DNA of 44,388 nucleotides from sequence record PX136376.1. The stretch is one strand, 5' to 3'. Shown here piece after piece: positions 1 to 44,388 of this stretch. The notes beneath the pieces were generated by a model. It worked only from the letters and a program-made list of their open reading frames with translations, was not told the origin of the DNA and searched no databases. Both the position numbers and the translations under genes were made by a program. How positions within the stretch are numbered: the first letter of the stretch is position 1; every line of letters begins with the position of its first letter. This DNA comes from a phage.

Positions 1-561
1 ATGCAAGGGGATTCTATGAAGCTGAAACTTAAGCAGCCATCGCCAGAGGTGGTGCAAGCTGCACATGAAGAAGCTGTTAGCGCAAACCGTCGCCGTAAAC
101 GACCGCGCGGTAAACAGAGCCTTTATCAATCATCCCGTAATTCTGCGGCATTGTGGGACCCGGACTACTGTGACGCGTTAATCGAGTTCTTCGACCGCAC
201 GTCGTGGGAGCTTGTGCCAACGTCTAAGGGTGATGAACGCCCACTGATTCAGGATAAGCCGCCGTCACTGGCCCGCTTCGCCTTACACATCGGCGTCACT
301 ATCCCTATTATTAAGCTTTGGCTGCGTGAGATTCCCGCATTTGCAGAAGCCTGGGAGACAGCACAGGCGCTGGAAGAGGCATACTTCACTGAGACAGGGG
401 CTGCGGGCATCTCGGCTACGTTTGCCGCGGCTAAACTGGGCCTCAGCAAAGAGAAACCGGTTGCATCCACCGAAGAACCAGCACCGACTGAGATTGTTTT
501 CAGTGTTGCGGAGCCTGTAGGTAAAATCGTAACAACGAACATGGGTGAGGTAGAGGAATGA
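1..561 (+). CDS. putative terminase small subunit
   Basis: 186-aa ORF ending 4 nt inside the start of the terminase large subunit; position-based call, no diagnostic motif recognised; true start uncertain (window begins at this ATG). Confidence 0.4.
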   Translation: MQGDSMKLKLKQPSPEVVQAAHEEAVSANRRRKRPRGKQSLYQSSRNSAALWDPDYCDALIEFFDRTSWELVPTSKGDERPLIQDKPPSLARFALHIGVTIPIIKLWLREIPAFAEAWETAQALEEAYFTETGAAGISATFAAAKLGLSKEKPVASTEEPAPTEIVFSVAEPVGKIVTTNMGEVEE

Positions 562-1808
562 GTATTCAGCTATCCGCACCACAGGCACTGTTCCTGAATT
601 GCGATAACAAATACAAGGCCTATGTCGGAGGCTTCGGTAGCGGCAAGACATTTGTCGGCTGTCTCGACCTGCTTACGTTCATGCTCCGGAACCCGGGTAC
701 CCGCCTGGGCTACTTCGGCCCCACCTACCCGGCTATCCGCGACATCTTCTACCCGACATTCGAGGAAGCGGCTAACCTCCTCGGCCTCGATGTGCTGGTT
801 AAATCTGGCGACAAAGAAGTCGTGGTCACTCGCGGTAAGACGGTGCTCGGAACTGTTATCTGCCGCTCGATGGATAACCCCGGCTCGATAGTCGGCTTCA
901 AAATCGCGGCTGCGGTCGTGGATGAGCTGGACGTATTGAGCCGTGAGAAAGCCGAGCTGGCGTGGAACAAAATCGTAGCCCGCATGCGTCTGGTTATCCC
1001 GGGGGTAATTAACCACATCTCCGTCACCACGACTCCGGAAGGGTTCAAGTTCGTTTACGCCAAGTTCAAGGAGAACCCGACGCCGAGTTACTCAATGGTG
1101 CAGGCGTCCACTCACGAGAACGCCAGATTCCTGCCGCCGGATTACATTAGCTCGCTGACTGAGACTTACCCGGCGCAACTGATTAACGCGTATCTGAACG
1201 GTGAGTTTGTCAACCTGACATCCGGAAGCGTGTATTACGCATACGACCGACGCAAGCACCGCAGCAAAGAGACAATTCAACCGGGCGACACGCTGTACAT
1301 CGGGCAGGACTTCAACGTTACGAAGAACGCCAGCGCCGTGTATGTGCAGCGTAAAGATGGATGGCACGCGGTTGCAGAACTGAAGGGCCTGTTCGATACG
1401 CCGGACACCGTGCGCGTAATTACCGAGAAGTGGAAGTCACAAGGCCACCGCATCGTCGTTTACCCCGACGCTAGCGGCAAGAACCGTAAGACAAACTCGG
1501 CGTCAATCTCTGATATTGCATTACTCCAGCAGGCGGGTTTCGATGTTCGCGCTAAATCAGCCAACCCCCCGGTTAAAGACCGCGTTTTAGCCGTGAACAC
1601 CGCGCTGGAAAAAGGTAAGCTGTGGGTTAATGACCACTTATGTCCTGAGATAGCCAAGACGCTGGAACAGCAGGCATACGACGATAACGGAGAGCCGGCT
1701 AAAGACGGCGTCATTGACCATATGGCTGATGCTCTCGGCTATCCTGTAGTTTATGAGATGCCGGTGGTTAAACCAGTAATCAACATCCCGGTGACTTTCG
1801 CACTTTAA
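558..1808 (+). CDS. terminase large subunit
   Basis: 416 aa; Walker A-like GGFGSGKT near N-terminus; RBS gaggtagagg before ATG; canonical position upstream of portal. Confidence 0.85.
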   Translation: MSIQLSAPQALFLNCDNKYKAYVGGFGSGKTFVGCLDLLTFMLRNPGTRLGYFGPTYPAIRDIFYPTFEEAANLLGLDVLVKSGDKEVVVTRGKTVLGTVICRSMDNPGSIVGFKIAAAVVDELDVLSREKAELAWNKIVARMRLVIPGVINHISVTTTPEGFKFVYAKFKENPTPSYSMVQASTHENARFLPPDYISSLTETYPAQLINAYLNGEFVNLTSGSVYYAYDRRKHRSKETIQPGDTLYIGQDFNVTKNASAVYVQRKDGWHAVAELKGLFDTPDTVRVITEKWKSQGHRIVVYPDASGKNRKTNSASISDIALLQQAGFDVRAKSANPPVKDRVLAVNTALEKGKLWVNDHLCPEIAKTLEQQAYDDNGEPAKDGVIDHMADALGYPVVYEMPVVKPVINIPVTFAL

Positions 1809-1820
1809 GAGGATTATTAA

Positions 1821-3293
1821 ATGTTAACTATGAACGGTCAGAATCAGGGTGTTAAGACAAAACACCGGGAATGGCTGCATCACTTCGATAAATGGCAGAA
1901 GGTACGCCACGCGCTGGAAGGCGACCTTATTCGCTATCTGCGCAACGTCGGGAAGAACGAACCTGACCCGACCTACGCAGCCCAGCGCCAGGAAGAATAC
2001 GAGAACGGTGCTATCTGTTACAACTTCACTAAACGTACCCTGGCGGGGATGACGGGGTCAGTGATGCGCAAAGACCCTGAGCAGATTATCCCGCCTGAAC
2101 TTGAGTACCTGTTGCACAACGCTGACGGTTCGGGTGTAGGGCTGTGGCAGCACGCGCAGGATACGTTAATGGAGATTGACTCGATAGGACGCGGTGGGTT
2201 GCTGGTGGATGCCCCGGAAACAGCCGCAGCAACGGCGGCAGAGCAGAACGCGGGATTATTAAACCCGGTAATCGCATTCTATACCGCGGAGAACATTATC
2301 AACTGGAGACTCACCCGCATCGGTTCAGTGAACCGCGTGACGATGGTTGTATTGCGTGAGGCATGGGAATACTCGGAACCAGGCACTGAGTTTGAAACAA
2401 AATTCGGCGAGCAATACCGCGTCCTTGACCTGATTGATGGGCGCTACCGCCAGCGCATTTACCGCTTCGATGCAGAAGGTGGCGCACAGGGTGACGTAAA
2501 ACAAATCTTCCCGGAACTTGGCGGGCAATTGCGCGGTAAAATCCCGTTCACGTTTATTGGGGCAAGCAACAACGATGCGACCATCGACGACGCCCCTTTG
2601 CTACCGTTAGCTGAGCTTAATATCGGACATTTCCGCAACAGCGCAGACAATGAGGAATCCAGCTTCGTCGTGGGCCAACCCACTCTGTTCATCGCCCCCG
2701 GTGAGAACATGAGCATGGAGCAGTGGGCAGAAGCCAACCCACACGGCGTGCGCATGGGGTCGCGTTCAGGCCATAACATCGGTTACGGCGGAAACGCGTT
2801 CCTGGTCCAGGCGGGGGAAAACAACCTCGCCAAACAGAACATGCTGGATAAAGAGAATCAGGCAATCCAGATTGGCGCGCAGCTTATCACCCCGACGCAG
2901 CAAATCACCGCTGAATCGGCCCGTCTGCAACGCGGCGCTGATACGTCTGTTATGGCGACAATCGCACGTAACGTAAGCATGGCGTATACCGATGCGTTGC
3001 GCTGGGTAGCTGCGATGCTTGGGCTGCGTGAAGGCACAGAGGTTGAGTTCAAGCTGAATATGGAGTTCTTCCTGCAACCGATGACAGCTCAGGACCGCGC
3101 TCAGTGGATGGCGGATATTAACGCGGGCCTGTTACCCGCAACTGCTTACTATGCTGCGTTGCGCAAGGCGGGTGTAACTGACTGGACCGACGAGGACATT
3201 CAGACCGCTATCGAAGATGCACCGTTGCCATTAGGTACTGTTACTCAGGTGGCGGGGGAGATTCCTCCGTCGGCGCAGCAGCAACAGGAGTAA
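1821..3293 (+). CDS. portal protein
   Basis: 490 aa directly after terminase large subunit; RBS aagagga; size and position typical of portal; no motif-level confirmation. Confidence 0.7.
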   Translation: MLTMNGQNQGVKTKHREWLHHFDKWQKVRHALEGDLIRYLRNVGKNEPDPTYAAQRQEEYENGAICYNFTKRTLAGMTGSVMRKDPEQIIPPELEYLLHNADGSGVGLWQHAQDTLMEIDSIGRGGLLVDAPETAAATAAEQNAGLLNPVIAFYTAENIINWRLTRIGSVNRVTMVVLREAWEYSEPGTEFETKFGEQYRVLDLIDGRYRQRIYRFDAEGGAQGDVKQIFPELGGQLRGKIPFTFIGASNNDATIDDAPLLPLAELNIGHFRNSADNEESSFVVGQPTLFIAPGENMSMEQWAEANPHGVRMGSRSGHNIGYGGNAFLVQAGENNLAKQNMLDKENQAIQIGAQLITPTQQITAESARLQRGADTSVMATIARNVSMAYTDALRWVAAMLGLREGTEVEFKLNMEFFLQPMTAQDRAQWMADINAGLLPATAYYAALRKAGVTDWTDEDIQTAIEDAPLPLGTVTQVAGEIPPSAQQQQE

Positions 3294-3296
3294 AGA

Positions 3297-3325
3297 AAAA
3301 GGCCCCTTACAGGGCCTTAGTTTTA
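3297..3325. terminator. bidirectional rho-independent terminator (family copy 1)
   Basis: inverted repeat AAGGCCC/GGGCCTT with A-tract upstream and T-rich tract downstream, between convergent genes; stronger reading on minus strand. Confidence 0.55.
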
Positions 3326-3844
3326 TTTAACTCGCGCAGGCATTAACACCATAAATGCTGTATTTGAAAATGATATTTTACATCCTCTTGTTTGGTCCTG
3401 GAAATCGAAACGGGCAAATTCATTTTTGTATGCCTTAGAAATCTTGTACGCGTCCGCCAAATAGCGCAGAGTGAACCCTATGCTATCTACAGCACCTGGA
3501 GTAATGCGCGCCACGCGTCGCCAGTCAGGAAATTTTCCGTCTACAACATCAACCGGAAGGGTACATATAAGCGCACGACTATCGTCATAGAAAGAAACAT
3601 TGCCGTTGTCGTGGTCTACCTCAGCGTAGTTAAATTTAGAAGGCTCCCTCCCTTTGATGTCTATGAGAACTCCCGTTTCAACGTTTGTCTTCACATTGTC
3701 GCAGAACAATCTATGGCCATCCGTAGAAACTATCAATCCTTCAGGGTCTATGTAAAAAGCGTTAAAATAGTAGCGCACATCATTTTTAGCCCTGCAGATT
3801 TTCGCCCCTACATACGCGGGGAAAGTAATTACTGTAGTAACCAT
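3323..3844 (-). CDS. beta sliding clamp (DnaN)-like protein lacking clamp domain I
   Basis: 173 aa; motifs DVRYYFNA, LIVSTDGHRLF, VDGKFPDWRRV and C-terminal FMVLMPARVK resemble E. coli DnaN domain II/III motifs (recalled from memory); AGGAG RBS 8 nt before ATG; own promoter element upstream. Confidence 0.7.
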   Translation of the reverse strand: MVTTVITFPAYVGAKICRAKNDVRYYFNAFYIDPEGLIVSTDGHRLFCDNVKTNVETGVLIDIKGREPSKFNYAEVDHDNGNVSFYDDSRALICTLPVDVVDGKFPDWRRVARITPGAVDSIGFTLRYLADAYKISKAYKNEFARFDFQDQTRGCKISFSNTAFMVLMPARVK

Positions 3845-3863
3845 TTTTCATCTCCTGTTTAAG

Positions 3864-3900
3864 TTAACTGAATAGTACCCTATTATATTGGTGTCTGCAA
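3864..3900 (-). promoter_or_regulatory. conserved promoter/operator element, class 1 copy 1 (overlapping divergent sigma70-like promoters)
   Basis: minus-strand reading TTGCAG-N17-TACTAT toward the DnaN-like gene; plus-strand reading TTAACT-N17-TATATT toward head morphogenesis gene; central palindrome TAATAG-ggta-CTATTC. Confidence 0.5.
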
Positions 3901-3944
3901 ATATTATTTTTATGCGTTACACTGTCGATACTACAGGAGGGCTT

Positions 3945-4988
3945 ATGAGCTTACTTACATCCCTAATCAGCCACCAGATATGGCTACAACGCGCCGCATC
4001 CGGTGAAGTGAAAGACCTCACACCGTTCATTCAGGAAATGCGGGACGAAATCAAACGACAGGTGCTGTTATTCGGCGACGATGGGCGAAGCACTGCGCGA
4101 CTGAATAAACTGTTACGCGACCTCGAAGAGGCACTAACCGGGCTTACCGATGACTGGCAGACAAAGCTGACAGAAGACCTTAAGGAGCTGGCGGCGTATG
4201 AGGCTGAGTGGAACGTAAAGACGCTGACGGCTAACGTTAACGCGGAATTTGTTACACCTACCGCAGAACAGGTGTTGGCCGCTGCCGAGTTTCAGCCTCT
4301 GTCACTAAGGGACAAGCCGGTTGATTTCACTAAGCTGGTGGATGGCTGGGGTGAAACGGAGGTCGCGCGCCTGGTAACCGGCGTTAAGATGGGTTTTGTG
4401 CAAGGCCAGACAACACGGCAGATTATTAAGAATGTTGTTGGTGCCGGTGGGCTGGCGGACATCTCTGAGCGTAACGCAGCTACCGTAATCCGCACTGCGC
4501 TGTCCCACGTATCCAACGAAGCACGTAACGAGACGTATCGCCAGAACGACGACATTATCGAGAAGTACGAGTGGGTGTCAACGCTGGACAGCCGCACCAG
4601 TACGATTTGCAGGGCCAGAGACGGAATGACGTGGGAAATCGGTAAGGGCCCGATGCCGCCAGCGCATCCAAATTGTCGAAGTACCACAGCCCCGGTGATA
4701 AGTTCCGAGTTCGACTTCCTGGACGTAGGAGCTAAACGCGCGGCTAAAGGCGCAGACGGCGGTACCCAGGTAAGCGCGGACACCACCTATTACGAGTTCC
4801 TGAAACAACAACCAGCGTGGTTTCAGGATGAAGCGCTCGGCCCGGTGCGGGGTAAGATTTTCCGTAACAGTGGTATAACGCCGGAAGAGTTTCGCGTAAT
4901 ATCTGTAGATGGTTTCGGGAACCCGCTCACGCTTAAGCAGATGGCGGAACTCGATAAACGTGTTGCTGATTATCTGAAAGGGGAATAA
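3945..4988 (+). CDS. head morphogenesis protein (Mu F / SPP1 gp7-like minor head protein)
   Basis: C-terminal region contains HPNCRS motif typical of the Mu-F family; RBS acaggaggg before ATG at 3945 (ORF track frame opens at 3888); follows portal. Confidence 0.7.
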   Translation: MSLLTSLISHQIWLQRAASGEVKDLTPFIQEMRDEIKRQVLLFGDDGRSTARLNKLLRDLEEALTGLTDDWQTKLTEDLKELAAYEAEWNVKTLTANVNAEFVTPTAEQVLAAAEFQPLSLRDKPVDFTKLVDGWGETEVARLVTGVKMGFVQGQTTRQIIKNVVGAGGLADISERNAATVIRTALSHVSNEARNETYRQNDDIIEKYEWVSTLDSRTSTICRARDGMTWEIGKGPMPPAHPNCRSTTAPVISSEFDFLDVGAKRAAKGADGGTQVSADTTYYEFLKQQPAWFQDEALGPVRGKIFRNSGITPEEFRVISVDGFGNPLTLKQMAELDKRVADYLKGE

Positions 4989-5449
4989 TGATGGGCTTTT
5001 TCAAAGTAACTGATGTACCGTCGCGTCGCGTAGTCCAGTACGCCCGTGTGTCTGGCTCTGGCGAGAACGTGGTATTTATTGAAAATGAAAGTGTACTCGG
5101 TACACCAGTAGACGATATGCCGTTTGCTGATAAAACCGGTATTGCACTACCGGCGGCGGGTATGCTTTATGAAATTCCGTATCTGGCTGATGCTGGTGAT
5201 GTGTATTTCTCGGTGCAACCGAAAGACACGGAACTGGCAGACGGCAGCGCAACTATCACTGTCGAAGTTAAGGCGGGTAAAGCGCCGTATGCGCTGACCT
5301 GGTACAAAGACGGCAAGGAAGTGGTCAACGCCCCTGAAGAAGCTTTGTCTCTGACGGTTAACGCGGTGGGTGAATACTTCGTTAAAGTCACCGATGCCGA
5401 TGGGGTAGAGGCCGTCAGTAAAGCTGCGAAGGTTACTAAGCCGGAATGA
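4988..5449 (+). CDS. Ig-like domain protein (possible capsid accessory/decoration protein)
   Basis: 153 aa; beta-rich segment ...ALTWYKDGKEV...EYFVKVTDADG resembling an Ig-like fold; start overlaps preceding stop. Confidence 0.5.
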   Translation: MMGFFKVTDVPSRRVVQYARVSGSGENVVFIENESVLGTPVDDMPFADKTGIALPAAGMLYEIPYLADAGDVYFSVQPKDTELADGSATITVEVKAGKAPYALTWYKDGKEVVNAPEEALSLTVNAVGEYFVKVTDADGVEAVSKAAKVTKPE

Positions 5450-5519
5450 TAAAAAGCCGGAATGATAAAAAGCCGGAATGATAAAAAGCCGGAATGATAA
5501 AAAGCCGGAATGATAAAAA
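5440..5519. repeat. perfect tandem repeat, 5 copies of 16-bp unit GCCGGAATGATAAAAA
   Basis: read directly; first unit contains the stop codon of the 4988..5449 CDS; array abuts a terminator hairpin. Confidence 0.95.
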
Positions 5520-5545
5520 GCCCCGCTATGGGGCTTTATTTTTAT
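5515..5545 (+). terminator. rho-independent terminator
   Basis: stem AAAGCCCC/GGGGCTTT with loop GCTAT followed by TTTATTTTT. Confidence 0.65.
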
Positions 5546-5609
5546 ATGAACATCGCGGTGATAGCCGCAGCCGATACCCACAAAACAAAATAAAACATCA
5601 CACTATTTG

Positions 5610-5954
5610 TCATTTGCATTTCTCGTCGTATGTTTGTTGTAACTGCGACAGACGATTACCGGCTGTCATCTCGTCCATAGAAGGCCCGGCGCCCGTGTCC
5701 ATAAAGAACAGCGGAACAATCAGGAATGCGCCTGTAACACCGAGTACAACGTTAGTACCTATTTGCTTATTAACACGGTGCGTAGCGTTGGCTTGAGCTT
5801 GTTTTGTCGTGGCGATTCTCGATAGTAACTGATTACATGTTGCCGTTGTATCCCCTGCCTGATAAACCTGTAAAGCCGGGTCTGGCAACGACCTTACGCA
5901 ACCACTCAAACAAACGGCTACAACACCTGCTACTGCTAATTTAATATATTTCAT
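5610..5954 (-). CDS. lipoprotein (candidate superinfection-exclusion or envelope-modifying protein)
   Basis: 114 aa; signal peptide with lipobox LSGC (MKYIKLAVAGVVAVCLSGC); later hydrophobic stretch VVLGVTGAFLIVPLFF; antisense to structural operon. Confidence 0.65.
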   Translation of the reverse strand: MKYIKLAVAGVVAVCLSGCVRSLPDPALQVYQAGDTTATCNQLLSRIATTKQAQANATHRVNKQIGTNVVLGVTGAFLIVPLFFMDTGAGPSMDEMTAGNRLSQLQQTYDEKCK

Positions 5955-6052
5955 AGTTCACCATTACCCGTGTCAATGTCACCAATACCGCTACAAGCCC
6001 AAAGAAACATCACCGCATCAACTGCAATTACTACTGAAATAACGACTAACAT
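5951..6052 (-). CDS. small hydrophobic membrane peptide (33 aa)
   Basis: MLVVISVVIAVDAVMFLWACSGIGDIDTGNGEL; GGAGG RBS 5 nt upstream; stop overlaps lipoprotein start (ATGA); below ORF-track size cutoff. Confidence 0.45.
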   Translation of the reverse strand: MLVVISVVIAVDAVMFLWACSGIGDIDTGNGEL

Positions 6053-6077
6053 GACGGCCTCCCCGGTTCGATAGAAT

Positions 6078-6108
6078 GAATAGTACCCTATTATATTGGG
6101 GTGTGCAA
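6078..6108 (-). promoter_or_regulatory. conserved promoter/operator element, class 1 copy 2
   Basis: GAATAGTACCCTATTATATTGGGGTGTGCAA, identical to copy at 14882-14912; minus-strand TTGCAC-N17-TACTAT upstream of peptide-lipoprotein pair. Confidence 0.5.
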
Positions 6109-6174
6109 ACTATTTATTTACCTATTCCAGTTATTCCTCTCAATTGTAAATGTTGGAATAAACTATTCGAATAG

Positions 6175-6203
6175 TTGACTTTTCACTAAAAATGTGCTAA
6201 GCT
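6175..6203 (+). promoter_or_regulatory. putative sigma70-like promoter
   Basis: TTGACT-N17-TAAGCT; downstream ~200 nt have no convincing ORF and end in a GC hairpin at 6384-6403. Confidence 0.3.
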
Positions 6204-6427
6204 CCACCTGAGCTTGTGAAGTATGAACAAGCGACCGCGGCGCGGGCAGGTAACGGAGCGGGACGTAAGTCCTGAGTGTAGTTACGCTGACGCGTTCGGA
6301 AGGGCCATACTCTATTGCTTGTGTAAAAAGTAACTGGTTTACTGAGATTACGCCGTTTCTATGTTTAAATGATAAGGACTAGCGCCCCGCTTTATGGCGG
6401 GGCTTTACTTATCGAGAAAGGGGAAAC

Positions 6428-6814
6428 ATGAATCTTAAAGCAACTGTCGTAGCAGGAGCATGTTTCATCATCCTGGTTTACGCACACGGCATCTACCAGT
6501 ATCGCAGCGGATGGAACGAAGGCCGGGCTAATCTCGTTTCGCAGCAACAGCAGAAAGCACAGGCTGAGTTAGCGAAGAAAACACAACGGCAGCAGCAGGA
6601 TGAATCGAAGGCCGCCGCCGCTGACAACGAAGGCAAGACGAAATCAGAGGTGATTACCCGTGAAGTCGTTAAGTACATTAAAACGCCTGGTCGCAGCGTG
6701 TGCACTTTTGACCCTGAGCGCGTGCAGCTCAAGTCCCGCGCCGTCGCCAACGCCAATTCCATCCCCGGATACGACGATGATGCAGCCGCCGTGCAAACTG
6801 GCGCAGCCAAGTAG
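6428..6814 (+). CDS. i-spanin (Rz-like)
   Basis: 128 aa; N-terminal TM helix (TVVAGACFIILVYAHGIY) then charged Q/A/E/K-rich periplasmic region; contains embedded +1-frame lipoprotein gene. Confidence 0.7.
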   Translation: MNLKATVVAGACFIILVYAHGIYQYRSGWNEGRANLVSQQQQKAQAELAKKTQRQQQDESKAAAADNEGKTKSEVITREVVKYIKTPGRSVCTFDPERVQLKSRAVANANSIPGYDDDAAAVQTGAAK

Positions 6815-6923
6815 CGACGCTGATGAGGATTTGGCCGTCGACGTTCAGAATGCTGAATGCGTACGGCAACTGAGACTGAAAGTGTTCATGTTGCAGGATT
6901 ACGTGAGGAATATTCTGGAATAG
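6660..6923 (+). CDS. o-spanin (Rz1-like lipoprotein), overlapped architecture
   Basis: 87 aa in +1 frame overlapping the 3' end of the i-spanin; lipobox LSAC; proline-rich mature region (SPAPSPTPIPSP); GTG start inferred. Confidence 0.65.
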   Translation: MKSLSTLKRLVAACALLTLSACSSSPAPSPTPIPSPDTTMMQPPCKLAQPSSDADEDLAVDVQNAECVRQLRLKVFMLQDYVRNILE

Positions 6924-7005
6924 TTGCCTTGCATGTTGGAATAATTTATTCTTGACATGTAAATCCGGGTGGCCCGGATTCCAACGTCCAGGGGACATAC
7001 TGACT

Positions 7006-7707
7006 ATGAATCGTTTTTTACGTTATCCGTTCCAGGAAGAAGCTGGAGCAGAAGATAAAGCTGGTGGCGGTGACGCTCCTAAAATGTTCACCGCTGAAGA
7101 AGTTCAGGCGCTGATTGAGAAAGAAGTTGCCGGGCTTAAGGCTAATCAGGAAGCATTGTTGGCGGAGAAGAAAGAAGCCGCTCGCAAAGCAAAAGAGGCC
7201 GAAGAAGAACGGCAGCGCGCGCACCAGGAGGCGTTAAAAGCCGCTGGTAAGATGGATGAGTTCGAAAAGACGATTCGTAGCCAGTACGACCCTGTGTTAG
7301 CCGAGAAAGACGGTCGCATCTCCAGAATGGCAGAGCGTATCCTCGGCAGCGAACGTAAAGCGGTGCTAGGCTCTTTCGCGGGTGACTTTATTACCCCAGA
7401 AGCAGTGGACATTCTTGCGCCGTTCGTTAAGACTGAGTTCGAAGGCGATGATGTGGTTACTAAGTTTGTTGGTGCAGACGGTAACGTAATCACGACTGAC
7501 CCGGAACAGTTCCGCAAATACCTGCGCGAACACAAGGCGTTTTCGCATTTGATCAAAGCAAATGCAGCTTCCGGCGGCGGGGCTTCCGGTAGCAAAGGCG
7601 GCGGGGCCGCACCAGCGTTTAAAGACATGAGTGAAGCAGAGCGTTTAGCCCTGTATAAATCGAACCCTGCCGAATTTGAACGGCAACTTAAAGCCCTGAG
7701 GAAATAA
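7006..7707 (+). CDS. putative scaffolding protein
   Basis: charged Ala/Glu/Lys-rich predicted coiled coil immediately upstream of major capsid gene; ATG at 7006 chosen within ORF opening at 6952. Confidence 0.55.
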   Translation: MNRFLRYPFQEEAGAEDKAGGGDAPKMFTAEEVQALIEKEVAGLKANQEALLAEKKEAARKAKEAEEERQRAHQEALKAAGKMDEFEKTIRSQYDPVLAEKDGRISRMAERILGSERKAVLGSFAGDFITPEAVDILAPFVKTEFEGDDVVTKFVGADGNVITTDPEQFRKYLREHKAFSHLIKANAASGGGASGSKGGGAAPAFKDMSEAERLALYKSNPAEFERQLKALRK

Positions 7708-7709
7708 TA

Positions 7710-8759
7710 ATGGCAATTACCACTATCGGCGATATCGTAACTGGCAACATCCCGGTCCTGGCGTCTTATATGACCGAGGACCCGGTAGAAAAAACCGCGT
7801 TCTTCCAGTCTGGTATTCTCACCCCGACCCCATACGCCGCCGAGATTGCCCGCGGCCCGTCCAACGTCGCTAATATTCCTTTCTGGAAAGCGATTGATAC
7901 CTCTATCGAGCCGAACTACTCGAACGACGTATACCAGGACATCGCCACCCCGCGTAACGTGCAGACCGGCGAGATGATGGCGCGCGTTGCGTACCTGAAC
8001 GAAGGTTTCGGTCAGGCGGATTTGACCGTTGAACTGACCAGCCAGAACCCGCTGCAATCCGTAGCGTCACGTCTGGATAACTTCTGGCAGCGTCAGGCAC
8101 AACGCCGTCTGATTGCTACCGCGCTCGGGCTGTACAATGACAACGTAGCCGCTACCGACGCATACCACGAGCAGAATGACATGGTAATCGACGTGTCTGC
8201 TACTCTGGGCTTCGATGCGGGCGCGTTCATCGACGCTACCCAGACTATGGGCGATGCTCTGATGGGCAACGGCGGTGAAGTGCTGGGGGCTATCGCGATG
8301 CATAGCTTCGTTTATGCGCAGGCACGTAAGCAGCAGCTTATCGACTTCATCCGTGACGCGGACAACAACACCATGTTCGCCACCTACCAGGGCTACCGCG
8401 TGATTGTTGACGACAGCATGACCGTAGTCGGCACTGGCCCGACCCGTAAGTTCATCTCCATCATCTTCGGCAACGGCGCTATCGGTTACGGTGAAGGTAA
8501 TCCGTCCAACCCGCTGGAATACGAACGCGAAGCGTCCCGCGGTAACGGCGGTGGTGTTGAAACCCTGTGGACCCGTAAGACCTGGTTGCTGCACCCGTTC
8601 GGCTACAGCTTCACCAGTGCAGTAATCACCGGCAACGGCACCGAGACTACCCCGCGCTCCGCTTCCTGGCAGGACCTGGCGAACGCCTCCAACTGGAACC
8701 GTGTTGTTGACCGCAAGCATGTACCGATTGCCTTCCTGGTAACTGGTGTAGGGGCTTAA
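7710..8759 (+). CDS. major capsid protein
   Basis: 349 aa; strong RBS gaggaaa; follows scaffold gene and is followed by a strong terminator; position-based. Confidence 0.7.
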   Translation: MAITTIGDIVTGNIPVLASYMTEDPVEKTAFFQSGILTPTPYAAEIARGPSNVANIPFWKAIDTSIEPNYSNDVYQDIATPRNVQTGEMMARVAYLNEGFGQADLTVELTSQNPLQSVASRLDNFWQRQAQRRLIATALGLYNDNVAATDAYHEQNDMVIDVSATLGFDAGAFIDATQTMGDALMGNGGEVLGAIAMHSFVYAQARKQQLIDFIRDADNNTMFATYQGYRVIVDDSMTVVGTGPTRKFISIIFGNGAIGYGEGNPSNPLEYEREASRGNGGGVETLWTRKTWLLHPFGYSFTSAVITGNGTETTPRSASWQDLANASNWNRVVDRKHVPIAFLVTGVGA

Positions 8760-8773
8760 GGTTAAGCTATAAT

Positions 8774-8803
8774 CGAGAGGGACTTCGGTCCCTCTTTTCA
8801 TTT
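8774..8803 (+). terminator. rho-independent terminator (UUCG tetraloop)
   Basis: stem AGAGGGAC/GTCCCTCT, loop TTCG, followed by TTTTCATTT. Confidence 0.7.
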
Positions 8804-8820
8804 ACTAAGAGGATTCCTAA

Positions 8821-9162
8821 ATGGCAGACGTATTGAAGCGACGCATCACCGGCGTCTCCGCTGACGCCCCGGGCGCTAAGATTGACATGGCGACTATTTC
8901 TCCTGCGTCTTTCTCATCCGCGCTGGCGGCTACTACCGCAGTAACCGCAGGTGAAACTATGACGCTGACAGTCGCAGTAACTGGCGGTCTGGAGCCATAT
9001 TCTTATCAGTGGTATAAGAATAACAACGCTATCGCCGGTGCTACCGCGGCTACCTATGCTAAAGCGTCGACCACTACCGCCGATTCTGGCACGTATAAAG
9101 TGGTTGTTCACGATGTGTATGGTAATATTATTTCCAGCAGCACCGAAGCAACTGTGTCTTAA
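8821..9162 (+). CDS. Ig-like domain protein (possible capsid decoration, Hoc-like)
   Basis: 113 aa; YQWYKNN...ADSGTYKVVV pattern typical of Ig-like I-set/Big domains. Confidence 0.5.
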   Translation: MADVLKRRITGVSADAPGAKIDMATISPASFSSALAATTAVTAGETMTLTVAVTGGLEPYSYQWYKNNNAIAGATAATYAKASTTTADSGTYKVVVHDVYGNIISSSTEATVS

Positions 9163-9166
9163 TGCA

Positions 9167-9184
9167 ACGGCCCTTCGGGGCCGT
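9167..9184 (+). other. GC-rich stem-loop with UUCG tetraloop
   Basis: ACGGCCC-TTCG-GGGCCGT; no T-tract, so more likely an RNA stability/processing hairpin than a full terminator. Confidence 0.35.
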
Positions 9185-9198
9185 AATAAGGAAAGGTC

Positions 9199-9378
9199 AT
9201 GGCTGATAATTATGTAATCCGCGAAAAGTACACCCACGTTGACGTTGTTGACGGTCAGGTGATGCCTGTTCGCGGTGTTGTAGAGGCGGATGAACTGGTC
9301 GCAACCCAACCGGACAACAAAGAAGCGCACAACAACGGCGGTGGTGCCAAGCGTCGTCGCCGTAAGTCAGAGGAATAA
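9199..9378 (+). CDS. small hypothetical protein (59 aa, basic C-terminus)
   Basis: RBS aaggaaagg before ATG; ends KRRRRKSEE; below ORF-track cutoff. Confidence 0.4.
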   Translation: MADNYVIREKYTHVDVVDGQVMPVRGVVEADELVATQPDNKEAHNNGGGAKRRRRKSEE

Positions 9379-9381
9379 TTT

Positions 9382-9894
9382 ATGCCGCTAATCGTGGAAA
9401 CGGGGGCAATCGTCCCGAATGCTGATTCGTACATCTCACTAGCGGACGCCCGCGCGTTAGCGGCTAATTATGGCCTTGAACTACCGGCAGACGATACCGC
9501 TGCAGAGGTGGCCTTGCGCAACGGTGCTACTTATGTCGGGCTTGCAGAACCGCAGATGTGCGGTCGTCGTGTATCCGCTGAACAGTCTCTGGCGTATCCT
9601 CGCACTGGTGTAACATTGAATGGTTTCCCCGTATCGAACAACGTTATCCCGAAACAGGTAATTCTTGCGCAAGTAATCGCTGCGGCTACATACGGTGCTG
9701 GTACTGAGGTGCGGGCTAACTCTGACGGTCGTTCCGTGCAGACAGAGCGCGTAGAGGGCGCGGTGACAGTGACCTACTTCAACAACGGCAGCAGTGGCGC
9801 TACAACCGCGATTACCGCTGCGGACGACGCCTTACGCCCGTTACTGTGCGGTGGTCTTAACAATGGCTTCTCGTTTAACGTGTACCGGGGCTGA
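9382..9894 (+). CDS. hypothetical structural protein (head-tail joining region)
   Basis: 170-aa ORF in tightly packed structural operon; position-based. Confidence 0.4.
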   Translation: MPLIVETGAIVPNADSYISLADARALAANYGLELPADDTAAEVALRNGATYVGLAEPQMCGRRVSAEQSLAYPRTGVTLNGFPVSNNVIPKQVILAQVIAAATYGAGTEVRANSDGRSVQTERVEGAVTVTYFNNGSSGATTAITAADDALRPLLCGGLNNGFSFNVYRG

Positions 9895-9896
9895 AA

Positions 9897-10517
9897 ATGG
9901 CGAAGACTAAAACAGAGATGTTTACCCTTATCGGCGCGAACCTCCCAGATAACACCGCCGGACTTATTACCCCCGCGAAGCTACGCGAGGTAATGACGCA
10001 GATGGCCGACTCGCCTATTTACGCCACTCCGGGTGTTAAAGAGGTTGAAGTTCTCCGCGCTGCGTCTACCGTAATACAAGCGCCAACAGCGACGGACACG
10101 GCGTTGCAGTTAACTTTTGGCTCCGCTAAGGGAAGTGCATCTGACCCGGTAATGATTAATGCCGCCGGGCTGGTTACGTTCAACGCCGCAGGCAACTACG
10201 CCGTTCGCATCAAGTTACAAGCTGGCCGCACAGGGGCCAGCGGTACATCTATCCTGCTATCACGTATTTTAGTAAACGGCGCTCAGTACGGCTCACCCGC
10301 CGCCACGAAACTGGTAAGCGCCGACATAACAATCCCGATTGAATCCCGCGTCGTTATTAACCCTGCAGCAGGCCAGACGTTTGCCGTTCAGATTATGCGA
10401 GATAGCGCAGGGAGCAACTTCGGCGGTGTATATCCGCAAGCGGCTACAGTAACCTCATGGGCACAGCGCCGTCAGCGTTATTGGTTATCTCGAGACTGGA
10501 GGCCGCGTAATGCGTAA
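9897..10517 (+). CDS. hypothetical structural protein
   Basis: 206-aa ORF; position-based. Confidence 0.4.
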   Translation: MAKTKTEMFTLIGANLPDNTAGLITPAKLREVMTQMADSPIYATPGVKEVEVLRAASTVIQAPTATDTALQLTFGSAKGSASDPVMINAAGLVTFNAAGNYAVRIKLQAGRTGASGTSILLSRILVNGAQYGSPAATKLVSADITIPIESRVVINPAAGQTFAVQIMRDSAGSNFGGVYPQAATVTSWAQRRQRYWLSRDWRPRNA

Positions 10518-10637
10518 AATAATTAATATGTGGATTAATTCTGATTTTTTGTGGAAGTACGAATTTTTGGTATCAGTGTTTGCGCTGGTATCAACAACAG
10601 CTCTAATTATATTTTTAGCGGTTTGCGGGGAGTCAAC

Positions 10638-10997
10638 ATGAGCACCGCCTTCAGTAAACGTATGCAAGGCGTTGGTACGCGCCTGCTAACCAAATTCGGT
10701 AGCACGGTATCTCTAGTCCGCGCTGGCTCGAAAGTGTGGGACGAAATTCTCGGTGAGTACGTCTGGTCCGCGGATGAAGTGCTGCCGTTGAAGGCCGTTC
10801 CGGTTCCGGTAAACGCAGGACTGGTAAACGGTACGACGATTCAGGCGGGCGACATGATTGTTAAAGCGGATTGCAGTGTCGTTCCGAAGATGGAAGACAA
10901 GGTGCAATTCGGCGGCGAGCAATGGTCTGTCGTGGTCATCGAGAAGAAGATGGTTAACGATGATGTTGTGGCCTACTTTATTCAGGTGAGAAAATGA
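10638..10997 (+). CDS. hypothetical structural protein (possible head-tail adaptor)
   Basis: ATG at 10638 with RBS ggggag; ORF-track frame opens at 10551 inside an AT-rich intergenic region. Confidence 0.4.
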   Translation: MSTAFSKRMQGVGTRLLTKFGSTVSLVRAGSKVWDEILGEYVWSADEVLPLKAVPVPVNAGLVNGTTIQAGDMIVKADCSVVPKMEDKVQFGGEQWSVVVIEKKMVNDDVVAYFIQVRK

Positions 10998-11494
10998 GTT
11001 TCGCGCTTGATGTCTCTAAGTTCGTGGAAAAGGCGAAGAAGAACCCTGAGAAGGTGATGCGTCAGGTGTCTATCAAGCTGTTTTCCGCTATCATAAAGGC
11101 GAGTCCGGTAGATACAGGCCGGTTCCGAATGAACTGGATGGCCTCTGGCAGTACCCCCGCTTCCGGTACAAGCCGCGGTACTGACCCTAGCGGGGCGAAC
11201 GCAATAAGTGCCATGGTTTCTACCGTGTCTGGTTTACCCGACTGGAGCGAGTTCACCCTGACAAATAATCTGCCGTATGCGGAAGTTATAGAGTTCGGGG
11301 GTTACGCTACCGGCTTCCATGGCCCTAAGCGTCCTTCTAACTTAGGCTCTAAATTTGTTGGCCCATTGAGGCCGAAAGCGCCCAGCAGAACAACCACAGA
11401 CGGATATTCCCTTCAGGCTCCGCAAGGTGTTGTCCGGGTTAACGTTCAGCGATTCAATAAACTGCTCGAAGAAGAAGCGAGGAAGTATAAATAA
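10994..11494 (+). CDS. HK97 gp10-like neck/head-tail joining protein
   Basis: PVDTGRFRMNW motif resembling the HK97-gp10 family signature (recalled). Confidence 0.55.
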   Translation: MSFALDVSKFVEKAKKNPEKVMRQVSIKLFSAIIKASPVDTGRFRMNWMASGSTPASGTSRGTDPSGANAISAMVSTVSGLPDWSEFTLTNNLPYAEVIEFGGYATGFHGPKRPSNLGSKFVGPLRPKAPSRTTTDGYSLQAPQGVVRVNVQRFNKLLEEEARKYK

Positions 11495-11907
11495 TGGGCT
11501 ACTTTGAGGACTTAACAAAAGCGTTCGATGTTCCGCTGGTAGCCTTCGGAACCGCCAACGGCATCAAGGTTGCGCTTGAAAACATCGACGCGCCGACGTC
11601 AACCGATACGCCGTATCTGGCGAGTTACATGCTACTGGCAGATACCGAGCAGGCGGATTTGTTCTTCACTGAGCAACGCTCTGGTATTTATCAGGTAGAC
11701 ATTAACTACGCATCGGTGAAAGGTAGCGCGCCAATCAATAAAATGGCAGACTTACTTAACACGGCGTTTAAAGCAGGTAAGTCATTTTCGCGTAACGACA
11801 TCTGCGCCGAGGTTCAATCGGTTAGCCTGGGGCCGCTGATTGTAGAAAACGGATGGGCCAAACGGCCATTGTCAATTAACTTTATAGCATTCACCAAGAG
11901 GCTGTGA
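11494..11907 (+). CDS. putative tail completion/terminator protein
   Basis: 137 aa immediately upstream of major tail protein; position-based. Confidence 0.35.
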   Translation: MGYFEDLTKAFDVPLVAFGTANGIKVALENIDAPTSTDTPYLASYMLLADTEQADLFFTEQRSGIYQVDINYASVKGSAPINKMADLLNTAFKAGKSFSRNDICAEVQSVSLGPLIVENGWAKRPLSINFIAFTKRL

Positions 11908-11909
11908 AT

Positions 11910-13076
11910 ATGGCTACAACTCCTTTTAAGGGCGCGAATACCGCGCAATTCTATGTGGCGGAAGTGACCCCGGGTGTAACACCGACTAACCCGGTCTGGT
12001 CACCATTACGTAACACGGGCGGTGTTCCTGCCATTACCCGTGACACACTGACCTCCAACGAACTCGACGGCAGCCGTGAAACTACATCCATCCGCACCGG
12101 TAACAAACAGGTTAGCGGTGAATACGCAATTGAGCTTAGCTCTAAAAGCCAGGATGACTGGTTGGCAGGTGCTTTAGGCTCTACGTGGCAATCCGGTGTT
12201 TCTCTGCCAGGACTATCGATCACCGTCGCGCCCGCGGGCAAGACGTTCACACGCGCTACCGGCAGTTTTATCACTGACGGAGTTGGGGTAGGCGACCTGA
12301 TTGCGTTTACCGACTTAACAGGCGATAACGCAAAACCATTTATTGTTACCGCAGTAACGGCTACCGTTGTTACTGGTGCAGGCATCCAACACACCCTGAC
12401 CACCGAGACAAAAACTAGTAAGGCTAAAACTGGCGACACGCTGGAAACCGGTAACACATGTAAGACGTTCTCTATTCTCACCTGGTACAAAGGACAGTGC
12501 GGCGGGACTGACGCATACACACTAACCAAAGGTGTGGAAGTTTCCGGTTTCACCGTTGAGCAGGCCGTTAACGCGATGGTTACAGGTAGCTTCCCGTTCA
12601 TCGGGCGCAGCCAGGAGATTCTTACTACGCCGCCGTCTGGTTCCAACTTCTCCTCTGTCACGTTTGGTGATGAGCCATTCTCCTCGGTTGACGTTTCTGT
12701 GTTTGACGGCTATACGCCGTTGCGTTGCGACAGCCTGACCATCACCAACGACAACAGCGCATCCGCGCAGTTCGAACTCGGCAACACTAACGTAGCGTTT
12801 GTAGAACGTAGCCGCGCGGCTAACACCTTCTCCATCTCCGGCAAGCTGTATGACATGGCGATGATTCAGAAGTTTATCAACGAGCAGCAGGTAGAGATTA
12901 ACTCTATTCTGGCGGGGGTAAACGGGGCTATGTCTTTCAGTTTGAAACGTGCGGAGCTTACGGCAGTTACCCCAGAGATTGGCGGACCTGAGTCAATCAC
13001 TCAGTCCATTGAAGGCCAGGCTACTGGCAACCAGTACCAGTCGTCTATTGTTATTCAGCGTATCACCTACGCATAA
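11910..13076 (+). CDS. major tail protein
   Basis: ~389 aa just upstream of chaperone/tape-measure genes; RBS aagagg 9 nt before ATG 11910; followed by strong terminator. Confidence 0.55.
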   Translation: MATTPFKGANTAQFYVAEVTPGVTPTNPVWSPLRNTGGVPAITRDTLTSNELDGSRETTSIRTGNKQVSGEYAIELSSKSQDDWLAGALGSTWQSGVSLPGLSITVAPAGKTFTRATGSFITDGVGVGDLIAFTDLTGDNAKPFIVTAVTATVVTGAGIQHTLTTETKTSKAKTGDTLETGNTCKTFSILTWYKGQCGGTDAYTLTKGVEVSGFTVEQAVNAMVTGSFPFIGRSQEILTTPPSGSNFSSVTFGDEPFSSVDVSVFDGYTPLRCDSLTITNDNSASAQFELGNTNVAFVERSRAANTFSISGKLYDMAMIQKFINEQQVEINSILAGVNGAMSFSLKRAELTAVTPEIGGPESITQSIEGQATGNQYQSSIVIQRITYA

Positions 13077-13106
13077 AACTAAGGCCCCGAAAGGGGCCTT
13101 TTTTAT
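13077..13106. terminator. bidirectional rho-independent terminator (family copy 2)
   Basis: AAGGCCCC-GAAA-GGGGCCTT followed by TTTTTTATT; sits between convergent major tail gene and minus-strand cassette. Confidence 0.7.
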
Positions 13107-13336
13107 TACTCATCAATGTTACTCCTGTACTCCCGTAACTTTTCCAGACTTTCAATTGCTTCCGCTAAGTCGGTTCCGGTGTCCTTGTGTCCACGTAAAC
13201 CCATGCACAATAGCTTCTTCAATGCGTGCTGTAACGCCGGGTCGCGGATGTCGAAAGCGCGGAGCACATCATAAACGTCTACTGTCATAGTGCTGCCGTG
13301 AGTATTTGTCATTGTGCGGTTGTATTTTGAAGTCAT
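13106..13336 (-). CDS. hypothetical protein (76 aa), last gene of minus-strand cassette
   Basis: start overlaps stop of upstream gene (ATGA); no recognised motif. Confidence 0.45.
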   Translation of the reverse strand: MTSKYNRTMTNTHGSTMTVDVYDVLRAFDIRDPALQHALKKLLCMGLRGHKDTGTDLAEAIESLEKLREYRSNIDE

Positions 13337-14463
13337 CCCAGCATCTCCGGTGAAATAGTTAAACGTGCGACCTCGCCATATTCGGCGCTATAAGTAATTA
13401 CATTTGCACTGCGGCCTGACATCCACCCGCCGCGGGAGGCATAGGCGTCTTTAGCCGCTAAGGTGCGGTGTTGCTCAACAATCATGTTACGGCTTTCTAC
13501 AATCTTCTGGTGGTGCAGGTGGCCTACGTGGGCGTAGCTATAGACACTCTCACCGAACGCTTTGCGGAATTTGGCAATCATAACCGGTTCGATAGCATCG
13601 AATCGCGCCTTATGCCCGTGGTGAAAGAACAACGTCGTTTTTCCGTGTTGCACCATCTTGTAAACATCCGGCGACGTATCGACAATCACTCGGCTGTCGT
13701 TCGAATATAAAACTGTGAACATTTCAGCCAGCCATACAGAGCCTACAGGGTCATGGTTCCCCTGTACGATAAGCAAGCGAACATTTTTATGTTTAACCAG
13801 TGCCATATCTACAACACGGCGTACCATACGAATCATGTAGCGGACGAGTTTCTGGTAGCGAGTGTCTGCGTCCAACACGTGACGCGACTCAGGTGTAACG
13901 GCATCCAGACTATCGAAGTGCGCGAAATCACCCAGCAGGTTAATAACTCCTGTTCCTGCATCCGGTGCTTTCTGAAACGCCGCGTCGAACCAACGAGAGA
14001 ACAGGTCTTCCGCAATCTTTATATCCCAGTCGTCGCCGCTCTCGTCGGCCCAGGCAAGCATACCGAGATGGAAATCAGATACCGTGTAAAGATTGAGTAG
14101 CTTGTCGTCGCGTTTGGCTCGAGTCGCTTTAGCCGGCGCAACTGGCGTAATCTCTGACTTCATGCCTTCAATCACGGCTTTCATCAACTCGACCTGACGT
14201 TCAGCGTCGGTGTCTGTCTTAACCCATTGCAACTTAGTATTGCCGAACTCGTCTACCAGAGACGACGTCCCTTTAATCTTGTAGCCGTCTGGGACAAGGT
14301 GGCTAACGTCACGCCCGTGGCCTACACCTTTCTTAGCCAGCTTCGCTTTACGGATACGAATAACTCGGTCTGAGATGCCGTATTTACGGGCGATGTCTAC
14401 ATTCTTCATCCCGGCGTTCAATTCTTCCTGTAACTGTTCGTCGGTTATTTTCTTCTGGGCCAT
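13333..14463 (-). CDS. HTH-domain protein fused to calcineurin-like metallophosphoesterase (Mre11/SbcD-like or phosphatase-like)
   Basis: N-terminal HTH-like segment (NVDIARKYGISDRVIRIRKAKL); metallophosphoesterase motifs DFH, GDFAHFD, GNHD, HHGH, GHLHH; RBS gaggaag. Confidence 0.7.
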   Translation of the reverse strand: MAQKKITDEQLQEELNAGMKNVDIARKYGISDRVIRIRKAKLAKKGVGHGRDVSHLVPDGYKIKGTSSLVDEFGNTKLQWVKTDTDAERQVELMKAVIEGMKSEITPVAPAKATRAKRDDKLLNLYTVSDFHLGMLAWADESGDDWDIKIAEDLFSRWFDAAFQKAPDAGTGVINLLGDFAHFDSLDAVTPESRHVLDADTRYQKLVRYMIRMVRRVVDMALVKHKNVRLLIVQGNHDPVGSVWLAEMFTVLYSNDSRVIVDTSPDVYKMVQHGKTTLFFHHGHKARFDAIEPVMIAKFRKAFGESVYSYAHVGHLHHQKIVESRNMIVEQHRTLAAKDAYASRGGWMSGRSANVITYSAEYGEVARLTISPEMLG

Positions 14464-14528
14464 GCTTACTTCCTCGTGTTTAGGATTTGTCCTATTTAAC
14501 CACAGTGGATTCCTTTAAATAAAGGCAA

Positions 14529-14855
14529 CTATTTACTTTCTGCGCCTATTGCCCATCCAGTCATTACCATTTGCAGACGGGTGGCTGTCAGAAGGCTGTA
14601 AAACGCGTCCCCGGTTTTCTCTACCGAACGTATTACCGTGTATGTTACGGCTTGCGGAGGTAGGCCCGATTTACCGACATCTACGGCGGCCTCGCATTCA
14701 CGGACTGTGGAGTCCTTAAATGCCTTTACAATAGTAGGGTCGGCTTTATCAAGCACACCAGAAGTCATAAGAACAGATTCACTAAATACCTGTTCGCACG
14801 GGGCTCCAAAAGTAGCAAAAGACATAAACCCCAGAGCTAATACTAATTTACGCAT
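14529..14855 (-). CDS. secreted/periplasmic protein (108 aa)
   Basis: N-terminal signal peptide MRKLVLALGFMSFATFGA; RBS gagga; first gene downstream of conserved promoter element. Confidence 0.55.
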   Translation of the reverse strand: MRKLVLALGFMSFATFGAPCEQVFSESVLMTSGVLDKADPTIVKAFKDSTVRECEAAVDVGKSGLPPQAVTYTVIRSVEKTGDAFYSLLTATRLQMVMTGWAIGAESK

Positions 14856-14881
14856 AATTATTTCCTCAGTAAGTTACATGT

Positions 14882-14912
14882 GAATAGTACCCTATTATAT
14901 TGGGGTGTGCAA
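14882..14912 (-). promoter_or_regulatory. conserved promoter/operator element, class 1 copy 3
   Basis: minus-strand TTGCAC-N17-TACTAT upstream of the three-gene cassette; plus-strand TTACAT-N17-TATATT toward tail chaperone gene. Confidence 0.5.
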
Positions 14913-15019
14913 GTAGTGTGCTAGAATAAGTTTGCGCCTAGTGTCGCACACGAAAAGCGGGTGGTTCCCGCCTGGCGCATTAACCATAACCAGTAACCTC
15001 TTAACCAAAGGACTAAAGA

Positions 15020-15436
15020 ATGAAACTTTCTGATTTCTATTTTGCCGACCGCCACGCCGCCGGTACTAAAATGCCTATCCTTCTGCCCAGTGGTAAAGAT
15101 TCCGGTGAATGGTTGCAGGTCATCGGCCCCGATTGTGACGCTGGTGTTCGTGCGGGCCGTGCCTACACAACGGCAATTCGACGCCTTACGGAAGAACTTG
15201 CGCCATTAGATAAAGAGTGCGAGGCGCTGAATAACTGGGCGCGCTATAATGATGAGAAGGGCTGGCGGGTGATGGACCTGAACAAGCAGCTTGCCGTGGA
15301 AATCGTCACCGGTTGGTCATTCGACGAACCATTCAGCAAAGAGGCGCTTGCTAACCTGTTCGACCAGTACAGTGGGTTGGCAGAGGCCGTAGTTAAGCAT
15401 CACACCGATAGCCGTGAGAAACTCTCGGAAAAGTAA
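15020..15436 (+). CDS. tail assembly chaperone (lambda gpG-like)
   Basis: 138 aa immediately upstream of tape measure gene; followed by a -1-frame ORF extension. Confidence 0.6.
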   Translation: MKLSDFYFADRHAAGTKMPILLPSGKDSGEWLQVIGPDCDAGVRAGRAYTTAIRRLTEELAPLDKECEALNNWARYNDEKGWRVMDLNKQLAVEIVTGWSFDEPFSKEALANLFDQYSGLAEAVVKHHTDSREKLSEK

Positions 15437-15798
15437 AAGCGCTGTATGAATTTGCGCAATGGTGCTTTGTCGACCGCCACAAACGTAAGCAATTCGACGA
15501 CATCGCGGCGGGCCACCAGGCGGCTTTGATTGCAATGGGCGTGATTAAAGAACCGCAGATGAAAGAAGCGACGGGGCCGGAATGCCCCGTTTCTCTTATC
15601 GACGTGTTCGAGAAATACCGTGCCATTAAATTCCTACAGCGCGAAACAGATGATACTATCGTTATAATCCCGCGCGATGCGCTCAAATGGCAAGATTTGG
15701 TAGCGTTTCGTGATGTCGCCGGTTACGGCATAAGTTTGTTCGAAGCCGAGGTTATCATGGGCTTAGACGGAATATTTGAGGGCAGAGAAGATGGCTGA
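15020..15798 (+). CDS. tail assembly chaperone frameshift product (gpGT-like), -1 slip near 15430-15433
   Basis: -1 frame is open from 15418 to 15798; G frame ends GAA AAG TAA, allowing P-site slippage A_AAG to AAA next to the stop codon; conserved G/T arrangement of long-tailed phages. Confidence 0.5.
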
Positions 15799-18103
15799 TA
15801 CGGCTTCCCTAATTGCCAGAGTAAAAACAGAAGGCGCTGATGTAGCCGCTAAACAGCTTGACGCTATGGCGGCATCCGCAGACCGTGCGGACACATCCGT
15901 AAACAAACTAACGCCGGATGTTAATAAAGTAAACTCCGCTACGTCTAAAGCGGCTTCTGACGGTTTCGCTAAATTCCGTAACGCCGCCGGGCAGGTAGGC
16001 TTCCAGGTGCAGGACATGGTCGTCCAGTTGCAGTCCGGCACGTCTGCATTCGTAGCAATCGGGCAACAAGGCTCTCAGCTTGCGGGTGCTTTCGGCCCTG
16101 GTGGCGCGGTGCTCGGGGCTGTGATTGCTCTTGCTTCGGCAATCGGCGGTGTCCTGTACAAATCGCTAACCGAAGCAGAAGGCAGTTCAAAAGACCTCGA
16201 AGCCGCGCAGAAACAGTTAAAAGACACCTTCCAGCAAACGGCATCCGGTTCTCTTGAACTGACAGATGGCCTTATCCAGCTTACCCAAATCAGCAGAGAA
16301 GCAGCGGAGACTCAGCTTGCTCTGGCTAAGGCTAACGCGGACCTTATCGCGCAGCAAACCGCTAAAGCTGTTCGTGAAGATGCCGAATCATGGGAAACGT
16401 GGAAAGCCTCCACGGCATCGGCGATTAGCCAGTATGATGCATTAGTCTCTAAGGGCGCAGATGTAGGCGACACATTAGAAAAACTCGGCGGCACTTACGA
16501 GGGCAACATCGTAGGCGTCAACATGCTGGCGCAGAATATCGCGGAGCTTAGCAGTAAGTTCGGAGTTAACCGTGACCAGGCGCTGGAGATGATAGCGGCG
16601 CAGAGTGCGTTTAACAAAGAGCCAACCGCCGAGAATGCCCGTCGCATCGCCGATGTGTTTACCGACTGGCTCGGTAACACAAAACAGTTGAACCCGGAAC
16701 TTATCCGCCTGACGGACAACGCCAACAAGAACGCCACGGCACTGGAGAACGCGGAGAAGTCAGCAAACGCGGCGGCAGAGGCCCAAAAGAATCTTGGTCG
16801 CAACGTCAACTCAACCACGCAGAGATTCCAGGAACAGAACGAAGCTATCGTCAAAAACCAGCAAATCGCCATCTTAAGCGACCGTGAGCGTATCCGGGCG
16901 CAAGCTGAACTTGATAAACAGGCGTTCGCTAAACGTGAAGCCGTCACCAAAGAACAGATAGCCGCGTATAATGCGGCCCGCGACGCGGAAGCGCAGCAAG
17001 ACATCGCCCGCATTGACAAGGCCGAGAAAGAGAAGGCCGACCGCGAGGCTAAATCGAACGAGGAACGTCTGGCGGCACAAGCCAAACGCGAAGAAATAGC
17101 GGCACAACGTCAGAAAAAAGCGGCGGAAGATTTCCTGGCTACTGTCGACCGCACAACCGGAGATGAGATTTCGCGCATTACCGCTGCGGAAGAACAGAAA
17201 CTGGCGAAACTGGAGGAGTTCAACCGCGCCGGAACGATAAGCCAGCAGCAGTATGAAAACGCCAAAACTCAAATTATGCTCACAGCCGAGCAGGCCAGAC
17301 AGGAAGAACTGGATAAGAAAAGAAAAGAGCAGCAGGAAAAGCAGCAGAAAGGCGAGGACTTCATGGCACAGATTATGGGTCAGAACGCTACTGAGCTTGA
17401 GCTTCTCGACATCCAGGAACAGCAGAAACTGGAGGTAGCGGATAAGTACCGTGAGCAGGGGCTTATTAGTGAGAAGCAGTACCAGGCGGCGCTTAACGCC
17501 ATCAATGAGCAGTATGCTACGAAGCGTGCCGACGCAACGGCAACCGCCTTCGGTAACATGGCTTCAAACATCGGTTCGGCTTTGGGCGAGGCTTCTGGCG
17601 CGTATAAGGCATTCGCTATCGTACAGGCCACTATCGCCACGTACACCGCGGCTATCGAGGCGTACAAGTCCACAGCGGCTATCCCTGTAGTTGGTCCGTT
17701 CCTGGCTCCTGTAGCTGCCGCCGCTGCCGTTGGGGCGGGTATGGCGCAGATTTCCGCTATCAGGTCCGCACGTGAACAGGGCGGACAGTTATCAGCCGGG
17801 CAGGCTTCCACCATCGCTGAACGTGGTAAACCAGAAGTTATCATGCCCGCTGGTGCGTCACGTGTACGCACCGCACAGCAGATGAAAGAAATTATGGGGC
17901 AAAACGGGTCTTCTTCCGGCCCATCTAATGTTACCATTGTAAATAATACATCGAGTCAGATTGGCAACGTATCCACCGAGCAGGATGATGAAGGCCGTCT
18001 GCGTATCATCATAGAAGAGCAAGTTGCTGCATCTTTGCAGAACAGCAACAGTAAGATTAGCAAGGCCCGCAAGGCCACAAGAAACGCGCCGGGGTTTAAA
18101 TAA
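15791..18103 (+). CDS. tail tape measure protein
   Basis: ~770 aa, Ala/Gln/Glu-rich coiled coil with Gly/Ala-rich hydrophobic segments; RBS gagggcagag before ATG 15791; follows G/T chaperones. Confidence 0.85.
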   Translation: MADTASLIARVKTEGADVAAKQLDAMAASADRADTSVNKLTPDVNKVNSATSKAASDGFAKFRNAAGQVGFQVQDMVVQLQSGTSAFVAIGQQGSQLAGAFGPGGAVLGAVIALASAIGGVLYKSLTEAEGSSKDLEAAQKQLKDTFQQTASGSLELTDGLIQLTQISREAAETQLALAKANADLIAQQTAKAVREDAESWETWKASTASAISQYDALVSKGADVGDTLEKLGGTYEGNIVGVNMLAQNIAELSSKFGVNRDQALEMIAAQSAFNKEPTAENARRIADVFTDWLGNTKQLNPELIRLTDNANKNATALENAEKSANAAAEAQKNLGRNVNSTTQRFQEQNEAIVKNQQIAILSDRERIRAQAELDKQAFAKREAVTKEQIAAYNAARDAEAQQDIARIDKAEKEKADREAKSNEERLAAQAKREEIAAQRQKKAAEDFLATVDRTTGDEISRITAAEEQKLAKLEEFNRAGTISQQQYENAKTQIMLTAEQARQEELDKKRKEQQEKQQKGEDFMAQIMGQNATELELLDIQEQQKLEVADKYREQGLISEKQYQAALNAINEQYATKRADATATAFGNMASNIGSALGEASGAYKAFAIVQATIATYTAAIEAYKSTAAIPVVGPFLAPVAAAAAVGAGMAQISAIRSAREQGGQLSAGQASTIAERGKPEVIMPAGASRVRTAQQMKEIMGQNGSSSGPSNVTIVNNTSSQIGNVSTEQDDEGRLRIIIEEQVAASLQNSNSKISKARKATRNAPGFK

Positions 18104-19503
18104 TGAGCGACTTATATTTCCCACGTAGCCTTAAGCCGGTGGTATCGAAAGGCTACTCAATGACCAGACGTAACAACGTCTGGAGTGTAGATTTAGCTGG
18201 TGGCGGTGTACGTCAGGGGCGCGACACGTATTACGACGTGTTCCCGATAAGCGTAACTCTGATTACATCGGCACTGGGACGGCAGGCGTTTCTGTCGTTC
18301 CTCGAAAAAGTAGACGGCGGTGCGTCAAGTTTCTGGATGGCGCACGACTTCGGCATGGGTATTGAAGATTATCAGGTAACCATCACGTCCACCATCGCGG
18401 AGTCCACCGAAGATGGCATTAACTGGACGATTACTTTCACGGCAACCGCCGAGAAATCCCCGTTCCAGGACCTCGAGAACCAGTGTCTTGTCAATAATCT
18501 GCCGGATTTGTATGGTTGCTATGGTGACGGGCTGGGGTGTTTCCTGAAAATATACGCGAACTATGAGACAACGTTCCCGCGAATCTGGAGTAATGAAGGC
18601 CCTGCCGGATATCCGCCGATTAACCTTCTGGCGTCGACTCTTGATAGCCGCATTGTGTATGAAGGGCCGCAGGTTTATTACATCAACCGCAACGGCAATC
18701 TTGTGCAGTCCGCCACTAATGAATGGCCTCTTACGTTTATCGATGGAGTTGCTGTTGGGCGTGTACCACCGGAAAAGGCGGCTACCAATGTGGTAGAACA
18801 TTCTAACAACTTACTATCTACATCATTTTCGCGCACCAGAACAACAACTACGGCGAGTTCTTTGGCGTTATTCCAAGAAACTTATGCTGCTAAATTAACC
18901 GCAACGTCGGTATCAGGTAACCGTTATATAAACAAGGCAGAGGCCCCAGAACAAGAAACAAGATACTCTATTAGTGCTATTATAAAAGCAGATGAGTACC
19001 AGTCGGCAGCGGTAGCCATCGGCAACCGAGCCGCTTTAGATAATTTCCAGTATGCCTATGTTGACTTAGCCTCCGGCTATTTGATATCAGGCGACACCTC
19101 AAGGTCGTTCGTAAGCAATCTTGGTGGTGGGTGGTATCACGTTTCAATGTCAGCGGACACTAACGACTCCGGCGGATTGATTTATTCGCAGATAAACATG
19201 TTGTCTCCGTCTAACTCCCTCACCTTCACAGGGGATGATGTCAGTGGGTTCATTATAGCCCTAATCCAGATGGAGCCTTCAGAGTTTGCCTCCTCCCCGA
19301 TAGTGACCGAGGAGTCACCGGTAACTCGTCCAACGGCATCAGCAAAAGTGGCAATGAACGGCGCGACAAGCATCGACATTACCTATTCCGACGGCTCTGT
19401 GGTAAACGTTCTGGCGGCAGATGATTACGCAACCATCCCGCAGGCTGATTCCGCGTGGGGTAGCAAGTACATCACTCGTATTGATTTTAATGTGGACGGT
19501 TAA
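18103..19503 (+). CDS. minor tail protein with lambda gpM-like N-terminal domain
   Basis: N-terminal ...ISVTLITSALGRQAFLSFLEKVDGGASSFW resembles gpM pattern (recalled); long C-terminal extension. Confidence 0.5.
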   Translation: MSDLYFPRSLKPVVSKGYSMTRRNNVWSVDLAGGGVRQGRDTYYDVFPISVTLITSALGRQAFLSFLEKVDGGASSFWMAHDFGMGIEDYQVTITSTIAESTEDGINWTITFTATAEKSPFQDLENQCLVNNLPDLYGCYGDGLGCFLKIYANYETTFPRIWSNEGPAGYPPINLLASTLDSRIVYEGPQVYYINRNGNLVQSATNEWPLTFIDGVAVGRVPPEKAATNVVEHSNNLLSTSFSRTRTTTTASSLALFQETYAAKLTATSVSGNRYINKAEAPEQETRYSISAIIKADEYQSAAVAIGNRAALDNFQYAYVDLASGYLISGDTSRSFVSNLGGGWYHVSMSADTNDSGGLIYSQINMLSPSNSLTFTGDDVSGFIIALIQMEPSEFASSPIVTEESPVTRPTASAKVAMNGATSIDITYSDGSVVNVLAADDYATIPQADSAWGSKYITRIDFNVDG

Positions 19504-19506
19504 TTT

Positions 19507-20022
19507 ATGAGCCAGGAATCTGTAGAAGCCGCCTATCGCCGTAAGCTGGCCTCAAATCCCGACGGCGAGATGGACTACATCACGTTGCAAATCAGCCACC
19601 CGTTGTTGTCAAAGACGTACTATCTTGTTCGTGGGCTACAGGAACTCACGGCAACACTGGAGACAGGCGAAATTATCACGTTCGAGCCAACCCCGATGGA
19701 GGCGTCGGGGGCGGCTAACAACAGTGATATGGACCAGACGACTACGTTTACTTTACCGGATATTCTCAATCAACTTGACGATGAGATGGATAAAATCCCT
19801 ATGAGTAACACCGAGTTGCCGAAGTTCGTCTTCCGTCGTTACGTCAGCACAGACCTGTCTTATCCGGCTGACGGTCCTGTCATGTATGAGTTGCAGGCCA
19901 TCAACCAGGAGAAGGGCGAGTTCTCCGCGGATGTTGGTACACCTATGCTGAACCAGCGAAGCACTGGTATACTGATGACACCTAAAGAGATACCGTTATT
20001 ACGCGGCCTGTTGACCACATGA
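19507..20022 (+). CDS. minor tail protein (lambda gpL-like)
   Basis: 171 aa; position after gpM-like gene. Confidence 0.4.
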   Translation: MSQESVEAAYRRKLASNPDGEMDYITLQISHPLLSKTYYLVRGLQELTATLETGEIITFEPTPMEASGAANNSDMDQTTTFTLPDILNQLDDEMDKIPMSNTELPKFVFRRYVSTDLSYPADGPVMYELQAINQEKGEFSADVGTPMLNQRSTGILMTPKEIPLLRGLLTT

Positions 20023-20384
20023 ATATTAACGACTACACGGGCATACCTTACGACTTTCGCAAGCGCAATTGCTGGCATCACGTTCGCATTGTACGGGCCG
20101 ATGCCGGGTTAGAAACCCCGGCGTTCGACGTTACAAGCCCAACGGCGATTAACGAAGCGTTCGACGAAGGCCATCGTGACACGAAGGGGCTTACAAAAAT
20201 TGATAAGCCTGAAAACTTCTGTGCGGTTCTTATGGGGTATCGCCGTGGCGGTCGTATCGTGTGGCACGCGGGAGTTTACTTCGACGGGATGGTGAGTCAT
20301 TGCGAGCTTGCGTCCCGTCAGGTACGGCTTGACAGGCTGGCGGATCTCAGAGACACGTACACGGAGATTGAATTTTGGCGATAA
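20019..20384 (+). CDS. tail tip protein with NlpC/P60-like Cys-His signature (lambda gpK-like)
   Basis: 121 aa; NCWHHVR Cys-His motif; position between L-like and J-like genes. Confidence 0.45.
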   Translation: MNINDYTGIPYDFRKRNCWHHVRIVRADAGLETPAFDVTSPTAINEAFDEGHRDTKGLTKIDKPENFCAVLMGYRRGGRIVWHAGVYFDGMVSHCELASRQVRLDRLADLRDTYTEIEFWR

Positions 20385-22942
20385 TCCTGCACTACACGCG
20401 AAACGCTGATGGCGCTTTCAACCGTACAAAACACGTCGGGATGCCGATGGAGTTTGTCGTTAACCGTATCCCGGACGGCGTTCCGGTACGCGTCTATCTT
20501 GGCGAGATTGGTGATGATACTGATGTTACAGACGACTTCGACGCGCTCAAAGACGAGGACGCCGTGTACCACATTATTGAGGGCGCTGGCGGCGGCATTG
20601 GCGACGCCATCGGGAGTGTATTCAGTTTCATCCTTAAGCCAATCGCCAAATTGTTCGGGCTAAACACAGCGGCTAACGCTAATTATTCCGCTACCAACAA
20701 TCAGGCTACGTCGCCTAACAACAGTCTCACCGACCGCTCAAACAAGCCACGACCTTATGAGCGTTCCTATGATATCTGCGGGACAGTGCAGACCATCCCC
20801 AATGACCTGATGCAGACATATAAGGTGTTTAATGCCGCGGGTGCGCTTATTGAATATGCGTACTATGACGCCGGTCGAGGGTATCTGCATATTGAGGAAG
20901 ACGGTGTAACTGAGGCAGATACCCGAATCAGCGAGATAACTGGCTCGTCGGTGACGGTGTATTCTCCTTACACTTCGCCGAATAACACCAGCACACCACA
21001 ATTGCATATCGGCGACCCTATAGACCAGAAATTGTACGTTACATTTAAAAACGCCGATGTCGATGGCGCTGTTCTTCCCGCCCCTAATGATATCGCTATA
21101 GACGTGCAGGACTACACTGTCCAGCGGCAGGGAACAACCGGCGTTGTAGTAGGCGATGACGCTGGTTTCGATGAGTTTTTGGCGGTCGGGGACCTGGCAT
21201 ACTTCGATAACGTATATGCAGATACAACCCCAGGGTCTTTGGGTAATGAGGTTAACCTGGACGGGAGGTACACGGTTCTTTCGGTTAGTGAAACCACCCT
21301 TATTGTGGACGTCAGTACAAATCAATCAGTATGGAACCAGCTAGGGGCGTCTGTGTGGTTTATAGGTGAAGAGGGTAACCATCTTATAGGCCCGGCGGAC
21401 ACTTACGCGGCTTCTCTCTCTGAATGGGCGTACATCACCCGCGGTACTGTCGACCGTGTTGTAGCCAATGTCGCCGCCAGCAACGGCATGTATAAATACA
21501 ACGGCGACTATAACCGCGCTTCAGTGACAGTGGAACTGCAATACCAGATGGTTGATGAGCTGAAACAGCCTGTAGGTGATATATTTACTGTACAAGGAAC
21601 CGTAACAGGCCGGAACACGGATTACACAGGTATTACTCTTTACGGAAGTTTACCAACTGCTTCCAGATTCCGCGCCCGTATGCGTCGTGTTTCCGACACC
21701 GATAAAGATTTTGAAGGTACTGTTAGTGATGAGGTTACTTTCACTAATCTGTACGGGCAGTCTCTGGACACAACCCCACACTACGGCAACAGAACCACCG
21801 TACACTGCGCTCGTAAACAAACGCCACGTGCCGCGGAGGTGTCAGAACCGGAACTGCGCATGATTGCTACCGAGATGTGCTACAAATACTTAGGTAACGG
21901 CGTATTCGATACGGTAATGACACCGAACACTCAGGCCGTGCAGTCGCTAATCAGGCTGGCGCGTGACCCTGTGGTGGGTAACCTGGAACTGACAACGGCA
22001 AATATGGACAAGTTACTTGCCGTGCAGGAAGAAATTGAGTCGTATTTTGACAGTGAATTAGCCGGGCAGTTCTGCTACACATTCGACGACTACGACACAA
22101 CCATGCAAGACATCGTTCAGACCATCGCGGAAGCCGTGTTTTGTACGGCATACCGTAAAGGTGCTGATATTATGCTGCGATTCGACCGTCCTGTTGCGGG
22201 GCCTGAGATGGTTTTCACCCACCGCAGCAAAACGACCGGTACGGAGAAATGGACGCGCACGTTCAACGATTCGACAACCTACGATAGCCTGTCGTTCTCG
22301 TACATTGACCCGGATACAAACGTACAGGAGACGATTTATATCCCGGAAGAACTCGGCGCGAACACCGAGGAGTACGAATCGAAGGGTGTACGTAACTATC
22401 AGCAAGCGTACTGGCTGGCGTGGCGTCGCTACCAGCGCAATGCGTTAAGTAAAGTTGTCGTAGAGTTCGAAGCTACCGAAGAAGGCGCTCTAGCTACTCC
22501 CGGCGGCGTAATCAGCGTGGTTAAAGGCTCCCGCATCGCGCCGCAGGATGGTTATGTTGTCGCCGTTAATGGGCTTACGCTTACGCTGTCGCAGCCGGTT
22601 ACGTTTACTCCTGGTGATGACCATTCCATCATTCTTAAGAAGCGCGACGGCTCTGTGCAGAGTATTTCTGTTATCAAAGGAAGCCACGACCGCGAAGTGA
22701 TTATGCTCTCCGCGCCGGAGGAGGCAATCTACACGGGGAATAGTGCGCTAAAAACTGAGTTTTCATTCGGCAACGAAGCAAGGCATAATGCTCAGAAGAT
22801 AGTTGTTTCTTCAATCGACCCCGGCGACGACCGCACGGTCAAGATTACGGGCTACAACTATGATGACGGATTCTATAAATACGACGGCGTCGCGCCATAC
22901 GGCAGCGGTTTCTCCGACGGATTCAGCAATGGTTTTAATTAA
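20375..22942 (+). CDS. tail tip / central fibre protein (gpI+gpJ-like host specificity protein)
   Basis: 855-aa ORF; largest tail gene after tape measure; start uncertain (frame opens with TTG at 20375, first in-frame ATG at 20441). Confidence 0.55.
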   Translation: MAIILHYTRNADGAFNRTKHVGMPMEFVVNRIPDGVPVRVYLGEIGDDTDVTDDFDALKDEDAVYHIIEGAGGGIGDAIGSVFSFILKPIAKLFGLNTAANANYSATNNQATSPNNSLTDRSNKPRPYERSYDICGTVQTIPNDLMQTYKVFNAAGALIEYAYYDAGRGYLHIEEDGVTEADTRISEITGSSVTVYSPYTSPNNTSTPQLHIGDPIDQKLYVTFKNADVDGAVLPAPNDIAIDVQDYTVQRQGTTGVVVGDDAGFDEFLAVGDLAYFDNVYADTTPGSLGNEVNLDGRYTVLSVSETTLIVDVSTNQSVWNQLGASVWFIGEEGNHLIGPADTYAASLSEWAYITRGTVDRVVANVAASNGMYKYNGDYNRASVTVELQYQMVDELKQPVGDIFTVQGTVTGRNTDYTGITLYGSLPTASRFRARMRRVSDTDKDFEGTVSDEVTFTNLYGQSLDTTPHYGNRTTVHCARKQTPRAAEVSEPELRMIATEMCYKYLGNGVFDTVMTPNTQAVQSLIRLARDPVVGNLELTTANMDKLLAVQEEIESYFDSELAGQFCYTFDDYDTTMQDIVQTIAEAVFCTAYRKGADIMLRFDRPVAGPEMVFTHRSKTTGTEKWTRTFNDSTTYDSLSFSYIDPDTNVQETIYIPEELGANTEEYESKGVRNYQQAYWLAWRRYQRNALSKVVVEFEATEEGALATPGGVISVVKGSRIAPQDGYVVAVNGLTLTLSQPVTFTPGDDHSIILKKRDGSVQSISVIKGSHDREVIMLSAPEEAIYTGNSALKTEFSFGNEARHNAQKIVVSSIDPGDDRTVKITGYNYDDGFYKYDGVAPYGSGFSDGFSNGFN

Positions 22943-22954
22943 AGAGGACTCTAT

Positions 22955-24886
22955 ATGTCAAGCGGATGTGGTGACGTTTTAAGCCTGGCGGATTTACAAA
23001 CCGCCAAGAAACACCAAATTTTTGAAGCCGAGGTTATCACCGGTAAAGCTGGCGGTGTAGCTACGGGTGCTGATATCGATTACGCGACAAATCAGGTTAC
23101 AGGGCAGACTCAGAAGACGCTCCCGGCCGTGTTGCGTGACGCCGGGTTCAGACCTGCGCCATTCACATTCGAAACAGGTGGGACTTTGGGCGTTAACGAC
23201 GCTGACCTGGCGGTGTTGTGGCCAGGGCCATCAGGCGACGGCAACTATTATGCATGGAAAGGTGCCCTGCCAAAAACCATCCCGGCATCTTCAACCCCGG
23301 CGTCTACGGGCGGAGTAGGCCAGACCGCATGGGTTGCCGTTAGTGAAGCTGCATTGCGCCGTGATTTGGCCCTAAGCACTGGCGCAGGGCTAGTCGGTAC
23401 GTCTTCGGGTCGCACAGTGCAAGGCGAGGTTGACCATTTCAAAATAGGGTATATGACACCCGATGATTTCGGCGCGGTGGGTGATGGTGTTACCGACGAC
23501 ACCGCGCCTTTGCAACAGGCTATTGACTATTGCTCAAGCAACGGTATCGCGTTAAGAATCCCCGCAAAATCTTATGTTTGGAATGGCGGTATTATAACTT
23601 CACCCGTAACAATAATCGGTGACAGACGTCCTGATTACAATCTTAGCTCCAATTCTATGTCTAACGGGTCTGTTATAATTGGCAATTTAAGATTTTCCGC
23701 AAGCCAGGTGATTATTAAGTCACTTGGTGTGCGTAGGCCTACAGGCTCCCCAGGAGATTGTCTGGTGTTATCGACCGATAACTATGCTGGTGGGTCTTGT
23801 ATTGTTCAAGATGTAGTTGCCGCGGGCCTTTCCGGTTCGGACACGTACCACAGCGTTCTTGTTGAAGGCTACGATTCCGCGCATGTATCTCAAATAACTG
23901 GCGGTTATAATCTTTTTGGCCTCGCGATTAAGTCAAGAAACGTTGTTGCCAGAGGCGTAATAACCGTAAGCTGTGATACTGGCGTTATCATTAAATCTGA
24001 TAGTGAGTTCAGCACGGCAAAAAATGTGGTGCTGGACGGGCACATTAATGTCGGTAATGGTGTTTCTAGTCAAGGTGTTTGGATTTACAGCACAACCGCA
24101 CAACTTGAGCGTATTACCTGCGCAAACTTACAAAGCATCGATTCCGCTATACATATGCGGATTAAGTCCGAAAACGTAGCTAATGACGTGCAAATTGTTG
24201 GGGCAAATTATTCAGGATCTACTTATGCGGATGTGCTCGTCGAAGGCACTTCGGCTGGCACGTTGTACAATGTTAGTTTAGATAGTATAACCGCAGTAAA
24301 TAGCCAGAAATTTATGGCTGCAGGTTTCTGTGAACAACTGATGGTAACAGGATTCTATGGGTCCCTGAAACCTGGCGCTCCCGCCGATACTGCGTTTGAG
24401 GTTAGCGCCGCCGTAGGGCTTTTTAGCGGGTCAAATATCCAACTAGTCCGTCAATACAGCAGTGACCTAATGACAATGAATCTCGGTAACAGTTATCTTA
24501 ATAATAGATTATCATCTGTTAAGGCGAAAGTAATAGGAAACGGCAAACCTAGGCCGGGGTATAAAGAACAGAATCTTAGCGGCGCTGCGGCTACAATGAT
24601 TGTTGGCGACAGTTTGGGGCCCTCTGGGGTTGTGTCTGTCACCGCGATATCCGCCGGCAGTTCATTCAGCAGTATTGCTATTAATGACGACTATGGTCAG
24701 CCGGTTAAGCCAGGTTTTCTTCTAATAATCCGAAACGCATCCGCTATCTCGTTCGTTATGAACCATAATCCAGGGTCTGGTGGAATCGCAAATAACGGGG
24801 CGGTTGGTAAGACCATTGCGGGCGGAGACACTATAATGTACGTTTTTGACGGGACGAATTGGCGTCAAACTCCATCTATAGCTTAA
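22955..24886 (+). CDS. tailspike / polysaccharide depolymerase with pectate-lyase-like beta-helix
   Basis: 643 aa; FGAVGDGVTDDTAPLQQAIDY motif typical of the pectate-lyase superfamily; RBS aagagga; last gene of structural operon. Confidence 0.75.
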   Translation: MSSGCGDVLSLADLQTAKKHQIFEAEVITGKAGGVATGADIDYATNQVTGQTQKTLPAVLRDAGFRPAPFTFETGGTLGVNDADLAVLWPGPSGDGNYYAWKGALPKTIPASSTPASTGGVGQTAWVAVSEAALRRDLALSTGAGLVGTSSGRTVQGEVDHFKIGYMTPDDFGAVGDGVTDDTAPLQQAIDYCSSNGIALRIPAKSYVWNGGIITSPVTIIGDRRPDYNLSSNSMSNGSVIIGNLRFSASQVIIKSLGVRRPTGSPGDCLVLSTDNYAGGSCIVQDVVAAGLSGSDTYHSVLVEGYDSAHVSQITGGYNLFGLAIKSRNVVARGVITVSCDTGVIIKSDSEFSTAKNVVLDGHINVGNGVSSQGVWIYSTTAQLERITCANLQSIDSAIHMRIKSENVANDVQIVGANYSGSTYADVLVEGTSAGTLYNVSLDSITAVNSQKFMAAGFCEQLMVTGFYGSLKPGAPADTAFEVSAAVGLFSGSNIQLVRQYSSDLMTMNLGNSYLNNRLSSVKAKVIGNGKPRPGYKEQNLSGAAATMIVGDSLGPSGVVSVTAISAGSSFSSIAINDDYGQPVKPGFLLIIRNASAISFVMNHNPGSGGIANNGAVGKTIAGGDTIMYVFDGTNWRQTPSIA

Positions 24887-24916
24887 AACTAAGGCCCCAA
24901 ACGGGGCCTTTTCTCT
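24887..24916. terminator. bidirectional rho-independent terminator (family copy 3)
   Basis: AAGGCCCC-AAAC-GGGGCCTT followed by TTCTCT; convergence point of structural and replication modules. Confidence 0.65.
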
Positions 24917-25052
24917 ACTCTTCTGATAACTTCTCCAGCACAAACGCCAGTTGCGCATTAGCGGCGTCTCTTTGCTGCCGTAGTCGTAGAACCTCTTCTT
25001 CCAGTTCCTTGATACGTTTTTGCAATGCTGGAATCGGGGCTATGATGTTCAT
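24915..25052 (-). CDS. small coiled-coil protein (45 aa)
   Basis: MNIIAPIPALQKRIKELEEEVLRLRQQRDAANAQLAFVLEKLSEE; start overlaps helicase stop (ATGA); below ORF-track cutoff. Confidence 0.35.
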   Translation of the reverse strand: MNIIAPIPALQKRIKELEEEVLRLRQQRDAANAQLAFVLEKLSEE

Positions 25053-26473
25053 TTCTTACCTCGTCTCTTCATGTAGTTAAGCAACTCTTCCTGTACCGAT
25101 TTCTTCTCGTCGGTACGCGCGGCAACAACCTCGTCCAGCGTGTCTTTAGCGACTATGTGATAAAGGAACACCGGGCGCTCGTGCCCAGCTTGTTTCTGGC
25201 GAACAGGGCCGATGCGCTCGACAACCTGCAAATAGTGCTCAAGATTCCAGCCTTGTGAAATAAACGCCAGATGATGGCCGCCGTCCTGTAAATTCAAACC
25301 ATGCCCGGCTGACGCAGGGTGTACGCATAAGATTTCTATTTCGCCGCGGTTCCACGCTTCCATCTGCTTATTACCCTTCGCGCCTTTGGAAAACGCCTGC
25401 GCCTGTGGGAATCGCTTAAGGATGCGCTCAAGTTCGTGCTTGAACTGATAGGCGACCAGCAACGGCGCGCCCTGCAACTCCTCCACAATTGACTCCAGCG
25501 CATCAAGTTTCGTGTCGTGCACTTTCTCCCATTCTTTGGTTGATTCGCCATCTGGCCCCGATACATACACGGCACCGGAGGCAATCTGTAGGCACTTCGA
25601 CGTCTTCGCCGCAGCGTTAGCCGCTTCAACTTCTCCGCTTTCCAGTTCCGCGAATAACTTCTCCTCCATATCGATGTACGCCTGACGTGCTTTCTTCGGC
25701 AGGTCGATTTCAACCGGCACAATAATCGGCGCTTCACACCCGAACCACTCGGCGGCGTCAATCGTGAGACTAATGTCCTTCATCTTCTGGTGGATTTCAG
25801 TATCCGCACCCGGGCGGGCGTGGTATTCGCGCGCCATAGCAGATTTGCCTTTCTGCACCGAGTTAAACCAGCGGTCGGTGAATGCCGTGTACGAAGAACC
25901 GAGGCGCTCGCCCGCGTCGATAAACCAGTTCTGTCCCCACAAGTCCTTGAGGCCGTTAGGCGATGGTGTACCTGTCAGGTTGATAAAACGCTTAACCTTT
26001 CCGAACGCCACTCTACTAAGCGCCTTCGCCCGCTTGCTGCCGCCTGAACGGCTGCGGAATGACTTCAGTTTCGTGCTTTCATCGGCAACGATAACGGTAA
26101 AAGGCCAGTCGTCTTTGCCGTAGTAGTCAATCAACCACTCTATTACCTCATAGTTCGTGCACACCACGTTAGCATCTGACTCCAGCGCCGCGATGCGGCG
26201 CTTCTCTGAACCGGTCGCGTCTACGACACGCAGACATGGGAAATTCCATTTAGTTTGTTCCGCCGGCCATGTGCCTGATGCAACGCGCAACGGGGCGAGG
26301 ATTAACACGCGGTCCTCTTCTGTAAGCTGCCCGTTGCGGAACAGTCGGTTTAATGTCCACAGTACGCTGCCAGTCTTCCCGGCGCCCATGCTCGCCCAAA
26401 TATTACAGCGATGGTGCCGCAACATGAACGAAGTCATTAGCTTCTGGTATTCGCGCCTTTGAAACTTACTCAT
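25049..26473 (-). CDS. superfamily-2 DNA helicase (DEAD/SNF2-like)
   Basis: Walker A GAGKTG, motif II VADEST, LTGTP motif; 474 aa. Confidence 0.8.
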   Translation of the reverse strand: MSKFQRREYQKLMTSFMLRHHRCNIWASMGAGKTGSVLWTLNRLFRNGQLTEEDRVLILAPLRVASGTWPAEQTKWNFPCLRVVDATGSEKRRIAALESDANVVCTNYEVIEWLIDYYGKDDWPFTVIVADESTKLKSFRSRSGGSKRAKALSRVAFGKVKRFINLTGTPSPNGLKDLWGQNWFIDAGERLGSSYTAFTDRWFNSVQKGKSAMAREYHARPGADTEIHQKMKDISLTIDAAEWFGCEAPIIVPVEIDLPKKARQAYIDMEEKLFAELESGEVEAANAAAKTSKCLQIASGAVYVSGPDGESTKEWEKVHDTKLDALESIVEELQGAPLLVAYQFKHELERILKRFPQAQAFSKGAKGNKQMEAWNRGEIEILCVHPASAGHGLNLQDGGHHLAFISQGWNLEHYLQVVERIGPVRQKQAGHERPVFLYHIVAKDTLDEVVAARTDEKKSVQEELLNYMKRRGKK

Positions 26474-27263
26474 TTACGGCCCCCATGAACGCCTTTATAA
26501 ATTCAGCGGCTACTTGCGGGACGATAGCATTGCCGTAACCGCGCAATCGTCCCACTCTTGCGGATACCCCATGAGTTGCCTCGCAAAATCCGCCTGGTAT
26601 GACTCTAGTTTCCTTATCTGCTCCATGGTTGGGTTTCCATGAATCCCATAAACATGAAGCCACATCTGGCGATAAAGAGTATCGTTCCTGAATTTTCCGT
26701 CCTTTCTGTAAAATGTCTTGCTGAGATCCCCGTAATCCTTCCATCCTCGCGCCGTTGGTGTCGCCCATCCTCGCGCCAAAGATGATTCTTTTCCTTTCCT
26801 GTGGAGAGCCGACGCTGCAAGCTGGCAATACTGACGCCCCGCAGGCGTAGCCTTTGTCTTCCAGGTTAAGGAATACAAAATCGAGCCAGTGCTTCCCAAT
26901 TGCTGCTGCAACCTGCTCTCCAAACAGCAATTCAGGCTTGCACTCTCTGATGAGCCTGAGAAATGCTGGGGCAAGGTGTCGATCGTCGTCAAATCCGAGA
27001 GACTTACCGGCAACGCTAAACGGCTGGCAAGGTGGTGATCCTGTCCAGAGTCGAGTGCTTTCTGGTATTCCTGCCAGCTGGAGTGCAAGGGGCCACCCTC
27101 CGATTCCGGCAAAGAAGTGACACTGTGTAAATCCTTCCAGGTCTGAAGGGGTGACTTCGGTGATTGATCGTTCATCGACATATCCGTAAGGAATTAGTTT
27201 ATTGTTAATTAATTCACGCAGCCACGCGGCTGCGCCTTTATCCCATTCGTTGTAATAGTTCAT
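26466..27263 (-). CDS. DNA (cytosine-5)-methyltransferase
   Basis: motif I FFAGIGG, motif IV PPCQPFS (catalytic Cys), ENV-like EQV, QERKR, C-terminal GNAIV; compact 265 aa. Confidence 0.8.
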   Translation of the reverse strand: MNYYNEWDKGAAAWLRELINNKLIPYGYVDERSITEVTPSDLEGFTQCHFFAGIGGWPLALQLAGIPESTRLWTGSPPCQPFSVAGKSLGFDDDRHLAPAFLRLIRECKPELLFGEQVAAAIGKHWLDFVFLNLEDKGYACGASVLPACSVGSPQERKRIIFGARMGDTNGARMEGLRGSQQDILQKGRKIQERYSLSPDVASCLWDSWKPNHGADKETRVIPGGFCEATHGVSARVGRLRGYGNAIVPQVAAEFIKAFMGAVNE

Positions 27264-27451
27264 TTCGCCACCAGCACCAGCTCTTTACGCCCGAACGCCG
27301 TAACGTTACCCGTTACATCTTCGATAACCAGTTTACCGTTCGACTCGACGAACACCGTATCAACGGCAACAGGACGACGGGTCTTAACGTTGAAAATCAT
27401 GTCGCCTGGTACGATGTCACGTGCTGGTTTGCGGTCATATTCGTGTTTCAT
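27260..27451 (-). CDS. hypothetical protein (63 aa)
   Basis: RBS aagga 8 nt before ATG; overlaps neighbours at both ends. Confidence 0.45.
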   Translation of the reverse strand: MKHEYDRKPARDIVPGDMIFNVKTRRPVAVDTVFVESNGKLVIEDVTGNVTAFGRKELVLVAK

Positions 27452-27767
27452 TTCTAAATTCCTTATATTGTTGGGGTATGTGCTTACTATAATAGTCTGC
27501 TATTAGGGTGTCAATCTGTTTTATCGAACCAACGACAAAAACATTTGCGCCACGTTTACGTATACGCTCGTGTTCCCGTAGCTGGTGCGGGTCTGGCTTA
27601 GTGTTTTCGTCTTTCTTCACCTCGACGAACCAGACGATGCCGCCGGGTAGAATTGCCAGCAGGTCAGGAGCGCCTGAACGTCCTTCGTAGGAAAGTTTAC
27701 GAACGAGGCCACCAATGGCCTCGAATCGCTCTTTTGCGTATTTCTGGATGCGGCCCTCTTTAGTCAT
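27435..27767 (-). CDS. VRR-NUC domain nuclease
   Basis: 110 aa; PDLLAIL...VWFVEVKK pattern consistent with VRR-NUC PD-(D/E)XK core (recalled). Confidence 0.6.
   Translation of the reverse strand: MTKEGRIQKYAKERFEAIGGLVRKLSYEGRSGAPDLLAILPGGIVWFVEVKKDENTKPDPHQLREHERIRKRGANVFVVGSIKQIDTLIADYYSKHIPQQYKEFRNETRI
27486..27514 (-). promoter_or_regulatory. class 2 promoter with palindromic operator (internal to VRR-NUC coding region)
   Basis: minus-strand TTGACA-N17-TATAGT with perfect palindrome TAATAG-tctg-CTATTA in spacer/-10. Confidence 0.45.
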
Positions 27768-27916
27768 GACCGCAGCATCCAGGTAAGGAAAACCCAGCCT
27801 AGAATGGCAACACCGGCAAACTGAAAGAACAGGCCGTAACAGAACATAGCAGCTATTCCCGCACCGAGTAACAGTGTGAGCATGGTTACTATGGTCCTAA
27901 ATACAAACTTTGTCAT
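27764..27916 (-). CDS. small membrane protein (50 aa, two predicted TM helices)
   Basis: MTKFVFRTIVTMLTLLLGAGIAAMFCYGLFFQFAGVAILGWVFLTWMLRS; ATGA overlaps at both ends. Confidence 0.4.
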   Translation of the reverse strand: MTKFVFRTIVTMLTLLLGAGIAAMFCYGLFFQFAGVAILGWVFLTWMLRS

Positions 27917-28002
27917 AATACACACCCCTCACGTTTCGTATGTTCAGTACCGCAGCGCGGACAGATTCGACAGTCTTCTTCATAAAACCAGTAGATTTTC
28001 AT
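27913..28002 (-). CDS. small Cys-rich peptide (29 aa)
   Basis: MKIYWFYEEDCRICPRCGTEHTKREGCVL; ATGA overlaps both neighbours. Confidence 0.3.
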   Translation of the reverse strand: MKIYWFYEEDCRICPRCGTEHTKREGCVL

Positions 28003-28130
28003 TCCAGCACCCACATATAAATTGCGATGAACATGCCCAATATGGCAACCATCATGCCGTATTGACCCTCGTGACAGTAGACACCGGCGGCAAATCCCGC
28101 CAGTACCGCGATAATCAGTTTACTTGGCAT
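27999..28130 (-). CDS. small membrane protein (43 aa)
   Basis: MPSKLIIAVLAGFAAGVYCHEGQYGMMVAILGMFIAIYMWVLE; RBS aaggag 9 nt upstream. Confidence 0.4.
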   Translation of the reverse strand: MPSKLIIAVLAGFAAGVYCHEGQYGMMVAILGMFIAIYMWVLE

Positions 28131-28815
28131 CTCTACATTCTCCTTCAGGCCACCTATTAGGAAAAGACGGTATATGTGAAACTTCTCTCGCCGCTTTTAT
28201 TCTTTTAATGGCGGGACCTATCTCCGTAACCATTTCAATGAATGTAAACCGGTGTCCTCTGGTAAGATTACATGTCTGACAACAAGAAACGCAGTTAGAT
28301 ACTATGTGCCCGCTTGTATTATCTATGCGGTCTACCCCGACTTTTGTAGTGCTTCCGCAATAATGGCATGGCTGTGATATTAGTTTAATAACGCTTTCCA
28401 GTGTTAAATCGCAGATAAGCCCTTTTCCTGAATCTGCTCTTTTGTATCCTAACAAAAGCGCGTACGCCCGCGTCCTTTGGTCCTTATTCACCAGTTCCCT
28501 GCGTTGCTTGTTGAGACACTCCCGGCAATCTTTCCTGATATGAGAGCCATTACTTTTATTTCCTTTCCTGAAGTTTTCCTCTGTTAAAGGTTTTACCTCC
28601 CCACACTTTCTGCATTTAACAGGCTTCCCAGTGAAAACATACCAAGGGCTTTCTCGTCTGGATTTACCTTGTAATTTAAGTTTTTCGTCATACTTTTCCT
28701 TCCTGTTAGCATTTACACACTCTTTACACCAGCGTTGCAGCCCGAGGCGCGTTGACTTTGAAAAATACTCTGTAGTCGCCGGTTTATCTTCGCCGCATCT
28801 TGAACACTTTTTCAT
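28120..28815 (-). CDS. HNH endonuclease with N-terminal zinc-ribbon repeats
   Basis: repeated CxxC...CxxC units; C-terminal HNH-like CHYCG...DRIDN...GH...N; ATG at 28815 with GGAG RBS (ORF-track frame opens at 28827). Confidence 0.65.
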   Translation of the reverse strand: MKKCSRCGEDKPATTEYFSKSTRLGLQRWCKECVNANRKEKYDEKLKLQGKSRRESPWYVFTGKPVKCRKCGEVKPLTEENFRKGNKSNGSHIRKDCRECLNKQRRELVNKDQRTRAYALLLGYKRADSGKGLICDLTLESVIKLISQPCHYCGSTTKVGVDRIDNTSGHIVSNCVSCCQTCNLTRGHRFTFIEMVTEIGPAIKRIKAAREVSHIPSFPNRWPEGECRDAK

Positions 28816-28892
28816 TAATAACTCCAAAAAAAAATACCGACATAGCCATTATATCGGTATTTACATTTTCTACAACGTATTTCCTAAATCTA

Positions 28893-31073
28893 CTACTTGG
28901 CGTATCTGTACATTTCGCTACCTTCTGCTACAAGAGGGAACCCCTCCGCCCACTCCGGTAATTCGCACATCAACCGCTCAAGCTCTGCAACATTGTATTC
29001 TGGCGTATCTGGTGTTTCGCAGATAATTTCGTCGTGTACGTGAAGCACAATAGGATAGCCGTTTGCTTCAACGTTCAGCAGTGCATTGGCCAGCAAATCA
29101 CGGCACAGCGCCTGAGTACAGTTTTCCACGAGTTTACCAGAGTAGGTGTACTGGAAGCCCCACTGACGGGTTAACTGGTTCTCCCCCTGGTACTTGATGC
29201 GTACGTTAGTAGACACTTTTCCATCTTCGTCTGTTTCTTTCGACACGCTTAACCCGACGCCCGGATAAGACATAACGCGACCCGACGGCAACGTCATGCG
29301 CAACCACCAGCCGGCGACTTTGTTGCCGTTGTTGTCTGTCTCTACGTTGCGCGAAAACTTAACCCCCCTAGGCCCCGCGGTGAACTCTTTACCTGGATTG
29401 CGGATAGCGGCCATAGCTGCGTCTTCAATATCTCGCCAGAAAGCTACTGTTTCAGGGTGTGACTCTCGCCACATACGCTTGATAGCGTCACAGGTACGCC
29501 ACACTTTCTTATCAAGAATATACGATGGTCGGTCATCCTTCTCCCCGGGTCGCGGCGGTCGCTTGGCTTCCTGAATACGTGCCCATTCATAGCCGCGTGC
29601 AGTAGCCGCCCAGATGTGGTCCGGGAAAGTACCGTCCATTGTTTTTGACATATCAACAAGGTCAAGTCCGAGGTTCTTAGCAAACTGAACGAAAGCGCCA
29701 ACACCACCAGCGTAGCCGAGGCCAAGCTCGCAGGCTTTACCAATCTGGCGCAAGTCTTTGCGTTCCTTCTTAATGTAATCCGGCTCCATGCCGAACATCT
29801 TACCCGCGGTTACACAGTAAATGTCCAGCCCGGCGCGGAACGTATCTAGCGCGGTTTCTTCGCCTGCCAGCCACGCAAGCCCCCGACCTTCAACGTTAGA
29901 GTAATCGGCGACGACAAACTTTTTTCCGGCTTCCGGGATAATGCAGCTACGCACCGTCGATGCCGTTAGCTTAGCGACATCGAAACGGCGATGCGCGCGG
30001 CCCTTAAGTAACGCTGAAATACCTTTATCCAGTTCATCATCGTGATAGTACCCACGCGCGAGGTTCTGCGGCTGAAATCCTTTACCGGCAAATCGTAATG
30101 TACGCTTGGCTCCGCCGTACTGAATGCAACCACGACGGCGGTCGTCCGACGAGCGCCCTAACAGCAGCGGGTTATATTTCGTTGACGCTGTGGACGCGGC
30201 CCCGAGGCGCATTTCGATAATCGTGCGTGCGTCGTCCGGTAAATCATCATCCGCCAACAGGTCGTTAAGCGTAGACTTCTGCGCGTTGTGGATGCGGTGC
30301 GCTGGTGCAAGTTCACGCAGAATCGGCAGGAAGTCTTTACCAGTAAGCGAGCCGCCGTATTTGCGCTGTGCTTCTTCCTGTAGCTGGGCCTTGTGTTTTT
30401 CCACGGCTTCAATCGCGGCTTCCGCCAGCGTCACATCAACCTTAAACCCACGGTCGTTAATCAACTGGTCCAGTTCCAGTACACGGTCTTCGAACTCGGA
30501 GTTACCCCAACGCGGCAGCTTATGGAAGACTTCACGCATCGCAGTGATGTCGCTCACGGCGTACCTGATGAACATCGCCCACTCGTCAGGGTGAGTTTCT
30601 GCGGTGTAGCGGCGGATTTTGTAGTTCTTCGGCGTCGGTTTAGAGAAACGCTTAATCAGAGCCTTGCCGCGTTTATCTTTCGCGTTGTCTGCAGACACGC
30701 CCAGCACTTCGCACAGCGCATCAAGAGAACCCGGCAGCGCGTGACGGAACGCCCAAATCATAGTATCAATGGTGTTACTTACCGGAATATCAAAGTCCCA
30801 GCAGTGTTTCATGATTAGGCGATCGAAAAGTCCACCGTTGTGCCACACCATCTTGATGCGGCTGTTGGGCTTAACAAGGCGGCGCAGTGCGCGGTGTAAA
30901 TCCCCCGGCATGTCGCTGCCGTCGGTGCAATCCCATACCCGCACAGGTTCGTCGTCAAAAGCATATGTACAGATAAGCACTTCGGTTGACGGGTGTTCGG
31001 CGTAAGCGTAAGAACCGACTTTCTTCAAATCGGCTTCGGAGAATGTTTCAAAGTCCAGGTATAAGTAGCTCAT
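28893..31073 (-). CDS. family A DNA polymerase with 3'-5' exonuclease domain
   Basis: exo motif YLDFETFS; Pol A motif A VVADYSNVEGR; motif B RQIGKACELGLGYAGG; ATG at 31073 with RBS aaggaaaag (ORF-track frame opens at 31127). Confidence 0.9.
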   Translation of the reverse strand: MSYLYLDFETFSEADLKKVGSYAYAEHPSTEVLICTYAFDDEPVRVWDCTDGSDMPGDLHRALRRLVKPNSRIKMVWHNGGLFDRLIMKHCWDFDIPVSNTIDTMIWAFRHALPGSLDALCEVLGVSADNAKDKRGKALIKRFSKPTPKNYKIRRYTAETHPDEWAMFIRYAVSDITAMREVFHKLPRWGNSEFEDRVLELDQLINDRGFKVDVTLAEAAIEAVEKHKAQLQEEAQRKYGGSLTGKDFLPILRELAPAHRIHNAQKSTLNDLLADDDLPDDARTIIEMRLGAASTASTKYNPLLLGRSSDDRRRGCIQYGGAKRTLRFAGKGFQPQNLARGYYHDDELDKGISALLKGRAHRRFDVAKLTASTVRSCIIPEAGKKFVVADYSNVEGRGLAWLAGEETALDTFRAGLDIYCVTAGKMFGMEPDYIKKERKDLRQIGKACELGLGYAGGVGAFVQFAKNLGLDLVDMSKTMDGTFPDHIWAATARGYEWARIQEAKRPPRPGEKDDRPSYILDKKVWRTCDAIKRMWRESHPETVAFWRDIEDAAMAAIRNPGKEFTAGPRGVKFSRNVETDNNGNKVAGWWLRMTLPSGRVMSYPGVGLSVSKETDEDGKVSTNVRIKYQGENQLTRQWGFQYTYSGKLVENCTQALCRDLLANALLNVEANGYPIVLHVHDEIICETPDTPEYNVAELERLMCELPEWAEGFPLVAEGSEMYRYAK

Positions 31074-31245
31074 TTCTTTTTCCTTAAATCCAGTGCCTTC
31101 GTTTCGCTTAATCTTATTTTCATACAATCACGGCAAATCCACACATGCCTGTACCCGGCCCGGTGCCCATCCGCGTACCACGGAAGCGGTTTCATATAGC
31201 GATAAACGTGCTTACAGAAAAACATTATTTTCGACCCCTAGTAAA

Positions 31246-31265
31246 AAGGCCCAATGAAGGGCCTT
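31246..31265 (-). terminator. rho-independent terminator (family copy 4)
   Basis: AAGGCCC-AATGAA-GGGCCTT with T-tract on minus strand, between SSB-like gene and polymerase gene. Confidence 0.55.
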
Positions 31266-31284
31266 AGTTAAATTGATTCAGATA

Positions 31285-31911
31285 TTAGCGGCGGCGACGT
31301 TCGCGGCGCGGTGCTTCATCTTCTTCGTCGTCTTCCAGGTCATTGACGCTCGCAGCGACTTTAGAACCGCCGAACGCTTTGCCTTCGCCAACGTATTTAA
31401 TCGCCAGCAGGTTAACGCCGAGGACTTTGTATTTCTGGCTGAACCAGATTTCAACGCTTACGTTAGCTAAGCATCCGCTGTAAACCTGTTCACCTTCAAT
31501 CTGTTCGCCGTCTACGTTGAAGTCCTGCTCTACCTGAGTCTCACCTTTTTTAGAGGTTACAATCAGCGGCTGTTTCTGTGCCTTCGCTTTGAAGTAGAAG
31601 CCTTCCGGGAAGTCTTCAAACGGATTGTCGCGCTCGGCAATGTCTTTAATCGCGCATTTATCCATGTGCTTACCTTCACCGTAGTTGGACTTCATCCATT
31701 TCTCGGCAGCGGCTGCGCCTAACGCTTCTTCAACTACAGCGTAAACGGTGTCGTAGAGTGCATCGATTTGAGCATGGTCAGACGGCAGGATAATAGTCGC
31801 GCTGTACTGGCCTTTAGTGATTGAGCCATCATCGTTTTCACGGTCTTTTTCGCGTTCGAATACGTTAACCCAAGCAGTGTTTACTTTACGCAGATTCAGT
31901 TTAATACCCAT
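31285..31911 (-). CDS. putative ssDNA-binding protein
   Basis: 208 aa with acidic C-terminal tail (DLEDDEEDE); position between nuclease and polymerase; tentative. Confidence 0.4.
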   Translation of the reverse strand: MGIKLNLRKVNTAWVNVFEREKDRENDDGSITKGQYSATIILPSDHAQIDALYDTVYAVVEEALGAAAAEKWMKSNYGEGKHMDKCAIKDIAERDNPFEDFPEGFYFKAKAQKQPLIVTSKKGETQVEQDFNVDGEQIEGEQVYSGCLANVSVEIWFSQKYKVLGVNLLAIKYVGEGKAFGGSKVAASVNDLEDDEEDEAPRRERRRR

Positions 31912-31970
31912 CGTGATTTCTCGCTTTTAAGTTTCGTTTACTCCGGGAAGCTGCCCGGTCAGTGATTAGA

Positions 31971-31999
31971 ACTATAATAGCTAACTATTCAGGTGTCAA
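31971..31999 (-). promoter_or_regulatory. class 2 promoter with palindromic operator
   Basis: minus-strand TTGACA-N17-TATAGT; palindrome TAATAG-ctaa-CTATTC; ~55 nt upstream of SSB-like gene start. Confidence 0.5.
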
Positions 32000-32188
32000 A
32001 TAAAATTTCGCAATACGGACTATGTTCTCGAAATCATTCATATCAACGGGTTCGAATTCATCCTCCACATGGTTGTATCGCACCATCGTGCCGTTCAGGA
32101 ACGTAAACGATTCCGAATGGATATAACCGCCCCAGCGCCATATCATCACAAAATCTTTATCTGTGGGCATTTCATTTACTTGAATCAT
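31985..32188 (-). CDS. hypothetical protein (67 aa)
   Basis: ORF overlapping upstream nuclease stop by 4 nt. Confidence 0.45.
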   Translation of the reverse strand: MIQVNEMPTDKDFVMIWRWGGYIHSESFTFLNGTMVRYNHVEDEFEPVDMNDFENIVRIAKFYLTPE

Positions 32189-33426
32189 TCTAAATCCTCC
32201 TCTGTTACCCTATTCCACTCAGGACGTTTGTCGTCTGCCGTTGCAACACATGGTGCGCCTGGCTTACGGGTAATGAAGTCTTTCAGTTCTTCTTCCGGTA
32301 TGACTTTAACCGCTTCGGTTGGCGTCATGAGCACTTGCTTCATTAGCGCTATGCCATACTTGCCAGCCACTTTCTCTGCGTCTTTCCACGCACGATTGCC
32401 CGGGCGGCCCTCAACCAGCTTGTACCCCGGCACTTTCTTACCGGAATGCAACGCGGTGGCCATCGCTTTCTCAACCTTGTCGATGTGCTGGCGCAACAAC
32501 GGCAACTTCTCATATTCAGCTACGAGTTGCTCCGGCGTCAGTTCCAGCACAAAGTCGTCTTCCAGTTCTTCCGCCAGTACAGAATTAACCGTCTTTGTAC
32601 GCGCAGCGCATTGTTCAGAGAACCGGCACCACTGACAACCATCTACCGATGGCTTGAAGTCCGACGCTTTCAGGTTCTTCTTGCCACGGAAATACGCATC
32701 AAGCGCTAACAGCGCGCGTTTCTGTGCGAACTTAGCGAACAGTTCCAGTCCTTCAACCGAGATGTCCCACTCTGTCGCGCCCCCAGCGTAAGGCTGGAAG
32801 ATGACCAGACGAACGGTTGTTATGTTATAACGTCTCTTGAGTCGACGATAAACACCGAGAGCGTAAAGCATAAGCTGCTTGTTTTCTTTCGCTTCGACGC
32901 GATGCCGCCCGGTTTTCAGGTCGCCGATAATGAGCATGTGCTCGTCGGTGTTTGCCAGTTCCTGGACAGCAACGAGGTCAGCGGTTCCGAACGTCTCAAC
33001 GCCTTCATACCCCGGATGCAATACCTCAGTAAGATTGACACGCATTTCCAGCTTGGCGTAAGTCGCTACATCGATAATCGCTTTGCAGTAGTCAGTGTAC
33101 TTGCGCACTTGCTCAATCATGTCAGCCGTAATCAGTACCGCGCCCTTCATCGGGCTGATTAGCGCCTTAATCTGGCCTTTACCCTCGTCCAGCACATAAG
33201 CACCAACTTCACGTTCTAACGGCAGCGCAGTGCCACGGATATGAGCGTTGAGATGGACCTCGGCTATGGTGTGACACGCGGTCCCCGTAACAGCAGCTTT
33301 ACCGGACGTGTTAGGAATATCTTTTTCACAGGCCAGTGATGCACTGCACGCCAGCCACTTTTTGGCGCCAGACGGCGACAGTAAGGCGTGCACATCGTTA
33401 TTGCCACCGCGTTCTTTTAGAATCAT
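32185..33426 (-). CDS. PD-(D/E)XK nuclease with Fe-S-type cysteine cluster (Cas4/RecB-like exonuclease)
   Basis: 413 aa; IGDLK core; Cys pairs near N-terminus (LACSASLAC) and C-terminus (CQWCRFSEQC). Confidence 0.6.
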   Translation of the reverse strand: MILKERGGNNDVHALLSPSGAKKWLACSASLACEKDIPNTSGKAAVTGTACHTIAEVHLNAHIRGTALPLEREVGAYVLDEGKGQIKALISPMKGAVLITADMIEQVRKYTDYCKAIIDVATYAKLEMRVNLTEVLHPGYEGVETFGTADLVAVQELANTDEHMLIIGDLKTGRHRVEAKENKQLMLYALGVYRRLKRRYNITTVRLVIFQPYAGGATEWDISVEGLELFAKFAQKRALLALDAYFRGKKNLKASDFKPSVDGCQWCRFSEQCAARTKTVNSVLAEELEDDFVLELTPEQLVAEYEKLPLLRQHIDKVEKAMATALHSGKKVPGYKLVEGRPGNRAWKDAEKVAGKYGIALMKQVLMTPTEAVKVIPEEELKDFITRKPGAPCVATADDKRPEWNRVTEEDLE

Positions 33427-33785
33427 CGTAAACTCTCCAAATACAAGTTTAATGCCTGTAGCTGTTCTTCTGTGGGAATGAAAGAATCATCGCGACGTAA
33501 GTCGCTTAACTGTTGCAGCATTCCTGCGAACTTACGTCTTGCGTCAACAGCGACAATGTGATGCTTTTCACTTTTATATATTAAGGTTTTCGGGTAATCC
33601 TCAATCCTGCCAGACGATTTATTCACGCGGAGTGCGCGATCTTCATGCGCAATGTGTATGTACTTTTTGCCGTTTTGTAGCACAGTAGCTACACCGCTGT
33701 TCTTTCTGCGGTCGCCGACGGTGTAAACTTTGTCGCCGCTGCGCAAATTAAGCCACCATTTATCAGTCATACCCTGTTCTCCCAC
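33423..33785 (-). CDS. hypothetical protein (120 aa)
   Basis: ORF in leftward operon; no motif recognised. Confidence 0.45.
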   Translation of the reverse strand: MGEQGMTDKWWLNLRSGDKVYTVGDRRKNSGVATVLQNGKKYIHIAHEDRALRVNKSSGRIEDYPKTLIYKSEKHHIVAVDARRKFAGMLQQLSDLRRDDSFIPTEEQLQALNLYLESLR

Positions 33786-34039
33786 TGGTCAATTAAATGC
33801 CGTGTCTTGTGGTCGCAATGTAAGGCCCATCCATACATCGACTCGAAGACATAAAAGTCAGGCTTGGCGAAAGTTGTGCGCTTAATCTGTGACACGTGAC
33901 GGCCTATATCTTTAGGCCGTGGTACTTTTCCTAAGTACGCCATCTCTTCCATCTGGTGCGCACCGGACGGAGCACGCAATAGCCATAGCGCTTCTGTGTT
34001 ATCCCGCCTGTCGACGGCTCGGTAGAGTTGGTAAATCAT
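33767..34039 (-). CDS. hypothetical protein (90 aa)
   Basis: ORF in leftward operon. Confidence 0.45.
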   Translation of the reverse strand: MIYQLYRAVDRRDNTEALWLLRAPSGAHQMEEMAYLGKVPRPKDIGRHVSQIKRTTFAKPDFYVFESMYGWALHCDHKTRHLIDQWENRV

Positions 34040-34082
34040 AATTCCGACCCTCAGTTAAAGCGGCCCGAAGGCCGCGAGATAG

Positions 34083-34583
34083 TTATTCTTCTTCGAAATA
34101 CTTGTTCTTGATTGCTGTCAGGCGTTCCAGGTATTCAGCCAGGTCTTCGTCTTTAATCGCTGCAATCTTCATTTTCTTACCTGTGAACTCTTCCAGCAGT
34201 TCATCAGAATCATCGCACGCGGCATCGCTCGGACCTTCGTTAATTGCATCGTCGATAGCCTGAATCTGGTCGCGCAGAGACTTATAGTCTACTTCTTCTT
34301 TCTCTTCTTCCGGCTCTGGCGTCGTTTCCTCTACTTTAGCTTTACGCGGCTTGCGTTTTGGCTTCTCTTCCTCCGCCGGTTTAGTGTCAACTACGTCTTC
34401 ACCTTCAACCGGGATTTCTTTTGTTGCTTCTTCAGCGCACTCAGCTACCGCTTCTTTGGTGTACGATACCGTCTCTACTTCCAGCGGCGTGGCAACCTGA
34501 ACAACTTGTTTCGCACTGTTCGCGGCAATCAGTTCGTGCGCAACTACGAAACGTTCCAGTAATACTAAGAATTTCTCTAACAT
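34083..34583 (-). CDS. highly acidic protein (166 aa), candidate DNA mimic
   Basis: long Glu/Asp-rich segments (EEEKPKRKPRKAKVEETTPEPEEEKEE; DDSDELLEEF); second gene after early leftward promoter. Confidence 0.5.
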   Translation of the reverse strand: MLEKFLVLLERFVVAHELIAANSAKQVVQVATPLEVETVSYTKEAVAECAEEATKEIPVEGEDVVDTKPAEEEKPKRKPRKAKVEETTPEPEEEKEEVDYKSLRDQIQAIDDAINEGPSDAACDDSDELLEEFTGKKMKIAAIKDEDLAEYLERLTAIKNKYFEEE

Positions 34584-34607
34584 TATTTATTCTCCTGTTT
34601 ATTTGGG

Positions 34608-34835
34608 CTACTCGCCGTCGCCTTCTGTAAGGCTATCGTCTATTAATTCAAATTTACCGTTTGGGTGTTGAATAGCTTCTTGCCCGCAATGGTCGCAGAC
34701 AACAAGTTTATCGAACCCATCAAACTCATCCCCTACTACGCAAGAAAGTACAAATTTATGTTTTGTGCACACTTCTTGCGGAGCGCCGAAAATTGCTCGA
34801 AAACCTTTAGCTATGGCCCCAGTGATTGTGTTCAT
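34608..34835 (-). CDS. small zinc-ribbon-like protein (75 aa)
   Basis: Cys pattern C-x8-C...C-x2-C; first gene downstream of class 2 promoter. Confidence 0.45.
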   Translation of the reverse strand: MNTITGAIAKGFRAIFGAPQEVCTKHKFVLSCVVGDEFDGFDKLVVCDHCGQEAIQHPNGKFELIDDSLTEGDGE

Positions 34836-34863
34836 ATCTGCCCCTCTCGTTTGGTATGGGCTA

Positions 34864-34893
34864 ACTATAATAGCGAACTATTCACATGTCAAT
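34864..34893 (-). promoter_or_regulatory. class 2 promoter with palindromic operator O1
   Basis: minus-strand TTGACA-N17-TATAGT; palindrome TAATAG-cgaa-CTATTC. Confidence 0.5.
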
Positions 34894-34911
34894 GGGCTTT
34901 TCTAAAATAAT

Positions 34912-34927
34912 TAATATGGTACTATTC
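34912..34927. promoter_or_regulatory. second operator-like site O2
   Basis: TAATAT-ggta-CTATTC, one mismatch from O1 half-site; ~30 bp upstream of the HTH gene start. Confidence 0.4.
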
Positions 34928-34956
34928 ACATATCAACTGACTAAGGAGTAATTGAC

Positions 34957-35172
34957 ATGCAACCATCTGAACTAGGCATCCGTGTAGAACAACGCCGCAA
35001 AGAACTCGGCATCTCCCAGCGCCGTTTGGCGGCCCTGACCGGCGTTTCCCAGGGCGCGATTAACCAACTGGCACTTGGAGTAACTCAGGACGTCCGCCCG
35101 GCAACGCTGTTCAAACTGGCGGAAGTTCTGGAAGTAGACGCCAAGTGGCTGGCGTTAGGTGAAGGGGCTTAA
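34957..35172 (+). CDS. XRE-family HTH transcriptional regulator (Cro/CI-like)
   Basis: 71 aa; classic HTH LGISQRRLAALTGVSQGAINQLALG; RBS aaggag; only rightward gene inside the leftward module. Confidence 0.8.
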   Translation: MQPSELGIRVEQRRKELGISQRRLAALTGVSQGAINQLALGVTQDVRPATLFKLAEVLEVDAKWLALGEGA

Positions 35173-35190
35173 AGCCCCTTTCTTTTTACC
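35162..35190 (+). terminator. rho-independent terminator
   Basis: AGGGGCTT-AAAGCCCCT hairpin followed by TTCTTTTT. Confidence 0.6.
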
Positions 35191-37448
35191 TATTCCAAAT
35201 CCTCCTCTGTCACCACCAGCATCTCATTTGGTTCGTATAGTGTCTTCGGCCTTAATCTATCCCCTATTCTTTCGGGTATACGATATGTTCTCGGTACTAC
35301 TTCGCCGTTAGCATCGCAACCAAGCATTAGTTCTCCATCTTTCAACATTTTATCAAGATGGGTGTTAGTCACAGAGAAGTCACCGGAACGAGCCACTATC
35401 TGCTGCTGAGTAAAACCGCGACCTGTGTCATCTGACTGTTGCAGGTCTTCCAGTGCCGAAAGTATTGACTCCTTCCTTACTTCATCCCTGCCGCGTTTAA
35501 CTTCTTCCTTTACTTTTTGCTTACCTTCTTTCGTCAACCCTTCTTCCCGCTCTTTCTCCTCGTCAGTTTTGAACGGCTCGAAACCCCACGGCATCAACAC
35601 AAGCGCCTTGTGTGGTTCAGGCAGGTCCAGGTTTACGATTGTGCCGTATTCCTCTGTGCTACCCAGGAACTCAACCGCTCGGTATTCTTTAGGCGGCGGC
35701 GCTTCACGGAACTGTACCGACTCCAGCACCATGCCAACCGTCTTCTGCTGAGGCCCGTGCTTGAATTTCGAGTGATATACGTTTATCTGACGGTCGGTTG
35801 CACGTTCGATTGTCAGTTCCACGTCAACACCCGCATACAGCGCCCCACTGCCGCGTGCTTTCTTTCCACCCTTCGGCGTATGGTGGACAACGCCTACTGC
35901 GGCTTTAGTTGCATCGCGTACTTCTTTCAGAATGGCGATAACTTTACCCATGCCGATTGCTGTTGATGAACTGTTCTCGTCGAACTTATCAATCGTCAGG
36001 GCCAGCGTCTGGTTAAGGGTGTCGAAGGCAACCATGCCAATAGGTTCATCCCCTGCGGTTTCGCGCATCCTGCGGATTAGAGCTGGAATTTTTTTATCAC
36101 CATGCGTAGCGAGTATTTCGCCCATATCGATGACATGTACATAATCTTTACCTTCCTCGCCATATTTAGCCGCGAGTGCATCAATACGTGTTCGTGTAGC
36201 TGCACCACCCTCGCCGTCAATATAGAAATGGTGGCAACGTTGGGTGTCAGCCCCCGCAAACCGGTACCCGGCGGCGCTCAGGTACATCATCCCCAGCGTA
36301 TAGAATGATTTGTACGTGCCGGATTCCCCGACAATATCCCAGATACAATCCGACGGCATGTACCCCTCAACGACGAAATCAGCCTTTACCGGTTCTGGTA
36401 ACTCGTCCTCCTCTGAGTCCTCGTCGTCTTCCAGGTCGTCGAGGCTGCATGAGACAGATTCACGCGCCCCCCAACCGATGGCCTCTGCGACTTCACTGAA
36501 CGGCAGCCCGGTCGCATCGCACGCGTACTTCCACACCTCTTTCGGTGACAGGCCTTCTGTCGCCGTAATGTCTGTGTCGTGAATCATGGTTACGTTTGGC
36601 GCTTCATACCCCTCGCGCGGGAAGCACAGCAGGAAGTCGTCCGGGCGCGGTGTCGGGTCGCTGTAGTTTTCGGCATGTTCCGGTGTGGCTGGCATCTTAA
36701 GGCCGCGCGGCGTCATGACGCCGCCGTACTCAAACGCCAGTGCTTCAAACGCGTCTGTAAACGCGGTGCGCAGTTCTTCCGGTATCTGGTAATCCGATGC
36801 GCTGCTAACGTCAACGGCTGGGATGCCTTCCAGTAACTCGTTCGGGTCGATCAGGTCGTTGCGGCGCGACCAGATAACGGTAGCGCCGACCGGCGGCAGG
36901 TACATCGGCTGCGACAGAGTGAACCCGCTGCGGTCCGCACCCATGCCTTTGAAGAAGTGCTCCAGCAACCCATGACGAACACGGATGATGTCACCACCCT
37001 CCACCGGACGGGCCAGTGGCATTACGACGCGAAAGCGCGGTGACTCATCAGTATGTGATGCCGTGGTATAGAGGCACATGGCCCAGCGGCTGCGCTTAAC
37101 CAGGCGCACCGCTTCCTGATACTCTTCCGGTGTTGTGCTGTCGAAATCCAGATAGGCCAGCGACGATTTGCTTACAGACGCATCGCAGCGGTAGAAAAAA
37201 CCTTTACGCGCTTGCTTAAAGTCTCCAGTTTCCGGGTCTTTTACGGTGCTGTGCGTTGAGTCGCACGCGGCGGTGATATAACCGGGCGCGGTCTTAGGGT
37301 TAATCCCGTCGCGAACGGCATCGAGCGGCTGGATTAACTCTTTCAGGTCGTCCAGTGTTGCCGTGTGTGCGGTTCTGACATTTATATCCTTTTTTCCCGC
37401 CCGCGCGTTGCGGCGTGACCACGAGTAGGATAAAATTACATCGGACAT
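35190..37448 (-). CDS. putative replicative primase-helicase
   Basis: 752 aa; Walker A GESGTYKS in C-terminal RecA-fold region; large N-terminal domain of primase-like size; function inferred. Confidence 0.6.
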   Translation of the reverse strand: MSDVILSYSWSRRNARAGKKDINVRTAHTATLDDLKELIQPLDAVRDGINPKTAPGYITAACDSTHSTVKDPETGDFKQARKGFFYRCDASVSKSSLAYLDFDSTTPEEYQEAVRLVKRSRWAMCLYTTASHTDESPRFRVVMPLARPVEGGDIIRVRHGLLEHFFKGMGADRSGFTLSQPMYLPPVGATVIWSRRNDLIDPNELLEGIPAVDVSSASDYQIPEELRTAFTDAFEALAFEYGGVMTPRGLKMPATPEHAENYSDPTPRPDDFLLCFPREGYEAPNVTMIHDTDITATEGLSPKEVWKYACDATGLPFSEVAEAIGWGARESVSCSLDDLEDDEDSEEDELPEPVKADFVVEGYMPSDCIWDIVGESGTYKSFYTLGMMYLSAAGYRFAGADTQRCHHFYIDGEGGAATRTRIDALAAKYGEEGKDYVHVIDMGEILATHGDKKIPALIRRMRETAGDEPIGMVAFDTLNQTLALTIDKFDENSSSTAIGMGKVIAILKEVRDATKAAVGVVHHTPKGGKKARGSGALYAGVDVELTIERATDRQINVYHSKFKHGPQQKTVGMVLESVQFREAPPPKEYRAVEFLGSTEEYGTIVNLDLPEPHKALVLMPWGFEPFKTDEEKEREEGLTKEGKQKVKEEVKRGRDEVRKESILSALEDLQQSDDTGRGFTQQQIVARSGDFSVTNTHLDKMLKDGELMLGCDANGEVVPRTYRIPERIGDRLRPKTLYEPNEMLVVTEEDLE

Positions 37449-37505
37449 GTTGTATTTCCTTCAGCAAGTAATTTGGCCTCGGCGCTCTAACGCTGGGGCT
37501 TTCTT

Positions 37506-37739
37506 TTATTCCAGGTCTTCTAAAGTGGCTGTCACCCCACGAACTTCGGCAACAGCACTATATCTCCCGCCAACATTTTTCACGACACCAGATTTAACCA
37601 GCACCTTCAACGACCCTTCAATGATGGCGGAACTATAGTACCTAAAATAACTGCGGCGCAAGTCCATAACGCTGCACGACCCTTTTTTACGTGTTACCGA
37701 AACAACCGCCGTAAATACGCGTGACTGGAACTCGGTCAT
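37506..37739 (-). CDS. hypothetical protein (77 aa)
   Basis: start overlaps stop of upstream HTH gene (ATGA). Confidence 0.45.
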   Translation of the reverse strand: MTEFQSRVFTAVVSVTRKKGSCSVMDLRRSYFRYYSSAIIEGSLKVLVKSGVVKNVGGRYSAVAEVRGVTATLEDLE

Positions 37740-37906
37740 TTTACATTCTCCTTAATCCACGCTTCTACTTTCTCCGGGTCGAACGTACCTGGCTGGCGAC
37801 GGCCCATAATGCGAACACAACAATCCGGGAACTTACCGCTCTTTAACCAGTTATTCAGCGTGCGGCGGGTAACCCCGATACGCTCAGCTACTTCATTCTG
37901 TGTCAT
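37736..37906 (-). CDS. small HTH DNA-binding protein (AlpA/Xis-like fold, 56 aa)
   Basis: VAERIGVTRRTLNNWLKSGKFP helix-turn-helix; RBS gaggg 9 nt upstream; below ORF-track cutoff. Confidence 0.5.
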   Translation of the reverse strand: MTQNEVAERIGVTRRTLNNWLKSGKFPDCCVRIMGRRQPGTFDPEKVEAWIKENVK

Positions 37907-37938
37907 TCTAAAGCCCTCATTATCAGTTAACGAAACCG

Positions 37939-37967
37939 AGTATACATTGCGAATAATGGGAAATCAA
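37939..37967 (-). promoter_or_regulatory. putative sigma70-like promoter for leftward operon
   Basis: minus-strand TTGATT-N17-TATACT ~30 nt upstream of small HTH gene. Confidence 0.4.
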
Positions 37968-38337
37968 ACATAATTGCACCTATTGACATTATGAAAATCT
38001 TCGTTTAAGATGCTTCTATATCTTAGTTACTTTGATTCCTGTTCACCTTGTAAGAATGTTTAACCCGTGCGTCAAGCAAAGGGTTAAACACAGGCTTACT
38101 GAACATGAGAATTATCGTAACTTTCCTTCCTAAGTATCTCCGGTTGCCCTGGGCAAGCTCTATTCTCATCGGCGGCATATCTCTTAAGTATCTGATTTTC
38201 TTAATGTGCCGTAGATTCGCAACCGTAAAAATGTAACGATTATTGGGCAGGCTTAGGGCCTGCCCTTTAGTTACCAAGTAATAAGAATAAAGGCACAACC
38301 CTACCTGAAGAATCACAACGGCAACGTAACTAATCTC

Positions 38338-38368
38338 TTGCACACCCCAATATAATAGGATACTATTC
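38338..38368 (+). promoter_or_regulatory. conserved promoter/operator element, class 1 copy 4 (rightward)
   Basis: TTGCAC-N17-TACTAT with palindrome TAATAG-gata-CTATTC; 30 nt upstream of RBS gaggag and gene at 38401. Confidence 0.5.
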
Positions 38369-38400
38369 ACTTATTGAAACAAGACAGAGGAGTGATGGTT

Positions 38401-38586
38401 ATGTTTAAGAAGGGTCAGTTGGTGAGAACGAGATATTCTGGTTACTACGGAGTTATTAAGCGCGTTTCAGATAAAGTTAACGGGTTGTATTACGTTACTA
38501 ATACTGATCGGGCTCTCGGTCTATGGTACAGAGAACGCGAGCTAATACTCATCGGCAACAATTTTAAATTAAAAGGGGCGAAGTGA
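38401..38586 (+). CDS. hypothetical early protein (61 aa)
   Basis: RBS agaggag 8 nt before ATG. Confidence 0.5.
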   Translation: MFKKGQLVRTRYSGYYGVIKRVSDKVNGLYYVTNTDRALGLWYRERELILIGNNFKLKGAK

Positions 38587-38801
38587 TGGAAGAATTAATT
38601 TGTATTGAATCCCGCCAGGATGTGCAGGATTGGTTTGTGAAAGGTAACAAATATTCGTCGGGAGTATATTACGACGGCCGTCGATACGTTTTAGATGAAG
38701 ACGGTGATGAATGGGATTTAGAGGACACTGTGGGTGAGACTTTAACCGTTAGTTTTCTTCAATGTTGTTTCCGCATCATTCACAACGGCATCGAATCATG
38801 A
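38586..38801 (+). CDS. hypothetical early protein (71 aa, acidic)
   Basis: TGATG stop-start overlap; RBS aagggg. Confidence 0.45.
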   Translation: MEELICIESRQDVQDWFVKGNKYSSGVYYDGRRYVLDEDGDEWDLEDTVGETLTVSFLQCCFRIIHNGIES

Positions 38802-38901
38802 TGCTCGTGCCGACGACTCTGAGGGAGGTTGCCGTGAATAATTACCCGTTTATTTTAATTGTCAGCGCTGTTTATGAGGCGCACGCGTTGTGGGGGTTGG
38901 T

Positions 38902-39096
38902 ATGAGTCCGTATAACCGGTTTCGTCTGGAGCGTCTACGTCACGGATTAAGTAACGCTAAATTAGCTCTCGATATATGGGAAAGTACGCCGTATTTTTCC
39001 TCGAAGGCATGGTTTGTCGCTCGCGCTACAGCGTCCGTTCAGTACCGGGAATACAAGTTAAACAGTTTCCTTAAACACCATGGGGCTAAGTTATGA
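38902..39096 (+). CDS. hypothetical protein (64 aa)
   Basis: ATG at 38902 within ORF opening at 38890. Confidence 0.4.
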   Translation: MSPYNRFRLERLRHGLSNAKLALDIWESTPYFSSKAWFVARATASVQYREYKLNSFLKHHGAKL

Positions 39097-39254
39097 GAGA
39101 AGCATTCGAACGGTGGGCCGTCGTCGATGGTCTGCCGGTTAATAAGGGTTCGAAGAAAGAGTACCTGAACGTTAAGACGCGTCTTGCGTGGCGGGCGTGG
39201 AAAGCTGGTGCGCAATATCGGGCCGGTGTAACAGGCGGTGTAACAGGTCAATAG
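39093..39254 (+). CDS. hypothetical protein (53 aa)
   Basis: ATGA overlap with upstream gene; below ORF-track cutoff. Confidence 0.35.
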   Translation: MREAFERWAVVDGLPVNKGSKKEYLNVKTRLAWRAWKAGAQYRAGVTGGVTGQ

Positions 39255-39276
39255 GTTACTATTTGTCTTTGTGTCT

Positions 39277-39386
39277 TACGCTGCTACACAGCAGCGTACA
39301 ACTTTAACTTAGTGTCGTCAAAAGGCGACACTTCCATAAGACACTGTTGGGGCAGGGATAAAGTGTCCCCAGTTAGCGACACTAAG
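39277..39386. repeat. structured intergenic region: perfect 8-bp hairpin plus cluster of 7-mer CGACACT/AGTGTCG copies
   Basis: TACGCTGC-tacaca-GCAGCGTA (39277-39298); 10-bp inverted repeat CTTAGTGTCG...CGACACTAAG (39308-39317 / 39377-39386) enclosing further GACACT/AGTGTC copies. Confidence 0.8.
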
Positions 39387-39402
39387 CACCAATAAAATTT
39401 AC

Positions 39403-39431
39403 TTGCACACTAGGATAGAATAGACTACTAT
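39403..39431 (+). promoter_or_regulatory. class 1-like promoter (diverged copy 5)
   Basis: TTGCAC-N17-TACTAT; operator-like AATAG-acta-CTATTC; 30 nt upstream of gene at 39463. Confidence 0.45.
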
Positions 39432-39462
39432 TCATTTACACGAACGAGAGGAGATACGGAAG

Positions 39463-39612
39463 ATGGTTACTTTGATGGTTATGGAATTCGAAAACAGCGC
39501 AGCAACTTACCGTGAGATGACTATGGCGCAGGCGTATCACCTGGCCTCAAACGGCAACTTCTACAAGGCGCAAATCATCAACGAGTTTGGGGTAATTGAC
39601 TATGAATTTTAG
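39463..39612 (+). CDS. hypothetical protein (49 aa)
   Basis: RBS gagaggag; below ORF-track cutoff. Confidence 0.4.
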   Translation: MVTLMVMEFENSAATYREMTMAQAYHLASNGNFYKAQIINEFGVIDYEF

Positions 39613-39874
39613 CAGCTACACCGTTACCGTTGATTTTGAGGGGCTGGAGTTGCCCCTCCCCAACAACTACAGATATGTCACGCGCGACCGTAACGGGTTT
39701 ATCCAGGGGTGGCGGAACAAACCGACAGATACTGAGTTCGGGATGTCGGGCGGCGAAGAGTTGCCTATCACTTTCGGGCATCAGAGTAGCAGCGAAGAGC
39801 TTAAAACTGTGATTCGTAAGTATCGCCGCCGCGGTAACACTGGGCTTATAGCAATAACAGGTGCTGTTGAATAA
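39602..39874 (+). CDS. hypothetical protein (90 aa)
   Basis: ATG at 39602; overlaps upstream ORF by 11 nt. Confidence 0.45.
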   Translation: MNFSSYTVTVDFEGLELPLPNNYRYVTRDRNGFIQGWRNKPTDTEFGMSGGEELPITFGHQSSSEELKTVIRKYRRRGNTGLIAITGAVE

Positions 39875-39903
39875 GCGAGAGGAGAGACAAAGGTGAAAGA
39901 GCT

Positions 39904-40107
39904 ATGACCAGCATCTTATTTATCTGGGTATTGTCCGCAGGCCAGATGCAACTCGCAGCATCGGAAACGTTTTACTCGATGGAGGCGTGCCAGTCAGCGG
40001 CACGCGCTGCAGAGAACGCGCACTTTCTGTTTCAGGGCGACAAGCCCAACGATTCAGAGGTACGCGCTATCTGCTCACCTAAGCGACTTGGTAAACAGGA
40101 GAAGTGA
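39904..40107 (+). CDS. small secreted/membrane-anchored protein (67 aa)
   Basis: N-terminal hydrophobic segment ILFIWVLSAGQMQLAA. Confidence 0.45.
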   Translation: MTSILFIWVLSAGQMQLAASETFYSMEACQSAARAAENAHFLFQGDKPNDSEVRAICSPKRLGKQEK

Positions 40108-40109
40108 TT

Positions 40110-40301
40110 ATGGTACGGTTATATGAAGCACGAGGGGCTGAATTAGGGGGCGACGCATTCTACGAAGATTGGGTTGAGGTTGTTCGGTATGAAGATTACG
40201 CGAAACTTGAAGCTGAGTTACAGAAATACAAAGACCAGTACCCTGATTACGTCGAGTGCGCGAACTGCGGGTCGGTTACACATGTGGAAGGGGTGGAGTA
40301 A
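40110..40301 (+). CDS. hypothetical protein, paralog A (63 aa)
   Basis: RBS aggag 8 nt before ATG; shares YEDYAKLEAELQKY-type motif with next gene. Confidence 0.45.
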   Translation: MVRLYEARGAELGGDAFYEDWVEVVRYEDYAKLEAELQKYKDQYPDYVECANCGSVTHVEGVE

Positions 40302-40495
40302 TGGTGCAGAGATATGAGGTAAAAGCGTGGGGCCTGCCAGAGCCTGAGATGGCTGAGTACGCATACGGCGATTATGTAGAATATGACGCTTATCTGAAAC
40401 TTGAAGCAAAGTTACGTGAATTCGCTAAGCAGGTGCTAGATAGCCCGTGTGACTGGAAGACAAATGAATTAGCGCGCGAGATTCTTGGAATATGA
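40301..40495 (+). CDS. hypothetical protein, paralog B (64 aa)
   Basis: TAATG overlap; YDAYLKLEAKLREF motif paralogous to previous gene. Confidence 0.45.
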   Translation: MVQRYEVKAWGLPEPEMAEYAYGDYVEYDAYLKLEAKLREFAKQVLDSPCDWKTNELAREILGI

Positions 40496-40785
40496 GCCTT
40501 GCAACTGACATCCTGAAACGAAGCGGCCTTGCGCCGCTGTCACCGAGAGCGAAGACACGTATACACAAGCGTCGCCGTAACGTGCTGTACCCAGAGATAC
40601 AAGAACGGCGTAAAGCTATCCGCGCCTGTGGATTCCAGAACGGAAAGGCCGTGAATCTAGGAGAGTTTAAAACAAAGGAACGCGCAGCTATCGCGAACCG
40701 GCTATTTAATTACTGGAAATCGCTGGGGTACGATGATATTCCGACGAAACCACAGAGACGACAATACATCTGGAGACATAAATGA
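40492..40785 (+). CDS. basic hypothetical protein (97 aa)
   Basis: Lys/Arg-rich; ATGA overlaps both neighbours. Confidence 0.45.
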   Translation: MSLATDILKRSGLAPLSPRAKTRIHKRRRNVLYPEIQERRKAIRACGFQNGKAVNLGEFKTKERAAIANRLFNYWKSLGYDDIPTKPQRRQYIWRHK

Positions 40786-41222
40786 CTACTATCGCGTTTG
40801 ACGGAAAGACAATGGCCTGTGATACCCGTGTTGTGTGCGGGAGTAACTGTTACAACACAGACACAAAGATATACGAGAACGAATTTGTTGTTATTGGGGC
40901 GGCTGGCGATGCGGGGGTTGGTATCCTTTTAGTGGAGGACGATAGTATTTTAGTGCCTAAGCACTACGATTTTGATTTCTCTGCCTTGGTGTGGGTTAAA
41001 GACATCGAAACGTTGTGTAGGGTGGAGTTCTATAAATCTTGGGATTGTGCTCTTAGTTTGGTTATTCAGATTGCGGACAGCTTTTCCGCCGTTGGTTCAG
41101 GCGCCCCTTATGCCCTAGCGGCTATGGAATGTGGGTATTCGGCGCAAGGTGGTGTAGCAGTTGCATCGAAGTTCGACCCTGACACCGGCGGCAAGATTAT
41201 TACCAAACAACTATTAGGATAA
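40782..41222 (+). CDS. HslV-like Ntn-hydrolase peptidase (proteasome beta-subunit fold)
   Basis: N-terminal MTTIAFDG (Thr2 nucleophile position), VIGAAGDAGVG and AVGSGAPYALAA align with E. coli HslV MTTIVSV, IAGFAGGTAD, IAIGSGGPYAQAA (recalled); 146 aa. Confidence 0.65.
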   Translation: MTTIAFDGKTMACDTRVVCGSNCYNTDTKIYENEFVVIGAAGDAGVGILLVEDDSILVPKHYDFDFSALVWVKDIETLCRVEFYKSWDCALSLVIQIADSFSAVGSGAPYALAAMECGYSAQGGVAVASKFDPDTGGKIITKQLLG

Positions 41223-41236
41223 TTCCTACCCGTGGT

Positions 41237-41276
41237 ATCCTCCAGTTACTGCATACTTAATACGCACCTGGAGGAT
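41237..41276 (+). promoter_or_regulatory. inverted repeat able to sequester the holin RBS
   Basis: ATCCTCCAG (41237-41245) is exact reverse complement of CTGGAGGAT (41268-41276), which contains the GGAGGA Shine-Dalgarno of the holin gene. Confidence 0.4.
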
Positions 41277-41281
41277 TCATC

Positions 41282-41590
41282 TTGGATAAATTTACTGAAA
41301 CTGTGACGGGGTGGCTTCTCGCTGCCGCACTAGCCGGAGGGGTAATCGGACTAAGGCAACATAAGTCCGCTATTTCCGGCCCTATCGACGGCTTCTGCTT
41401 TATTGCAACTGGCTTCACTTGCGCCGTATTTGGCGCACCTCTCGCAGCTCAATGGTTTGGAATCACGGGCGACCGTGAAATCGCAGGCCTGGGCTTCATC
41501 ATTGCCATTCTCTGGATGCCTATCTATTCCCGCCTTTCTGGCATCGTATCGGGCGGCGATATTGCCCGCCCAGGAGGACCACATGACTGA
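41282..41590 (+). CDS. holin (three predicted TM helices)
   Basis: 102 aa; TM segments WLLAAALAGGVIGL, FCFIATGFTCAVFGAPLAA, IAGLGFIIAILWMPIY; TTG start inferred 6 nt after GGAGGA. Confidence 0.6.
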   Translation: MDKFTETVTGWLLAAALAGGVIGLRQHKSAISGPIDGFCFIATGFTCAVFGAPLAAQWFGITGDREIAGLGFIIAILWMPIYSRLSGIVSGGDIARPGGPHD

Positions 41591-41855
41591 GCTATTCTGG
41601 TTTGCCGTAATGCTGGCAATCGGTGGCACATCGCTGTTTAATGTATACCACCCCAGTGTTGACGATGGGTTATTTGGTCGGGTGCTCTACATCCTGACTG
41701 CTATTGTCTGCGCCGCAGGATGTATCCACCTGTTACCGGGCAGCATGTCTCCGACGCTGCCTGAGACATTAATCACATTAGTTGCGCTGCGCCAGATTCG
41801 TCAGGCGTGGCTGTCATACGGAGGACATAAGCGTGTCTCGAAACATTTCAGATAA
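41583..41855 (+). CDS. second lysis-associated membrane protein (two TM helices; holin/antiholin-like)
   Basis: ATG 41583 preceded by AGGAGG; TM segments LFWFAVMLAIGGTSLF and VLYILTAIVCAAGCIHLL; overlaps endolysin start. Confidence 0.5.
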   Translation: MTELFWFAVMLAIGGTSLFNVYHPSVDDGLFGRVLYILTAIVCAAGCIHLLPGSMSPTLPETLITLVALRQIRQAWLSYGGHKRVSKHFR

Positions 41856-42321
41856 TGGATTGCATTTTACCGCTGCATTCGAGGGGTTCCGTGGAACTGC
41901 GTATCGTGCTACGCCGAACGAGAAGTACCTTACTATTGGCTACGGAAGCTACGGCCCTCATGTGTATGAAGGGCAGAAGATTACGAAGGGTCAGGGACTC
42001 CTGTTACTGAATCGTGATATGGCTAAGGCCGTAGCTGCGGTTGACGCAGCGGCACACCACTCCCTGACACAGGCACAGTTCGATGCAGTGTGCGACCTGG
42101 TCTATAACGCTGGTGCTGGTGTGATTGCCGCTGCCACCGGTACGGGTAAGGCACTGCGTTCCGGTGATGTTGCGACGCTGCGGGCTAAGCTGGCGTTGTT
42201 CATCAACCAGAACGGCAAACCATTACTCGGCCTGCGCCGCCGTACAGCTGGTCGTCTGGCGCTGTTCGACGGTAAACCGTGGCAGGAGGCAGAGGCTATC
42301 GGGCGCGCGGTGAAAGGTTGA
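41833..42321 (+). CDS. endolysin (T4-lysozyme/GH24-like)
   Basis: FEGFRGTAYRATPNEKYLTIGYG matches the phage lysozyme signature; GTG start 8 nt after GGAGG. Confidence 0.8.
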   Translation: MSRNISDNGLHFTAAFEGFRGTAYRATPNEKYLTIGYGSYGPHVYEGQKITKGQGLLLLNRDMAKAVAAVDAAAHHSLTQAQFDAVCDLVYNAGAGVIAAATGTGKALRSGDVATLRAKLALFINQNGKPLLGLRRRTAGRLALFDGKPWQEAEAIGRAVKG

Positions 42322-42385
42322 CACTTAGGACTAATCAGACGATACTTAAGTCACCTCCTGTTCCATCCCTCTGCTCTCCAGTTTT

Positions 42386-42417
42386 ATCCCGGCCCTGACC
42401 CAGCCGGGATTTTTTTA
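42386..42417 (+). terminator. rho-independent terminator after lysis cassette
   Basis: ATCCCGGC-cctgaccca-GCCGGGAT followed by TTTTTTT. Confidence 0.7.
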
Positions 42418-42438
42418 TCTATTTTCTGCGATGACTAG

Positions 42439-42467
42439 TTGACTATTATCTATGACCATATTATATT
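42439..42467 (+). promoter_or_regulatory. putative sigma70-like promoter (related to rightward reading of class 1 element)
   Basis: TTGACT-N17-TATATT; spacer resembles class 1 spacer; upstream of gene at 42502. Confidence 0.4.
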
Positions 42468-42501
42468 TACTCCATCGACAACGAGAACGGAGTAGAGAGA
42501 A

Positions 42502-42690
42502 ATGATGACTAAGATTAAGCATACCGATAACTGGGGCGATTCCATGGAGATAGATAAGCTCCGGGACGGGACATTACTTATAACTTGTACTGACGTAGAT
42601 AGCGGCGAATTGGTTAGTGTTAACGTGAGTATGGATGATTTTATGATTATTGTTGGGCAAGTGGCAGCTTTTTACGGAGATGATAGATGA
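42502..42690 (+). CDS. hypothetical protein (62 aa)
   Basis: ATG with RBS-like gagagaa. Confidence 0.45.
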   Translation: MMTKIKHTDNWGDSMEIDKLRDGTLLITCTDVDSGELVSVNVSMDDFMIIVGQVAAFYGDDR

Positions 42691-42836
42691 AAATCACGGA
42701 TATCGATGCATTCGAAGACGCACAACTGATGGCACGTATCGCCGTTAGTAACCTGAGCGGCAATATCCCGGCGGATGCGTTCTGGTCCGCTGCGATGCAG
42801 GCACTGAAAGCAGCTTATGCAGGAGGGGAGAAATGA
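42687..42836 (+). CDS. hypothetical protein (49 aa)
   Basis: ATGA overlap; below ORF-track cutoff. Confidence 0.35.
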   Translation: MKITDIDAFEDAQLMARIAVSNLSGNIPADAFWSAAMQALKAAYAGGEK

Positions 42837-42994
42837 GCGAACAAGGTCAAGTAAGCCAACCGTTACGAGTAGGCCGTAAAGTCAACCACACCCCGTTCCC
42901 GACACGCGAGGAACTTATGAAACGCAGCAGTTTCCCGGGGCCGGACAAGAACAAGTATCTCAATCGCATGTGGGGAGAGCGTAAAAATGACTGA
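42833..42994 (+). CDS. hypothetical protein (53 aa)
   Basis: ATGA overlap; RBS aggagggg upstream. Confidence 0.35.
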   Translation: MSEQGQVSQPLRVGRKVNHTPFPTREELMKRSSFPGPDKNKYLNRMWGERKND

Positions 42995-43172
42995 CCGTGA
43001 ATACGAAAAGATGATGGTAGAGGCGGTTAACAGCGGCGTAGACATCGGTCATGTGATGCACGTCCTGAATAATAAAATCGCGGTAGCCGAGCAAATGGTG
43101 GAGTCGCTTTATGAGGCGCGCCGCGAACTGATTAACCGCTTCAACCTGAACAAAGGTGACACCAATGCATAA
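42987..43172 (+). CDS. hypothetical protein (61 aa)
   Basis: ORF with ATG start overlapping upstream stop. Confidence 0.45.
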   Translation: MTDREYEKMMVEAVNSGVDIGHVMHVLNNKIAVAEQMVESLYEARRELINRFNLNKGDTNA

Positions 43173-43464
43173 AATCACAATTGCATCGCTCGAGCGCCGT
43201 ATTATGGTGCTTGAGTCGGAGAAACAGACGTTAGGCGGGCAACTGTCAATTAACGGTGAGTTTCAACTGGAGGCGTATAAAGAACTTCTAGAGGCGTTTA
43301 AAGAGCTACAAGCCATCGCGTCTGACATAGAAAATATGATTGGATTGTTGCAATCCGGGGAGTGGGCCGAACACTGCACTAAATCGGCGTTAGGAAAACG
43401 GCTTGAGACGGAGATTACTGACATGCTGAGTTGTCTTGTTGAGGCGCCAGATGAGCACGCCTGA
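43165..43464 (+). CDS. hypothetical coiled-coil protein (~99 aa)
   Basis: heptad-like Leu/Glu-rich sequence; ATG 43165 (frame opens with GTG at 43156). Confidence 0.45.
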   Translation: MHKITIASLERRIMVLESEKQTLGGQLSINGEFQLEAYKELLEAFKELQAIASDIENMIGLLQSGEWAEHCTKSALGKRLETEITDMLSCLVEAPDEHA

Positions 43465-43633
43465 GCCGGTAGTTATCGATGGCGTCCTGTGGAAACCTTA
43501 CTCGGTTAACCACATCGACGCCGATGGGAAGAAGTTCAGTTTCTACATTTTTGCGATTAGCCGCGAGCACGCTGCGTGTGTAGTAGACGATATACGAGAA
43601 ACGGCGTGGCTTGGCGATGAGATAGTGGGGTGA
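43451..43633 (+). CDS. hypothetical protein (60 aa)
   Basis: ATG 43451 with RBS gagg 6 nt upstream. Confidence 0.4.
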   Translation: MSTPEPVVIDGVLWKPYSVNHIDADGKKFSFYIFAISREHAACVVDDIRETAWLGDEIVG

Positions 43634-43637
43634 GAGC

Positions 43638-43721
43638 ATGAGTCTTGAGGTTGTTATAAGTCTGGTTGGTCTTAGTTACTTCATTGGGCTATTGGTCGGT
43701 TTTCTGTGGGGTAGATACTAA
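43638..43721 (+). CDS. small hydrophobic peptide (27 aa)
   Basis: MSLEVVISLVGLSYFIGLLVGFLWGRY; single predicted TM helix; tentative. Confidence 0.25.
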   Translation: MSLEVVISLVGLSYFIGLLVGFLWGRY

Positions 43722-43891
43722 TGTTCAGCGACATCAACGCAGCAATCGAAGAAGCAATCTGGCGCCGTTACAACGGCGAGCAACAGCGTCACTTCTGCCT
43801 GGTGCAACGTGGTAACATGGTCGCCGTGGTGCAGGACCGCGATAACAAATATCCGAATGCGATGTGGACAACGAGGAATTTCTTAGGATGA
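43721..43891 (+). CDS. hypothetical protein (56 aa)
   Basis: TAATG overlap with upstream ORF; tentative. Confidence 0.35.
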   Translation: MFSDINAAIEEAIWRRYNGEQQRHFCLVQRGNMVAVVQDRDNKYPNAMWTTRNFLG

Positions 43892-44124
43892 TTACCAGCA
43901 TTCCTAACCTGATTAAAGAATTTGGTACGATGGCGGAGACATGCCGACAAACCGGTATCAACGAAATGACGATTGCTAAGTACAGTAAAGACGTTGATTG
44001 TGAGCGCCACGTAATTTATAACAATCGTCTGATGACGCACGTTAAGACTAGCCCGGTGTTATTCACGCGCCGTGGTATCACTAAAACTGAGCAACGTATT
44101 GCTAAAGAGGAGAGTGGAGAATGA
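43888..44124 (+). CDS. hypothetical protein with possible HTH (78 aa)
   Basis: ATGA overlap; segment AETCRQTGINEMTIAKYSK is HTH-like. Confidence 0.4.
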   Translation: MITSIPNLIKEFGTMAETCRQTGINEMTIAKYSKDVDCERHVIYNNRLMTHVKTSPVLFTRRGITKTEQRIAKEESGE

Positions 44125-44276
44125 AAAAGTTAACTATCTACTGGAAAACAGGGGCTACGTCAGAACTCGATGTTTTCAGCGTAACGCAGTGTGAAAAGTT
44201 CTGGTATGCCGAAACATTCAACGGTGAAGAGAGAATACCAATCGCACTGGTAGACGGCGGCGATATAACAGAATAA
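44121..44276 (+). CDS. hypothetical protein (51 aa)
   Basis: ATGA overlap; followed by terminator. Confidence 0.35.
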   Translation: MKKLTIYWKTGATSELDVFSVTQCEKFWYAETFNGEERIPIALVDGGDITE

Positions 44277-44285
44277 CCAACCCAC

Positions 44286-44309
44286 AAGCCCTCTACGGAG
44301 GGCTTTTCT
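44286..44309 (+). terminator. rho-independent terminator
   Basis: AAGCCCTC-TACG-GAGGGCTT followed by TTTTCT. Confidence 0.65.
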
Positions 44310-44388
44310 GTACATCCCGCCCAATCCCCTTATATAATCCATTTAGACGCGTAGGGCGCGTCTGGTGCGCTCTGATGGTCAGACGCAT

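Follow-up and report, generated by a model that had tools for sequence, protein, structure and literature searches.

Why would a phage with a replication machinery of its own carry, within its head module and in the opposite orientation, a gene for a shortened bacterial sliding clamp? The window analyzed here, the whole 44,388-bp stretch of record PX136376.1, is the complete genome of a Kagunavirus-type (Guernseyvirinae) E. coli siphophage, and the surroundings of the locus are ~90% identical to phages fBC-Eco01 and SHAK7693. The coding sequence in question occupies positions 3323..3844 of the minus strand (ATG start at 3844, stop codon at 3323-3325) and specifies a truncated DnaN-like protein of 173 aa, which we call the mini-clamp. 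It is flanked on one side by the portal gene (1821-3293, plus strand) and on the other by a Mu F-like head-morphogenesis gene whose most likely start is the ATG at 3945, as in fBC-Eco01. A 156-aa shadow ORF on the opposite strand (3392..3862, plus strand) was considered not real, since the homology and the selection signal all fall in the minus-strand frame; comparison of the mini-clamp gene with two Kagunavirus relatives gave a dN/dS of 0.12, indicating purifying selection. An earlier note on this DNA had pointed to four DnaN-like motifs in the product and had set them against E. coli motifs. All four are present in the translation, and the E. coli motifs (HQDVRYYLNG, VATDGHRLA, VDGRFPDYRRV, and YVVMPMRL) agree with the DnaN sequence of MG1655.

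The gene was also said to have its own ribosome-binding site, a copy of a conserved promoter element, and a terminator, and all of these were located. A Shine-Dalgarno sequence, AGGAG, can be read at 3852..3856 (minus strand), 7 nt upstream of the ATG. Upstream of it, at 3869..3900 on the same strand, lies a conserved 32-nt promoter-like element, TTGCAGACACCAATATAATAGGGTACTATTCA, in which TTGCAG and TACTAT stand 17 nt apart and a TATAAT is embedded. The 15-nt core of this element is found unchanged at 6083-6097 and 14887-14901 (both minus strand) and with one mismatch at 38349-38363 (plus strand), and matches to the core number six where 0.89 would be expected. Near-identical copies precede three other transcription units: two more antisense islands among the structural genes, which start at 5954 and 14855, and a block of small early-type ORFs that runs rightward from near 38374. 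We infer that the four units preceded by the element are co-regulated early in infection. On the downstream side, a bidirectional intrinsic-terminator hairpin (3299..3318, both strands) separates the portal stop at 3293 from the mini-clamp stop at 3323; the G+C hairpin is followed by a T-run, and a terminator-like site was called on each strand.

Terminator, coding sequence, ribosome-binding site, and promoter element together form a self-contained mobile cassette (3297..3912, minus strand), delimited by a block match in relatives. This block alone is ~91% identical in fFiEco02, fPoEco01, Ivi, fEg-Eco19, XY2, and others, and several of these phages (fFiEco02, fPoEco01, Ivi, and others) carry it in an alternative slot, after the gene for an Ig-like protein and before the spanins. 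The copies in fBC-Eco01 and fFiEco02 differ by only four nucleotides, all synonymous, yet they sit in different slots. The flanking portal and head genes have matches in ~135 Kagunavirus-like phage records, of which 23 have the mini-clamp gene. In M01 and K-02 the slot is taken by an unrelated antisense ORF of ~94 aa, and the complete K-02 genome, searched with the profile in all six frames, yielded no family member (best E value, 2.9). The polymerase (PolA) and helicase-primase of K-02 are 93% and 87% identical, respectively, to those of the window. Since K-02 has a near-identical replisome and no copy, and since the gene occurs in only a minority of the related records, it is not an obligate part of the replisome. 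The description of the gene as a moron, that is, an accessory gene, thus held up, and the proposed check of conservation in related phages revealed patchy occurrence in two different slots.

Is the product truly related to DnaN? In a phmmer search of all PDB sequences, beta clamps made up 27 of the 30 matches, and the three non-clamp matches were the weakest. E. coli beta residues 144-254 aligned with query residues 16-118 (E = 7e-6), and a second, weaker stretch paired beta 311-365 with query 116-171. A profile built from 62 homologs matched DnaN with an E value of 8.7e-38. Pfam alone was marginal (DNA_pol3_beta_2, E = 0.05, 14.3 bits, below the 27-bit cutoff), and the score against the NCBIfam model TIGR00663 was likewise below the family cutoff (17.6 bits versus a threshold of 137.65 bits). 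The similarity of the 173-aa protein to DnaN is nonetheless well beyond chance. An AlphaFold2 model computed from the 62-homolog alignment was confident and compact as a monomer (pLDDT 95.8, pTM 0.91). In its secondary structure, a first unit consists of a strand (3-7), a helix (8-17), and three strands; a second consists of a strand (59-63), a nonhelical segment (64-72), and three strands; and a third consists of a helix (126-138) and three strands. The model therefore comprises three units of the beta-alpha-beta3 type, i.e., 1.5 clamp domains. All significant structural matches of the model were clamps, and the Foldseek alignments extended over ~257 columns to the DnaN C terminus. Profile searches and structure prediction, two of the checks that had been proposed, thus both returned a DnaN-like protein.

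Which parts of the clamp have been kept? At its N terminus, the mini-clamp begins where DnaN domain II begins (~residue 125). The retained regions are DnaN ~125-254 (domain II) and ~311-366 (the C-terminal half of domain III), whereas residues 1-124 (domain I) and ~255-310 (the N-terminal half of domain III) are absent. The phmmer, profile, and fold results agree on this point and bear out the earlier description of a DnaN homolog that lacks domain I and consists of domain II and a shortened domain III. The model of this lineage does not form the second helix of domain II, which would lie at the free end on the domain I side. The last unit, with its IGF(N/T)..YL.D motif and terminal (V/I)MP(M/A)R, matches DnaN 313-366. 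A colinear profile alignment to DnaN 255-297 had suggested a C-terminal truncation that keeps the N-terminal half of domain III instead. We rejected this reading because DnaN 313-366 contains the counterparts of the IGFN..Y..D and terminal MPMR motifs, because the Foldseek alignments reach the DnaN C terminus, and because only the C-terminal half of domain III adjoins domain II and completes the binding pocket; we ascribe the colinear match to the repeat within the clamp fold. In the beta dimer, hydrophobic contacts are made by domain I residues I78 and F106 against domain III residues I272 and L273, and ion pairs join K74 to E298, K74 to E300, R96 to E300, and R103 to E304 (PMC11139829, a 2024 review). 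All of these residues lie in the two regions that have no counterpart in the mini-clamp, so that both halves of the head-to-tail interface are missing. Only one edge of the clamp type is left free, formed by the final strand of domain II (residues 92-101); this strand is among the least conserved segments of the family, and the helix expected to flank it is missing.

The retained arc does include the pocket in which clamp-binding motifs dock. In E. coli beta, subsite I of this pocket is formed by R152, L155, T172, G174, H175, R176, L177, P242, R246, V247, V360, and M362, and subsite II by H175, N320, Y323, V344, M362, P363, M364, and R365 (PMC11139829). When these residues were mapped onto the mini-clamp through the family profile, 14 of 18 proved identical, compared to 34 of 142 elsewhere (Fisher p = 1.2e-5). 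The identical residues are R24, T41, G43, H44, R45, L46, P106, R110, V111, Y128, V166, M168, P169, and R171. The differences are L155F, N320T, V344T, and M364A; three of the four are conservative, and position V344 varies among real clamps too. The specificity of the pocket may nevertheless differ from that of beta, given these four positions. Across 62 family members, which average 28% identity, conservation was 0.80 in the pocket columns and 0.40 in the rest (Mann-Whitney p = 2e-7), and the invariant or nearly invariant columns were T41, G43, H44, R45, P106, W108, R109, R110, Y128, M168, P169, and R171. The DNA-contacting loop DVRYY and the C-terminal MPxR are conserved with DnaN as well. 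Pocket residues are the most conserved in DnaN generally, and part of this signal could reflect structural inheritance. The mini-clamp resembles a clamp pared down to the shortest unbroken arc on which the docking pocket can still be presented. Titration of clamp-binding proteins, one of the activities that the earlier note had offered, fits this pocket conservation, the strongest signal of the analysis.

The same architecture is widespread. The PHROG profile phrog_3007 matched the mini-clamp over its full length (residues 13-172, E = 7.4e-37); the short DnaN-like phage proteins gathered under this profile are the mini-clamp's own family, and we found no difference from them. By tblastn, homologs were present in 228 phage records, with hosts that include Escherichia, Salmonella, Klebsiella, Vibrio, Proteus, Burkholderia, and others. 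An exhaustive profile search of 1.84 billion representative sequences yielded 308 matches at E <= 1e-30; among the best 150 of these, 149 were 141 to 255 aa long, and one was a full-length DnaN. Proteins of this size and architecture recur in hundreds of 50%-identity clusters, and BFVD holds many phage proteins of 163 to 266 aa with the same fold (query-normalised TM-scores of up to 0.87 for the closest), among them proteins from phages that infect Bacillus, Gordonia, and Rhodococcus. The family gene again lies antisense within the head module in Dhillonvirus EP23, Skatevirus, and Klebsiella phage 6991, next to Nmad5 in EP23 and to a ParB-HTH/KorB protein in the other two. A phage with a P22-type portal has it in the early region with DUF932, Prim-Pol, DUF5906, and PolA. 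In temperate Vibrio phage R20L and in a Pseudomonas aeruginosa integrase island, the gene occurs with no polymerase, either in the vicinity of genes for RdgC, exonuclease, SSB, and methylase or immediately behind an NA37 gene. No neighbor was conserved across the family contexts examined, which included Nmad5, ParB-HTH/KorB, DUF932, NA37, and RdgC/SSB.

We then considered the replication proteins with which the mini-clamp might work. The window encodes a family A polymerase (PolA), an AAA_25 helicase-primase, and an Enc34-type SSB, as well as a DUF2800/PD-(D/E)XK nuclease, an SNF2 helicase, a C5 methyltransferase, and nucleases. A six-frame profile search of the window found no second clamp homolog, and no clamp loader was found among the window replication proteins scanned or in the K-02 annotation; the earlier statement that the phage has no other clamp or clamp-loader parts is in line with these searches, and the phage has a PolA/helicase-primase replisome of its own. 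An obligate processivity role for the mini-clamp with phage PolA is unlikely, as K-02, whose PolA is 93% identical, lacks a family member. The K-02-type PolA is marked by a basic insertion of 23 aa; the insertion was present in 42 records, compared with 23 that have the mini-clamp gene, and the idea that gene and insertion replace one another was ruled out because Ivi and NRG857CP3 carry both. The phage PolA, helicase-primase, SSB, DUF2800 nuclease, and SNF2 helicase contain no canonical clamp-binding motif, which points to host ligands. A single strong motif in the vicinity, QVLLF in the neighboring head-morphogenesis protein, was considered as a ligand and set aside, as it is equally present in K-02, which lacks the gene, and is absent from EP23. 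The neighbors of distant family members showed no consistent clamp-binding motif. A PADLOC search gave no match (0 families at E <= 1), and the literature searched offered no link of the family to anti-defense.

On the basis of these results, we propose that the mini-clamp is a soluble, non-ring decoy or adaptor that offers its pocket to host clamp-binding proteins, a reading to which we assign a probability of about 0.45. The protein would be a soluble derivative of beta that does not form a ring and has been reduced to the smallest contiguous arc able to form the pocket, namely, the two halves of domain II and the adjoining C-terminal half of domain III. It would probably be expressed early, from the promoter element common to the early-gene region, and is predicted to bind proteins with clamp-binding motifs of the QLxLF type. 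As it would neither enter the beta ring nor encircle DNA in the manner of beta, it could act as a competitor or sink for such proteins. The known users of the beta pocket include the clamp-loader subunit delta, Pol III alpha and epsilon, Hda, Pol II, Pol IV, Pol V, and MutS/MutL (PMC11139829), to which RecB has recently been added through its QVEMEF motif at 1018-1023 (PMC13254535). Candidate ligands would accordingly include delta, Pol III alpha and epsilon, Hda, Pol I and ligase, the translesion polymerases, MutS/MutL, and RecB. Delta is of special interest, as its affinity for monomeric beta is ~50-fold that for the beta dimer (PMC11139829). Withdrawal of such ligands from host beta would favor a phage whose PolA/helicase-primase replisome works independently of a clamp. 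Host ligands are the most economical assumption, since the pocket is nearly identical to that of host beta, the phage replisome proteins are free of the motif, and the gene is optional. Precedents for phages that target or exploit beta are Twort Gp168 (PMC8565349), MuC of phage Mu (PMC12867686), and a lambda sRNA that raises DnaN.

The relatives in temperate elements that have no polymerase of their own (Vibrio phage R20L and the P. aeruginosa integrase island) speak against a decoy. Such elements presumably depend on host Pol III and would harm themselves by wholesale sequestration of Pol III or the clamp loader; the role of the family as a whole may therefore be selective sequestration, or recruitment instead of inhibition. 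We regard as somewhat less probable than the reading for the mini-clamp itself the broader proposal of a large, unrecognized phage family of pocket-only clamp mimics that, with a docking pocket identical to that of beta, would sequester selected host clamp-binding proteins off DNA. If it is correct, these proteins would represent a new class of host-takeover or anti-defense factors that act by mimicry of a hub protein, with delta, Hda, MutS/MutL, and the newly reported RecB motif as candidates for sequestration.

Can the pocket serve recruitment rather than withdrawal? The mini-clamp could be an adaptor or tether through which a host clamp-binding enzyme (Pol I, ligase, Pol III core, or RecBCD), or a phage protein with a noncanonical motif, is brought to the phage replisome or to recombination intermediates. 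It would then be a docking platform independent of a clamp loader, by analogy with the non-ring processivity subunits of herpesviruses. The conservation of the pocket is as compatible with this role as with a decoy, and the family usually occurs in phages with PolA, a helicase-primase, an SSB of the Enc34/gp2.5 type, and a DUF2800 nuclease. In temperate elements, family genes stand next to SSB, RdgC, exonuclease, or NA37 genes, and an adaptor is compatible with the lack of a polymerase there. The pI of the mini-clamp, 8.3 versus 5.25 for DnaN, is a further point in its favor. However, close relatives whose replisome is near-identical do without the gene, canonical motifs are absent from the phage replisome proteins and inconsistent in neighboring genes, and no gene partner is conserved across contexts. 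We regard this adaptor role as less probable than the proposed reading, though more probable than the alternatives that follow.

A genuine clamp of a new build appears improbable. In such a structure, two copies would pair by their half-domains and so restore a whole domain, which makes a half ring of three domains, and two such dimers would close a six-domain ring (4 x 1.5 domains). Arithmetic and pseudo-symmetry would allow it, as three beta-alpha-beta3 motifs, inferred from the secondary structure of the model, times four give 12; a truncated half-domain should expose what was formerly the core of a domain, and the DNA-contacting DVRYY loop is conserved. The second helix of domain II, which would line the channel at the ring-closing end, is missing from the model, however, and the ring-closing edge strand (92-101) is poorly conserved. 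No encoded clamp loader was found, the gene is accessory, and the monomer was modeled with very high confidence without a partner. A natural relative of beta counts in favor of a ring. E. coli beta* (Skaliter, Paz-Elizur, and Livneh, 1996) is reported to be a UV-inducible internal translation product of dnaN of ~26 kDa that consists of domains II and III, oligomerizes, and acts as a working, loader-dependent clamp. This derivative, which lacks domain I and keeps the pocket region, is the closest analogue of the mini-clamp in architecture; beta* keeps the whole of domain III, whereas the mini-clamp lacks half of it and belongs to a separate, diverged gene family. Self-assembly of the mini-clamp into a ring would amount to a fourth way to build a six-domain clamp.

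Still less probable is the activity that the earlier note had placed first, the capping or poisoning of host beta dimers through a retained domain III surface. Pairing of the mini-clamp with a beta monomer at the ring interface would block dimerization or loading. By pseudo-symmetry, the last strand of domain II, which is free, could in principle imitate its counterpart in domain I and pair with domain III of beta, and inhibition of beta by a phage protein is known (Gp168, PMC8565349). Our data did not support this idea. The half of the interface contributed by domain III (I272, L273, E298, E300, and E304) is absent, and so are the domain I residues I78, F106, K74, R96, and R103; with every dimer-interface residue in the missing regions, capping through domain III is without support. 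The half of domain III that was retained adjoins domain II and completes the pocket. The helix equivalent to the one that bears I78 is missing in the model, and the candidate edge strand (92-101) is poorly conserved, in contrast to the pocket, where conservation is concentrated. Finally, a functionless, decaying fragment of a captured dnaN, as its reduced length and its below-cutoff Pfam and TIGR00663 scores might suggest, was effectively refuted by the dN/dS of 0.12 between Kagunavirus copies, by the comparable shortness of 149 of the best 150 profile matches and the same fold in many BFVD phage proteins, and by the very confident compact model and the intact expression signals.

How does the mini-clamp compare with known systems? 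It resembles DnaN (E. coli beta; PF00712/PF02767/PF02768, TIGR00663) in both sequence and fold across domain II and the C-terminal half of domain III. DnaN has 366 aa and three clamp-fold domains, in contrast to 173 aa and 1.5 domains, and the mini-clamp is further set apart in being phage borne, accessory, without a dedicated loader, and without the second domain II helix in the model. Judged by domain number, dimer interface, and family thresholds, it is not a DnaN clamp; judged by its pocket, it is like one. In concept, the closest proteins are phage P1 Hot, a homolog of a Pol III part, and Gp168 and MuC, which target or exploit beta. Hot is a homolog of Pol III theta that binds epsilon and is a full-length functional substitute; like the mini-clamp it is a phage-encoded accessory homolog of a Pol III holoenzyme component, whereas the mini-clamp is truncated and cannot replace beta. 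The herpesvirus proteins UL42, UL44, BMRF1, and PF-8 have two full clamp-fold domains, bind DNA directly, and are obligate polymerase subunits; the structural similarity of the mini-clamp to them is far below that to beta, and its gene is dispensable. Twort Gp168 (PMC8565349) and Mu MuC (PMC12867686) are likewise phage proteins that disturb or make use of the beta interaction network during infection, but they bind beta and are not clamp homologs, whereas the mini-clamp would mimic the beta pocket and compete for its ligands.

In bacteria, the beta clamp serves as the central docking hub for replication and repair, and it is also a target for antibiotics. A stable protein of 20 kDa that occurs naturally and is pocket only would be a new phage tool, one that imitates the hub instead of binding it, and would also serve as a minimal scaffold for studying and screening pocket ligands. 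The DnaN similarity as such is already known and annotated in GenBank, where family genes are labeled "DNA polymerase III sliding clamp/beta subunit" or "beta clamp domain-containing protein." A full-text literature search, which in its broadest form brought up only general papers on clamps, found no study of the short DnaN-like family and no mention of the truncation, and the 1.5-domain pocket architecture of these 140- to 255-aa phage proteins is not described in the searchable literature. Genome papers take family proteins for processivity factors; the fBC-Eco01 paper, for example, takes gp04c for a normal processivity clamp (PMC9825357). Some family genes carry a label derived from phrog_3007, "RusA-like Holliday junction resolvase," which we rejected: a Pfam search at E <= 10 gave no match to RusA (PF05866), and the fold is that of a clamp. 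Hundreds of phage genes annotated as a DNA polymerase III beta subunit or sliding clamp, or as a RusA-like resolvase, encode neither a full-length clamp nor a resolvase.

The gene for the mini-clamp, the truncated 173-aa DnaN-like protein, was compared between phages fBC-Eco01 (L001, 3371-3892) and fFiEco02 (L002, 4001-4522). The two copies differ at only 4 of 522 nt, all synonymous, whereas their slots are distinct: between the portal and head-morphogenesis genes in fBC-Eco01 and between those for an Ig-like protein and a spanin in fFiEco02. Because near-identical copies occupy different genomic slots, this sequence comparison indicates that the cassette was recently relocated or exchanged.

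An element of ∼32 nt, with the consensus TTGCA(C/G)AC(C/A)CCAATATAATAGG(G/A)TACTATTCA, was found in four copies in the window (3869-3900, 6077-6108, and 14881-14912 on the minus strand and 38338-38369 on the plus strand), each with a start codon ∼25 to 35 nt downstream. Judged by sequence, three of the four copies putatively drive antisense islands within the structural module, and the remaining one a rightward block of small early-type ORFs. The element is probably the early promoter class of this phage, and recombination at its copies may also be what moves moron cassettes from slot to slot. The mechanical call for the head-morphogenesis ORF (3888-4988, plus strand) begins at a TTG at 3888 and overlaps the divergent promoter element. 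The ATG at 3945 (MSLLTSLISHQ...), whose equivalent opens the annotated gene in relatives, is the likelier start codon.

In phages of other genera, namely EP23 (L003, 5601-6365), Skate (L004, 4897-5706), and Klebsiella phage 6991 (L006, 3636-4451), the mini-clamp has companions in its antisense island: either a DNA-binding protein of ParB-HTH/KorB-like type or a protein with the nucleotide-modification-associated domain Nmad5. These neighborhoods hint that the islands gather DNA-transaction accessory genes. Outside phages, a 232-aa member of the mini-clamp's family overlaps the stop of an upstream gene for NA37, a YejK-type nucleoid-associated protein, in a small integrase-bearing island of Pseudomonas aeruginosa (GCA_053318655.1 contig, L013, 6974-8699); the two may form a functional pair.

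The helicase-primase (35190-37448, minus strand) and the DUF2800 PD-(D/E)XK nuclease (32185-33426, minus strand) of the window end in an identical acidic tail, VTEEDLE, and the single-stranded DNA-binding protein SSB ends in an acidic stretch followed by RRERRRR. These tails resemble the acidic C-terminal docking tails shared by T7 gp4 and gp2.5, an analogy that suggests a common partner, for example PolA. VTEEDLE is retained in K-02, a close relative lacking the mini-clamp gene, and the tails are thus independent of the mini-clamp; EP23 carries TDEDL/TDDDL variants. K-02-type PolA contains a lysine-rich 23-aa insertion (PKNKKKKVRYDWMSEKDWWRVTHPLSY; L010, 15379-15459) that is absent from the window PolA (28893-31127, minus strand; insertion site around residues 365 to 369). 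This insertion, found in 42 phage records, showed no alternation with the mini-clamp gene.

Automatic annotation widely labels the family (PHROG phrog_3007) a "RusA-like Holliday junction resolvase," for example in GenBank records OR594180, NC_016566, and PQ423993. Neither sequence nor fold supports this label, which is spreading through phage genome annotations. Some members (P0181, P0152, P0061, and P0072; 241 to 292 aa) extend 40 to 70 aa beyond the C-terminal MPMR, and some of these extensions are predicted to be acidic or coiled-coil. Since the C-terminus lines the docking pocket in beta, such extensions could, by analogy, modulate or occupy it.

Follow-up and report, generated by a model that had tools for sequence, protein, structure and literature searches.

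We propose that the sigma-70 promoters of the phage genome in sequence record PX136376.1 share one operator, and that this operator is likely to be the target of a dimeric phage repressor, probably a Cro-like protein, whose binding is deduced from the sites and their conservation. The window, by which we mean the whole stretch of 44,388 nt that was analyzed, derives from a lytic E. coli siphophage of the genus Kagunavirus (Guernseyvirinae). Its closest relative is Escherichia phage GertrudWoker_Bas73 (95.5% identity over 94% of the window's first 20 kb), and the phages of Salmonella (Jerseyvirus) and E. coli (Kagunavirus) that match it number in the hundreds. The Guernseyvirinae of these two genera are among the most often isolated phages of Salmonella and E. 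coli and find use in cocktails for therapy and biocontrol. The promoter-plus-operator set described here offers a testable map of their transcription units, together with a candidate master regulator. A tRNA scan found no tRNA genes in the window, and no Rfam family reached the gathering threshold there.

Our reading is built on the observed architecture of the promoters, the enrichment of a palindrome within them, the pattern of its conservation, and the turnover of the genes that some of the promoters head. In the mechanism that we favor, a class I promoter would comprise the -35 hexamer TTGCAC, a 17-bp spacer and the -10 hexamer TACTAT, with a start site about 7 nt beyond, and would fire toward the rightward early genes and three minus-strand cassettes. 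A 14-bp operator would be embedded in the spacer and -10 of class I, lie in the spacer of class II, and precede the Cro-like gene in a variant form, and a degenerate operator would overlap the -35 of the promoter leading into the terminase genes. A dimeric helix-turn-helix (HTH) protein of the phage, sitting on these sites, would block RNA polymerase and would thereby limit or shut off transcription of the early and middle genes together, as a single regulon.

A 31-bp element with the form of a sigma-70 promoter

The element GAATAGTACCCTATTATATTGGGGTGTGCAA occurs exactly at 6078-6108 and 14882-14912, with one mismatch at 38338-38368 (on the minus strand), and with two mismatches at 3870-3900; these four copies are identical at 29 or more of the 31 positions (Table 1). 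A fifth, diverged copy at 39403-39433 retains TTGCAC-N17-TACTATTC and 24 of the 31 positions. Copies of the 31-mer did not arise by chance in any of 100 shuffles, and the motif TTGCA-N18-TACTAT is found in the window at exactly the five copies, against an expectation of 0.03. The repeat is a real and strongly selected regulatory element. The sequence-only reading from which we started had listed five copies of about 31 bp, all of which we confirmed, but it had begun the first at 3864; copy 1 begins at 3870, and 3864-3869 (TTAACT) is non-conserved flank. Its count of five holds for class I, but the related sites described below exceed that number.

Conservation of the element starts at the -35 hexamer and stops 2-3 nt beyond the -10; each position has flanks of its own. 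In all five copies, -35-like TTGnnn and -10-like TAnnnT hexamers are 17 bp apart, within the 17 ± 1 bp of a sigma-70 promoter, and a ribosome-binding site and start codon follow 20-35 nt downstream, as they do at the equivalent copies in relatives. The forward promoter matches the TTGACA/TATAAT consensus at 7 of 12 positions, keeping TTG and TA...T, and owing to this modest match it was not listed by a generic sigma-70 scan. The best reading is that the 31-bp element is a host sigma-70 early promoter, its activity and timing being deduced from its sequence and surroundings. An earlier proposal that each copy carries a sigma-70-like promoter facing the cassettes or early genes thus gains from the five copies here and from the equivalent positions in relatives, as does the accompanying proposal that the element marks the accessory and early genes: it heads all three minus-strand cassettes and both rightward early operons.

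A motif search in related phages, which the sequence-only reading had suggested, returned 261 phage records, all of Jerseyvirus or Kagunavirus type, with the 31-mer at 1-4 places per record; among the matches listed, nearly all sites are unannotated intergenic DNA. Since the 5,426 complete E. coli genomes searched contain no match, we rejected a host origin for the element. Within 47 related sequences, all matches to TTGnnn-N17-TACTAT belong to the class I family (77 unique sequences). AATAG stands at a fixed place in 68 of the 77, most of the exceptions being promoters of the HTH gene in Jerseyvirus.

Table 1. Promoters, operators, cassettes, terminators and candidate regulators in the window, with the predicted transcription units
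Feature	Position	Strand	Description
Class I copy 1	3870-3900	-	-35 TTGCAG 3900-3895, -10 TACTAT 3877-3872; palindrome AATAG-TACC-CTATT at 3871-3884
Class I copy 2	6078-6108	-	Heads 33-aa ORF and 114-aa lipoprotein
Class I copy 3	14882-14912	-	Heads 108-aa, 376-aa and 76-aa ORFs
Class I copy 4	38338-38368	+	Heads first rightward early operon; GAGGAG ribosome-binding site, then start codon at ~38395
Class I copy 5	39403-39433	+	Diverged spacer; TTGCAC, AATAG and TACTATTC kept; heads DUF7170 gene 39463-39612 and genes downstream
Class II promoter	34864-34892	-	TTGACA-tgtGAATAGTTCGCTAT-TATAGT, 11/12 consensus; divergent from Cro-like gene; serves leftward genes from 34835
Class II promoter	31971-31999	-	TTGACA-cctGAATAGTTAGCTAT-TATAGT; heads single-strand-binding/annealing protein gene (31911-31285) and DNA polymerase gene
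Class II promoter	27486-27514	-	TTGACA-cccTAATAGCAGACTAT-TATAGT; PP4 of fBC-Eco01 (PMC9825357); within 3′ end of ORF 27767-27435; heads 27451-27260, methylase and helicase genes
Variant operator	34912-34926	+	TAATAT-GGTA-CTATT; -10 TACTAT 34920-34925, just upstream of Cro-like gene; PP5 of fBC-Eco01 (PMC9825357)
Orphan palindrome	39250-39263		AATAG-GTTA-CTATT; end of ORF 39093-39254
Class III promoter	42434-42467	+	TTGACT-N17-TATATT, hexamers within 42439-42467
Promoter of HTH_17 gene (predicted)	37967-37939	-	No palindrome
Plus-strand promoter, slot 2	6176-6204	+	TTGACT-N17-TAAGCT, ~70 bp from the element
Plus-strand promoter, slot 3	14900-14927	+	TTGGGG-N16-TGcTAGAAT; extended -10 at 14919-14927, TTGGGG inside the element
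Cassette 1	3900-3299	-	173-aa clamp-like protein gene 3844-3323
Cassette 2	6108-5517	-	33-aa hydrophobic ORF 6052-5951; 114-aa lipoprotein 5954-5610
Cassette 3	14912-13081	-	108-aa secreted protein 14855-14529; 376-aa metallophosphoesterase/exonuclease 14463-13333; 76-aa ORF 13336-13106
Bidirectional intrinsic terminator	3299-3318		Ends cassette 1 and portal gene
Bidirectional intrinsic terminator	5517-5537		Ends cassette 2
Bidirectional intrinsic terminator	13081-13100		Ends cassette 3 and tail-tube gene
Cro-like protein, 71 aa, HTH_3 (XRE)	34957-35172	+	PF01381, 49.7 bits against a cut-off of 23
HTH_17 protein, 56 aa (excisionase/MerR-like)	37736-37906	-	Second candidate binder
Predicted unit	from 37967	leftward	Operator-free promoter; HTH_17 and helicase-primase
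Predicted units	from 34892, 31999, 27514	leftward	Class II; replication gene blocks
Predicted units	from 38338, 39403	rightward	Class I; early genes through lysis
Predicted unit	from 42439	rightward	Class III; small genes, terminase and structural genes, broken by the three cassettes

One palindrome in three classes of promoter

The centre of the element is the 14-bp palindrome AATAG-N4-CTATT, of which the window has 9 copies (0.03 expected); the looser form AATAGT-N4-TATTA occurs 12 times (0.66 expected). Beyond class I, sites lie at 27491, 31976, 34869, 34912 (variant), 39250 and 42434 (variant). When all perfect palindromes of the form 5-N(0-8)-5 are ranked, AATAG-N4-CTATT is the commonest in the window and in four of five compared Kagunavirus/Jerseyvirus genomes, each of which has 5-8 copies; in the fifth, VSt10, it is second to TAATA-N6-TATTA, which is the same site one base outward.

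Three of the further sites are in class II promoters, which stand before blocks of replication genes and have the form TTGACA-nnn-(G/T)AATAG-N4-CTAT-TATAGT, with an N17 spacer and 11 of 12 consensus positions. Here the palindrome is entirely within the spacer, and, relative to transcription, it is turned the other way round from the class I copies. The single class III promoter is downstream of a terminator-like hairpin (seen by eye at ~42390-42418) that follows the lysis genes, and leads by way of small genes to the terminase; it is likely the promoter of the late operon. A degenerate palindrome, ACTAG-TTGA-CTATT, overlaps its -35, and directly beside its -10 is the half-site CCaTAT. The palindrome is centred at about -12.5, -15.5, -18.5 or -33.5, depending on the promoter, and always overlaps core promoter elements; in all classes, its right half-site is either adjacent to the -10 or overlaps with it.

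Conservation of the half-sites

To follow the sites across relatives, we used 47 related sequences, including 41 further IMG/VR loci around the HTH_17 gene, and selected promoters by their hexamers alone (TTGACN-N16-18-TATANT), as retrieval of class II orthologues with short anchors was too unspecific. Except in the class III group, every one of the 110 unique sequences obtained in this way contains the palindrome. The 77 unique class II sequences have a perfect palindrome in 70 cases; their half-site columns carry 1.73-2.0 bits and their N4 columns 0.46-1.05 bits, with 18 different N4 tetramers. At copy 5, likewise, AATAG is fixed in relatives and the upstream spacer is freely variable. Conserved half-sites around a variable centre, overlapping promoters, are what a palindromic operator would display, and the suggestion in the sequence-only reading that the palindrome is a dimeric HTH operator is strongly reinforced by a second promoter class that has it, with invariant half-sites and a variable centre. 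The pattern looks like the binding site of a dimeric protein and is hard to fit to promoter constraint or shared ancestry alone.

The explanation that competes best with a shared operator, though we regard it as rather unlikely, is a promoter family without a dedicated operator, in which the spacer is shared through descent, gene conversion, or selection on promoter strength or DNA shape. Class I copies appear to recombine, as the near-identity of copies 1-4 and the shuffling of 5′ leader modules between slots indicate. Moreover, promoter constraint could explain some of the conservation of the right half-site, which is in contact with the -10 throughout, and class III keeps CTAT beside the -10 although the left half-site is missing. 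Class II, however, retains both half-sites at three slots and in two genera while N4 takes its 18 values, and its left half-site is at -25 to -21, where we know of no sigma-70 contacts. Two further sites are also difficult for a promoter-only account. Jerseyvirus slot 3 has TTGCAT-N17-TATTAT, with a new -10, and there the palindrome has shifted register, moving 3 bp toward the -35 with its sequence kept. The orphan site at 39250 is perfect and conserved in relatives, yet has no recognizable -35.

The reverse strand of the element

The sequence-only reading had also seen a second promoter in each copy, on the opposite strand and face to face with the first, with -35 hexamers TTAACT or TTACAT at N17 from TATATT, such that transcription of cassettes and of structural genes might exclude each other. 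We consider this unlikely, and somewhat more so than a promoter family without an operator. The element does possess TATAATA symmetry, and the reverse strand reads CTAT-TATATT, sharing the CTAT-TATA(G/T)T architecture of the -10 in the leftward class II promoters; hexamers are found upstream at copy 3 (GTTACA-N17-TATATT) and copy 2 (TCGATA-N18-TATATT, 9/12). It also speaks for such promoters that plus-strand transcription must restart past the bidirectional terminators, and that the reverse -10 is lost (TCTATC) in copy 5, the copy without a divergent gene. Conservation does not extend to a reverse -35, however, whose positions fall in non-conserved flank or leader: at copy 1, TTAACT is 14 nt rather than 17 nt from TATATT, and nothing resembling a -35 lies 16-18 nt upstream. 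Copy 4 keeps the reverse -10 even though no conserved leftward gene follows.

Better and conserved plus-strand promoters were found outside the element at slots 2 and 3 (Table 1), the TGn extended -10 at slot 3 having a counterpart in Jerseyvirus in the same alignment column. These are divergent from the cassette promoters, that is, back to back and not face to face, so mutual exclusion of cassette and structural-gene transcription is unsupported. Weak reverse initiation from TATATT, given the -10 context that it has in common with class II, may nevertheless occur.

Candidate operator-binding proteins

We ranked first, as a candidate binder, the 71-aa HTH_3 protein, for which we put the chances as about even. 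The closest solved structures to it are 434 Cro (E 8.5e-6) and 434 repressor, over residues 6-68 of 71. The Cro protein of 434 is likewise 71 aa and acts as a dimer on 14-bp operators. The sites at 34869-34882 and 34912-34926 adjoin the Cro-like gene upstream (its start is at 34957), and such a protein would also autoregulate; in Jerseyvirus both of these sites are degenerate. Each of the six Kagunavirus/Jerseyvirus genomes compared (the window and five others) encodes it. Counting against this candidate, the protein is only 48% identical between the genera, with a recognition helix that reads SQGAINQ in one and SQSLITH in the other, yet the half-sites are identical.

The HTH_17 protein was ranked second and is a rather improbable binder by our estimate. 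Between the genera its conservation is 87-89%, and both its homologues and the palindrome are restricted to the Jerseyvirus and Kagunavirus clade. Cornellvirus-like genomes (SE1, VSiA) have a related XRE protein but neither HTH_17 nor the palindrome set, which weighs against the Cro-like protein, as HTH_17 follows the palindrome more closely; no replacement palindrome was found in these two. As the half-sites are constant throughout the clade, co-variation does not discriminate between the binders, and the sole informative contrast, with SE1 and VSiA, amounts to one comparison.

It is also conceivable, though we hold it to be very unlikely, that the palindrome is the target of HTH_17 or of another phage factor that acts positively, as an activator or by loading an antiterminator. 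The shared phylogenetic limits of HTH_17 and the palindrome would agree with this, the weak class I hexamers could leave room for activation, and there are many intrinsic terminators inside the transcription units. Yet the site is placed variously from -12.5 to -33.5 and always over core elements, which suits blocking better than the fixed geometry of activation, and class II is already close to consensus. In addition, K1G-type HTH_17 proteins have RR replaced by PM in the putative recognition helix, with operators unchanged. AlpA, whose residue numbers run past 140, has eight helices and an N-terminal ring (PMC9371919). An antiterminator role for HTH_17 like that of AlpA or Q was rejected, as these need the large N-terminal ring domain, for which 56 aa are insufficient (PMC9371919); moreover, the palindrome falls within the spacer in class II only.

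Comparison with earlier reports and known regulators

Repeats of this kind have been reported previously. In phage fBC-Eco01, seven sites at equivalent positions, identified with PHIRE and having the consensus tgAATAGTa-ccTATTat-T, were called phage RNA polymerase promoters (PMC9825357); PHIRE promoters were also given for SGP-C (TAATAGTACCCTATTATGTT; PMC8790156) and Golestan (seven; PMC7203180). The fBC-Eco01 and SGP-C repeats are the same sequence as the present element. Where these papers deal with promoters, the repeats are simply listed, and the distinction of -35 and -10 from the palindrome, the two classes, the conservation of half-sites and a candidate repressor are not covered. The repeat itself is thus already published, and the reading of a regulon with a shared operator is new, although of a familiar kind. 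A promoter for a phage-encoded polymerase would agree with the listing of the element as a "phage promoter" by PHIRE-type repeat detection (PMC9825357), but is extremely improbable: the closest relative and the other annotated genomes compared have no gene annotated as an RNA polymerase, which makes the fBC-Eco01 attribution wrong, and the hexamers of the element resemble those of sigma-70 promoters and stand 17 bp apart. Our analysis corrects that published assignment.

The arrangement resembles the Cro-operator systems of 434 and other lambdoid phages in its ~70-aa HTH_3 protein similar to 434 Cro, its 14-bp palindrome with conserved outer half-sites, variable centre and promoter overlap, and its divergent promoter region, in which two sites flank the regulator gene. 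It differs in having no CI partner, integrase or immunity region, and in its sites over about ten promoters genome-wide instead of clustered OR/OL triplets. The half-site AATAG, to which binding is presumed, is unrelated to the ACAA of 434. As neither integrase nor CI is annotated in the relatives, a group annotated as lytic, the system appears Cro-like in its working but without a lambdoid immunity region.

If a repressor does occupy nearly every strong promoter, the likely late one included, the switch from early to late transcription is left unexplained. An RNA-seq study of a Kagunavirus sampled 8 time points over 120 min, which is too coarse for start sites (PMC12645636). A bolder version of the shared-operator reading, which we find doubtful, would make one Cro-like protein the governor of the whole genome, with N4 and site position setting an affinity hierarchy, and through it a timing program, and with the operator-bearing promoter serving as a socket for cargo. 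Were that so, a virulent siphophage without an RNA polymerase of its own would have one operator in almost every strong promoter: those of the early, cassette and replication genes and probably the late one.

Cassettes and exchange of their cargo

The three minus-strand cassettes, each a promoter-gene-terminator unit, lie among the plus-strand head and tail genes. The cargo of cassette 1 had been called DnaN-like on first reading; a similarity to a polymerase processivity factor (phrog_947, E 3.8e-9) points the same way, but it is weak. Across five whole genomes of both genera, the element has equal positions and orientation, and different genes stand behind it in each, which indicates a constant promoter with interchangeable cargo. 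At slots 1 and 2 the cargo differs in every genome compared; in Bas73, cassette 1 is absent altogether. Cassettes headed by the early promoter can reasonably be expected to be co-regulated with the early genes, and this would account for accessory genes of the structural region being expressed like early genes.

Morons, a term associated with Hendrix and colleagues, are reportedly promoter-gene-terminator units located between phage structural genes. The three units described here are like them in having their own promoter and terminator between conserved structural genes, and in their variable presence and differing content among relatives. Unlike morons, they share the promoter of the phage's early operons, and their slots are fixed and conserved in two genera, so they look like an integrated early regulon and not like independent acquisitions.

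The PeSL cassettes of T4-type phages are mobile, and in them an early promoter and stem-loop flank hyperplastic regions. Here, too, near-identical early-promoter repeats border variable small genes, and cargo and leader modules appear to be mobile; the phage family and the promoter sequence are different, and the repeat contains a palindromic operator. Recombination at the repeats is suggested in our case solely by the shuffled leaders and by one relocated gene, encoding 67 aa, which occupies slot 2 in Bas73 and slot 1 in VSt10. As a secondary effect, the identical promoter copies may therefore act as fixed docking points for the exchange of cargo by recombination, and for engineering they would provide compact, portable, regulated promoters together with natural insertion sites.

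Candidate non-coding elements

Kagunavirus and Jerseyvirus share, at close to 100% identity, a stretch of ~235 nt of non-coding sequence at 6176-6412 (+), the flanks of which are divergent. A putative promoter and an intrinsic terminator lie within it (see table), and the terminator stem has a compensatory change in Bas73. The fold z-score of the stretch is -1.96, a search of Rfam returned no match to it, and a 36-aa ORF is annotated at the equivalent position in the Bas73 record. We consider it to be a candidate for a conserved phage small RNA, or else for the leader of gene 6428-6814.

Position is likewise kept in both genera for a putative extended -10 promoter, TGcTAGAAT, in the segment 14919-14975 (+). 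Downstream of it the segment carries a conserved GC-rich leader (GCGCC...GCGGGTGGTTCCCGC...GGCGC), which precedes the gene for the tail assembly chaperone (15020) and may be a structured 5' UTR.

The ~430 bp separating the gene for the HTH_17 protein from copy 4 of the 31-bp promoter element (37906-38338) are mostly devoid of annotation in the relatives, and the region grows to 970 bp in VSt10. The 115-aa minus-strand ORF that is called here, and whose start lies within copy 4, is probably spurious. The region, which has a putative promoter and a terminator, could give rise to a short transcript or contain the replication origin.

Putative promoters and terminators in two regions of the window
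Feature	Position	Strand	Region
Putative promoter TTGACT-N17-TAAGCT	within 6176-6412	+	conserved non-coding stretch
Intrinsic terminator	6384-6403		conserved non-coding stretch
Putative promoter TTGACA-N17-TAAGAT	37983-38011	+	37906-38338
Terminator	38245-38265		37906-38338

Repeats and hairpins

Where the endolysin gene ends (42318-42418, +) we found TTGACA-N17-GATACT and, ~45 nt further on, a hairpin that by eye resembles a terminator (CCCGGC...GCCGGG, then T7). This segment could specify a very short transcript, or just be the terminator of the lysis operon. Directly upstream of copy 5, long-range inverted repeats (CTTAGTGTCG ... CGACACTAAG; 39284-39395) enclose a nested hairpin, AGTGTCG/CGACACT, and may be processing or termination structures; a similar motif, TAGTGTCGC, recurs at 14940.

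A perfect tandem repeat at 5438-5522, comprising 5.3 copies of the 16-bp unit AAGCCGGAATGATAAA, overlaps gene 4988-5449 at its 3' end and extends into the terminator stem. Because the unit is present once in three relatives (Bas73, S102, and VSt10) and absent from three others, the array is either an expansion specific to the window or an assembly artefact.

Putative regulatory genes in relatives

The Cro-like HTH gene exists, unannotated, in the records of Bas73 (34027-34242) and K1G (33428-33643); the Bas73 record has instead small annotated ORFs that overlap promoters, e.g., 14296-14388. In the Cornellvirus-like phages SE1 and VSiA, the helicase-primase operon begins with the XRE gene, which shares its strand. 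These two phages are without HTH_17, and their promoters have no common palindrome. SE1 nonetheless encodes a homologue (66%) of the 173-aa protein of the window's cassette 1, located among its structural genes and on the opposite strand.

Follow-up and report, generated by a model that had tools for sequence, protein, structure and literature searches.

The five-copy tandem array at the end of a Hoc-like gene in a Kagunavirus genome very likely arose through a microhomology-mediated tandem duplication (MTD) followed by slippage, which would make it a near-neutral VNTR. The sequence studied here, called the window, is the whole 44,388-nucleotide stretch of record PX136376.1. It comes from an E. 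coli siphophage of the genus Kagunavirus (Guernseyvirinae) whose closest records are the BASEL phages Bas70-76. Bas73 is 96% identical to the window over 95% of the first 25 kb, and Bas74, a different genome from the window, has one copy of the repeat unit. Our reading relies on comparing the same site in related phages and on the short direct repeats that bracket the unit in the window's own sub-lineage. The features discussed below are collected in Table 1.

Table 1. Positions in the window of the array, its microhomology arms and the neighbouring features.
Feature	Position	Strand	Basis
Hoc-like head-decoration gene, 153 aa, C-terminal Ig-like domain	4988..5449	+	ORF list; phrog_3945
Tandem array, 5 x 16 bp + 5-bp partial copy	5438..5522	.	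TRF; lag-16 run
Left microhomology arm AAGCC (Lys codon and first two Pro-codon bases)	5438..5442	+	sequence
In-frame tandem stops TGA TAA of the Hoc-like gene	5447..5452	+	sequence; ORF end 5449
Predicted bidirectional intrinsic-terminator hairpin, AAAGCCCC-GCTAT-GGGGCTTT	5517..5537	.	pattern scan, both strands; folds; relatives
Right microhomology arm AAGCC (outer part of the terminator-stem 5' arm)	5518..5522	+	sequence, stem alignment
Convergent 114-aa gene, lipoprotein-like, N-terminus MKYIKLAVAGVVAVCLSGC	5610..5954	-	ORF list; phrog_13472 1.2e-44

The array and the gene end that it repeats

The array fills 5438-5522, 85 bp made up of five 16-bp units and a 5-bp partial copy, AAGCC. Tandem Repeats Finder (TRF) describes it with a period of 16, 5.3 copies, 100% matches, 0 indels and a score of 170 at 5438..5522, and reports it as the single array of the 44-kb window and by far the strongest repeat there. 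The unit is AAGCCGGAATGATAAA in the phase used by TRF and GCCGGAATGATAAAAA in the phase of the original prediction, where the five identical units stand at 5440-5519; the range given there, 5440-5545, is the array together with the terminator. Every unit contains a CCGG palindrome and an A5 tract. Read along the plus strand, the locus runs ...GTT ACT AAG CCG GAA TGA TAA AAA, continues with four more identical 16-bp units and then passes into GCCCCGCTATGGGGCTTTATTTTTAT. The original claim of five mismatch-free units is thus borne out by direct reading as well as by TRF, and so is the claim that the array runs straight into a terminator, as the 5' arm of the hairpin, AAAGCCCC, overlaps the last 5 bp of the repeat. 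The longest perfect self-match is 69 bases (4x16 + 5), at a lag of 16. No other run in the window exceeds 13 bases, the maxima over 30 shuffles were 9-14, and on this comparison a chance product is excluded. One other perfect small tandem duplication was seen in the window, CGGTGTAACAGG x 2 at 39224-39247 (12 bp, in frame), at the 3' end of a 53-aa plus-strand ORF (39093-39254); no obvious flanking microhomology was seen around it.

The gene in front of the array had been described as Ig-like, and this description holds. The 153-aa protein matches phrog_3945, 'Hoc-like head decoration', at 5.7e-86, and its C-terminal half matches titin Ig domains with an E-value of 1.6e-10 as well as phage decoration proteins, while its matches to Pfam Ig_3 and BiPBP_C stay below the cut-offs. 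The records of relatives also annotate the upstream gene as 'Hoc-like head decoration'; an exact-protein look-up of the window's own version returned no record. As had also been proposed, the first unit supplies the stop codon: it carries the last codons of the gene, AAG CCG GAA TGA, with the TGA at 5447-5449 and an in-frame TAA directly after it at 5450-5452, both of them within unit 1. Because both stops lie in unit 1, the Hoc-like protein is identical whatever the copy number.

The locus therefore differs from a phase-variable contingency locus, in that a change in copy number neither shifts the frame of the gene nor alters its protein. A pattern scan for promoter-like sites found none overlapping the array. 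Programmed frameshifting on the A-run was also considered and rejected, since the run lies 3' of two in-frame stops. A slippery heptamer has the form X-XXY-YYZ, which T-AAA-AAG does not have, and this counts against frameshifting too.

Copy number in relatives and the origin of the array

The site was compared in 57 related loci, namely 8 phage records, 1 metagenome contig, 38 IMG/VR genomes and 10 contigs from ENA, Logan or NCBI, the contigs having been chosen by their identical 114-aa protein. A single copy is present in 55 of the 57, two copies are found in phiEc4 and K-02, and none of the loci has more than two. Against the one-copy phiSD1 the window shows an insertion of 64 bp, and against the two-copy phiEc4 one of 48 bp; fBC-Eco01 is also one-copy in the alignment with its relatives. 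In the phage database, among the matches listed, the alignments to the 3' end of the gene lack a second unit except in phiEc4 and K-02. The locus had been proposed to be possibly copy-number-variable, with a comparison across related genomes as the way to check it, and close relatives do carry alleles of 1, 2 and 5 copies (55 loci with one, two with two, the window with five).

Genus-wide, the single copy is AAG CCR GAA TGA, then TAAAA or TAAAAA, and then a GC-rich hairpin. Since the copy in the relatives is the gene end with its A-tract, the 'unit' is not an element in its own right; judged by this comparison it is the last three codons, the stops and the A-tract in front of the terminator. 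A repeat element derived from the host was rejected as an explanation, since the array and terminator have no match in E. coli genomes. The exact pattern of the unit plus one arm, AAGCCRGAATGATAAAAAGCC, gave 0 matches in IMG/VR and 0 in GTDB genomes. It gave three in JGI metagenomes, one of which is a real one-copy relative and two of which are chance matches. The chance matches are the 21-mer AAGCCGGAATGATAAAAAGCC at 8557-8577 of L006 and on the minus strand of L007 (3013 on the reverse complement, reported as 9328-9348); both sit inside related metagenomic genes, response-regulator receiver-domain-like, and are unrelated to the phage locus.

The expansion in the window must be young. Apart from the 64-bp insertion, the only difference between the window and phiSD1 over 5346-6103 is a substitution at 5425, and the two are identical across the 480 bp downstream of the hairpin. 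Such near-identity to a one-copy phage makes the five-copy expansion very recent, as the original prediction had suggested from the lack of mismatches; here it is the flanks on both sides, almost identical to those of phiSD1, that argue for it. phiEc4 and K-02, in contrast to this, show 9 differences from the window in the 480 bp downstream and 47-50 in the 450 bp upstream. Because the two-copy phiEc4 differs at many sites, the five-copy expansion would be independent of the two-copy allele, and most parsimoniously the two are separate events.

The two-copy allele has a history of its own. It is common to phiEc4 and K-02, which differ from each other at 24 of 450 upstream sites, and since two otherwise different phages share it, it appears to have persisted and not to be transient. 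Its two units differ by one A/G change (CCA vs CCG), synonymous in unit 1. This mismatch shortens the perfect repeat and, we infer, should slow further slippage. The comparison with phiSD1 also gave an observation on the wider region. At 4988-5345 substitutions are dense, with about 36 in the opening 360 bp of the Hoc-like gene; the next ~690 aligned bp hold a single one, and from 6104 scattered differences return. Such a pattern points to recombination breakpoints within the Hoc-like gene and close to 6104.

The likely cause of the duplication becomes apparent when the start of the terminator stem is compared across the genus. In most of the genus the region reads AAG CCR GAA TGA TAAAAGGCCCC-loop-GGGGCCTT and has a single AAGCC. 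The sub-lineage of the window has a stem that begins with AAAGCCCC and ends with GGGGCTTT, which gives AAGCC-N11-AAGCC: a second AAGCC, in the stem start AAGCCCC, stands exactly 16 bp 3' of the first, which falls in the Lys-Pro codons AAG CCG. The outermost stem pair of this sub-lineage has gone from G-C through G-U to A-U (AAGGCCCC to AAAGCCCC), with A at 5519 as the derived allele of this compensatory stem change. As read from the aligned stems, then, the second arm is the end product of the compensatory change from G-C through G-U to A-U.

The arms and the expanded alleles go together. AAGCC-N11-AAGCC is present in 19 of 58 loci (window included), and all three expanded alleles are among these, as compared to 0 among the 39 loci that lack the arms. 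The hypergeometric chance of finding all three expansions in arm-bearing loci is 969/30856 = 0.03, a value to be taken as indicative because the loci are not phylogenetically independent. The other 16 arm-bearing loci, five K1G-type loci with a different stop codon among them, are still single copy, so the first duplication must be rare, and by the same count the arms alone are not sufficient for expansion. One-copy loci with arms that read AAGCCGGAATGATAAAAAGCCCC are those of phiSD1, BUCT823, HSE2, SZH-1 and L008 and of six ENA, Logan or NCBI contigs.

We propose that, with synthesis paused at the hairpin base, a new strand that ends in the second AAGCC would re-anneal on the first AAGCC and recopy 16 bp, taking the locus from 1 to 2 copies. 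The resulting 21 bp perfect repeat would then slip more readily, up to 5 copies. The hairpin at the 3' arm could act as a polymerase pause site that promotes the misalignment; a link between pausing and slippage goes back to Viguera et al. 2001 as cited in PMC9879509. The length of the array, n x 16 + 5, is the value predicted by duplication between 5-bp arms. Slippage had been among the original suggestions, and it agrees with relatives of 1 or 2 copies and with the near-identical flanks of a one-copy phage.

MTD is a general route from a single copy to a tandem repeat and is described in yeast and reported for bacteria, E. coli among them, and viruses (Dan et al. 2021, PMC8639346; Wei et al. 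2026, bioRxiv 10.64898/2026.02.28.708716). The array shares its main traits: head-to-tail repeats of constant period, a segment with a short direct repeat at either end (5 bp in this case), a structure of n units and one arm, alleles of 1x, 2x and more among close relatives, one-copy relatives that have the arms, and expansion only where the arms are present. It differs from these cases in that its second arm goes back to a compensatory change in a terminator stem, that the arm lies at a hairpin base which may be a pause site, and that the event is read from sequences. The array also resembles the intergenic VNTRs or minisatellites of bacteria that are used in MLVA typing, having short-period, non-coding, perfect units and polymorphic copy number. 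Unlike those, it is carried by a virulent phage, where it lies 3' to a structural gene and shares bases with the gene's stop codon and terminator; the locus has three allele sizes so far, the expanded ones rare.

A further likeness is to the repeats of Borgs, where partial 'seed' repeats stand next to young perfect ones (Schoelmerich et al. 2023, PMC9879509). Those units are likewise perfect, A-rich and recent, the flanking partial repeat is read there as a seed, and the intergenic ones are not multiples of three. Borgs, however, have hundreds of arrays genome-wide against one in this 44-kb phage, a number that agrees with a sporadic event more than with a dedicated mechanism. A literature search for Kagunavirus together with tandem repeats found no papers. 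Taken together, the array is probably an MTD-derived VNTR of a well-known kind, an ordinary and harmless length polymorphism.

The terminator and the region beyond it

The array ends in a hairpin at 5517-5537 that a pattern scan found with its T-tract on both strands and that the MFE fold and the centroid fold retain on either strand. Every one of the 57 related loci has the hairpin. The stem alignment of its 35 distinct sequences (A2) is paired in 98.9% of cells, and columns 10 and 26 form a stem pair that reads GC in 24, GU in 5 and AU in 6 and is never unpaired. None of 500 shuffles and none of the slid controls reached the covariation score, with the support coming mainly from this one pair as 5 of 8 stem pairs are invariant. 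With a GC-rich hairpin and a U-tract for each strand, conserved with covariation, the site is a predicted bidirectional intrinsic terminator. Its plus-strand T-tract lies beyond the hairpin at 5538-5545, and its minus-strand U-tract (TTTTTATCATTCC) comes from the last array unit at any copy number. Both tails adjoin the hairpin, so copy number leaves the terminator itself unchanged.

The end of the convergent 114-aa gene is 72 nt from the hairpin. Its protein occurs in identical form in 199 collection blocks, and the gene is annotated on the minus strand in phiEc4, phiSD1, fBC-Eco01, HSE2 and SZH-1. A 33-aa minus-strand ORF at 5951-6052 has a 4-nt overlap with it. The block 5538-6121 (~580 bp) is missing from K1G-type relatives, in which the terminator joins directly to sequence equivalent to window 6122 onward, while most other relatives (e.g. 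Bas73) have different minus-strand genes beyond the terminator. The block thus looks like a moron or a mosaic hot spot, with the array at its edge. A second terminator-like hairpin, GCCCCGCTTTATGGCGGGGC followed by TTT, is found at 6384-6403, just 5' of an Rz-like spanin gene (6428-6814), and its stem begins with GCCCCGCT, as the terminator does at 5520. With one of these similar hairpins at roughly either end of the variable block, the pair might act as recombination boundaries.

The annotations of this region are not uniform. In K-02 (L002) the segment 1047-1886, which corresponds to about window 5446-6330, is annotated with five small plus-strand 'hypothetical proteins', and the first of these calls starts at an ATG that overlaps the Hoc stop, inside a repeat unit. 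In phiEc4, phiSD1, fBC-Eco01, HSE2 and SZH-1 two minus-strand genes are called in the place of the plus-strand calls of K-02. The PHROG match of the 114-aa protein supports the minus-strand annotation over that of K-02. Further on, a plus-strand promoter-like site was noticed at 6176-6204, made up of TTGACT, a 17-nt spacer and TAAGCT, with a TGC in front of the last that resembles the TGn of an extended -10. Its -10 hexamer matches at 3 of 6 positions only, which is why the consensus scan missed the site; in fBC-Eco01 a 'host promoter' is predicted at the equivalent place.

Is the array tolerated or used?

Given that copy number alters neither the protein nor the terminator, the expansion would be tolerated. 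We infer neutrality and consider it likely that the array is tolerated rather than used. Selection had been offered originally as the alternative to recent expansion, and it finds no backing in the relatives, where 55 of 57 loci have no array and the five-copy allele is unique and very young. RNA and DNA folds of the array itself give z-scores of about -1.4 with only weak 4-bp CCGG-CCGG pairings, and on the same value, as there is no significant structure, we rejected a structured RNA element.

The alternative that deserves most attention is that the array serves as a spacer which tunes termination, the allele having been selected for this effect. A termination-tuning spacer was also among the original proposals, and as a mere by-effect of the expansion it is plausible. 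With 1 copy, a ribosome at the TGA would be 6 nt from the hairpin and would mask it, and late plus-strand transcription would read through. With 5 copies and 70 nt, the hairpin would form freely, termination would be strong and there would be less antisense transcription across the 114-aa gene. In its favour, from stop to stem there are 6 nt with 1 copy, 22 nt with 2 and 70 nt in the window, the array contributes no competing structure, and the stop-to-hairpin distance is ~4-6 nt in nearly all sequences of the 57-locus survey. In E. coli the lambda terminator tR2 is repressed almost fully at short distance and reaches ~0.9 beyond 30 bp, which was ascribed to the ribosome at the stop codon (Li et al. 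2016, PMC4824070), so the series of 6, 22 and 70 nt spans the range from repressed to maximal there, although that result is for lambda tR2 in reporter plasmids. On this analogy, going from 6 to 70 nt may unmask the plus-strand terminator and cut read-through and antisense across the convergent gene. Such a physical effect could exist without being adaptive, however. No sign of selection on the allele is seen among the relatives, and the downstream plus-strand genes have their own promoter-like site and a second terminator (6176-6204 and 6384-6403). We therefore regard a spacer selected for its effect as unlikely, and slightly more doubtful still is the stronger form of the idea, in which copy number would be a heritable, reversible rheostat that takes the plus-strand terminator from ribosome-masked to fully active. 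If this were true, copy number would set late antisense transcription through the lipoprotein-like gene and onward, and a population would hold pre-existing expression variants.

Other uses of the array fare much worse. Five identical, regularly spaced units, each with a CCGG palindrome and an A5 tract, could be iteron-like binding sites for a phage or host DNA- or RNA-binding protein, and a protein-binding array was one of the original proposals. The array does look like iterons or operator arrays in being a set of several identical short direct repeats in a non-coding stretch. Unlike them it is not conserved in relatives that share the locus: phages with near-identical flanks and the same neighbour genes carry a single unit, as do 55 of the 57 loci. 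There is also no origin or promoter nearby, no cognate protein and no structure of its own, a period of 16 bp does not match the helical repeat, so that neighbouring units face different sides of the DNA, TRF finds only this one array in the window, and E. coli genomes hold no match. Binding sites are for these reasons extremely improbable.

We think a coding role just as improbable. The GGAATGA of each unit had been read as a ribosome-binding site with a start codon, and the ATGA in each unit would allow mini-ORFs (MIKSRNDKKPE) chained by ATGA overlaps, or the 100-aa plus-strand ORF 5494..5796 that is in the ORF list and whose counterpart in K-02 is annotated as a hypothetical protein. But GGA abuts the ATG, which leaves no Shine-Dalgarno spacing; the ORFs from units 1-3 have 11 codons, and the one from unit 4 (5494-5796) is antisense to the phrog_13472 gene (1.2e-44), which is on the minus strand in most records. 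Furthermore, 16 is not a multiple of 3, so that the downstream frame shifts with copy number, and the hairpin loops of 4-5 nt in relatives break any common frame. The GGAATGA reading therefore finds no support. The copy number itself could be an artefact of assembly or sequencing, the true phage having one or two units, as short-read assemblers can mis-size perfect short tandem arrays. The array of 85 bp is, however, shorter than usual read lengths, assemblers tend to collapse repeats and not to expand them, and two independently deposited, different phage genomes have a duplication at the exact same site, all of which makes an artefact very improbable.

Duplication between the arms followed by slippage thus stays our preferred account, and it has some practical consequences. 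The array is a ready strain marker for the window's Kagunavirus lineage. It is also a warning for annotation, as ORF callers begin spurious genes at the ATGs of the units. The alleles with 6, 22 and 70 nt form a natural series that can be used to ask whether the proximity of a ribosome masks a terminator during infection. For the biology of the phage itself the array carries little weight and is most likely a neutral by-product of replication. What it does offer is a clean natural example of the birth of a tandem repeat, in which a stem-preserving compensatory substitution would have created a 5-bp microhomology, with duplication and expansion following in that lineage only.

What the first reader, a model, noticed from the sequence alone, without database searches (positions are those of the whole stretch)
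5610..6108. Antisense moron: translationally coupled 33-aa membrane peptide plus lipoprotein
A small hydrophobic peptide (GGAGG RBS) overlaps by ATGA a 114-aa lipoprotein (lipobox LSGC) that has an additional hydrophobic segment. The pair sits inside the structural module on the opposite strand under the conserved promoter element. Phage lipoproteins of this size are classically superinfection-exclusion or receptor-masking factors (e.g. T5 Llp, phi80 Cor), but no sequence similarity to those could be verified. It is distinct from the Rz/Rz1 pair, which lies separately at 6428-6923.
Basis: partly seen in the sequence, partly recalled or inferred. Interest (0 to 1): 0.5.

Follow-up and report, generated by a model that had tools for sequence, protein, structure and literature searches.

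The report
Three-gene envelope moron in Kagunavirus
A lytic E. coli phage (genus Kagunavirus) carries, backwards inside its head genes, a small self-contained cassette for a lipoprotein and two tiny membrane peptides; the lipoprotein belongs to a large unstudied bacterial family that other phages keep where they normally place genes that block rival phages.

Summary
On the minus strand a 33-aa hydrophobic peptide (6052-5951, GGAGG RBS) overlaps by ATGA a 114-aa lipoprotein (5954-5610, lipobox LSGC). The unit sits under a promoter element repeated five times in the window and ends at a bidirectional terminator. All three are under purifying selection.

The modules are separable. One relative has lipoprotein plus the 23-aa peptide without the 33-aa peptide, and K1H has only the 33-aa peptide. 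Only 11 of 301 related phage records carry the cassette, so it is a swappable moron.

The lipoprotein has no Pfam, NCBIfam, PDB or PADLOC match (PHROG 13472, function unknown). It belongs to a family of at least 1479 clusters across diderm phyla. It is predicted to be a helical hairpin with a conserved hydrophobic tip, and co-lost cysteines suggest a disulfide staple.

In nine podovirus prophages (P22-like where checked) it follows the DNA-ejection genes, the sieA slot. It also occurs in early regions of Aeromonas T7-like phages and on small Mob plasmids.

Superinfection exclusion at DNA entry is the best-supported function but is untested (about 0.4). Llp/Cor-type receptor masking is not supported.

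The parts
6076..6108 (-). Conserved 'class-B' promoter. The -35 is TTGCAC (6108-6103), followed by a 17-nt spacer ACCCCAATATAATAGGG that contains the palindrome AATAG-N4-CTATT and a perfect TATAAT. The -10 is TACTAT (6085-6080).
   Evidence: Five near-identical copies occur in the window: 3868, 6076 and 14880 on the minus strand, and 38351 and 39416 on the plus strand. Each lies about 25 nt before a start codon. At 3 or fewer mismatches there are 6 matches against 0 expected. The element is conserved upstream of different cargo in L062, K1H and Bas74. Promoter activity is inferred, not measured. The simple sigma-70 scan did not score it (7 of 12 hexamer matches).
6058..6062 (-). Shine-Dalgarno GGAGG, 5 nt upstream of the ATG of the 33-aa ORF
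   Evidence: Read directly from the sequence.
5951..6052 (-). pep33: MLVVISVVIAVDAVMFLWACSGIGDIDTGNGEL, a single hydrophobic helix followed by an acidic tail
   Evidence: ORF listed. Among 6 phages there are 9 variable sites, 5 synonymous and 4 conservative. The K1H homologue is MMVAISFVLLVNLGLFVWAVSGVEDADSGNGEL, with dN 0.35 and dS 1.77. The Cys is not conserved, so it is not a lipoprotein. It is absent from L062.
5610..5954 (-). 114-aa lipoprotein precursor. Features: lipobox LSGC with Cys19; predicted helix 40-75; conserved hydrophobic tip NVVLGVTGAFLIVPLFFMD (68-86); predicted helix 93-112; conserved Cys40 and Cys113.
   Evidence: ORF and ATGA overlap. It matches phrog_13472 at E=1.2e-44 and has no Pfam, NCBIfam, PDB or PADLOC match. 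Family alignments are A1, A2 and A6. The AF2 model has pLDDT 76.5. Cys40 and Cys113 are lost together in 3 of 4 loss cases. dN/dS is about 0.11.
5542..5613 (-). pep23: MTNSVMFYFVLWVSAAAITAMFI, an uncharged single-helix peptide. Its ATG overlaps the lipoprotein TGA (ATGA at 5613-5610). An alternative start at 5619 gives a 25-aa product.
   Evidence: It is conserved in L062 as MTNSLGFYAVLWVTAAVITGMFI at 69% nucleotide identity, with pN 0.15 and pS 0.93. It is present in all 11 cassette-bearing phage records and is not annotated in them.
5517..5537 (.). Bidirectional intrinsic terminator: a GCCCC...GGGGC hairpin flanked by an A run and a T run. It ends both the Hoc-like gene (plus strand) and the cassette (minus strand, 4 nt after the pep23 stop).

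Best explanation
The region is an autonomous three-gene moron. A conserved, probably early and operator-controlled promoter transcribes, antisense to the head genes, pep33, then the lipoprotein, then pep23, ending at a bidirectional terminator. Consecutive reading frames are coupled by ATGA overlaps. All three products are envelope proteins.

The lipoprotein is exported and lipidated at Cys19. It most likely folds in the periplasm as an alpha-helical hairpin stapled at its base by a Cys40-Cys113 disulfide. Its strongly conserved hydrophobic tip (LGVTGAFLIVPLFFM) dips into a membrane leaflet. The two micropeptides are single-pass inner-membrane helices.

The most likely role is superinfection exclusion at the DNA-entry step. 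Made soon after infection, the proteins would alter the periplasmic face of the envelope so that a second phage cannot build or use its DNA-delivery conduit. They would not mask a specific outer-membrane receptor.

Shown here: the gene structure, purifying selection, family membership and genomic contexts. Inferred: the promoter's timing, the protein topology and the exclusion function.
For: Cassette anatomy and moron behaviour:
- Anatomy.
- Only 11 of 301 related phage records carry the cassette, and the slot between the conserved promoter and terminator holds different cargo in relatives.
- All three ORFs are under purifying selection.

Protein features:
- The lipobox Cys is invariant in 103 of 103 homologues.
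- Cys40 and Cys113 are both present in 99 homologues and are lost together in 3 of the 4 loss cases.
- The flank on the C-terminal side of the hydrophobic stretch is acidic (-2.4) and the N-terminal flank is basic (+0.9). This is the wrong way round for a membrane-spanning helix that follows a periplasmic N-terminal domain.
- AF2 predicts a hairpin with both helices above pLDDT 90 in places.

Context pointing to exclusion:
- In 9 podovirus prophages (L003-L005, L063, L077-L081) the homologue lies immediately after the DNA-transfer or internal-virion (ejection) protein genes and before mnt/arc or the tailspike. P22 keeps sieA in this position (PMC10883804).
- In lytic Aeromonas Autographiviridae it lies in the early region upstream of primase.
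- It also occurs on small MobC/relaxase plasmids and on a Rep3 plasmid.
- In Bas74 the same class-B promoter drives a Pfam Imm_superinfect gene (48.3 bits, cutoff 27.9) in the sister antisense slot.
- Class-B copies also head the small-ORF cluster at 38.4-39.6 kb, which fits early expression.
Against: - No experiment and no homology links the family to any characterised exclusion protein. PADLOC, Pfam, NCBIfam, PDB and the Foldseek searches were all negative.
- Most family members are single chromosomal genes flanked by housekeeping genes, with no conserved partner. The ancestral function is therefore probably a host envelope function, and the phage copy might simply keep it.
- The positional argument (sieA slot) is guilt by association. 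That slot and other moron slots also carry non-exclusion cargo.
- A few homologues have C-terminal CxxC...CxxC or SHOCT tails, which would fit a cytoplasmic C-terminus better.
- The hydrophobic tip is poorly modelled (pLDDT 50-59).
- The promoter is only 7 of 12 to the sigma-70 consensus, and its timing is unknown.
Confidence: 0.4

Rival explanations
1. Host-type envelope function carried as a fitness or conversion factor. The phage copy would do what the chromosomal homologues do (for example envelope-stress buffering, lipid or outer-membrane homeostasis, or protection against external insults, in the way lambda Bor or plasmid TraT protect their host). The benefit to the infected or lysogenic cell would not involve excluding other phages.
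For: - The family is mainly chromosomal and spread over many diderm phyla, with very strong conservation of the hydrophobic motif and no conserved partner.
- The Photorhabdus copy lies beside mlaA and fadL.
- Copies occur on Rhizobium megaplasmids or chromids and on small plasmids.
Against: Strictly lytic phages (Kagunavirus, Aeromonas T7-like phages) also carry it, under early-type promoters or in early regions. Long-term host fitness traits have little value there. In temperate podoviruses the gene is fixed at the ejection-protein/sieA position.
Confidence: 0.2
2. Lysis accessory. The lipoprotein with its second hydrophobic segment would act like a unimolecular spanin or a lysis-timing or envelope-stabilising factor, and the micropeptides would act as holin or antiholin modulators, working with the neighbouring Rz/Rz1 genes.
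For: The cassette is 370 bp from the spanin genes. A lipobox plus a further hydrophobic segment superficially resembles u-spanins such as T1 gp11 (from established knowledge of that family). Small membrane peptides often modulate lysis.
Against: - The unit is divergently transcribed from the spanins, under a different promoter class, and is absent from most Kagunaviruses, which keep Rz/Rz1.
- Holins and endolysin lie about 35 kb away.
- The hydrophobic segment is not C-terminal.
- The co-varying cysteines argue that both helices are periplasmic.
- Homologues occur as lone chromosomal genes, on plasmids, and in P22-like prophages outside the lysis cassette.
- The roughly 50 residues between the lipid anchor and the hydrophobic segment seem too few to span the periplasm (inference).
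Confidence: 0.1
3. Receptor-masking outer-membrane lipoprotein of the T5 Llp / phi80 Cor type. It would bind and inactivate the phage's own outer-membrane receptor, preventing re-adsorption and the loss of progeny on cell debris.
For: It is a small phage lipoprotein with no Asp at position +2 in any of about 50 homologues, so the Lol sorting rule predicts outer-membrane targeting. It has a probable disulfide, as I recall for Llp (from memory, not checked here).
Against: - There is no similarity to Cor or Llp beyond the signal peptide (phrog_1119 E=0.29).
- The gene is not adjacent to a receptor-binding protein gene.
- Kagunaviruses depend on glycan receptors recognised by tailspikes (PMC11990801).
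- Near-invariant motifs shared from Planctomycetes to Enterobacteria argue against recognition of a particular variable outer-membrane protein.
- The same family serves podoviruses and siphoviruses that infect different genera.
Confidence: 0.08
4. The micropeptides are the active agents. pep33 and/or pep23 would be small membrane-active host-takeover peptides that inhibit a transporter or depolarise the membrane (in the manner of SgrT, AcrZ or type-I toxin peptides), and the lipoprotein would be independent cargo that happens to share the slot.
For: The modules occur independently: K1H has pep33 only and L062 lacks pep33. Both peptides are under purifying selection. HK97 gp15 is a precedent for a small membrane moron in a structural module (cited in PMC10883804).
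Against: pep23 was found only with the lipoprotein and is translationally coupled to it in both diverged variants. This suggests a functional link rather than chance co-location. Neither peptide matches any known peptide family.
Confidence: 0.1

Closest known systems
P22 SieA (inner-membrane superinfection exclusion protein; Leavitt et al. 2024, PMC10883804)
   Same: Homologues of the lipoprotein occupy the same genome position in P22-like prophages, between the ejection-protein genes and mnt/tailspike. Like SieA it is an envelope protein expressed independently of the surrounding virion genes.
   Different: SieA is 162-164 aa with three predicted transmembrane helices, no lipobox, and a cytoplasmic FxRYPxEAxxFNK motif. 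The protein here is a 114-aa lipoprotein with none of these and no sequence relationship to SieA. Exclusion activity has not been shown for it.
T5 Llp and phi80/N15 Cor lipoproteins (FhuA-blocking)
   Same: Both are small phage-encoded lipoproteins made by a phage to alter the cell envelope. Llp is also made by a lytic phage.
   Different: There is no sequence similarity (phrog_1119 E=0.29, confined to the signal peptide). This gene is not linked to a receptor-binding protein gene. The family is widespread in bacterial chromosomes. The extra hydrophobic tip and helical-hairpin prediction are not features I associate with Llp or Cor (from memory, not checked here).
HK97 gp15 moron (small inner-membrane protein blocking DNA entry; Cumby et al. 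2012, cited in PMC10883804)
   Same: Both are classic moron layouts: membrane-protein genes with their own transcription signals inserted among virion structural genes.
   Different: HK97 is temperate, and gp15 is a single gene, not a lipoprotein flanked by two micropeptides.
T4 Imm-type superinfection immunity proteins (Pfam PF14373)
   Same: In the relative Bas74, a PF14373 gene sits in the sister antisense slot under the same class-B promoter. Imm is an early product of a lytic phage (from established knowledge of T4).
   Different: None of the three products here matches PF14373.
Streptococcus phage TP-J34 Ltp (lipoprotein exclusion factor targeting the tape measure protein; PMC3952083, and cited in PMC10883804)
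   Same: It is a lipid-anchored helical protein on the outer face of the cytoplasmic membrane that blocks DNA injection. This is the mechanism proposed here.
   Different: Ltp works in a Gram-positive host and has a different fold (helix-turn-helix repeat domains). No homology was detected in the PDB sequence or fold searches.

Membership tests
Bacterial lipoprotein (Lgt/LspA/Lnt substrates) | N-terminal signal peptide with a basic n-region, a hydrophobic core, and a lipobox [LVI][ASTVI][GAS]C | tested here: met
   The sequence is MKYIKLAVAGVVAVCLSG|C. The Cys is invariant in 103 of 103 homologues, and the lipoboxes LSAC, LAGC, LTGC and LSGC dominate.
Bacterial lipoprotein (Lgt/LspA/Lnt substrates) | Actual lipid modification and signal peptidase II cleavage (globomycin-sensitive) | not testable with these tools
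   This needs labelling or globomycin experiments.
Moron (autonomous extra gene unit in a phage genome) | Own promoter and terminator, present in some close relatives and absent in others, inserted between conserved genes | tested here: met
   The unit has a conserved class-B promoter and a bidirectional terminator. Only 11 of 301 related records carry it, and alternative cargo fills the same slot in others. Promoter activity itself is inferred.
PHROG 13472 | Full-length match to the profile | tested here: met
   E=1.2e-44 over residues 3-114 against profile positions 1-113 of 113. The family is annotated 'unknown function'.
Cor / Llp receptor-blocking lipoproteins | Sequence similarity of the mature protein to Cor (phrog_1119) or Llp | tested here: not met
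   phrog_1119 scores E=0.29 over residues 1-37 only, which is the signal peptide.
Cor / Llp receptor-blocking lipoproteins | Blocks adsorption by binding the phage's outer-membrane receptor | not testable with these tools
   This needs an adsorption assay. Conservation of the family across phyla argues against a specific receptor target.
P22 SieA family | Protein of about 160 aa with three or four transmembrane helices and the FxRYPxEAxxFNK motif | tested here: not met
   The protein here is 114 aa, has a lipobox, has one hydrophobic stretch and lacks the motif. The SieA description comes from PMC10883804.
P22 SieA family | Located between ejection-protein gene 16 and gene 9 in P22-like prophages | tested here: met
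   This is met by the prophage homologues (L003-L005, L063, L077, L078, L080), not by the window gene itself. L079 and L081 are analogous: the gene lies after internal virion protein genes and before a tail fibre gene.
Imm_superinfect (PF14373) | Pfam match above the gathering score | tested here: not met
   None of the cassette products matches. Bas74_0023 in the sister slot does match.
Spanins (Rz1 o-spanin or unimolecular spanin) | Outer-membrane lipoprotein working with, or fused to, a C-terminal inner-membrane anchor, encoded in or with the lysis genes and conserved with them | tested here: not met
   A separate Rz/Rz1 pair lies at 6428-6923. The cassette is dispensable in most relatives. 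The hydrophobic segment is internal, and the cysteine co-variation places both helices on one side of the membrane. Homologues occur as lone chromosomal and plasmid genes.
Known anti-phage defence proteins (PADLOC-DB) | Match to any PADLOC model | tested here: not met
   There were no matches at E<=1 for the three products or for the two prophage and plasmid homologues scanned.

The most novel reading that the evidence does not exclude
The lipoprotein would represent a large, entirely uncharacterised family of diderm envelope proteins: lipid-anchored, disulfide-stapled helical hairpins with a membrane-inserting tip. Unrelated mobile elements (siphoviruses, P22-like and T7-like podoviruses, mobilisable plasmids) would have repeatedly captured it as a generic, receptor-independent blocker of incoming DNA. 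It would act on a universal envelope feature, such as formation of a trans-periplasmic or inner-membrane DNA conduit. In Kagunavirus it would work together with dedicated micropeptides.
Probability: 0.15. Interest if true: 0.7.

Novelty: new member of a known kind. Interest (0 to 1): 0.4.

Why it matters
If the cassette excludes secondary infection, it would define a new exclusion-protein family unrelated in sequence to SieA, Imm, Cor/Llp or Ltp. The family would be shared by lytic and temperate phages of several genera and by plasmids. That matters for phage-cocktail design, because Kagunaviruses are used in therapy studies. It also matters for understanding how DNA-entry conduits can be blocked from the periplasmic side.

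Independently of function, the work does three things:
- It flags a family of at least 1479 clusters of conserved lipoproteins with no Pfam, NCBIfam or structural annotation.
- It finds an unannotated 23-aa gene present in all 11 cassette-bearing phage records.
- It shows that Kagunavirus genomes contain three antisense cargo slots headed by one conserved, operator-bearing promoter. These are convenient natural insertion sites for engineering.

Tried and rejected
- **Library scans.** Pfam, NCBIfam, PHROGs and PADLOC scans of the three products gave only phrog_13472 (unknown function). The weak hits (T2SSF, Lpp/OprI, blaACC) are below threshold or confined to the signal peptide.
- **Solved structures and folds.** A profile search of PDB sequences gave nothing meaningful. 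Foldseek of the AF2 model against PDB and BFVD gave only generic helical hairpins at E>0.3, such as AcrA/EmrA hairpins and WXG100. The afdb50 library was unavailable.
- **Conserved neighbours.** I looked for a conserved neighbour of the chromosomal homologues in 52 loci and found none; the neighbours are housekeeping genes.
- **Micropeptide partners elsewhere.** I looked for a conserved upstream or downstream micropeptide next to non-Kagunavirus homologues and found none.
- **Rfam.** A scan of 5300-7100 gave no hit.
- **pep33 as a mini-lipoprotein** (LWAC motif). Rejected because the Cys is Val in K1H and the peptide has no basic n-region.
- **Micropeptides as holins.** Rejected on size, and because holin and endolysin genes are annotated elsewhere in a relative.
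- **Hydrophobic stretch as a true membrane span.** Disfavoured by the co-varying cysteines and the flank charges, but not excluded.
- **E. coli complete genomes.** They do not carry the prophage allele at blastn sensitivity.
- **Literature.** Searches found no paper that discusses this cassette.
Full report
**Identity of the window.** The 1.6 kb around the finding is 95-97.5% identical to Escherichia phages of the genus Kagunavirus (Guernseyvirinae), such as Golestan, phiEc4 and fBC-Eco01. Published work describes these as small siphoviruses that recognise glycan receptors with tailspikes (PMC11990801). The finding lies between the Hoc-like head decoration gene (4988-5449, +) and the Rz/Rz1 spanins (6428-6923, +), the scaffold gene (6952-7707) and the major capsid gene (7710-8759).

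**Checking the observation.**
- On the minus strand, GGAGG (6062-6058) lies 5 nt before the ATG of a 33-aa ORF (6052-5951).
- The TGA of that ORF overlaps the ATG of a 114-aa ORF (5954-5610) as ATGA.
- The 114-aa product begins MKYIKLAVAGVVAVCLSGC and has a second hydrophobic stretch at residues 69-85.
- A hairpin at 5517-5537, flanked by an A run and a T run, scores as an intrinsic terminator on both strands.

**The promoter element.** The 'conserved promoter element' also exists. TATAATAGGGTACTATTCA-like sites occur six times in the window at 3 or fewer mismatches, against none in 100 shuffles. Alignment separates two classes.
- Class A has four copies in the replication arm, read as TTGACA-N17-TATAGT on the minus strand.
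- Class B has five copies: 3868, 6076 and 14880 on the minus strand, and 38351 and 39416 on the plus strand.
- Class-B copies are nearly identical over 32 nt, TTGCA(C/G)ACCCCAATATAATAGGGTACTATTCA, which gives TTGCAC-N17-TACTAT.
- Each class-B copy lies about 25 nt upstream of a start codon in that orientation.
- Both classes contain the palindrome AATAG-N4-CTATT, which looks like an operator.
- The hexamers match the sigma-70 consensus at only 7 of 12 positions, so the simple scan did not report them. Promoter function and timing are inferences.

**A third gene.** Immediately after the lipoprotein, a further ATGA (5613-5610) starts a 23-aa uncharged hydrophobic peptide, MTNSVMFYFVLWVSAAAITAMFI. 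It ends 4 nt before the terminator hairpin.

**Are the ORFs real?** A metagenomic Kagunavirus contig (L062) carries a lipoprotein variant that is 82% identical in protein and 76% in DNA.
- For the lipoprotein against L062, dN is 0.135 and dS is 1.21.
- For the 23-aa peptide against L062, pN is 0.15 while synonymous sites are saturated (pS 0.93), with the protein conserved as MTNSLGFYAVLWVTAAVITGMFI.
- The 33-aa peptide varies at nine sites among six close relatives, five synonymous and four conservative.
- It has a diverged homologue in phage K1H, MMVAISFVLLVNLGLFVWAVSGVEDADSGNGEL, with dN 0.35 and dS 1.77.

All three are therefore coding. The Cys in pep33 is Val in K1H, so pep33 is not itself a lipoprotein.

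**Modularity.** Only 11 of 301 related phage records contain the cassette. In most others, similarity resumes at window position about 6058-6077, which is the promoter element. The slot between the conserved promoter and the terminator varies:
- Bas74 holds an unrelated 67-aa acidic ORF without a signal peptide.
- K1H holds pep33 alone, followed directly by the terminator.
- L062 has the promoter followed by the lipoprotein and pep23, with no pep33.

So this is a swappable moron slot. The partner conserved in both Kagunavirus variants is pep23.

**The lipoprotein family.** The protein matches phrog_13472 (unknown function, E=1.2e-44). It matches nothing in Pfam, NCBIfam or PADLOC, and nothing meaningful among PDB sequences.
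- A word-indexed search found 20 homologues.
- A profile search found 1479 representative clusters at E<=0.001, of which 726 are at E<=1e-10.
- A scan of species-representative genomes found 55 loci in Alpha-, Beta- and Gammaproteobacteria, Deferribacterales, Nitrospina-type MAGs, Planctomycetes, Omnitrophota and Desulfobacteraceae/Thermodesulfobacteriota.
- In 103 aligned members, Cys19, Asp35 and Arg101 are invariant. Cys40, Asn68, Gly75, Pro81, Asp86, Glu94, Leu105 and Cys113 are at least 90% conserved.
- The consensus core is KNVALGVTGAFLIVPLFFMD.
- The residue after the lipidated Cys is never Asp. By the enterobacterial Lol rule this predicts outer-membrane sorting, but the hydrophobic tip may override the rule (inference).

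**Structure and topology.** AlphaFold2 with the 103-sequence alignment gives mean pLDDT 76.5. It predicts two long helices (40-75 and 93-112, with blocks above 90) and a poorly defined hydrophobic connection at pLDDT 50-59. Two observations favour a periplasmic hairpin over a membrane-spanning topology.
- Cys40 and Cys113 are both present in 99 of 103 sequences and are lost together in three of the four exceptions, as expected for a disulfide.
- The flank N-terminal to the hydrophobic stretch is basic (+0.9) and the C-terminal flank is acidic (-2.4). This is the reverse of the positive-inside rule if the segment crossed the inner membrane from a periplasmic N-terminus.

Against this, a few members carry CxxC...CxxC or SHOCT tails. 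Fold searches returned only generic helical hairpins at non-significant E-values.

**Genomic contexts.**
- *Chromosomal members* have no conserved neighbour, and their flanking genes are mostly housekeeping. One Photorhabdus copy lies beside mlaA and fadL.
- *Prophage members* are different. In nine podovirus prophage loci the gene lies immediately downstream of the DNA-transfer or internal-virion (ejection) protein genes and upstream of mnt/arc/ant or the tailspike. These loci are L003-L005 from Citrobacter, and L063 and L077-L081, whose hosts the tools did not name. P22 keeps sieA in this place. SieA itself is an unrelated inner-membrane protein with three transmembrane helices that blocks the gp20/gp16 conduit (PMC10883804).
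- *Other mobile elements.* Homologues also follow MobC, relaxase and ProQ genes on small plasmids, occur on a Rep3 plasmid, and sit in the early region upstream of primase in lytic Aeromonas Autographiviridae. Those copies keep all the invariant residues.
- *Within Kagunavirus*, the class-B promoter in the sister antisense slot of Bas74 drives a gene that passes the Pfam Imm_superinfect threshold (48.3 bits against a cutoff of 27.9). In this window the equivalent slot (14529-14855) encodes a 108-aa protein with a signal peptide.

**Interpretation.** The anatomy is that of an autonomous envelope moron with three translationally coupled products.

The recurrent placement of the lipoprotein points to interference with incoming DNA as the most likely role. 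It sits at the ejection-protein/sieA position of temperate podoviruses, in early regions of lytic podoviruses, on mobilisable plasmids, and under a promoter class that elsewhere drives an Imm-type gene. The proposed mechanism is a periplasmic, membrane-inserted hairpin, not a receptor mask.

This rests on context only, and I put it at about 0.4.

The Llp/Cor analogy fails the similarity test. It also fits poorly with a family conserved across many phyla and with glycan-dependent Kagunaviruses.

A lysis role is unlikely:
- The cassette is dispensable among relatives that keep Rz/Rz1.
- It is divergently transcribed from the spanins.
- Holin and endolysin genes lie elsewhere.
- Homologues are lone chromosomal or plasmid genes.

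A retained host-type envelope function remains a serious rival. So does independent action of the micropeptides.

**Novelty.** The three genes are unannotated or 'hypothetical' in every related record, and no paper found discusses them. The kind of element, a phage moron encoding envelope proteins, is well known. What is new is the protein family, its predicted architecture and its repeated capture by unrelated mobile elements. I rate it a new member of a known kind, of moderate interest.

Noticed in passing
window 5441-5522: A 16-bp unit, GCCGGAATGATAAAAA, is repeated five times head to tail, starting at the last codons and stop of the Hoc-like gene and running into the bidirectional terminator. 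Close relatives have 0-1 exact copies. Its significance is unknown; it may be slippage or a protein-binding array.
   Followed up: partly
window 27485-27514, 31970-31999, 34863-34892, 34912-34936 (class A); 3868-3912, 6076-6120, 14880-14924, 38348-38377, 39416-39435 (class B): Two promoter-like repeat classes share the palindrome AATAG-N4-CTATT. Class A reads TTGACA-N17-TATAGT towards the replication genes. Class B reads TTGCAC-N17-TACTAT. The shared palindrome suggests a single phage regulator controlling both classes.
   Followed up: partly
window 14529-14855 (-), and Bas74 (L085) 13442-13648: A second antisense slot under a class-B promoter encodes a 108-aa protein with an N-terminal signal peptide (phrog_14165, unknown function). 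In Bas74 the equivalent slot holds a Pfam Imm_superinfect gene.
   Followed up: partly
window 3323-3844 (-): A third antisense unit under a class-B promoter encodes a 173-aa protein. It matches PHROGs annotated as RusA-like resolvase or polymerase processivity factor, and is annotated 'sliding clamp' in fBC-Eco01.
   Followed up: no
window 6150-6406 (+): This conserved unit lies between the cassette and the spanins. It contains an ATGTTGGAATAA..TATTC element (also at 6933-6951), the palindrome CTATTCGAATAG, a TTGACT...TAAGCT promoter-like site, a 36-aa ORF (6223-6333) and a terminator (6384-6403). There was no Rfam hit, and the fold z-score is -2.0. It could be a small RNA or a micro-protein gene.
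   Followed up: partly
PLSDB record CP088689.1 (E. coli, 44,086 bp), 33426-33722: A record filed as an E. coli plasmid has the size of a Kagunavirus genome and encodes a relative of the lipoprotein (39% identity to the plasmid-type homologue P0005). It may be a phage genome deposited as a plasmid.
   Followed up: no
family members L034, P0011 (SHOCT tail); L046, P0082 (CxxC...CxxC tail); L007, L026, L042 (extra C-terminal domains): Some bacterial homologues carry C-terminal additions, including SHOCT domains and zinc-ribbon-like motifs. These sit awkwardly with a fully periplasmic topology.
   Followed up: no
L010 (Photorhabdus namnaonensis) 5977-6330: A chromosomal homologue of the enterobacterial subtype lies between a dicarboxylate symporter gene and mlaA-fadL, which are outer-membrane lipid-homeostasis genes. 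This may be coincidence.
   Followed up: no

Follow-up and report, generated by a model that had tools for sequence, protein, structure and literature searches.

In phage lambda, the spanins accumulate in advance and are restrained by the intact peptidoglycan until the holin triggers, and in this model the timing of lysis is set by holin triggering, not by spanin supply. The control region of the lambda late operon has a layout of pR', 6S RNA, and tR'. The LysB and LysC genes of P2 lie within a lysis cluster, beside the holin and endolysin genes, and the T7 spanin genes are flanked by packaging genes 18 and 19 and map far from endolysin gene 3.5.

The closest described systems are the overlapped spanins of the "Jersey" family, which was defined with 27 phages (Kongari et al. 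2018, PMC6139136). Members include Jersey, SETP3, SETP13, FSL SP-101, K1G, K1H, K1ind1-3, and HK578, so that the family spans Kagunavirus (K1G, K1H, K1ind1-3), Jerseyvirus (SETP13, FSL SP-101), and HK578-like Dhillonvirus (PMC6139136). Its genes share a 155-bp overlap and its o-spanins have constant cysteines at positions 45 and 67; relatives of the FSL SP-031 type overlap by only 8 bp (PMC6139136). The genome paper of Golestan assigns the spanin to ORF7/8 and the holins and endolysin to ORF66-68, and that of fBC-Eco01 also reports spanins that are split from the other lysis genes. In an RNA-seq study of Kagunavirus K1B4, lysozyme (018), a Mu-F-like head protein (028), and capsid (033) were all classified as "middle", with no class given for spanin genes 030 and 031 (PMC12645636).

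The genome and the loci compared

The window, i.e., the whole 44,388-nt stretch of DNA that was analysed, is a complete siphovirus genome that starts at the ATG of the small terminase gene. It belongs to a coliphage of the genus Kagunavirus (Guernseyvirinae), and neither tRNA nor tmRNA genes were found anywhere in it. The BASEL Kagunavirus isolates Bas70-76 are 92-96% identical to its first 25 kb, and Escherichia phages phiEc4 and Golestan match at ~97% around the spanin region. Both Golestan and fBC-Eco01 are filed under Guernseyvirinae, genus Kagunavirus. For comparison we used 48 related IMG/VR loci together with annotated phage records; the counts of conservation below refer to 53 related loci.

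An overlapped spanin pair

The two open reading frames at 6428-6923 very probably constitute an overlapped two-component spanin of the Jersey family, which would act and be transcribed along the lines proposed below. The features of the pair are as follows:

6428-6814, + strand: i-spanin gene, ATG start, 128 aa, with a predicted N-terminal transmembrane helix at about residues 5-23
6646-6652, + strand: Shine-Dalgarno sequence AGAGGTG for the o-spanin, 7 nt 5' of its GTG and within the i-spanin coding sequence
6660-6923, + strand: o-spanin gene, GTG start, 87 aa, +1 frame, with lipobox LSAC and Cys22

The i-spanin has the makeup of a small inner-membrane protein of type II: a single transmembrane domain is predicted at its N-terminus, and its periplasmic domain would be largely helical. 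Its hydropathy peaks in the 19-residue window at residues 5-23 (Kyte-Doolittle mean of 1.85), and the remainder is a charged domain rich in Gln, Lys, and Glu, predicted to be periplasmic and bearing a single cysteine (C92). A single-sequence AF2 model predicts one long helix at residues 3-64 (pLDDT 75-92) and a second helix at residues 69-79, with low confidence at the C-terminus and throughout the C-terminal half. The protein matches phrog_2536 ("Rz-like spanin") over its full length (E 4.8e-57) and shares 63-98% identity with its counterparts among the IMG/VR loci. Searches against Pfam returned sub-threshold matches only, the best of which was DUF2514 (16.8 bits against a cutoff of 26).

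The o-spanin begins with MKSLSTLKRLVAACALLTLSAC, which comprises a basic n-region, a hydrophobic core, and the lipobox LSAC with Cys22, i.e., a signal for signal peptidase II. The residues at +2 and +3 of the lipobox cysteine are both Ser, and there is no Asp at +2 that would retain the protein at the inner membrane, so sorting to the outer membrane is predicted. The lipobox is followed by a Pro-rich linker, and residues 23-50 include nine prolines. The conserved C-terminal region carries Cys45 and Cys67, both of which are invariant across the loci. Together with Cys92 of the i-spanin, these are periplasmic cysteines suited to intermolecular disulfides. The o-spanin matches phrog_1267 ("Rz-like spanin") at residues 9-86 (E 3e-21) and phrog_5672, a family of 47 aa, at residues 41-87 only (E 2e-30). 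Kagunavirus records that match over the full length are 87-99% identical, and a tblastn search aligned residues 37-87 with SETP13 and FSL SP-101 at 82-84% identity. No Pfam match was obtained at E up to 0.1, and NCBIfam NF038368 (P2_Rz1) stayed below its cutoff (17.3 bits against 27, E 0.004).

The two genes overlap by 155 nt, the o-spanin gene extends 109 nt beyond the i-spanin stop, and the offset between the starts (6660-6428 = 232 = 3x77+1) places the o-spanin in the +1 frame. Both proteins are homologous to those of the Jersey family and share with it the 155-nt overlap and the o-spanin cysteines Cys45 and Cys67. The lipoprotein signal and the position of the o-spanin start are preserved in 53 of 53 loci despite divergence of the signal-peptide sequence; the lipobox reads LSAC or LASC in Kagunavirus, LSGC or LNGC in Jerseyvirus, ITGC in Cornellvirus, and LSAC in Dhillonvirus. 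Relatives start the o-spanin with GTG or ATG at the same fixed position after a conserved GGAGG, and the Shine-Dalgarno region is kept as cggagg(c/t)(t/g)at(c/t)accc. In Cornellvirus-type loci, the i- and o-spanin genes overlap by 8-14 nt.

We computed codon-position variability on 42 unique aligned sequences. In the segment past the i-spanin stop that encodes only the o-spanin, 0.78 of the o-frame third positions are variable, compared to 0.20-0.37 elsewhere. Within the overlap, variation tracks the i frame, so that the signal peptide and linker of the o-spanin absorb the changes and are thus tolerant of them. The PHROG matches, the conservation in 53 loci, and the third-position variation in the o frame argue that the pair does not arise by chance. 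A whole-genome scan of both strands found no other gene pair that encodes a transmembrane protein and a lipoprotein.

The sequence-only reading had proposed a two-component spanin pair of textbook Rz/Rz1 type, with lipobox LSAC and a Pro-rich o-spanin. Both open reading frames are as it described, and the PHROG matches (phrog_2536 and phrog_1267) bear out the functional class. The assignment to the Rz/Rz1 type does not extend to the protein family, as no Rz, Rz1, or LysC model is reached, nor to the gene architecture, which is overlapped here and not embedded. Its choice of the GTG start, which retains the lipobox, improves on many database annotations that give the last 47-48 aa of the protein.

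Lysis genes at two sites

The holins and the endolysin are encoded near the opposite end of the genome, where the sequence-only reading had located them (41282-42321), and all three genes have PHROG matches:

41282-41590 and 41583-41855, + strand: two holin genes (phrog_2359, E 2e-31; phrog_2508, E 5e-33)
about 41860-42321, + strand: endolysin gene (phrog_7, E 2e-34; phrog_33703, E 6e-48), with an uncertain start (GTG at 41833, or 41860)
42387-42416, + strand: strong intrinsic-terminator-like site after the endolysin gene, with the stem TCCCGGC/GCCGGGA (42387-42393/42403-42409), a 9-nt loop, and seven T

The endolysin is of the soluble lysozyme type, with no N-terminal membrane segment by hydropathy. 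Counted across the genome ends, 8,494 nt (2067+6427) separate the endolysin stop from the i-spanin start, and 9,534 nt separate the start of the holin genes from the i-spanin start. The spanins are thus not contiguous with the holins and endolysin in a canonical clustered lysis cassette but lie between head genes, as had been noted from the sequence. A second spanin or a u-spanin beside the endolysin was considered and rejected: a whole-genome lipoprotein scan of both strands returned only the o-spanin and a gene at 5954-5610. The latter, an opposite-strand insert that neighbours the spanins, encodes a further lipoprotein candidate.

The spanin genes occupy a slot that is fixed in the lineage: head-morphogenesis gene, Hoc-like gene, variable inserts, spanins, scaffold, and capsid. 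The order of the head-morphogenesis, Hoc-like, spanin, scaffold, and capsid genes is the same in 53 of 53 loci for which flanking sequence was available, and none of the 53 has a holin or endolysin gene within 3 kb of the spanins. In relatives, the Hoc-like and i-spanin genes are ~300-1,100 nt apart, and this interval is where the variable inserted genes lie. Golestan has the same whole-genome layout as the window. Dhillonvirus JLBYU60 also shares this layout, with holins and lysozyme at 42.3-43.3 kb and spanins at 4.6-5.1 kb, and its i-spanin gene begins inside the 3' end of the head-morphogenesis gene. The o-spanin was detected by tblastn in 665 phage records. The placement of spanins among the head genes is therefore real and ancient within the lineage, and it is already known from published work.

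The two groups of lysis genes belong to different transcription units because the strong terminator-like site follows the endolysin gene. We read this site directly from the sequence, as the automated terminator scan was limited to 8-nt loops. Bidirectional terminators are also located 3' of the portal and Hoc-like genes.

A promoter-like site, structured leader, and hairpin upstream of the spanins

The intergenic sequences on both sides of the spanin genes contain several conserved or palindromic elements:

6161-6176: perfect palindrome AACTATTCGAATAGTT, overlapping the upstream side of the promoter-like site
6175-6203, + strand: putative sigma-70-type promoter-like site with TTGACT, a 17-nt spacer, and the extended -10 TGcTAAGCT
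6235-6320, + strand: structured part of a non-coding leader, with four covarying helices
6235-6245/6291-6299, 6259-6263/6270-6274, 6276-6278/6283-6285, and 6302-6305/6317-6320, + strand: the leader helices, from alignment covariation
6384-6403, + strand: G+C-rich hairpin, 25 nt 5' of the i-spanin ATG, terminator-like with a weak, interrupted T-tract
6938-6957, + strand: inverted repeat GGAATAATTTATTC and, after it, TTGACA, in the gap from the o-spanin stop to the scaffold ATG (7027), unique in the window

In the alignment, the -35, the TG, and the -10 of the promoter-like site are preserved in Kagunavirus and Jersey types, and the base after the TG varies; the Jersey-type version reads TAGACT, 17 nt, TGtTACGCT. 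The leader is ~200 nt long, and its variability is far below that of synonymous sites in the spanin genes (MAFFT-based figures). Of the cells in the leader helices and the hairpin, 97.7% are paired, compared to 29-48% when the partners are slid, and seven pairs show compensatory double changes (covariation score of 0.261 versus 0.079 or less). The stem of the hairpin occurs as CCCCGC/GCGGGG, CCCTGC/GCAGGG, CCCGGC/GCCGGG, and CCCGAC/GTCGGG, all of which are compensatory variants. The z-score of the single-sequence leader fold is only -1.5, and structural support comes instead from the covariation. G-U pairs favour a leader RNA with the sequence of the + strand. No Rfam match was found in 5900-7100 at E up to 1.

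An annotated 36-aa open reading frame at 6223-6333 was considered as a gene or leader peptide and rejected as non-coding: about 8 of 38 close relatives carry frameshifts in it and Jersey-type relatives lack it, although the DNA itself is conserved. The motif GGAATAATTTATTCTTGACA was considered as a repeated element and has a single occurrence in the window. The T-tract of the hairpin is poor, most so in Jersey-type relatives, and the hairpin would therefore be at best a leaky terminator. A similar arrangement of inverted repeat and -35 to that at 6938-6957 is found at 6150-6180, and the inverted repeat at 6938-6957 with its TTGACA may provide scaffold and capsid with a promoter or operator of their own. 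Ten small open reading frames on the + strand were searched against Pfam for a Q-like antiterminator or regulator, and none was found; there was a sub-threshold match to NinH only.

Based on the consensus matches and their conservation, the spanins are most likely transcribed together with the head genes from the putative promoter at 6175-6203, by read-through of the leader and the leaky hairpin, and the scaffold and capsid genes may receive an extra boost from a second promoter. We further suggest, tentatively and with the odds leaning against it, that promoter, leader, and hairpin form a previously undescribed element, either a cis-regulatory RNA or the gene of a small RNA, which would gate read-through to the spanins, scaffold, and capsid and set spanin dose and timing independently of the holins and endolysin. 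Such gating could operate by attenuation or antitermination. The unit may be new, with no described counterpart in Rfam.

Proposed mechanism and alternatives

In the mechanism that we propose, the N-terminal helix would anchor the i-spanin in the inner membrane, and the o-spanin, translated from the GTG at 6660, would acquire its lipid at Cys22 and be sorted to the outer membrane. Both proteins would be joined via their C-terminal periplasmic parts, and disulfides involving Cys45 and Cys67 of the o-spanin and Cys92 of the i-spanin are probable stabilisers of the complex. The complex would bridge the periplasm, restrained by the peptidoglycan mesh, until the holins (41282-41855) release the endolysin (gene end at 42321) and the wall is degraded. 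After loss of the wall, the spanin complexes would fuse the outer with the inner membrane and thereby disrupt the outer membrane. Since spanins of this kind would be made in advance and gated by degradation of the wall, their genes need not adjoin those of the holins and endolysin, and co-timing with them is not required.

Many database records favour a different o-spanin, a product of 47-48 aa that starts at the internal Met-Met (residues 40-41), lacks a signal peptide, and is not a lipoprotein. The protein is annotated in this form, cut to its last 47-48 aa and without the lipobox, in Golestan, S532, SETP13, fBC-Eco01, and K1B4, and the coverage of phrog_5672 agrees with it. We give this reading almost no credence: the frame is open 5' of the commonly annotated internal Met in every locus (48 IMG/VR loci and the annotated records) and always encodes a basic n-region, a hydrophobic core, and the lipobox cysteine; the upstream start, alternating between GTG and ATG, stands behind the conserved GGAGG; the alignment to phrog_1267 reaches back to residue 9; and the 155-bp overlap reported for the family fits the long form (PMC6139136). 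A function of the whole pair in the envelope other than lysis, such as superinfection exclusion or receptor masking, with the outer membrane disrupted in another way, would agree with its position outside a lysis cassette and beside slots for variable inserted genes, with the lipoprotein encoded by the adjacent opposite-strand gene, and with scores that do not reach the thresholds of the curated Rz and Rz1 models; moreover, an experimental test of any Jersey-family spanin was not found in the literature searched. True inserts come and go, however, whereas the pair is universally conserved and keeps one fixed place in over 600 phage records of Guernseyvirinae and Dhillonvirus. It also combines the full set of spanin features (type II transmembrane protein, outer-membrane lipoprotein, +1 overlap, and conserved periplasmic cysteines) in a genome without another spanin candidate, and its family was classed as spanin in a dedicated survey (Kongari et al. 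2018, PMC6139136), which makes a non-lysis function very improbable.

The overlapped lysis spanin thus remains our preferred reading of the pair, and the question that follows concerns its separation from the other lysis genes. The split could represent a deliberate temporal uncoupling, in which the spanins follow another schedule than the holins and endolysin and this schedule matters for lysis. Such a role would suit the separate transcription units, with terminators after the endolysin, portal, and Hoc-like genes, the putative dedicated promoter, leader, and hairpin of the spanins, and the location of the holin and endolysin genes, which close a run of small genes beginning in the divergent early control region. 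We nonetheless regard it as unlikely. Holin triggering, not spanin supply, sets the timing of lysis in the lambda model, and the unlinked spanins of T4 and T7 function without a known special role in timing. The lysozyme, head-protein, capsid, and spanin genes are all co-oriented, and the K1B4 lysozyme, Mu-F-like head protein, and capsid share the "middle" class (PMC12645636). The sequence-only reading had taken the split to imply separate transcriptional timing; this goes beyond the map, which shows separate units only, and sits poorly with the single temporal class of K1B4 lysozyme and capsid.

Implications

As a spanin finding, the pair changes little, because head-module spanins of Guernseyvirinae and Dhillonvirus were already catalogued. 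Many public records, as well as phrog_5672, hold the o-spanin without its lipoprotein signal, and these truncated annotations make automated lysis-gene calls unreliable in a phage group that is widely used in therapy and in the BASEL collection. The promoter-leader-hairpin unit offers a testable handle on late-gene control in a group whose transcription is essentially unstudied. If the gating reading of the leader is true, spanin dose and timing would be set independently of holin and endolysin.

Comparison with known spanin systems

The pair resembles lambda Rz/Rz1 in functional class, in predicted topology (a type II inner-membrane protein and a +1-frame outer-membrane lipoprotein), and in its periplasmic cysteines. 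The lambda Rz1 gene lies entirely inside Rz and the two end the S-R-Rz/Rz1 cassette, whereas the window pair is overlapped and lies 8.5 kb from the endolysin gene; neither protein falls within the lambda Rz (Pfam Phage_lysis) or Rz1 family. With P2 LysB/LysC the pair has in common the overlapped architecture and a weak similarity, below the cutoff, between the o-spanin and P2_Rz1, which does not amount to membership by sequence. The T4 spanins PseT.3/PseT.2 are, like the window pair, unlinked from the other lysis genes (t and e), but they are unrelated in sequence and of separated architecture. Similarly, T7 gp18.5/gp18.7 are unlinked from the endolysin gp3.5 and unrelated in sequence, and their architecture is embedded; a further difference is that the T7 holin gene 17.5 is still near the spanins.

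The region upstream of the pair recalls the lambda pR'/6S RNA/tR' region by analogy of layout only (a putative promoter, an RNA of ~200 nt, a terminal hairpin, then spanin and head genes). It differs from that region in its weak T-tract and in having no Q-like antiterminator among the genes searched, no sequence similarity, and no Rfam match.

The Jersey-family spanins are direct sequence relatives of the pair. They have the same overlap and the same Cys45 and Cys67, show the same divergence of the N-terminal lipoprotein signal, and are related in the same way to variants with an 8-bp overlap ("separated"), such as those of the FSL SP-031 and Cornellvirus type. We see no essential difference between them and the window pair, which is an isolate-level variant of this family.

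A conserved unit upstream of the spanin genes

In the window, the spanin genes are preceded on their 5' side by a conserved unit (6161-6403), which comprises the following elements:

within 6161-6403: palindrome AACTATTCGAATAGTT
6175-6203: promoter-like site with an extended -10
helices within 6235-6320: non-coding leader of ~200 nt with four helices that show covariation
6384-6403: hairpin whose stem is maintained through compensatory changes

A search of Rfam returned zero matches for the 6161-6403 unit. The 36-aa ORF annotated at 6223-6333 carries frameshifts in several close relatives.

Architecture and annotation of the spanin pair

Homologous spanin pairs from related phage loci (L005 2062-2656, L042 3001-3589, and L004 2203-2644) were compared for architecture and vary in how far the two genes overlap: the Kagunavirus and Jerseyvirus pairs share 155 nt, those of Dhillonvirus about 120-130 nt, and those of Cornellvirus-type loci 8-14 nt. 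The Dhillonvirus i-spanin gene also begins within the final part of the head-morphogenesis gene. Many public records give the o-spanin as a 47-48-aa protein that begins at an internal Met and therefore lacks the signal peptide and lipobox (L001 5586-5729, L002 4275-4421, and 2513-2656 in both L003 and L006). The match to phrog_5672 (47 aa) is confined to the C-terminal part of the o-spanin, residues 41-87, and the record of Salmonella phage S532 has the labels of i-spanin and o-spanin interchanged.

Inserted genes and a tandem repeat next to the Hoc-like gene

The slot between the Hoc-like gene and the spanin genes holds an inserted block:

5610-6052, - strand: genes for a 114-aa lipoprotein and a 33-aa hydrophobic ORF

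The lipoprotein has the lipobox LSGC and matches phrog_13472, a family of unknown function. This block is rare (~8 of 483 related phage records, two of the 53 loci) and may have a superinfection-exclusion or envelope-modifying function. A perfect 16-nt tandem repeat of AAGCCGGAATGATAAA (5438-5522, 5.3 copies) begins within the Hoc-like gene, at its final codons and stop, and the 3' end of the repeat falls in a bidirectional terminator (5517-5537). The array seems to have expanded in the window genome, because alignments of the closest relatives across it begin only at 5486 or 5502.

A recurrent promoter- or operator-like motif

A phage-wide motif consists of GAATAGT, 4-6 nt, and CTATTATA, to which some copies add TTGGGGTGTGCAAG:

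3870, 6078, 14882, + strand: full copies
42433, + strand: degenerate copy
27505, 31990, 34883, 34927, 38368, 39433, - strand: further copies

All three full + strand copies have an opposite-strand gene block before them and a structural gene block after them, and the - strand copies that precede replication genes contain a perfect TTGACA -35 element. The motif is probably a binding site for a common regulator.

The holin-endolysin region

The following features flank the holin and endolysin genes:

40782-41222: HslV-family peptidase-like protein, encoded directly 5' of the holins (phrog_1040, E 1e-33)
41239-41245 (CCTCCAG) and 41268-41274 (CTGGAGG): 7-bp inverted repeat upstream of the first holin gene
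42387-42416: strong hairpin resembling a terminator, with seven T after it, 66 nt 3' of the endolysin stop
42439-42467: promoter-like site (TTGACT, 17 nt, TATATT) downstream of that hairpin

The terminator-like hairpin was overlooked by the consensus scan because its loop is 9 nt. The first holin gene has a TTG start at 41282, and the inverted repeat would sequester its Shine-Dalgarno sequence, a predicted arrangement that recalls how translation of lambda S is controlled.

Follow-up and report, generated by a model that had tools for sequence, protein, structure and literature searches.

A predicted DNA-binding metallophosphoesterase in an antisense accessory operon of a Kagunavirus tail module

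Two phage metallophosphoesterases (MPEs), A1 of T5 (bioRxiv 10.64898/2026.04.02.716235) and Gp48 of mycobacteriophage A10ZJ24 (PMC12287305), are early proteins reported to degrade host DNA. In T5, the partner of A1 is a separate DNA-binding protein, A2. In Mre11/SbcD, the capping domain lies C-terminal to the nuclease and the partner is Rad50/SbcC; PolD DP1 has an OB fold and the partner DP2. The phage family treated here is named 'DNA repair exonuclease' in the Drexlerviridae, where it is found in 508 of 522 members and is core (97%); its commonest downstream genes are PNK and dNMP kinase, an arrangement read as nucleotide supply (PMC13164509). That comparative-genomic mention is the only one we found; the searchable literature gave us no experimental work on any member of the family, including those of Kagunavirus, Drexlerviridae, and T1.

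The window, i.e., the whole stretch of 44,388 nucleotides analyzed here (PX136376.1), is a complete Kagunavirus genome (Guernseyvirinae) with 96–99% identity to BASEL phage Bas73. Three minus-strand ORFs, g1, g2, and g3, lie downstream of a gene for a Phage_tube_2 tail tube protein (Pfam E 7.5e-36) and are followed by genes for tail assembly chaperones Phage_TAC_4 and Phage_TAC_18 (Pfam). A sequence-only reading had placed a three-gene antisense cassette here, bracketed by a promoter element and a terminator. The genes are where it put them, and both bracketing signals stand as predictions (Table 1).

Table 1. Features of the antisense locus, in positions of the window.
Feature	Position	Strand	Description
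g1	14529..14855	-	108 aa; predicted exported protein
g2	13333..14463	-	376 aa; HTH-metallophosphoesterase fusion, PHROG 704
g2 predicted HTH	14332..14442	-	aa 8-44; three helices; sigma-70 region 4 / LuxR-GerE type
g2 metallophosphoesterase domain, calcineurin-like	13336..14109	-	aa 119-376; motifs and model
g3	13106..13336	-	76 aa; beta-hairpin and three helices
Candidate promoter element	14881..14924	-	core TTGCACACCCCAATATAATAGGGTAC at 14887-14912; candidate by repetition
Promoter-like site	14873..14901	+	GTTACA-17-TATATT; 9/12 consensus matches; overlaps the TTGCACACCCCAATATAATAGGGTAC element
Predicted hairpin terminator	13081..13100		AAGGCCCC-GAAA-GGGGCCTT; 8 pairs, 6 GC

The core of the candidate promoter, TTGCACACCCCAATATAATAGGGTAC, reads TTGCAC-N17-TACTAT, with TATAAT within the spacer, and is followed by GAGGAA and the ATG of g1. 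It occurs four times in the window at no more than 2 mismatches, where 100 shuffles gave an expectation of 0, and downstream of each copy, within about 20–30 nt and on the same strand, there is a Shine-Dalgarno sequence with a start codon. At about 38.4 kb, one copy stands at the head of a plus-strand run of small genes. We infer that the element is active and, from promoter similarity alone, that it may act early. A GAGGAA ribosome-binding site precedes g2 as well as g1, and the g1–g2 gap contains no terminator-like fold or structured RNA (z-score 0.32). At the far end of the cassette, the GC-rich hairpin is predicted to be common to the convergent tail tube gene on the plus strand and the g1-g2-g3 operon on the minus strand; its T-run is good on the plus strand and weaker on the minus strand. 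A second, 91%-identical copy of this terminator is at positions 24881–24912, where, judging from composition and the Bas73 map, plus-strand tail genes yield to a minus-strand block.

The cassette occupies a known, variable accessory slot of the Kagunavirus/Jersey-like phages. The tube-to-chaperone slot is syntenic in Bas73, K1H, fFiEco02, and Jersey and is already annotated there, and the g2 product does not differ from the Bas75 protein (100% identity), so the earlier suggestion of an unrecognized combination is not supported. Among relatives, the slot contains a HAD phosphatase and a P-loop kinase, a 66-aa ORF, an HNH endonuclease, or an annotated anti-repressor gene. The proposal of a three-gene unit fares no better, given these substitutions and the record counts: 2,037 phage records for the g2 family, 774 for g3, and 99 for g1. 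As read from annotated phage records, g2 is found in unrelated phages and in quite different contexts, without g1 or g3 adjoining. Since g1, g2, and g3 are not inherited together, the locus is an accessory-gene hotspot, not a new system. By homology, its genes are non-structural, which speaks against a structural role for the cassette within the tail module.

Phage morons and hotspots in late operons are the nearest parallel. Like them, the locus has its own terminator and predicted promoter, opposite orientation, and content that varies between close relatives, and homing endonucleases are found in the same slot. Unlike a moron, g2 is conserved and is probably a gene of DNA metabolism rather than of host fitness or lysogenic conversion, and the phage is virulent.

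The fusion of a predicted N-terminal HTH to a full set of metallophosphoesterase motifs, which the sequence-only reading had described for g2, is upheld. In the model, the HTH is formed by helices at residues 8–16, 21–28, and 32–44, with pLDDT of about 91–95 over residues 11–40 and lower values at both ends. The g2 sequence of the window alone gives weak profile matches (GerE, E 0.026; FixJ, E 0.0029, in an alignment to the FixJ C-terminus); family members give better ones, with 7/50 matching Sigma70_r4_2 (best E 1.5e-9) and 4/50 matching GerE (best E 2.4e-8). The HTH is the least conserved region of the family, and the homologs of Campylobacter phages and of Roseobacter phage RDJL Phi 1 align to g2 only from about residue 57–65. 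A conserved beta-hairpin and helix (residues 61–102, the hairpin spanning 61–85 in the model), with nearly invariant G74 and W80, precede the catalytic domain. The five motifs are VSD130-F-H132, G178-D179-FAHF-D184, G235-N236-H237-D238, H281-H282-G-H284, and G314-H315-L-H317-H318, and residues D130, H132, G178, D179, N236, H237, H282, G314, and H317 are invariant in an alignment of 50 family sequences at 32–48% identity. Because the metal-binding and catalytic residues do not vary among 50 diverse members, the two-metal site appears to be catalytically intact, which argues for an active enzyme. In the comparison with phage Jersey, dN/dS comes to 0.079 (g2) and 0.033 (g3).

The catalytic domain belongs to a divergent subfamily: g2 falls below the Pfam gathering cut-offs (PF00149, 22.1 bits vs. 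27; PF12850, 17 vs. 21.5), and PF00149 is matched at E < 0.01 by 14 of 50 family members. Single-sequence and profile searches with g2 against PDB sequences returned just weak HTH and motif-level matches, so structure comparison was needed. The confident model has the beta-sandwich MPE fold, and its closest structures are the PolD-DP1, Mre11, and SbcD nucleases, i.e., the nuclease branch ranks first. The structural matches also include the Class III cNMP phosphodiesterase Rv0805 and further small-molecule phosphodiesterases, and weak sequence and structural links connect g2 to the P. putida 'Nuclease MPE'. Searches of NCBIfam and PADLOC with g1, g2, and g3 gave nothing useful.

At 12–17% identity, g2 stands outside the Mre11/SbcD and PolD DP1 families. 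It lacks the capping domain of the former, as its model has nothing beyond the MPE domain, which ends at residue 376, and the additional parts are N-terminal, and it lacks the OB fold of the latter, with just the beta-hairpin before the MPE domain. In effect, the accessory parts of these enzymes are replaced in g2 by the N-terminal HTH. No Rad50/SbcC partner was found among the neighbors of g2 or in the whole-genome annotation of Bas73, and that annotation likewise contains no DP2-like gene. The likeness to T5 A1 and Gp48 is one of functional analogy only, and where T5 has a separate A2, g2 carries a fused predicted DNA-binding domain. By hhalign, g2 shows no significant relation to A1 (probability 19.7% over 21 columns, covering motif III only, NHD..S.WL) or to A2.

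Instead, sequence comparison makes g2 a member of a very large and already annotated family of phage metallophosphoesterases, predicted to bind DNA and probably nucleases. It matches PHROG 704, 'DNA repair exonuclease', over its full length (E 1.5e-162; residues 3–375 on profile columns 1–389 of 390), and the members in T1-like (Drexlerviridae), Dhillonvirus, and Jersey-like phages have the same HTH, hairpin, and MPE layout. The family amounts to 4,567 clusters at 50% identity, and 1,960 of its phage records have at least 80% query coverage. It is found in Guernseyvirinae, Dhillonvirus, Drexlerviridae, an Erwinia podovirus, and Yersinia, Vibrio, Rhizobium, Roseobacter, and Campylobacter phages; below the complete identity with Bas75, g2 is 85% identical to its homolog in Jersey, 73% in Dhillonvirus, and 44% in T1. 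GenBank names for its kin include 'metallophosphoesterase', 'winged helix-turn-helix domain-containing protein', and 'transcriptional regulator'.

Genomic position alone sets the g2 of this phage apart. Here it is antisense in the tail module, whereas outside the Guernseyvirinae the family is in non-structural settings, adjoining DNA-metabolism genes or just before lysis/packaging genes. Four unrelated phage groups share the gene order MPE, HAD_PNKP, P-loop, which is seen in K1H, Webervirus, Yersinia vB_YenM_126, and Erwinia phiEa100. The HAD neighbor is of the PNKP type (PF25109, HAD_PNKP, E 7e-20; PDB matches to Pnkp1, 1.7e-6, and T4 Pnk, 1.6e-5), and the P-loop neighbor belongs to phrog_139, dNMP kinase (E 2.6e-46). 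A DNA ligase gene lies three genes downstream of the g2 homolog in phiEa100, beyond the HAD and P-loop genes, and another lies directly upstream of the homolog in Campylobacter CPX. Genes for a HAD phosphatase and a P-loop kinase were not found in the window by tblastn, and the ligase neighbor is likewise absent; therefore, the neighborhood evidence for g2 function is indirect in this phage.

We favor, with modest confidence, a joint reading of gene and locus. The locus would be an accessory operon, with its own predicted promoter and terminator, in a fixed Guernseyvirinae slot of variable content rather than a co-evolved three-protein system, and g2 would act early as a Mn-dependent nuclease that is tethered to DNA and serves host-DNA breakdown, the salvage of nucleotides, or the processing of DNA ends. 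Host RNA polymerase would transcribe the operon from a promoter of the type that heads small, presumably early genes. The HTH would keep the enzyme on DNA, and the Mn/Mg site would cleave phosphodiester bonds as an exo- or endonuclease. Such cleavage may lead to host-DNA breakdown, end processing, or both, and would feed phage DNA replication. In relatives, the PNKP-type 3'-phosphatase and the dNMP-kinase-like protein encoded after g2 may complete a route of salvage or end healing. With both genes missing, this phage would have kept the nuclease alone.

A neighboring reading, somewhat unlikely but to be reckoned with, assigns g2 to DNA or RNA end healing and repair, or to counter-defense by repair. 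The enzyme would trim damaged or blocked termini; in relatives it would work with the PNKP-type 3'-phosphatase, kinase, and ligase so that breaks introduced by host nucleases are sealed again, and trimming would be the only step left here. The analogy would be to the bacterial Lhr-MPE or LIG-Lhr-MPE-Exo clusters, or to T4 Pnkp and ligase. The PNKP type of the relatives' HAD neighbor, the ligase genes near g2 homologs in two unrelated phages, the weak links to the P. putida enzyme, and the PHROG 704 name all point this way, and the combination of g2 with a PNKP-type HAD protein and sometimes a nearby ligase in relatives echoes the end-healing enzymes T4 Pnkp and bacterial Pnkp1 and the repair clusters of the P. 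putida Nuclease MPE. The resemblance to these sets has limits: the partner genes are absent from the window, and the relatives' kinase resembles a dNMP kinase more than a polynucleotide kinase.

More speculative, and in our estimate unlikely, is an extended proposal in which the g2 family is a general early nuclease that destroys or processes DNA and is paired in the Guernseyvirinae with the unusually conserved g3, which could have a regulatory role or shield phage DNA, as a fused and rearranged analog of T5 A1/A2, with g1 co-expressed as a new periplasmic superinfection-exclusion factor. Less likely again is a genuine multi-part module of g2 and g3, perhaps with g1, for example a nuclease with a regulating or phage-DNA-protecting partner comparable to T5 A1/A2. 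The g2 stop overlaps the g3 start as ATGA, and therefore translational coupling of the two genes is probable. Both are also better conserved between this phage and Jersey (amino acid identity 85% for g2 and 92% for g3) than the genes on either side (tube, 68%; chaperone, 59%), and at 60% identity or more their record counts are similar (about 404 for g3 and about 459 for g2). However, the g3 HMM has no match in the g2 loci of K1H, T1, Webervirus, Dhillonvirus, phiEa100, and the Vibrio, Rhizobium, and Campylobacter phages, g3 is found away from g2, in some cases by itself in an early-gene setting and in others as a fusion with other proteins, and the few records of g1 argue against its inclusion.

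We regard g3 as a widespread small domain, unrelated to g2 and probably coupled to it in translation. Its PHROG matches are to the C-terminal part of profiles of 235–250 columns, one of them named ATPase, and the long members of these PHROGs consist of other N-terminal domains fused to a g3-like C-terminal domain. The fused N-terminal domains gave no result in Pfam, NCBIfam, or PDB. The idea that g3 is a remnant of the K1H P-loop 'ATP-binding' gene was ruled out, as BLASTP produced no alignment.

The signal peptide claimed for g1 is confirmed by inspection. The protein begins with MRK and LVLALGFMSFATFG, followed by (A/S/H)-P-C-E, which is APCE in the protein of the window; the n-h-c layout has small residues at -3 and -1, and inspection found no lipobox in the signal peptide. 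Sec-type cleavage is predicted after G18, leaving a mature protein of about 90 aa. Homologs down to 58% identity keep the basic start, the hydrophobic stretch, and the invariant P-C-E, and C20 and C54 are invariant across homologs; a disulfide is likely. The protein is assigned to phrog_14165, function unknown (E 5.5e-55), and has no match in Pfam, NCBIfam, or PADLOC. A search of 5.8 billion proteins yielded only 22 clusters, most of them from contigs about as long as a phage genome, and its phage records are all of Guernseyvirinae type. The g1 product appears to be a lineage-restricted exported protein unrelated to g2; it may be periplasmic, possibly with an envelope role such as superinfection exclusion.

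The earlier suggestion of an anti-defense or inter-phage competition function gains no direct support. In its most specific form, which we hold to be very improbable, the g2 phosphodiesterase would destroy a host immune nucleotide signal (a cyclic oligonucleotide, a cNMP, or an NAD-derived or m6dAMP-type molecule), and the HTH would be separately regulatory. Rv0805 and the other small-molecule phosphodiesterases among the structural matches are consistent with this, as is an operon that is moron-like and probably early. Nevertheless, nuclease-branch structures rank first, the predicted DNA-binding domain is fused and kept across the family, and PADLOC gave no match to g1, g2, or g3 at E values up to 0.1. 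The family is, moreover, near-universal in the Drexlerviridae, unlike typical patchy anti-defense genes, and its core status there is therefore a better fit to housekeeping DNA metabolism. Kagunavirus isolates are reported to be highly sensitive to restriction-modification systems, their sensitivity to Old varies, and no unusual resistance is described for them (PMC11990801). Least probable of all, with hardly any likelihood in our judgment, is that g2 is mainly a transcription regulator with a sensory or inactive phosphoesterase domain, as some GenBank names imply: the sigma-70 r4/LuxR-kind HTH matches and the palindromic core AATAG-N4-CTATT shared by the phage's promoters, which could be an operator, would suit such a role, but the invariant metal-binding and catalytic residues and the poor conservation of the HTH, which the Campylobacter and RDJL Phi 1 alignments bypass, weigh against it.

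The finding itself is ordinary: annotations of the locus and of its genes already exist for many sequenced relatives. Its interest lies in the g2 family, which is very large and near-universal in T1-like, Dhillonvirus, and Jersey/Kagunavirus phages, all common candidates for therapy and biocontrol, and on which we found no study. Knowledge of whether the enzyme serves host-DNA degradation, nucleotide supply, or phage-DNA repair would fill a gap in small-siphovirus biology, and BASEL phages Bas70–76 offer a tractable E. coli K-12 system for g2. The three antisense cassettes that share a promoter type are, in addition, naturally variable sites where insertions for phage engineering could conveniently be placed. 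A minor observation concerns the opposite strand, where the promoter-like site overlapping the TTGCACACCCCAATATAATAGGGTAC element has a mirror-image likeness to the TTGACA-N17-TATAGT promoters upstream of minus-strand replication genes. Hypothetically, transcription could start anew from this plus-strand site and run into the genes for the chaperones and the tape measure.

Megablast of the cassette region and the left 25 kb identifies the window as a complete Kagunavirus genome (Guernseyvirinae); the Escherichia and Salmonella relatives that match number in the hundreds. GertrudWoker_Bas73, an Escherichia phage from the extended BASEL collection, is 98.7% identical over 12800–15300 and 96% identical across 95% of the left 25 kb arm. 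In the Bas73 record, plus-strand structural genes extend to ~25 kb, followed by minus-strand replication genes and then by small plus-strand genes and lysis genes. The three minus-strand ORFs, g1, g2 and g3, lie exactly where the sequence-only reading placed them, flanked by a Phage_tube_2 tail tube protein on one side and two tail assembly chaperones on the other. GAGGAA ribosome-binding sites precede g1 and g2, the g1–g2 gap contains no terminator-like structure, and an ATGA overlap joins the g2 stop to the g3 start. Thus, the three are read as one operon. That reading's observation is borne out; its interpretation, an undescribed module for takeover, anti-defence or competition, is supported only in part.

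Features of the tube/chaperone slot, the g2 protein and two further antisense mini-cassettes
Feature	Position	Strand	Remarks
g1	14855..14529	-	108 aa ORF
g2	14463..13333	-	376 aa ORF
g3	13336..13106	-	76 aa ORF
Hairpin AAGGCCCC-GAAA-GGGGCCTT	13081-13100	both	terminator score
Promoter-like site GTTACA-17-TATATT	14873-14901	+	plus-strand reading at cassette promoter
g2 N-terminal three-helix domain	residues 8-44		AlphaFold model
g2 conserved beta-hairpin plus helix	residues 61-102		AlphaFold model
g2 compact metallophosphoesterase domain	residues 119-376		AlphaFold model
Promoter element copy	3875-3900	-	second mini-cassette
173-aa ORF	3844..3323	-	second mini-cassette
Terminator-like hairpin	3296-3327		second mini-cassette
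Promoter element copy	6083-6108	-	third mini-cassette
33-aa hydrophobic ORF	6052..5951	-	overlaps 114-aa ORF
114-aa lipoprotein ORF	5954..5610	-	lipobox LSGC; phrog_13472, unknown function
Terminator-like hairpin	5515-5546		third mini-cassette, after 114-aa ORF

The sequence comparisons point to a hotspot for accessory genes that carries transcription signals of its own, rather than a three-gene system that co-evolved, because the distributions of the three genes differ and close relatives hold other genes in the slot. Phage Jersey has all three genes at the identical junction, plus one annotated as an anti-repressor; in K1H, g1 and the metallophosphoesterase (MPE) gene are followed by HAD phosphatase and P-loop protein genes in place of g3; fFiEco02 has an extra 66-aa ORF and an HNH endonuclease. 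Nor is the combination undescribed. The locus, already annotated, belongs to a known kind, yet an uncharacterised one. HNH homing-endonuclease genes occupy the slot in several Kagunavirus, namely fFiEco02 (locus L003, 2384–3016), NTEC3, 590B and AV104, and a homing endonuclease adjoins the g2 homologue of T1. Such enzymes may help bring genes into the hotspot.

The signal peptide claimed for g1 is predicted to be of Sec type and is followed by an invariant P-C-E; a second cysteine is also invariant. g1 matches no domain family; a set of 5.8 billion proteins yields just 22 clusters of it, and the 99 phage records that carry it are all Guernseyvirinae-type. It is thus a lineage-specific, predicted periplasmic protein, for which an envelope role, e.g., superinfection exclusion, is plausible.

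g3, a member of phrog_2452, is found in 774 phage records. In phiKP26 and ICP2 its homologue stands alone among small early-region genes. A g3-like domain is the C-terminus of a 193-aa fusion in Acinetobacter phage P711, an Obolenskvirus (L008 2135–2716), and of a 251-aa protein, function unknown, in the Nonagvirus Salmonella phage SE1 (L009 1919–2674). In SE1, the gene is flanked by QueE-like and amidotransferase genes of a queuosine-type/7-deazaguanine DNA-modification cluster. The N-terminal parts of both fusions have no matches in Pfam, NCBIfam or the PDB. A functional g2–g3 pair is a less likely rival reading. A g3 HMM found no copy beside the MPE gene in the non-Guernseyvirinae loci examined. 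The two genes are highly conserved between the window (13106–14463) and Jersey (L011 4893–6250). Amino-acid identity is 85% for g2 and 92% for g3 (dN/dS 0.079 and 0.033), against 68% for the tail tube, 59% for the chaperone and 58% for g1. These values point either to unusually strong constraint or to a g2–g3 segment recently exchanged between genera.

g2 is the slot's constant element, a predicted two-metal phosphoesterase with intact motifs fused to a predicted DNA-binding domain. All five metallophosphoesterase motifs quoted earlier are present, and at nine catalytic or metal-binding sites 50 homologues of just 32–48% identity do not vary. Single-sequence Pfam scores fall under threshold; the PHROG 704 profile ("DNA repair exonuclease") covers g2 end to end (E 1.5e-162). 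An exhaustive search (E up to 1e-3) gave 4,567 clusters at 50% identity, mostly of 370–420 aa. AlphaFold models the protein confidently (pLDDT 90.5). The proposed N-terminal HTH is weak in g2 itself (GerE E 0.026; FixJ), readily recognised in relatives (Sigma70_r4_2 at E as low as 1.5e-9; also GerE, HTH_23 and others), and modelled as three helices. A purely regulatory role for g2 would be an unlikely alternative.

By tblastn, 2,037 phage records contain a g2 homologue, 1,960 with query coverage of at least 80%. Outside Guernseyvirinae its position differs: in T1 and Webervirus the homologue sits ahead of the lysis genes; in Dhillonvirus (73% identity), a context unrelated to the window's, it has lysis genes on one side and the small terminase gene on the other; and it occurs among DNA-metabolism genes in podovirus phiEa100, after SSB in a Vibrio phage, and after DNA ligase in Campylobacter phage CPX. 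The order MPE, HAD_PNKP, P-loop protein recurs in four unrelated phage groups. The HAD_PNKP neighbour matches PF25109 (E 7e-20) and, in the PDB, Pnkp1 and T4 Pnk; the P-loop neighbour matches phrog_139, dNMP kinase (E 2.6e-46). The same "DNA repair exonuclease" is reported in 508 of 522 Drexlerviridae, with PNK and dNMP kinase the commonest genes downstream, read as nucleotide supply (2026 paper, PMC13164509). The window itself contains no HAD_PNKP, P-loop dNMP-kinase-like or ligase gene. Several families of small siphoviruses have g2 as a core gene, and its neighbours repeatedly include genes of nucleotide or DNA-end metabolism.

The Mre11/SbcD and DP1 families were rejected for g2, as capping domain, OB fold and Rad50/SbcC partner are all absent from the protein and its surroundings. 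In fold, g2 is closest to DNA nucleases. T5 A1 (bioRxiv 10.64898/2026.04.02.716235), to which g2 has no significant sequence relationship, and mycobacteriophage Gp48 (PMC12287305) are likewise phage metallophosphoesterases, reported in host-DNA breakdown. Most likely, g2 would be an early DNA nuclease that breaks down host DNA, serves nucleotide salvage or processes DNA ends. End healing or repair is a less likely alternative, and degradation of an immune signal an unlikely one; the literature searched contained no experimental work on the family.

The transcription signals were correctly recognized. The hairpin beyond g3 scores as a terminator on either strand, and the 26-nt promoter-type element, TTGCACACCCCAATATAATAGGGTAC, has four copies in the window at ≤2 mismatches and none in 100 shuffles. 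Each copy is followed within ~20–30 nt by a Shine-Dalgarno sequence and start codon on the same strand. Three head minus-strand mini-cassettes embedded among plus-strand structural genes; the fourth (~38.4 kb) heads a plus-strand block of small genes. The common promoter type suggests early co-expression of these units. The plus-strand promoter-like site could restart tail-gene transcription. Bas73_0025, a 30-aa 'hypothetical protein' of Bas73, maps to ~14895–14987 (minus strand), contains the promoter element, and was probably annotated in error.

A second promoter family, TTGACA-N17-TATAGT, precedes replication-region genes on the minus strand (27475–27522, 31970–31999, 34853–34936). It has the palindromic core AATAG-N4-CTATT in common with the cassette promoter (14881–14924), in mirror image, which may reflect a shared operator or divergent promoters that overlap.

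The second antisense mini-cassette (3296–3912) lies between the portal and head-morphogenesis genes. Its 173-aa ORF, seemingly missing at this position from the Bas73 annotation, hits phrog_3007 (E 7e-37), a family named 'RusA-like resolvase', and shows weak similarity to sliding-clamp profiles (phrog_947 processivity factor, 3.8e-9; NCBIfam DnaN, E 0.0015, residues 19–111). The third (5515–6120) is a candidate for an envelope or superinfection-exclusion function. A 16-bp unit, GAATGATAAAAAGCCG, is repeated in tandem ~5–6 times (5428–5522); the array begins where the Hoc-like decoration gene (4988..5449) ends and extends into the hairpin of the third mini-cassette.
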